Below the pieces are notes generated by a model that did no database searches, was not told where the DNA came from, and worked only from the letters and a program-made list of their open reading frames with translations. Shown here in pieces: positions 1 through 18,304 of a DNA stretch of 18,304 bases. The translations under genes and the position numbers were made by a program. The stretch's first letter is position 1. The number at the start of each line of letters is the position of its first letter. The stretch lies in assembly GCA_048882485.1 (NCBI GenBank), contig JBHLRP010000061.1:1-18304 (forward strand). The letters are read 5' to 3'. Source of the stretch: Candidatus Thorarchaeota archaeon (GTDB taxonomy: Archaea; Asgardarchaeota; Thorarchaeia; Thorarchaeales; Thorarchaeaceae).

Positions 1-740
1 GGAACGATTCTTAGGTCAATCTGCAGACCGTCTGTGGTTCGTATTGCAGACTTAGTTGGGCCATGAGCTAGGACCTCAGATACATTTTCGCTGCCAATGA
101 AGGCTGCCATAACATTAGCCCCATCGTCTGCATCCACAAGGATGTCGATATCGCCAATGGTTTCTCTTCGTCGGCGTAATGAACCAGCTATCTCAATCTG
201 CTTCACATCAGTCAGTTTACGCAAATTAGCCACAACGCCCTCTGCTGCTGACATAGCGTCGGAGAGCAATGTTCTTGACTTCCCTAATCGAGCAATTGCT
301 ATTCCCTCCTGCATATTTGCAATGGTCTTCTTGCCCATACCCTTCAGACCTTCGAGCTTGCCCTCATGGAGTGCTTTCTCGAGCGATTCAAGGTCGGTGA
401 TGCCCAGTTCCTGATATAGCAGCTTGATTGTTTTTGGACCGACATCCGGAATTGCTTCAAGCTCCCAGACTTTCACCGGTATTCGCTCCCTAAGCTCGTT
501 CAGTAATTTGATTGAGCCAGTATCAATGAAGTCCTCAATCTTCTGTGCGATTGCCTTACCCACACCCGGAATCTGCTGGAGCTCACCTCTTCCTCTGATG
601 GTTTCTATATCCTCTCCCAGTCCCGTGACAGATCTTGCCGCTCTGGCGTATGAAAGATGCTTGAACTTGTCCTCTCCTTCAATCTGTAGGAGCAGAGAAA
701 TCTCTCTGAGAGCTAGGGCCACATCTCGGTTCTTGGTCAA
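1..740 (-). CDS. polX: DNA polymerase X family protein (PolX/PHP-type), N-terminal part; runs off the window edge
   Basis: Missing from the ORF track and translated by hand from TTG at 740: MTKNRDVALALREISLLLQIEGEDKFKHLSYARAARSV...IPGVGKAIAQKI (HhH)...IPDVGPKT...LKGMGKKT...AGSLRRRRETIGDIDIL...GLQIDLRIV. It has the GSxRR and DxD catalytic motifs. SD GGAGGT lies just upstream and the TTG overlaps the upstream gene's TGA (TTGA). Confidence 0.93.
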   Translation of the reverse strand, partial: MTKNRDVALALREISLLLQIEGEDKFKHLSYARAARSVTGLGEDIETIRGRGELQQIPGVGKAIAQKIEDFIDTGSIKLLNELRERIPVKVWELEAIPDVGPKTIKLLYQELGITDLESLEKALHEGKLEGLKGMGKKTIANMQEGIAIARLGKSRTLLSDAMSAAEGVVANLRKLTDVKQIEIAGSLRRRRETIGDIDILVDADDGANVMAAFIGSENVSEVLAHGPTKSAIRTTDGLQIDLRIV

Positions 741-1765
741 GAGTATACCTCCCACTCCTTAGCCCAAGGAGCGATTGACCGAATAGAGTCTACGACCGTT
801 TGTATGTTCTCCATGGGCGTGTCTATAGTGATTACACATCCGGGGGCGACCACCAGTCGCTTTAGTCCTGCCTCTCGAACAGCCTTTAAGACCTGCGCCT
901 CAGCCTCCTCAGGGGTCCCTGTTCTGAAGATGCCATTGTGGTCAATTCCACCCATGACGGTCTTTCTTGACTTCTTCTTTCCATCAGAAAGCGTGAGGGC
1001 TGCACTCTGGTCCTCCCAATTCAACGCATCTATACCTGGTGTGGCTGCAATCTTCTCAAATCGAATCTTCTCATTCTCTTCTTTGGCGTGAAGATGCATC
1101 ACTATAAACTTGGCCTTTCCTCGGATCTTTGATATTAGTCTTGAATCAAACGGATAGACGAACTTCTTGTATTGGTCATCTGTCACTGATGCGTGTGTGG
1201 AATGCTGTGTGGCGATGAAAATCCCATCAGCCCCGGCTTCAAGGGTTGCCCTTGCGAAGTCAATCATTACATTTGCTATCATCTCAAGGACTGTCTCGAG
1301 AACATCTGGGTTTTCATCCATGTAATCTGTCAATGGCCTCTCGCTAAGCTTATCCGCCACCATTGAAGGGTCGAATACAGTTGCCATGGTGGGGACCTTG
1401 TCCTGTGCATATCTCTGTATCAGTTCAATCGCATGGACCTGTTGCCCGAACTCACCACTGTTGACATCGAGTGGTTCCAAGACCTCCCAGTCGCTGGCCT
1501 CCTGAATCACACATCTTTCACAGGTGGTAGAACCCGAGATTGCACCGTCATAGACTGCTTCGCATCCCCAGTCAACCACTGGATATCTTCCATGAAATGA
1601 AACCTTTAGGAGGTCATGGTTGAACTTCTTGTGGAATGCAATCTCCTCTGTTGAAAGCCCCTCAGGTGTCCGGTCTTTCTCCGGGTGATGTTTCCAGATT
1701 GAGATTGGTATGGTCTCCCCTAGGTTTCCAAGAAGTGTTTGTTTGAGAAGATTGAACTTGGACAT
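737..1765 (-). CDS. Uroporphyrinogen decarboxylase-like (URO-D/CIMS-like TIM barrel) protein, not canonical HemE
   Basis: Motifs EAGADGIF, MHLHA, VMGGID and LVVAPGCVI...TPMENI. It lacks the HemE MRQAGR motif. Start placed at ATG 1765 (MSKFNLL, 342 aa) rather than the track's 1873. Confidence 0.8.
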   Translation of the reverse strand: MSKFNLLKQTLLGNLGETIPISIWKHHPEKDRTPEGLSTEEIAFHKKFNHDLLKVSFHGRYPVVDWGCEAVYDGAISGSTTCERCVIQEASDWEVLEPLDVNSGEFGQQVHAIELIQRYAQDKVPTMATVFDPSMVADKLSERPLTDYMDENPDVLETVLEMIANVMIDFARATLEAGADGIFIATQHSTHASVTDDQYKKFVYPFDSRLISKIRGKAKFIVMHLHAKEENEKIRFEKIAATPGIDALNWEDQSAALTLSDGKKKSRKTVMGGIDHNGIFRTGTPEEAEAQVLKAVREAGLKRLVVAPGCVITIDTPMENIQTVVDSIRSIAPWAKEWEVYS

Positions 1766-1936
1766 GAATAGCACTTCACGAGTCTTGGGATAATGAGCGT
1801 TTCGAAGTGGTGTCTGGTTCATTATAGCTAGAAGAAGGACCCACCAAAAGTAATTGAAACCCAACGTTGGCACACCAGAAATAATATCAACTAAATATCC
1901 AGTCCTGACACTCCACTCAATGATGGAGGAGAAGGT

Positions 1937-3124
1937 TTGTCCAACTTAACAGCTGTGTTCAGTCCCGAAGAACTGCTCAAGATGGACGGGATTGACGAGC
2001 TGGACACCATGAGGATAGAACCGAACCCGTTCTGGAACAGACCCCGGCTTGATATAACTTGGAGTTTGCCAGTCATGTCAGGGCTGATTAAGAGTGACAG
2101 GATTTCCTTGCATCAGATGAGGCTAGCCACTCGCGAGGAGCTGGGGCTCTATCATGACCCCTCATACATCGAAACTCTGGAGCTGTTCGGCAACATGGGG
2201 TCTGCATTTTCCTCGCGTTTCGGCCTTGACACAGATGAGTGTCCAGTGTTCCATCAGGTGGATAAATACGCAAGCTATCCGGTAGGTGCAACTATTGATG
2301 CAGTTATGGGCGTCGCTGATGGAAAATTCGAAGACGCGATGTCAATCATCGGCGGGTTTCACCACGCCTATAGCTCGAATGCCGGAGGATTCTGCTATCT
2401 AAATGACACAGTGGTAGCAATCAAGAAGTTTCAAGAGAAGTATCCCGGCAAGAAGGTGTTGTACTTGGACACCGATGTCCATCATGGTGACGCAACACAA
2501 GAAGCATTCTATCATGATCCTACGGTACTGACTATCTCAACTCACGAACTGAGCATGGGCTTCTATCCTGGGACTGGGCGACCAGAAGAGATTGGAATTG
2601 GTGAAGGAAAGGGTTACTCTGTGAACATTCCATTGCCTCCGCTCACTGACGATTTCGAATATTGGAAGGCCTTTGAAGAACTCGTTGTACCCATATGGCT
2701 GGCTTACAAGCCCGACTTGGTGTTTTGGAATGCTGGTGCAGATGCTCACATGGATGATCCGCTCTCAGACCTCCTTCTGAATCTTGACACATATCATCGC
2801 TTATCGAAGACTGTACGCCAACTGGCGCATCTAGGAAACAAGAAACTGGTCATTGTAGGCGGCGGCGGATATCATCCGGTCACTGCTGCACGAGTCTGGA
2901 CCGTGCTTCTTGCAGACCTAGCTGACATCGCACTACCGCCCTTGGTTCCAGCAGAATGGATAGAGCTATGCCACAAACATGGCTTCGAGGTGAAACGAGG
3001 AGGATGGACTGACCGGCCTCAGAGAATGTATGCAGAGCATGAATCAAAGGTGAGGAGAGCAGTGGATGAAACCATCGAAAAGGTGAAGGAACTCATTTTT
3101 CCGACTTTTGGATTGGAGAAGTGA
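1937..3124 (+). CDS. Histone deacetylase family protein, class I/AcuC-like
   Basis: Motifs GGFHHA, GFCYLND, LDTDVHHGD, YPGTG, VNIPLP, GADAH..DPL and GGGGY. TTG start preceded by GGAGGAG. Confidence 0.93.
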   Translation: MSNLTAVFSPEELLKMDGIDELDTMRIEPNPFWNRPRLDITWSLPVMSGLIKSDRISLHQMRLATREELGLYHDPSYIETLELFGNMGSAFSSRFGLDTDECPVFHQVDKYASYPVGATIDAVMGVADGKFEDAMSIIGGFHHAYSSNAGGFCYLNDTVVAIKKFQEKYPGKKVLYLDTDVHHGDATQEAFYHDPTVLTISTHELSMGFYPGTGRPEEIGIGEGKGYSVNIPLPPLTDDFEYWKAFEELVVPIWLAYKPDLVFWNAGADAHMDDPLSDLLLNLDTYHRLSKTVRQLAHLGNKKLVIVGGGGYHPVTAARVWTVLLADLADIALPPLVPAEWIELCHKHGFEVKRGGWTDRPQRMYAEHESKVRRAVDETIEKVKELIFPTFGLEK

Positions 3125-3129
3125 ATTAG

Positions 3130-3759
3130 CTACTTCTTGAAACCAAGAACGCATCTGTGTCTTGTTTCATCAATTTGAATGCCTTTAATGTCGAAATTCG
3201 AGAGGACCTCGTAGATCTCCTCTTCGGTAAAGTAATGATGTGGTATCCCAGCTTCTGGGCCACGTTGAGGGATATAGGTCCCTGGTTCAATCTCTTCTAG
3301 TTTCCAATCTTTGTCCCCCTCGCTTGGAACCTCGGAGAATATTGGAAAAGAAGCAAAGAGGACACCACCAGAGCGGAGGACCCGCTCAATCTCACCGACT
3401 GTGAAAAGAATCTCGCGCATTCGATTGTGATGAATCACCTGTGTTGATACTACGGCGTCGAAGAACGAGTCCTCATATGGAAATCTTTCCTCCATCTGAT
3501 GCCTAATTATTGTTGCTTGAAGGCCCTCTTCTTGAAGCCATTTCTGGGCAAGGGAGAGGGCACTCCGAGATACATCAAACCCATAGGTATCAAAGCCGTT
3601 CTTAGAAAGAAAGACTAGGTGACGACCAGACCCACATCCGACATCTAAGACCCTCTTCACGTGATGTTCCTGAAAGACCTGGACAACTCTCTCCATGTCT
3701 TGATGGGGCTCTGTAAACACCCTCCCCTTTTCCTCGAAGATGTCTTCCCACTCAGGCAT
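3130..3759 (-). CDS. Class I SAM-dependent methyltransferase
   Basis: VLDVGCGSGRH motif I, GFDVS, FDAVVSTQVIHH and RVLRSGG. Confidence 0.92.
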   Translation of the reverse strand: MPEWEDIFEEKGRVFTEPHQDMERVVQVFQEHHVKRVLDVGCGSGRHLVFLSKNGFDTYGFDVSRSALSLAQKWLQEEGLQATIIRHQMEERFPYEDSFFDAVVSTQVIHHNRMREILFTVGEIERVLRSGGVLFASFPIFSEVPSEGDKDWKLEEIEPGTYIPQRGPEAGIPHHYFTEEEIYEVLSNFDIKGIQIDETRHRCVLGFKK

Positions 3760-3834
3760 ACTTGACTAGAGTAATCACAGGAGATAAATCTCAGGGAAAC
3801 CCGATTCAATAAAACCCGTAGAGGATATTCGATT

Positions 3835-5529
3835 ATGTCAAAACTCAGACCCAGATATCTCGTTTTGATTGTGAGCATTCTAATCATGCTTTCAGGCGTT
3901 GCACTGGCTGCCAGTGTTCAAAGTGGATTTGGAACAGTCTATGTGACTGAAGTTGATTTCCAAACCTCAGATGGTTCTTGGATTCATAGCACACTACAAC
4001 GACCAGTTTACGCTACAGACACAAATCAACTGCCTGGTGTGGTAGTGATACACGGCGTGATTCAATGCAAAGAATGGCTCATGGCATTTGGAATAGAGCT
4101 ATCAAGACGAGGGTTTGTAGTTTTGACGATTGATGCGAATTCTCATGGCAACTCAGATCCGGGGACTGGAAGTGGAGCTGCCGCTTTAGACTATCTTGCA
4201 GGTCTTGACTACGTAGACATTTCCGCGATGGGTCTAGTTGGACATAGCATGGGGGGTGGAATTGCCTGGAGTGCTATTGAAGAATCATCTGTCATTGTTG
4301 ATGCTCTTGTGTTGGTAGGAAGCGGGCTCAATCGGAGCGAAGTGCCCTATGTCCCAAATACCCTACTAGCCATAGGAGAGTTTGATGCTCTCTCTCCTTA
4401 CCCCCATAATCTAACAATACTGGAGGAATTCTTTGGAGTCACAGGAATTGAGGCAGGTGTCACTTACGGCAGTTTTAACGACAATACCGCACGCAGAATT
4501 GCCCTTGCTCGGACGAACCATCTCTTCGAAACCATAGACCCCCTAATAGTGTCTGAGAGCGTTGAATGGATGAAAGATGGACTCAAAGATGGATTAGAGG
4601 ACTCTCACTGGGTTGCATCTGGGGACCAAATCTATTCTCTCTGGCTTACTGGTGGATTCATTGGGCTGCTTGGACTAGTTCTCACTCAATTCCCTCTACT
4701 GGCGATTCTGATTGGTCTTTCGCCTTTTCGCGAGCTTAGAGGGACTTCCTCAAATAGACGGACAATAGATAATCGAGCGTTCCTAGGACTGGGAATTATA
4801 TACGCAGCAATAGGACTGGGGGCATTCTATCCTTTGCTCGGCCTAGGCCTGTTTCTGCCATTCCCGCAGTCATATGGAGACTCAATATCATTATGGATTC
4901 TAGGCAGTGGTCTACTTTCTTTCTTGATCTTGAAGCTGATAAGACGGAAGCGCCCACAGATGATATCAGAAATTGGACTGGCAGGCAATAATGCTCCTAG
5001 ATATTTAGCCATGACCTTTCTCTTGGCAACTGTCTTGGCAGCTTGGATGTATGTCTGGACGCTTCTTGTTGATTTGGGACTCGCCCTCGATTTCCGCTGT
5101 TTCCTTCCCGGATTCAATGATCTGACTGTAGCACGCGCCATCATGGTCCCAATCTATATCATCCCATTTCTTGTATACTTCTATGTCGAAAGCACATGGT
5201 TTGTCGGGGCAATGCGAACCAAGGCTAGAGAAACATGGATAGGAACGCAAATTCATTGGACGCTGAATGCGATTCTCATCAAATGCGGCCCCTATTTCAT
5301 TCTCCTAGTGTTGCAATATGGCTACGGTATGATTACGGGACTTCCGCTCCTGCCAGGTCTGTTTGGCTTTTCATTCCTGTTCTTCTATGCCTTTGCTCCT
5401 TGGTTTGTCATTTCAACAATAATGATTCTTTGGAGTCATCATTTGACCGGTCAGCACTGGCTTGGAGCCATTGTAAATGCTGTATTCTTCAGTTGGGTTC
5501 TAGCCTCAATGCTACCAATTGCATTCTAA
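3835..5529 (+). CDS. Alpha/beta-hydrolase with N-terminal anchor and multi-TM C-terminal domain
   Basis: VVIHG oxyanion motif, GHSMGG nucleophile elbow, candidate catalytic Asp (GEFD) and His (TNHLFE). The C-terminal ~300 aa contain about 8 hydrophobic segments. Confidence 0.87.
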   Translation: MSKLRPRYLVLIVSILIMLSGVALAASVQSGFGTVYVTEVDFQTSDGSWIHSTLQRPVYATDTNQLPGVVVIHGVIQCKEWLMAFGIELSRRGFVVLTIDANSHGNSDPGTGSGAAALDYLAGLDYVDISAMGLVGHSMGGGIAWSAIEESSVIVDALVLVGSGLNRSEVPYVPNTLLAIGEFDALSPYPHNLTILEEFFGVTGIEAGVTYGSFNDNTARRIALARTNHLFETIDPLIVSESVEWMKDGLKDGLEDSHWVASGDQIYSLWLTGGFIGLLGLVLTQFPLLAILIGLSPFRELRGTSSNRRTIDNRAFLGLGIIYAAIGLGAFYPLLGLGLFLPFPQSYGDSISLWILGSGLLSFLILKLIRRKRPQMISEIGLAGNNAPRYLAMTFLLATVLAAWMYVWTLLVDLGLALDFRCFLPGFNDLTVARAIMVPIYIIPFLVYFYVESTWFVGAMRTKARETWIGTQIHWTLNAILIKCGPYFILLVLQYGYGMITGLPLLPGLFGFSFLFFYAFAPWFVISTIMILWSHHLTGQHWLGAIVNAVFFSWVLASMLPIAF

Positions 5530-5569
5530 AAGGGAGACCACATGAATCATCAAAGTGAGAGAATGACCA

Positions 5570-5696
5570 TCTTCAGATGCTATGTTGTATAATGAGTGAA
5601 AAGTCACTCAGGCACCAGTGCCTTTCTCATCTAGCCCAGCACATTCGTGGAAAGCCCTCTCTTCAGAGAGCTCTGTTGTATCTGGTGAGAAGTCGC
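5570..5696. repeat. Imperfect ~38-nt direct repeat (2 copies, 90-nt period) with hairpins, in a convergent intergenic region
   Basis: 5570-5607 TCTTCAGATGCTATGTTGTATAATGAGTGAAAAGTCAC vs 5660-5696 TCTTCAGAGAGCTCTGTTGTATCTGGTGAGAAGTCGC; 31 of 39 columns identical by manual alignment. Confidence 0.5.
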
Positions 5697-5725
5697 GTAT
5701 AATTTAGACCGATTACGACTCTGAA

Positions 5726-6013
5726 TCAGTGACCTGTTTGCATCTCGTAGAGGGTCTTTCCAGGTACCACCTTGATTGCCTGTTCAGGGCAGACTTCTGT
5801 GCACTTCATGCAGCCAGTGCACTTCGATAGCCAAATCGCATCAATCCGCCATATCTCAGGATTATGTGGATCTGGGTGGTCATCCTCAAGCGTTGGATGC
5901 ATCAAAAAGACGGAGGGGTCACATATGTAGAGACATTTCCTACATTCGCGTGGATCAGTACTAGCTCCGGTATGACACTTTGTGTAGTCTACTGTAATCT
6001 TTGTCTTCCCCAT
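5726..6013 (-). CDS. 4Fe-4S dicluster ferredoxin-like protein
   Basis: C-x10-CRKCLYIC and CTGCMKCTEVCP motifs. SD GGGGTGAT lies upstream, 15 nt after the preceding gene's stop. Confidence 0.88.
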   Translation of the reverse strand: MGKTKITVDYTKCHTGASTDPRECRKCLYICDPSVFLMHPTLEDDHPDPHNPEIWRIDAIWLSKCTGCMKCTEVCPEQAIKVVPGKTLYEMQTGH

Positions 6014-6028
6014 CTCATATCACCCCTT

Positions 6029-6898
6029 TCAATACTTCCCTGCCTGTCCAGGTACTGACTCGCGTGGTACAAGATTCAGGGCATCATGCTTGCAGGCATG
6101 CCTACAAACACCGCACCCAAAGCACTTGTCGAGATCCACTATGACCTTCTTAATAGACGGCAAATAACGGAGGGCATTGAACTGACACATCTTGACGCAA
6201 GATTGGCAACCCTGACAGTAGTCTCTGTCAATGTTGATGAGGTACTCACCCTTGTATACTGTTTCAAGATTGAAGTCGTTTCTTAGACGCAGCCCGCCAC
6301 ACTCAGGAGTTTCACAGGAACAGATGGCATTGATGTATGGAACAGGCTGGAACCACACAGATGCAACGTAGCCTTTCTCATTCTGTTCTTGGAGGGCCTG
6401 AATTGCCTCCTCACGGTCTAGTCTATATTTCACATTCTCAGGAATGTAGCGCGTATGCTTCTCAATAACCCCAGAAAGCTGACCGAAGTTGATGCAAACG
6501 GCATCCTTCACTCCTCTCTGCATCCATCGACATACGCAGTAGTTCTTGATTATCGGCTCAGCCGCAAGATTTCCCATTATGTGTTGAGCATCCTCCAACG
6601 GAATGACTTGACCAAAGTGGCCATCAGCTCGTACTGGATTTCGATTCTTGCTCTCGCTGTGAATCTGCCTCTCCACAGCCCACCTAATCACTCGACCGAT
6701 GATTGGCATCTGCATCTTGTAACCAAGGCCGATTGAATTGAAACCAAGGATCTTGCGAATGAACAGGGTTTCCATATTCTTCCACTGCTCCTCGAGGTAT
6801 TCTCTGGCATTGTACTCATCAGCTAATTCATTGGAATATAGTCTGGCATTTTCGTACCACTTGCCGCCATCACCGTGTTTGAAGCACCATTTGCACAA
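6029..6898 (-). CDS. 4Fe-4S binding protein with Cys-rich N-terminal region
   Basis: C-terminal CQGCQSCVKMC and CFGCGVCRHAC, plus CKWC, CVC and CSCxxxxC. Start placed at TTG 6898 (MCKWCFKHG) behind SD GGTGAT; GTG 6913 is the alternative. Confidence 0.87.
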   Translation of the reverse strand: MCKWCFKHGDGGKWYENARLYSNELADEYNAREYLEEQWKNMETLFIRKILGFNSIGLGYKMQMPIIGRVIRWAVERQIHSESKNRNPVRADGHFGQVIPLEDAQHIMGNLAAEPIIKNYCVCRWMQRGVKDAVCINFGQLSGVIEKHTRYIPENVKYRLDREEAIQALQEQNEKGYVASVWFQPVPYINAICSCETPECGGLRLRNDFNLETVYKGEYLINIDRDYCQGCQSCVKMCQFNALRYLPSIKKVIVDLDKCFGCGVCRHACKHDALNLVPRESVPGQAGKY

Positions 6899-6968
6899 AC
6901 GTATCACCGTCACCCTGCAGAGTGAACTTCTGGCTAGTAGCTCGAGTATTTAAGAGTCCTGAGAGGCA

Positions 6969-7601
6969 TTACGGGCTAAGTCGGGTTTCTTTGGTGTCCT
7001 TTGGAGGCTTCTTTGGCCGCTGTGTCAGTGATGACAAAATACTCTCCCTATCCTGCCTCCTCAGCTGAGTTCTTGCTAGCCACTGCTCGAACTCATTAGC
7101 GTTTTGAACCCCACCCTCTGTCACAGCTCTGTAGATAAGACTACTGAGACCATCCTGAAGAAGATCACGAATGTGATAATGGCGTTTAATGTTGAGAATT
7201 ACCTCACGCATTTCTTCATCGAGAGATTTCTCCAACTCATCGATCATAGCGAAGCCGGTAGTACTCACATCTGTCGTCAGCCAGATGTCAATGCTCCAAG
7301 GTCCTGATTCACCCTGGTATTCTTCAATTCCTACCTTCAGCGATGCCCTTTCACGATAGTCCTTCACACTTACTTCATCAACACCTTCTGCCTTGAGCAG
7401 GACAGCCATAAGGTGTTGCGCCATGTCCATTGTATCGCGGAGTAGAACTAGAGCATGGATATCGATGTCCCTCTTGACAATGAGATCCAGTGCAACACTT
7501 CCCACTATTCGAGCATAACCATAAGCATTGAGCAGACCCATTATATCTAGGTCTTCAATAATTTCTTCGGCCTCAATGCGTAGTCTGCTCTTCTCAGTCA
7601 T
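6969..7601 (-). CDS. Hypothetical protein, putative Pol-beta-superfamily nucleotidyltransferase
   Basis: hGS-x9-DxD signature (IVGSVALDLIVKRDIDI) and a third Asp candidate (WSIDIW). SD AGGTGA upstream. Confidence 0.62.
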   Translation of the reverse strand: MTEKSRLRIEAEEIIEDLDIMGLLNAYGYARIVGSVALDLIVKRDIDIHALVLLRDTMDMAQHLMAVLLKAEGVDEVSVKDYRERASLKVGIEEYQGESGPWSIDIWLTTDVSTTGFAMIDELEKSLDEEMREVILNIKRHYHIRDLLQDGLSSLIYRAVTEGGVQNANEFEQWLARTQLRRQDRESILSSLTQRPKKPPKDTKETRLSP

Positions 7602-7692
7602 GATTTCACCTGAGGTTATTTTGAACTATGTTGTCAAGAGAGTTCAGAACATGTGGGGTATATGAGGTGATTTCATACAGACTATTTGAGCA

Positions 7693-8532
7693 TCAAAGGC
7701 CCAGAAGAGTTTCAGCAACATCCCAGAGTTTCTTTTGCGCAGACTCATCGTAAGACTCCTCCGATGAGAGTCTTTCCTGACTCTTGGCAAAACATCGCCC
7801 AGTGACGCTTTCAAGCTCGGGAGATGTAGCCACATAGACTGAGGTTTCAGCACCCTTCCGTGCATTGATTTGAAACGGCCGTACAAGCTTGAACATGATT
7901 CTGTTACGCAGACCACCCATGTTAGCACCAAGATTGGTGGCCACAAAGCCCGGGAGAACCACATTCGCTGTAACTCCTGTCCCTTCTAGACGCCTCGCAA
8001 GTTCGTAGGTATACATGAGAATCATTAGCTTGGTACTCTCATATACACGCATCCCCTTGTAGTTGCGTTCGCTCTGAATATCGTCAAAGTCAATCTTTGC
8101 TCTCGCATGAAGACCGGATGAGAGGTTAATTACTCTAGATGGGGCACTGCGCTTTAAGAGCGGCAGCAACTCTCTGGTCAGAAGAAAGGGGCCAAGATAG
8201 TTGACTGCTAATGACCGCTCAAAGCCATCCTCCGTGACTTGGCGTTCATGACATGCAGCCCCTGCATTGTTGATCAGTACATCCAATCGATTATACTTGG
8301 CGGAGAATTCCTCCACAAATTGTCGAATGGACTTTGTAGATGAGAGATCACATAGCATTAGGTCGACTGTGTCTTTTCCAGTCCGTTTGATGATCTCAGC
8401 CTGTGCTTCTTCGCCTCGTTGTGGATCGCGAACAGCCATTACAACTGTAGCACCCATCCCTGCCAGAGCGAGGGCAGTTTCTTTTCCGATTCCCGAGTTA
8501 CTACCAGTCACAATACAGACTTTGCCTATCAT
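7693..8532 (-). CDS. SDR family oxidoreductase (retinol dehydrogenase/WWOX-like classical SDR)
   Basis: TGSNSGIG, LDVLINNAG, VNYLGPFLLT, catalytic YESTK (YxxxK) and PGFVAT. Confidence 0.94.
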   Translation of the reverse strand: MIGKVCIVTGSNSGIGKETALALAGMGATVVMAVRDPQRGEEAQAEIIKRTGKDTVDLMLCDLSSTKSIRQFVEEFSAKYNRLDVLINNAGAACHERQVTEDGFERSLAVNYLGPFLLTRELLPLLKRSAPSRVINLSSGLHARAKIDFDDIQSERNYKGMRVYESTKLMILMYTYELARRLEGTGVTANVVLPGFVATNLGANMGGLRNRIMFKLVRPFQINARKGAETSVYVATSPELESVTGRCFAKSQERLSSEESYDESAQKKLWDVAETLLGL

Positions 8533-8590
8533 TCCTCACATCCTCAAGAAGGGGAGTTTCTTTAATCAGCTGTATCGGTTCAAGTTCAGG

Positions 8591-9043
8591 CTAATATGTG
8601 ATACCATGCTCTACATAGAACTTGAGCAACGTAATTGCTTCTCCCCATCCCGCAGCGCATTCAGCCAATGCAGCTCTGCTGGTTGGAGTGTCCTCATGAC
8701 CGTACTCCCGGAGGCGTACAACAGTTCCTTCGTCAACCGATTCAAAGTCTATCTCAATAGTAGTTGCTAGCTTGGGATTTCCATGGTCGGGATTCCACTG
8801 GAATACGAACCGTTTTCCACGTTCAGCCTCCAAAACTGGCCCATCTGATTCAGTAGTGTACTTGTCAGGCCCCCAATCTTTCCAGACGAATTTGATTCTC
8901 CCGCCTGGACGAGCATCGACAAAGGAACCTGAAGTGAACCAGGCGTCTAGGCCTTCCCCAGTTGCTATGGCATCATATACCTTCTCCGGACTCGCTCGAA
9001 TGAGCGTGACCTGCTTTATCTCAACATCAAGCGGCTTTGTCAT
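8591..9043 (-). CDS. SRPBCC (AHSA1/START-like) domain protein
   Basis: IRASPEKVYDAI...LDAWF...DARPGG, RFVFQW, GTVVRLRE and GWGEAITLLKFYVE pattern. SD AGGAG upstream. Confidence 0.9.
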   Translation of the reverse strand: MTKPLDVEIKQVTLIRASPEKVYDAIATGEGLDAWFTSGSFVDARPGGRIKFVWKDWGPDKYTTESDGPVLEAERGKRFVFQWNPDHGNPKLATTIEIDFESVDEGTVVRLREYGHEDTPTSRAALAECAAGWGEAITLLKFYVEHGITY

Positions 9044-9056
9044 TACAACAACTCCT

Positions 9057-9070
9057 TTAACTATTGTTAA
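9057..9070. promoter_or_regulatory. Putative operator TTAAC-N4-GTTAA, copy 1 (upstream of SRPBCC gene)
   Basis: TTAACTATTGTTAA is a dyad directly 5' of the SD. Its 12-bp core recurs at 14605 and 18288. Confidence 0.6.
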
Positions 9071-9128
9071 TGGGGTTTAGTAATAACACTTCCTCTGTAG
9101 CTAAGCAGAATGAGGGGCCGCAATGGAT

Positions 9129-9353
9129 CTAAATAGAAACACAGGTTTCTGTACGGCTAATCCCCTCAACGGTGTGGAGTGTCTGCATCAGCTTTCTGAG
9201 ATCCTCAACTGAGGGAAGCTCAGCATAGGCAATCATATCATATGGCCCTGTGACCACATCGGCCCGCTCGATTCCTTCAATTTCAGTTATTGCTTGGCAG
9301 GCCTCCCAGATGGCGCCCGCTTCGGCCCGAATAAGAATAACTACTGATACCAT
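9129..9353 (-). CDS. Stand-alone Lrp/AsnC ligand-binding (RAM) domain protein
   Basis: 74 aa with IEGIERADVVTGPYDMIA and VEGISRTETCV; no HTH domain. Confidence 0.9.
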   Translation of the reverse strand: MVSVVILIRAEAGAIWEACQAITEIEGIERADVVTGPYDMIAYAELPSVEDLRKLMQTLHTVEGISRTETCVSI

Positions 9354-9546
9354 CCCCAGTTCACCTTGGCGAGTAATAGATATGCTATATGCTGATGATA
9401 AAAAGCCTTCCGAAAAGCTGGCACCAAATTAACGGGAAGATGCATCATAATTCATTTTATGGTCTTTTTCAAATGTAATCTGAAGAAGCAATCGCCGCAA
9501 CCAAAGTCCTCTTGCCTAGGAAAAGATATTCATTTGATATTGTATC

Positions 9547-10023
9547 ATGGATGAAAAGAGGTTGGATGTATTGGCAACTGGCTATAGGGTTGAGAGAACA
9601 AATCCATCAGAAATTAGTTCCATTCTAAGTCTCCTCAATGATGTGGATCTTCCTGTTGAGGGAGTGAAGGAGCACATCTCGAATTTCTTGACATTAAAGG
9701 GCAATGACAATGAGTCGAATTTCGAACCATTGGGATGCGCAGGCTTGGAGGTATATGGCAATTCTGCTTTGCTCAGGTCGATGGCAATAGCCCCAGAATA
9801 TCAGGGAAGAGGTTTGGGTACCGTCCTTACCGAGGCGATAATAAAAGACGCCCGAGAGAAGGGAATCAAAACACTGTTTCTACTTACAGAAACCGCTGAG
9901 GACTTCTTCAGACGTTTTGGCTTCCGAGTGGTAGAGAGAGGGATTGTTCCAAGAGATGTGAAGACATCAATCGAATTCACCAAGTTGTGTACGGAAACGC
10001 CCGCCATGATGTTGGAAATCTAG
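9547..10023 (+). CDS. GNAT N-acetyltransferase, ArsN2-like
   Basis: GCAGLEVYGNSALLRSMAI, QGRGLG acetyl-CoA motif, LFLLTETAEDFFRRFGF and C-terminal SIEFTKLC. Alternative TTG start at 9571. Confidence 0.87.
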   Translation: MDEKRLDVLATGYRVERTNPSEISSILSLLNDVDLPVEGVKEHISNFLTLKGNDNESNFEPLGCAGLEVYGNSALLRSMAIAPEYQGRGLGTVLTEAIIKDAREKGIKTLFLLTETAEDFFRRFGFRVVERGIVPRDVKTSIEFTKLCTETPAMMLEI

Positions 10024-10072
10024 ACGGCACGCTTATGATGGGTGATGTTTCACCATTGAATGGGGTCCAAAC

Positions 10073-10987
10073 TTGAGGCTTACAAAGGAGAACTTCACGA
10101 AGGCCAGCGTGTTTGTGCGTTTCAATGCAAGACCTGTCGATCGAGCCCTATATGAGTACCACTTTGAAAATGGCCCAATTAGTACAGTCTTGGAAGAACT
10201 GGCAAAATTCCAGAATGACGATGGAGGGTTTGGTAATGCCATCGAGCCGGATTTCAGACTCAAGGCATCATCACCAATGGCGACGTCAGTGGGGCTCCAA
10301 TACTGTACTGAACTTGGACTCGAGTCCGACCACCCTATCATTGAAAGTGCAATCAAGTACTTGGTGTCCACGTATGACTTTGAAAATGATTATTGGCCAG
10401 CTACATCTCCGGATGTCAATGATGAGCCTCATGCGCCATGGTGGCATGTTATCAAGATAGCCCCTCCAGAGGAGAAGAACTGGCCAAATCCAAGTGCGGA
10501 GATACTAGGCTACGTCCACAAGCATTCGGTTCATGTTCCAAAAGGCCTACTGAAGCAGGTGAACAGACGCGCCCTGGAAAACCTGAACAGCTCGGAAACC
10601 ATCGGTGGCCTGTACAATCTGATGTGCTGGGATAGGGCATATCGATACCTCCCTGAACCCCTCAGGTCAGATGTGGAGAAGAAACTGACTCGAACAATTC
10701 AAGCTATTATGCCGCTTACATCGGAGGCACTGGGAGAGATTAGAATTTCATGGCTTGCCCCCTCAACGGACTCACTCTTTCTCATGAATCCTGACAACCT
10801 GTACAAGTTGCTGGCTGAAGAGATCCATAGGCAGGCTGAAGATGGGGGGTGGTGGCCAGCTTGGAAATGGGGTCAGTTCGAGGATGTCTGGCCTATAGCT
10901 GAAAGAGAATGGGCAGGGAAGATTACTGTACACTGCCTGACGACTCTGAGAGCCTTTAATCTAAATGACAGGCTGATTGAGCCATAA
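10073..10987 (+). CDS. Hypothetical protein with prenyltransferase/terpene-cyclase-like alpha-barrel (QW-type) repeats
   Basis: FQNDDGGFG..IEPDFR and RQAEDGGW motifs, Trp-rich (HAPWW). TTG start. Confidence 0.6.
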   Translation: MRLTKENFTKASVFVRFNARPVDRALYEYHFENGPISTVLEELAKFQNDDGGFGNAIEPDFRLKASSPMATSVGLQYCTELGLESDHPIIESAIKYLVSTYDFENDYWPATSPDVNDEPHAPWWHVIKIAPPEEKNWPNPSAEILGYVHKHSVHVPKGLLKQVNRRALENLNSSETIGGLYNLMCWDRAYRYLPEPLRSDVEKKLTRTIQAIMPLTSEALGEIRISWLAPSTDSLFLMNPDNLYKLLAEEIHRQAEDGGWWPAWKWGQFEDVWPIAEREWAGKITVHCLTTLRAFNLNDRLIEP

Positions 10988-10994
10988 GAGAATT

Positions 10995-11216
10995 CTATTG
11001 ATTTGAAGAGGTCATTGAACCCCAAACGCATATGCAAAGAATGACCAGAATAATCACAAACCATGAGCCAAAGGCAACTGGCTCATAAATCCCATAACCA
11101 AAGTCCACAAGCAGGAAGGGGAAGAGGAGGAGATCAACAAATAGCCATGCGGTGAAGATGATTACACCAGCAATTATGGATGCCAATCTTCTAGGATTAT
11201 TCAGCAGAGAGTTCAT
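10995..11216 (-). CDS. Small two-TM membrane protein (73 aa)
   Basis: 3' part of track ORF 10995..11489 from ATG 11216 (MNSLLNNPRRLASIIAG...). It has two hydrophobic helices and fills the gap between neighbours. Confidence 0.62.
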   Translation of the reverse strand: MNSLLNNPRRLASIIAGVIIFTAWLFVDLLLFPFLLVDFGYGIYEPVAFGSWFVIILVILCICVWGSMTSSNQ

Positions 11217-11277
11217 TTTGAAACATTTGAGCCACAATTGACTCCTTCTTAAGTCGTATTCTGTGTACATCCGTCCA

Positions 11278-12399
11278 ATGAAAGGGTATAAGGAAGCAGT
11301 CACACCAAGCCAGTTCGAGTCTACATTGCCACAAGATGCTATTACTCTCATAGACCAGTCAGGAAACGACAAGCATGTCGCTCCATTTATCAAGCCCAGT
11401 CTTGAAGCATTTGAGAATCCAGAACGAATTGAGATGACGTTGCAGTACCTTGAAGAAACGAAGTCACTGGAACATGTAAAGACGTTCAAAACAGCTCAGG
11501 CAACAGAAGAGGAGGCCCTTCTTGTCCATAAACCATATCTCGTTCAGTCGATTCAGCTGATGTCCGATCTTGGTGGAGGCGAGTTGGGGGAATCAGCCTG
11601 GGCAAGTGAAGATCTGTGGTCCTCAGCTATGCATGCTTTAGGAGGGGCCCTCCTTGCAGGCGAATTAGTCGCTTCGAAGGCATGCAGACACTCGTTTGCT
11701 CTGGTTCGACCTCCAGGACATCATGCAACAACCTCTTCATCCATGGGCCTCTGCTTCTTCAACAATGTGGCAATCGCAGTCAGAAACATTCAGGCTGAGA
11801 ATGGGATTCAGAGAGTTTCGATTCTCGATATAGACGACCACTTTGGAAATGGGACGTCTGAGATCTTCTATGAGGATTCTAATGTTCAGTTCATCAGCAT
11901 CCATGAGTATGATTACACGAGCTTCGGAATCGGGCACTATCGAGAGATTGGGCATGGTAATGGAGCTGGAACTAACATCAATATTCCTCTACATCGAGAG
12001 GCGTCTGATTCAACCTACCGGATGGCGATTGATAAGGTTGTGACTCCAGCCATAGAGAAGTTCAATCCAGATGTTATTGCGGTTTCAGCTGGATATGATG
12101 CACATTTTGCAGACCCCATTGGGGAGATGGCTGTGGATTCTGAAACCTATTGGTACATAGCATCTGTGGTTGAGAGGCTCGTCGACTCTTGCGGGATGAA
12201 AGGGTCATTTTGGGTCCTTGAAGGTGGCTATAATCCGTTGACTCTTGGACCATGTGTCAAGGCAACATTGGAGGGGCTGCATGGGAAGCCTTGCCCTCAG
12301 CTTGAGGACCAAGAGCCACGAGAGATAGAGGAGGATGTGGTGAAGCTTAACCGCAAGACCATCAAGAAGGTCTTGGAATCGGTTTCTTCCTTCATATGA
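11278..12399 (+). CDS. Histone deacetylase family protein, class II-like
   Basis: ENPERI, RPPGHHA, GLCFFNN, LDIDDHFGNGT, NINIPL, SAGYDAH..DP and LEGGY. Start is ATG 11278 or GTG 11263. Confidence 0.93.
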   Translation: MKGYKEAVTPSQFESTLPQDAITLIDQSGNDKHVAPFIKPSLEAFENPERIEMTLQYLEETKSLEHVKTFKTAQATEEEALLVHKPYLVQSIQLMSDLGGGELGESAWASEDLWSSAMHALGGALLAGELVASKACRHSFALVRPPGHHATTSSSMGLCFFNNVAIAVRNIQAENGIQRVSILDIDDHFGNGTSEIFYEDSNVQFISIHEYDYTSFGIGHYREIGHGNGAGTNINIPLHREASDSTYRMAIDKVVTPAIEKFNPDVIAVSAGYDAHFADPIGEMAVDSETYWYIASVVERLVDSCGMKGSFWVLEGGYNPLTLGPCVKATLEGLHGKPCPQLEDQEPREIEEDVVKLNRKTIKKVLESVSSFI

Positions 12400-12479
12400 T
12401 ATCAGTGCGTTTTGGAACCAATGCTTAATCCGCTAATCATAATATAGACCGAACATGCTGATTCACAGGTAGTTGAAGA

Positions 12480-14180
12480 ATGCTGCATGATGACGACTCT
12501 AATCGTTCTTGTCCTTCCCATGATATGCAAAAGGTGAGAAAGACCGGACTTTGGACACTGGGAATTCTCGCTGCCGTGAGTGGCTTCTGGATTGCCCTGA
12601 GGTCTGGAAGCAAGCCTACGAGAATCGTATATCCATGTCAGCAGGCCGCGCTATCAAATATCCAAGTGTTCAAAGTTGCAGTTCTAGCGCTCATTCCCAG
12701 TATTGGAAGGATTCGATTCCTCTTAGGAAAGATGAAGCCAGTTGCTGTCCTAGTGGCCCTGATTGTCGGAACTGTATTGCTCACTAGCAATTCCACTGAT
12801 TTTGGACTAGCCTTCACTACTGCAGAGAATGACAACTACACCAGAGTCCCTCTAAATCTGACGACGCACACTTCTGTTGAGGCTGTGTCTAATCTCTATA
12901 TAGTTCAGAACGCTACAGGAACAAATGGGAACATGGATGTCGCTGTAGGCGCATTGCTTGACATGATGGAGTCAGAAGACCTTGATTTCTACAAGTCTTC
13001 ACAGACTCCTTCTGGAATGATAGGGAATGATGACGTCATAATTCTGAAGGTGAACGGCCAATGGGCCTCCCGAGGAGGGACCAACACCGACCTGGTCAAG
13101 AGTGTCATCACTGCCATTGGGAATCATCCTGACGGTTTCACCGGAGAGATTGTAGTCGCTGACAATGGACAAGGGCTCGGAAACCTCGATTTCTATCTTG
13201 CCAATTCCTACTATCGCAATCAATCGTTGACTGATGTTGTGAACTCCTTCAGCGAGTTCAACGTTTCCACCTACTTGTGGGATACCCTCCGTTCCAGCAC
13301 CGTTGATGAATACTCTGAGGGAGACCTCACAGATGGTTATGTCTTGAACAGCACTTGGGATTTCGACACAGAGATCTTCACCTCATACCCCAAGTTCAGA
13401 ACGGTACATGGAACATACATCAGCTTCAGGAATGGCATTTGGGACAGTGAAACAGGCTATGACTCTGACAGACTGAAGGTCATCAACATGCCTGTGTTGA
13501 AGTCTCACTTCCGATATGGCGTGACTGGCTGCGTGAAGAACTACATGGGCTTGCCGAAGGGCCATATCGTGGGTTCAGTTGATCCCGGAATCCCGCATGA
13601 GCACTTCTCTATAGCACTTGGTGGAATGGCAACCCTCATGGTCCAAACGAGGGCGCCTGTTCTTAATATCTTGGACATGGTTTGGATCAATGCTCATCCA
13701 ATGGAGAGCTCGACTCGACGGGGGCCATGGAGTGTGTATTCGGCTGCCAGCTTCACGGATATCATAGGTGCCAGTCAGGATCCGGTAGCTCTGGACTATT
13801 GGGCATCCAAGAATGTGCTCTGTGACACAGCTGAATATCTGAATTACACAACATATTCATCTCTGAGTCCGGACTATGAGCCACTTAGTGACCAATACTA
13901 TGGCTCCGAGCCTATGGATGAATCATTCCACAACTACCTCGAGAGATCTATGAACGTGTTGTTAGAATTTGGATATACAGCCACGATGAATGAAACAGAA
14001 ATGAATGCTTATGTCGTGCAGCTTGTAGGAAATACGGTACCATGGCCCACCACTACGCCTAACACTACAGACCCAGCTGGTGGATGGATTGACTTGCCAA
14101 TCGCAATGGCATTGATACTGCCAATCTCAGCAGCCACCATCGTTCTTGGTGCAGCCCTGATCAAAAGGAGAAATGAATAG
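12480..14180 (+). CDS. DUF362-family protein, membrane-anchored at both ends
   Basis: ILKVN, TNTDLVKSVI, VVADNG, INMPVLKSH, GVTGCVKNYMG and ASQDPVALD motifs. N-terminal TMs with a KPTRIVYPCQQAA motif; C-terminal T/P linker, TM and KRR. Confidence 0.78.
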   Translation: MLHDDDSNRSCPSHDMQKVRKTGLWTLGILAAVSGFWIALRSGSKPTRIVYPCQQAALSNIQVFKVAVLALIPSIGRIRFLLGKMKPVAVLVALIVGTVLLTSNSTDFGLAFTTAENDNYTRVPLNLTTHTSVEAVSNLYIVQNATGTNGNMDVAVGALLDMMESEDLDFYKSSQTPSGMIGNDDVIILKVNGQWASRGGTNTDLVKSVITAIGNHPDGFTGEIVVADNGQGLGNLDFYLANSYYRNQSLTDVVNSFSEFNVSTYLWDTLRSSTVDEYSEGDLTDGYVLNSTWDFDTEIFTSYPKFRTVHGTYISFRNGIWDSETGYDSDRLKVINMPVLKSHFRYGVTGCVKNYMGLPKGHIVGSVDPGIPHEHFSIALGGMATLMVQTRAPVLNILDMVWINAHPMESSTRRGPWSVYSAASFTDIIGASQDPVALDYWASKNVLCDTAEYLNYTTYSSLSPDYEPLSDQYYGSEPMDESFHNYLERSMNVLLEFGYTATMNETEMNAYVVQLVGNTVPWPTTTPNTTDPAGGWIDLPIAMALILPISAATIVLGAALIKRRNE

Positions 14181-14274
14181 GTGCGGCCCTGCATTTCATC
14201 TCTCAGTATCAGGTAGTTCCTGCAATGCAACTTGCCTAACACTCCTGGTGAAACGCATATCTGTAGTCCGCACC
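14180..14274. other. 95-bp long imperfect hairpin with 7-bp terminal inverted repeats (MITE-like element, structured RNA or terminator)
   Basis: GGTGCGG (14180-14186) pairs with CCGCACC (14268-14274). Inner arms are TTTCATC/GGTGAAA and AGTATCAGGTAGTT/AACTTGCCTAACACT. ATA flanks both sides. Confidence 0.45.
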
Positions 14275-14313
14275 ATAGTCTGTCTAGGGCTCTGTTAATA
14301 TGGAATGAAGGTT

Positions 14314-14589
14314 CTAGTTCTGTAGAATTTTCTTACCTTTCACAATAATAGAACCAACCACCATCAGAACGACTCCATAAATCACGCCATTTACGGCGGC
14401 TCGCATTAGGTGCAAGGAGGAATCTCGAAGAGAACTTGTACCCGGCGAGATAAGAGAGAGCGCGGGAAGAATCGTGTCTGGATAAAGATATGTCAAACCA
14501 GCAGCGATGCCGAATCCTATTATGAGAAAGCCAACCATGAGACCAATGTTCACATGGGGTTTGCTTCTGACGAATTTCTCCTTAGACAA
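14314..14589 (-). CDS. Small two-TM membrane protein with bacterial EF-Tu-like N-terminal peptide (91 aa)
   Basis: TTG 14589 follows SD GGTGAT at a 3-nt spacing, the same as at 17541. Translation is MSKEKFVRSKPHVNIG, then TM1 (LMVGFLIIGFGIAAGLTYLY), TM2 (AAVNGVIYGVVLMVVGSIIV) and a basic tail. Confidence 0.8.
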   Translation of the reverse strand: MSKEKFVRSKPHVNIGLMVGFLIIGFGIAAGLTYLYPDTILPALSLISPGTSSLRDSSLHLMRAAVNGVIYGVVLMVVGSIIVKGKKILQN

Positions 14590-14603
14590 CCAATCACCCA
14601 AAA

Positions 14604-14617
14604 TTAACTATTGTTAC
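14604..14617. promoter_or_regulatory. Putative operator TAAC-N4-GTTA, copy 2
   Basis: TTAACTATTGTTA is identical to 9057-9069 over 13 bp. It has the same orientation and nearly the same distance to the start codon of a minus-strand gene. Confidence 0.6.
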
Positions 14618-14721
14618 CAACTTAATTGTGTGTCGGAAGCTCCTTGTCAAAGGCATGGCGTTGAAATGAACAACTATATCGTCACAACGCAATATACTTT
14701 CTTGCTCTCGTGGTGAGTATA

Positions 14722-15339
14722 ATGGCTGATGAGCTAATCTTCAGAGTCTTGTTCGTAGCACTCTATGGGCTCTTTCTCATTCCAAGGGGATACTATCGGT
14801 TTGTCAAGCCAAGGCAGGAGAAAGAGGAACCAGGGGAAACAGATCGCGCGTCCGTTGGACGAATCCAAATTGCCCTGACTCTCATCATTCTGAGCGGCCT
14901 GATATCATCAATCCTTTACATATTGGGATTGCCTTGGATGGATTGGTTTCAGATACTACAGTATCCAATCTGGCTCCGAATTGCCGGGGCAGTCCTTGTT
15001 CTCATCATGATACCACTACTTGCTTGGATTCATCGCGAACTTGATAGACAATATTCAGCAGTATTGGAGATCAAGAGCGACCATCAACTAATCACAACAG
15101 GGCCCTATGAAAAAGTTCGACATCCAATGTACACAGTGTTGATTCTGTTCTTTTTCGGATTGTCTTTGGTTTCTGCAAACCTGATTGTCATTGTCTTTGC
15201 TGTGCTCCTCATGTTGGCATTTCCGTTTTGGGTACGAATTGAAGAGGAGAAGATGATTGAAACCTTTGGTGAGGAGTACATTGAGTACATGAAGAGAACG
15301 GGTCGCTTCTTTCCTCCATTTAAGACGGAACCAGCTTGA
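14722..15339 (+). CDS. Isoprenylcysteine carboxyl methyltransferase (ICMT/STE14/PEMT) family membrane protein
   Basis: HQLITTGPYEKVRHPMY and RIEEEKMIETFGEEYIEYMKRTGRFFP motifs with multiple TMs. ATG 14722 follows SD GGTGA. Confidence 0.92.
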   Translation: MADELIFRVLFVALYGLFLIPRGYYRFVKPRQEKEEPGETDRASVGRIQIALTLIILSGLISSILYILGLPWMDWFQILQYPIWLRIAGAVLVLIMIPLLAWIHRELDRQYSAVLEIKSDHQLITTGPYEKVRHPMYTVLILFFFGLSLVSANLIVIVFAVLLMLAFPFWVRIEEEKMIETFGEEYIEYMKRTGRFFPPFKTEPA

Positions 15340-15450
15340 ACTACTCATTATTGCCCCAAGTTTCGTCTGATGATATGCCTCATAGTACATATCCTACTCA
15401 GAAGAATATTCTAAAAGGAAGTTGAGCTAATAGGATAGCAAGGTGGTCTT

Positions 15451-15729
15451 ATGGGTTCGGAGGATTTCCAGGGCTCAGGATTCTGGAAGATGAAGCTTGT
15501 CTTTCGACTAATCATGCTCGCGGGTCTGGTCATTATCTGGTGGGGTTTCGGTGAACTTGTAGCTGATTACATCATATGGGCTGGCATCGAGTGGGTTCGA
15601 GTTTCAAGTGTGGGCTCGATTGTCATTGGATTTGGTATTGTTGTATCTACTGCTATCGTCGATAGGATGGTGGACAGGCTCTACGGTTTGTACCTTGGCG
15701 AATCAAAAAAAATGGGCGGGGACGAGTAG
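15451..15729 (+). CDS. Small two-TM membrane protein (92 aa); possible 5' half of a frameshifted gene
   Basis: SD AGGTG upstream, two hydrophobic helices and an A8 run near the 3' end. Confidence 0.68.
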   Translation: MGSEDFQGSGFWKMKLVFRLIMLAGLVIIWWGFGELVADYIIWAGIEWVRVSSVGSIVIGFGIVVSTAIVDRMVDRLYGLYLGESKKMGGDE

Positions 15730-15734
15730 TCCCC
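15705..15734 (+). other. Candidate -1 programmed ribosomal frameshift signal
   Basis: In-frame heptamer A_AAA_AAA (15705-15711), 6-nt spacer ATGGGC, then stem-loop GGGGAC-GAGTA-GTCCCC (15718-15734). The -1 frame is open through to 16151. Confidence 0.45.
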
Positions 15735-15761
15735 AAGCTAGGTCGTCTACCGAGCAGATTC

Positions 15762-16151
15762 TTGGCCATAATAGGGATGGTGATAGTCCTACTTGTCACA
15801 GTGGGAGGACTGTTTTTTGTGCCCATTTACACCGGAACCTACTCAGCAGCTCCAGCCCTTTTCTTATCAGGTGGAGAGTCAACAGGTATCTATGGGTTTG
15901 TCTATCAAGAGCCATTTAACGAAACCACTGGAGAATGGACGCCTGCTGCTGGAGTAAGTGTCCGAATCTTTGCTACTGATGAACTCTTCAGTGAAACTGT
16001 CTTGACTGATCATGAAGGGGAATTCAGATCATATAGTGATTACAGATCAGGCCAGGTCTTGACACTGACCATAGAGGGACAACGATTTCGTGCCTTCATA
16101 CCTTATTTTGCGCGTGGTTTTGTATATCTAGGAGAGTTTTACTTGGAGTGA
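15762..16151 (+). CDS. Membrane-anchored extracellular beta-sandwich protein (carboxypeptidase-regulatory/transthyretin-like); start uncertain
   Basis: N-terminal TM, then GFV...AAGVSVRI...TDHEGEF pattern and an NET sequon. No clear SD before TTG 15762; the frame is open from 15666. Confidence 0.62.
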   Translation: MAIIGMVIVLLVTVGGLFFVPIYTGTYSAAPALFLSGGESTGIYGFVYQEPFNETTGEWTPAAGVSVRIFATDELFSETVLTDHEGEFRSYSDYRSGQVLTLTIEGQRFRAFIPYFARGFVYLGEFYLE

Positions 16152-16257
16152 GAATAAAGAAGAATGGTGAAGGGACGGAACTAAACGTGCAAGCACACCG
16201 CAGAACTCTCAGGGATATATTCCAAGTTGAGTAACGAATAAAACAGACATCCAATCA

Positions 16258-17097
16258 TTGGAGCCTATGAGCGTTCTAATGATCACTTTGGCCTTGCTTG
16301 CTCTCCCTATAGGAGTCCTAGTAGGTCTCGCAGCCGGCGTGATCGGTCTTACTGCATGGCCAATATTGGTCCCGCTGCTACTCGTTTTTGGAGGATACCC
16401 TCTTCACGAAGTCCTTCTTTCCAGTCTGCTTGTTGATTTGATGATAGCAGCTGTCCTTTCAATCTTCTACATCCGAAACAAAGACGTTGATGTAGATAGC
16501 GTGTATGGTGCGAAGTTAGGTGGTGTTGCTGGAATCATAGCATTAGTCACGGCAGTTCTCGTTTTCCCCATACTAAATCAGTATTCAAACCTCTTCGAGG
16601 GAGGGTCATCTATTGTCACACTGCTTTTTGGAGGACTATTCATCATTCAGGCGATTAGAATGGATGACTCTTCTAGTGTAGGAGATGAGAGACCAAGCCA
16701 AAGACAGCTCTCTGACAAACAGAAGGACGGCATCGCATATGGGTTCTGTATCTTGCAGGGATTTATCACAGGTCTTATTGCCATAGGAGGCGCGATGAAC
16801 ATTGTACTTGTTCTTATGTTCATCCTAGGATATCCTACGCTTAGGGCAGTGGGAACTGCAATGGTAGCAACGACAGTCATGCTCTCCGTGACCGTGATTG
16901 CATTCCTCATTCTTCTTCAATTCAGTGTGTCTACCTTGCCAATTGTTGTGCTGTACGTCTTGATTGGATCAATAAGCAGCTATCTAGCTGTCACACGGGT
17001 TCAAAACATCTCAGAGCGCAAATTGCGTTTCACTATTGGAATAGTTATACTGACTGCTGCTATCTTCGCTACTGCACAAGTCTATTTCATAGGATGA
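16258..17097 (+). CDS. Sulfite exporter TauE/SafE family membrane protein
   Basis: Two repeats of about 4 TMs with GLAAGVIG..ILVPLL and GFITGLIAIGG...AVGTAM motifs. Start is TTG 16258 or ATG 16267. Confidence 0.82.
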   Translation: MEPMSVLMITLALLALPIGVLVGLAAGVIGLTAWPILVPLLLVFGGYPLHEVLLSSLLVDLMIAAVLSIFYIRNKDVDVDSVYGAKLGGVAGIIALVTAVLVFPILNQYSNLFEGGSSIVTLLFGGLFIIQAIRMDDSSSVGDERPSQRQLSDKQKDGIAYGFCILQGFITGLIAIGGAMNIVLVLMFILGYPTLRAVGTAMVATTVMLSVTVIAFLILLQFSVSTLPIVVLYVLIGSISSYLAVTRVQNISERKLRFTIGIVILTAAIFATAQVYFIG

Positions 17098-17447
17098 GTA
17101 CGTGACGTTCTATTTGAGGCCCAAGTCATTAGGGGGGTGATTAGAGACCTCAGCTCTTTACCATCGTCTGTCAATGAGTACTCTACGCGCGGTGGAATCT
17201 CAGCAAATGCCTTTCTTCTTATGATTCGTTCTTCCTCGAGCTGCTTTAGCCTTTCAGCCAAGACTGTGGGACTGATTCCAAAGCACAAGGATTGGATTTC
17301 ACCATATCTTAGGCTTCCTTGATTTCCAATCAGTGTCACTATCTGGAGTGTCCATTTCCTGCTTATTGTGTGGATAACTCCCTCCAAGGGACAGAGGCAT
17401 ACCCCATTTATCGACTTTCTATTACATTCGGCTTTTTCTGAAGACAT
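17082..17447 (-). CDS. HxlR/DUF24 family winged-helix transcriptional regulator
   Basis: CP...ISRKWTLQIV, LRYGEI, GISPTVLAERLKQLEE and EIPPRVEYSLTDDG. Its 3' end overlaps the TauE gene by 16 bp. Confidence 0.93.
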   Translation of the reverse strand: MSSEKAECNRKSINGVCLCPLEGVIHTISRKWTLQIVTLIGNQGSLRYGEIQSLCFGISPTVLAERLKQLEEERIIRRKAFAEIPPRVEYSLTDDGKELRSLITPLMTWASNRTSRTHPMK

Positions 17448-17463
17448 GACTCACTTCCTCTTT

Positions 17464-17509
17464 CCATAGTCACTACTTTACTACGGACTCCGTAGTTTAA
17501 ATACTATGG
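17464..17509. promoter_or_regulatory. Divergent promoter with nested palindromes (putative HxlR operator) and TATA box
   Basis: ACTACGGA-C-TCCGTAGT (17480-17496) is a perfect 8-bp inverted repeat. Outer arms are CCATAGT (17464-17470) and ACTATGG (17503-17509). TTTAAATA lies at 17496-17503. Confidence 0.65.
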
Positions 17510-17540
17510 TATTAATAGTATTTAGCATGGAGGTGATTCC

Positions 17541-17630
17541 ATGTGCGAAGAATGTTGCCATAATGGAGGCAAAAGGAAGAAGACATGCTCAGGAAAGAAA
17601 GAGAAGAAACCGAAGAAAGGGCGCGACTGA
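17541..17630 (+). CDS. Cys/Lys-rich micropeptide (29 aa) MCEECCHNGGKRKKTCSGKKEKKPKKGRD
   Basis: Perfect SD GGAGGTGAT at 17529-17537 and a TATA box upstream. It fills the gap and stops 6 nt before the convergent VIT1 stop. It is below the ORF track's apparent ~60-aa cutoff. Confidence 0.72.
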   Translation: MCEECCHNGGKRKKTCSGKKEKKPKKGRD

Positions 17631-17636
17631 AGAGCC

Positions 17637-18263
17637 CTAGAATATCTGAATACTGGACACAATCCACATCATGAAGATGACAAGTGCTCCTGCCGCAAGT
17701 GTCTTAATCCCATAAATGACAACGTTTGTCTTTGATACTCTCCCGAGAAATACTCCTAGAGAGAACAGAACAGCTAGTCCGACTGAGATTGAGAGATAGA
17801 AAGAAATCTCAATCGGCATAGCAATGAAGAACGGGAGGAATAGGGGAACAGCTGTGACAAGAGCAGCCATTGATGGGGACAGTCCGTTAATCAATGAAAC
17901 TACGATTGTGGTCGTTCTTGCGGCTCTGGAGAGACCGCTATCTCTGAGATTGGTAAGCATGGAGTGCTCAAGCTCCTTGATCTCACGCTCTCTCTCAGCG
18001 GTTTCAGTGAGATATGAGGATGTAATGCCGGAAACAAACATGGCAAAGCTTGTTCCAAGAATCGCGAGCAACGTAGTCTGATAGACGAACATGGGACTCT
18101 GGTAGGCAAGAGCAACCACTCCACCCATGAGAATGCCTATGACTGGAAGTACTCCATCGAACGCATTCATAGCAAGATACCGCCGGGCAATTTGAGCCCC
18201 CTGCGCGACATTCAGCTGGATTTGGATTCTATCGAAAAAGCTACACTCTTCGCTGAGTCCCAT
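17637..18263 (-). CDS. VIT1/CCC1 family transporter (archaeal type)
   Basis: RRYLAMNAFDG, SSYLTETAERERE..LEHSML and LFSLGVFLGRVS motifs with about 5 TMs. Start is ATG 18263 or TTG 18293; in-frame stops just upstream show the gene is complete. Confidence 0.85.
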   Translation of the reverse strand: MGLSEECSFFDRIQIQLNVAQGAQIARRYLAMNAFDGVLPVIGILMGGVVALAYQSPMFVYQTTLLAILGTSFAMFVSGITSSYLTETAEREREIKELEHSMLTNLRDSGLSRAARTTTIVVSLINGLSPSMAALVTAVPLFLPFFIAMPIEISFYLSISVGLAVLFSLGVFLGRVSKTNVVIYGIKTLAAGALVIFMMWIVSSIQIF

Positions 18264-18286
18264 TGGACCGCATTCTTCTTCCTTGG

Positions 18287-18300
18287 TTAACAATAGTTAT
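18287..18300. promoter_or_regulatory. Putative operator TAAC-N4-GTTA, copy 3 (inverted)
   Basis: TAACAATAGTTA at 18288-18299 is the exact reverse complement of TAACTATTGTTA and lies upstream of VIT1. Confidence 0.5.
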
Positions 18301-18304
18301 CACT

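Follow-up and report, generated by a model that had tools for sequence, protein, structure and literature searches.

The window analysed here is the whole stretch of 18,304 nucleotides, positions 1-18,304 of contig JBHLRP010000061.1 in the assembly GCA_048882485.1 of Candidatus Thorarchaeota archaeon. On its minus strand lies an open reading frame of 91 codons, starting with TTG and closed by a TAG, that encodes a membrane protein assigned here to subfamily A of a two-helix family (Table 1). Elsewhere the window carries two histone-deacetylase-family genes (1937-3124 and 11263-12399), a PolX-like fragment (3-755) and an HxlR gene (17082-17447).

The original prediction had placed the start of the protein at this TTG on the strength of a preceding Shine-Dalgarno sequence, and the homologous genes bear this out. 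Their start codon, be it ATG, TTG, GTG, ATT or ATC, occupies one shared position with a conserved Shine-Dalgarno sequence upstream, and an internal methionine at position 18 occurs in just one of 11 homologous genes. The start at 14589 is therefore supported, and initiation at the internal methionine does not hold for subfamily A; some public gene calls (P0003) begin wrongly at Met18. The homologues bear the name Ca. Thorarchaeota in public records. A chimeric assembly had been named as a possible origin of the junction at 14542, where the N-terminal peptide meets the first helix, but contigs of three different studies (X5, X11 and X13) bridge this position without a joint.

Table 1. Features of the hairpin gene and its surroundings in the window
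Feature	Position	Strand	Basis
Gene of 91-aa two-helix membrane protein, subfamily A	14314-14589	-	TTG start, homologues, AlphaFold2 model
Bacterial EF-Tu N-terminal peptide, codons 1-16, predicted cytoplasmic	14542-14589	-	EF-Tu matches; pN 0.06, pS 0.87
Transmembrane helix 1, residues 17-35	14485-14541	-	Model (helix begins within the peptide, at residue 12); pN 0.28
Outside loop, residues 36-60	14410-14484	-	Conserved YPD and SSLRD motifs, short helix in model
Transmembrane helix 2, residues 61-83	14341-14409	-	Invariant N67-G68 and Y71; model; pN 0.38
Basic C-terminal tail KGKKILQN, most conserved part	14317-14340	-	pN 0.026
Shine-Dalgarno-like GGTGA	14594-14598	-	4 nt ahead of TTG; most homologues have a comparable purine tract
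Palindrome TAAC-N4-GTTA, probable repressor operator	14605-14616		Conserved ahead of the hairpin gene in Thorarchaeota members of subfamilies A, B and C
ArsN2-like GNAT acetyltransferase near the hairpin gene	9547-10023

The N-terminal peptide and its origin

As had been proposed, residues 1-16 of the protein reproduce the beginning of Escherichia coli EF-Tu, with 13 of 16 positions identical, the match being in register with the initiator and ending before the P-loop. NCBIfam EF-Tu models match residues 1-18 of the window protein with an E-value of 0.013 and a homologous carrier with 6.5e-5, and the best PDB sequence match has an E-value of 0.0046. A profile of the family peptide reaches 57.6 bits on bacterial EF-Tu, compared with a maximum of 15.9 bits among 1.25 million windows of host open reading frames, so the match is not due to chance. 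The family consensus, which has Asp at position 9, is identical at all 16 positions to 74 returned bacterial EF-Tu starts, whose named sources are Myxococcales, Binatia and others.

The claim that the peptide has the bacterial form, absent from archaeal EF-1alpha, was also upheld. The bacterial form, with its F-x-R stretch, is missing from all 34 Asgard EF-1alpha starts examined, and what the host's own EF-1alpha shares with the peptide is the first five residues and H-x-N. Two EF-1alpha matches (G003:C15 and G024:C2) each have one in-frame TGA within the matched stretch. A search of five carrier genomes for bacterial EF-Tu found none, the best match having 39% identity. Judged by these sequences, the peptide is not native to the proteome of its host. 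The EF-Tu N-terminus is known as a recognition site in plants (elf18, in Arabidopsis) and as a site of modification in bacteria (trimethylation of Lys5, in Pseudomonas) (PMC6822514).

The hairpin scaffold and selection on its tails

An AlphaFold2 model of the protein consists of two long helices, spanning residues 12-35 and 57-90, with a mean pLDDT of 86.8 and residues 1-11 unstructured. Basic residues cluster in both tails, which makes a topology with both termini inside the cell likely. The protein belongs to a hitherto undescribed Asgard family of two-helix membrane proteins, for which a literature search found no published description. This family comprises about 80 proteins; 43 relatives were found by sequence search and 65 by a profile of residues 17-91. 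The latter region has no significant profile or fold match in Pfam, NCBIfam, PHROG or PDB, and Foldseek returned nothing below E=3 against PDB. The same hairpin stands at the C-terminal end of several Lokiarchaeia proteins of 230-260 aa (L103, L104, L105, L107, L110, L111 and L112), which begin with long amphipathic repeats that are rich in Arg and recall antimicrobial peptides.

In subfamily A, with about 40 proteins of 54-80% identity, the EF-Tu peptide and the KGKKILQN tail are near-invariant while the helices drift, and in the divergent proteins P0043 and P0044 the peptide is identical at 16 of 16 positions. The rates given in Table 1, calculated across 11 genes, show strong purifying selection on the peptide, and the C-terminal tail has a pN lower still. 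Since the low pN of the peptide is accompanied by saturated synonymous sites, the constraint acts on the protein, and constraint at the DNA level or a recent mobile element was rejected. Retention of the peptide in homologues and synonymous divergence of its codons, both suggested in the original prediction as checks, were thus found. The prediction had treated a captured tuf fragment and a selected mimic as alternatives. Capture and selection probably followed one another, the peptide having been acquired once long ago and afterwards kept, and it is the either/or that falls away. No donor was found for KGKKILQN: its viral matches are unrelated proteins, and baseplate, tube and EF-Tu proteins score at background level.

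The same peptide on GLMP-like proteins

A pattern scan of 400 Asgard genomes yielded 17 true carriers of the peptide, ten of which are proteins of 360-460 aa from other families. About 45 such long carriers are known, GLMP-like proteins of Lokiarchaeia, and in many of them the likeness to EF-Tu runs on as far as residue 18. In fold, the outer domain of these proteins is similar to lysosomal GLMP (E=1.5e-6, for a model with a mean pLDDT of 65), and 13 of the 33 invariant columns of the family fall within residues 1-14. A metzincin-like HExxH motif occurs in the GLMP-like domain of L055-L061 at residues about 80-95 (Pfam E-values 0.016-0.5), and the C-terminal tail of L063 may contain an HU-like start motif.

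Sister subfamilies with contractile-tail-like tails

Subfamily B has the same hairpin with a different N-terminal tail. In each of the seven viral baseplate J proteins fetched, the top score of a profile of this tail falls at the initiator (per-protein E-values from 1.6e-4 to 2.7e-2). Subfamily C retains the EF-Tu start and bears a PEWT segment at the C-terminal end; in its longest member (P0048) this tail matches positions 16-34 of TIGR02243 with E=0.023 and the PDB baseplate chain 9gtp with E=0.07. The C-terminal tails of the Lokiarchaeia GLMP-like proteins match the Baseplate_J segment in 5/7 baseplates and the gp19 tube motif in 5/6 tubes, and that of subfamily B matches five of the seven fetched baseplates weakly (E=0.009-0.12). 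The pairings of tails seen are EF-Tu with KGKKILQN, EF-Tu with PEWT, EF-Tu with RLRH (P0080, with an ATT start), and a baseplate start with RLRH.

These assignments are to be read with some caution. The baseplate and tube donors were candidates chosen in advance and then scored by profile, the library-wide E-values of their matches are weak (0.02-0.15), and the pattern of donors is biased, as recognisable donors are highly conserved ones only. The profile test of PEWT is circular, the baseplates having been fetched with the PEWTDHN motif, and a scan with the five-residue PEWT pattern is too unspecific; the tests of the subfamily B N-terminal tail and of the Baseplate_J segment are independent of this fetching. 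No tube or baseplate genes were found in five carrier genomes, although tube genes are present in 8 of the 400 genomes of Asgard archaea. Viral contigs scanned by pattern yielded neither a protein with the EF-Tu peptide nor an exact baseplate of the RVSERLRHK type, a motif presumably present in Afp11-type baseplates, and PDB sequence searches with the subfamily B and Lokiarchaeia tails were blank.

Several Asgard genes related to tail proteins were observed alongside. One baseplate-like protein (L206, genome G105) carries the motif as PEWTN, a variant that also occurs in the tails of subfamily C. A UvrD-like helicase (L134, 703-1821) has an embedded gp19 tube fragment, apparently borrowed (profile positions 20-66, E=4.8e-6). 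Among the Asgard gp19 tube genes L127, L129, L130 and L131-L133, several have no other recognised tail gene within their 1.5 kb flanks, and L128 and L138 resemble proviral tail clusters.

On a phylogenetic tree built from the scaffold only, the tails are stable within clades, which indicates that their exchange was ancient and rare. A single origin of the EF-Tu tail was not rejected (p-AU 0.108), and one clade was rejected solely for the KGKKILQN group (p-AU 0.014, one of five tests), so ongoing shuffling of tails is unsupported. The original proposal, centred on EF-Tu, is partly supported: in subfamily A this peptide is under selection, and in the family as a whole it is one of several exchangeable borrowed tails. 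Subfamily B, with a baseplate-like start in place of EF-Tu, argues for a general display role.

Operator palindrome, distribution and gene neighbourhood

In most Thorarchaeota members of the three subfamilies the palindrome TAAC-N4-GTTA lies 15-29 nt ahead of the start codon, usually as the sole such site within 10 kb. The GLMP-like genes, unlike the hairpin genes, are not preceded by it. Genome-wide there are 35 sites, with about 10 expected, and 14 of them are the exact 12-mer; besides the one at the hairpin gene, the window contains sites at 9058-9069 and 18288-18299. Genes downstream of palindromes, among them detoxification, redox and iron genes, include those for aldo-keto and flavin reductases, aldehyde dehydrogenase, glyoxalase, photolyase, FTR1, VIT1, TusA and SRPBCC proteins, as well as one for a DUF4062/NB-ARC/TPR protein. 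This suggests that the palindrome ties the hairpin gene to a putative detoxification and redox regulon, for which the HxlR protein encoded in the window is a candidate regulator.

The hairpin was found in 15 of 86 genomes of the host's family and in about 14 of the 135 genomes from a second family of Asgard archaea, and its gene neighbourhoods vary among genomes. In a genome of the same genus (G011; L003, 1498-1610) a deletion of about 1.8 kb took out three adjacent genes together with the promoter and the peptide, and what is left of the hairpin gene is its 3' half. The patchy distribution, variable neighbourhood and same-genus deletion fit an accessory role. In one subfamily A member (L097 1402-1716, genome G362) both tails have decayed and the scaffold is intact.

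No conserved defence-gene neighbour was found in the neighbourhood survey. A gene for an ArsN2-like GNAT acetyltransferase, present in the window, is no further than 5 kb from the hairpin in 6 of the 12 genomes that have both genes, in about three independent contexts; further such loci are L049 (6375-6830 and 8622-9059), L234 and L235. This proximity may reflect a shared stress island.

Proposed function

That selection keeps 15 particular residues of a short and flexible tail points to a sequence-specific reader. The likeliest interpretation, advanced tentatively, is that the hairpin is a membrane-anchored display of foreign conserved peptides on the cytoplasmic side, acting as a bait or decoy. 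A small hairpin of an old archaeal scaffold, with both ends inside, would serve as the tether, and its borrowed peptides, the bacterial EF-Tu start here and contractile-tail baseplate segments in the sister subfamilies, would be exposed at the cytoplasmic face. Possible partners that recognise those segments are enzymes, effectors or tail subunits of foreign origin, or a pattern receptor of the host itself; once bound by the tails, the partner would be kept at the membrane when the stress regulon is induced. The interpretation is favoured by the identity of the peptide to living foreign proteins, the absence of the donors from the hosts, the several unrelated donors, the parallel capture by phages, and the portability of the peptide onto the GLMP-like family with its different fold. 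It is weakened by the lack of an identified reader and of a conserved defence neighbour, and by a regulon made up mostly of detoxification and redox enzymes rather than defence genes. The tails are also clade-stable, unlike fast-evolving decoys of an arms race, the tree is compatible with the hairpin having gained its EF-Tu tail only once, and the C-terminal tail of the window protein itself has no donor.

As the main rival reading, which appears somewhat less likely, the foreign peptides could instead have been captured by accident and co-opted as host signals for sorting, retention, turnover or modification, recognised by an Asgard housekeeping reader, so that their foreign look would merely record their history. 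Two scaffolds that differ in fold, the hairpin and the GLMP-like protein, do carry the same tails, the tails show long stasis within clades, and in L097 both decayed jointly while the scaffold stayed intact; the ArsN2-like acetyltransferase encoded nearby in half of the genomes with both genes and the first five residues shared with the host EF-1alpha point the same way. Co-opted signals would, however, be expected to drift from the donor, yet the consensus is identical to living bacterial EF-Tu. None of the tails was found on any other protein of this genome, and several unrelated donors would each need a host reader of their own.

It is improbable that the EF-Tu start acts in synthesis, as a translation-enhancing nascent peptide and a positively charged signal-anchor front that sets the topology. 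Effects of charge or initiation need no 15 fixed residues such as F6, P11, H12 and N14, saturated synonymous sites leave the mRNA unconstrained, and neither the equally conserved C-terminal tails nor the baseplate-type N-terminal tail of subfamily B would be explained. What speaks for such a role is that the peptide always stands at the initiator, directly ahead of helix 1 and often behind weak starts (TTG, ATT or ATC), that peptide and helix 1 resemble a unit common to both scaffolds, and that N-terminal SKIK-like tags raise expression.

Descent of the peptide from archaeal EF-1alpha, or convergence, combined with a chance likeness to baseplate and tube proteins, is very improbable and for the EF-Tu peptide itself largely refuted. 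The resemblance to the host EF-1alpha and the modest library E-values of the other tails are outweighed by 16-18 identical EF-Tu residues, including the F-V-R stretch absent from 34/34 Asgard EF-1alpha, by the profile score far above background, and by three separate tails that each map where expected within a single donor family. That the fusion arose in assembly, or is a tuf fragment of recent origin and without function, might be suspected in a metagenome bin with 5.8% contamination, but is refuted by the fusion in dozens of independent assemblies, the bridged junction and the purifying selection.

A wider form of the bait or decoy interpretation, that Asgard archaea possess a repertoire of tethered bacterial and contractile-tail peptides used as baits or ligands in pattern recognition or decoy defence, is rather doubtful. 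If it were true, the archaeal relatives of eukaryotes would have their own equivalent of the elf18-type recognition of bacterial EF-Tu, and a defensive role would mean that the lineage nearest to eukaryotes assembles immunity from captured epitopes in a novel manner. As signals for sorting or modification, on the other hand, the tails would be rare cases of such cytoplasmic-tail signals among Asgard membrane proteins, one of them on a homologue with the fold of a lysosomal protein. In either case the scaffold has diverged or been exchanged, while in several classes of Asgard archaea a 16-residue peptide has stayed identical to a foreign protein, which implies a sequence-specific reader, and the tails are short and defined, so that the reader could be fished out directly with synthetic peptides.

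Comparison with known systems

To our knowledge, an archaeal membrane tether with selected, exchangeable foreign end peptides matches no described system. Compared with bacterial EF-Tu (TIGR00485, PF00009), the window protein has the bacterial-type N-terminal segment in register with the initiator but neither the P-loop GHxDHGKT nor the G domain: the match stops at residue 16-18, scores are 12.9-14.3 bits against cut-offs of 449-522, there is no Pfam match, and the peptide leads into a membrane helix in an archaeon without EF-Tu. The GLMP-like Asgard proteins have the identical N-terminal peptide ahead of helix 1 and share the RLRH-type C-terminal tail with subfamily B and P0080; they are larger, at 360-460 aa, and carry a large outer beta domain, where the window protein has a 25-residue loop and no beta-sandwich.

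With baseplate J proteins of contractile injection systems and myoviruses (TIGR02243, PF04865) and with tube proteins (PF06841), the relatives share segments of 12-19 residues, namely the start of the baseplate protein, the PEWT segment that comes next, the Baseplate_J segment and the tube motif. They have these peptides only, without a full Baseplate_J or gp19 domain, and the window protein itself has no contractile-tail-like tail. A similar two-helix fold over residues 16-91 is seen in Bathyarchaeia membrane hairpins of 89 aa and in the N-domain of DUF4332/HhH proteins (ESM Atlas clusters), where it anchors a presumably cytoplasmic domain. The TM scores of 0.66-0.72, up to 0.81 for P0045, compare one predicted model with another; homology searches returned no match named Bathyarchaeia, and the feature scores of 0.82-0.89 are leads, the likeness being by predicted fold alone.

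Plant integrated decoys and substrate-mimic antitoxins display a conserved piece of a target to catch the enzyme of an attacker; the target that they copy is one of the host itself, and a receptor or toxin gene is linked to them. The hairpin resembles them in that the mimicked segment is under protein-level selection (pN 0.06, pS 0.87), and differs in that its copy is foreign and that no receptor, toxin or defence locus is linked to it, the loose association with the ArsN2-like GNAT gene being the only one. A parallel in origin is offered by phages, which independently carry small proteins with the same EF-Tu N-terminal segment. Such proteins, presumed mimics, were found in Vibrio, Erwinia and Serratia phages (L230-L233, 59-141 aa), the Erwinia one following a GNAT gene, and include phrog_27465, gp215 of Erwinia phage ChrisDB and VPDG_00052 of Vibrio phage henriette. 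They are soluble, reach through a P-loop-like stretch and have no second borrowed tail, in contrast to the membrane hairpin.
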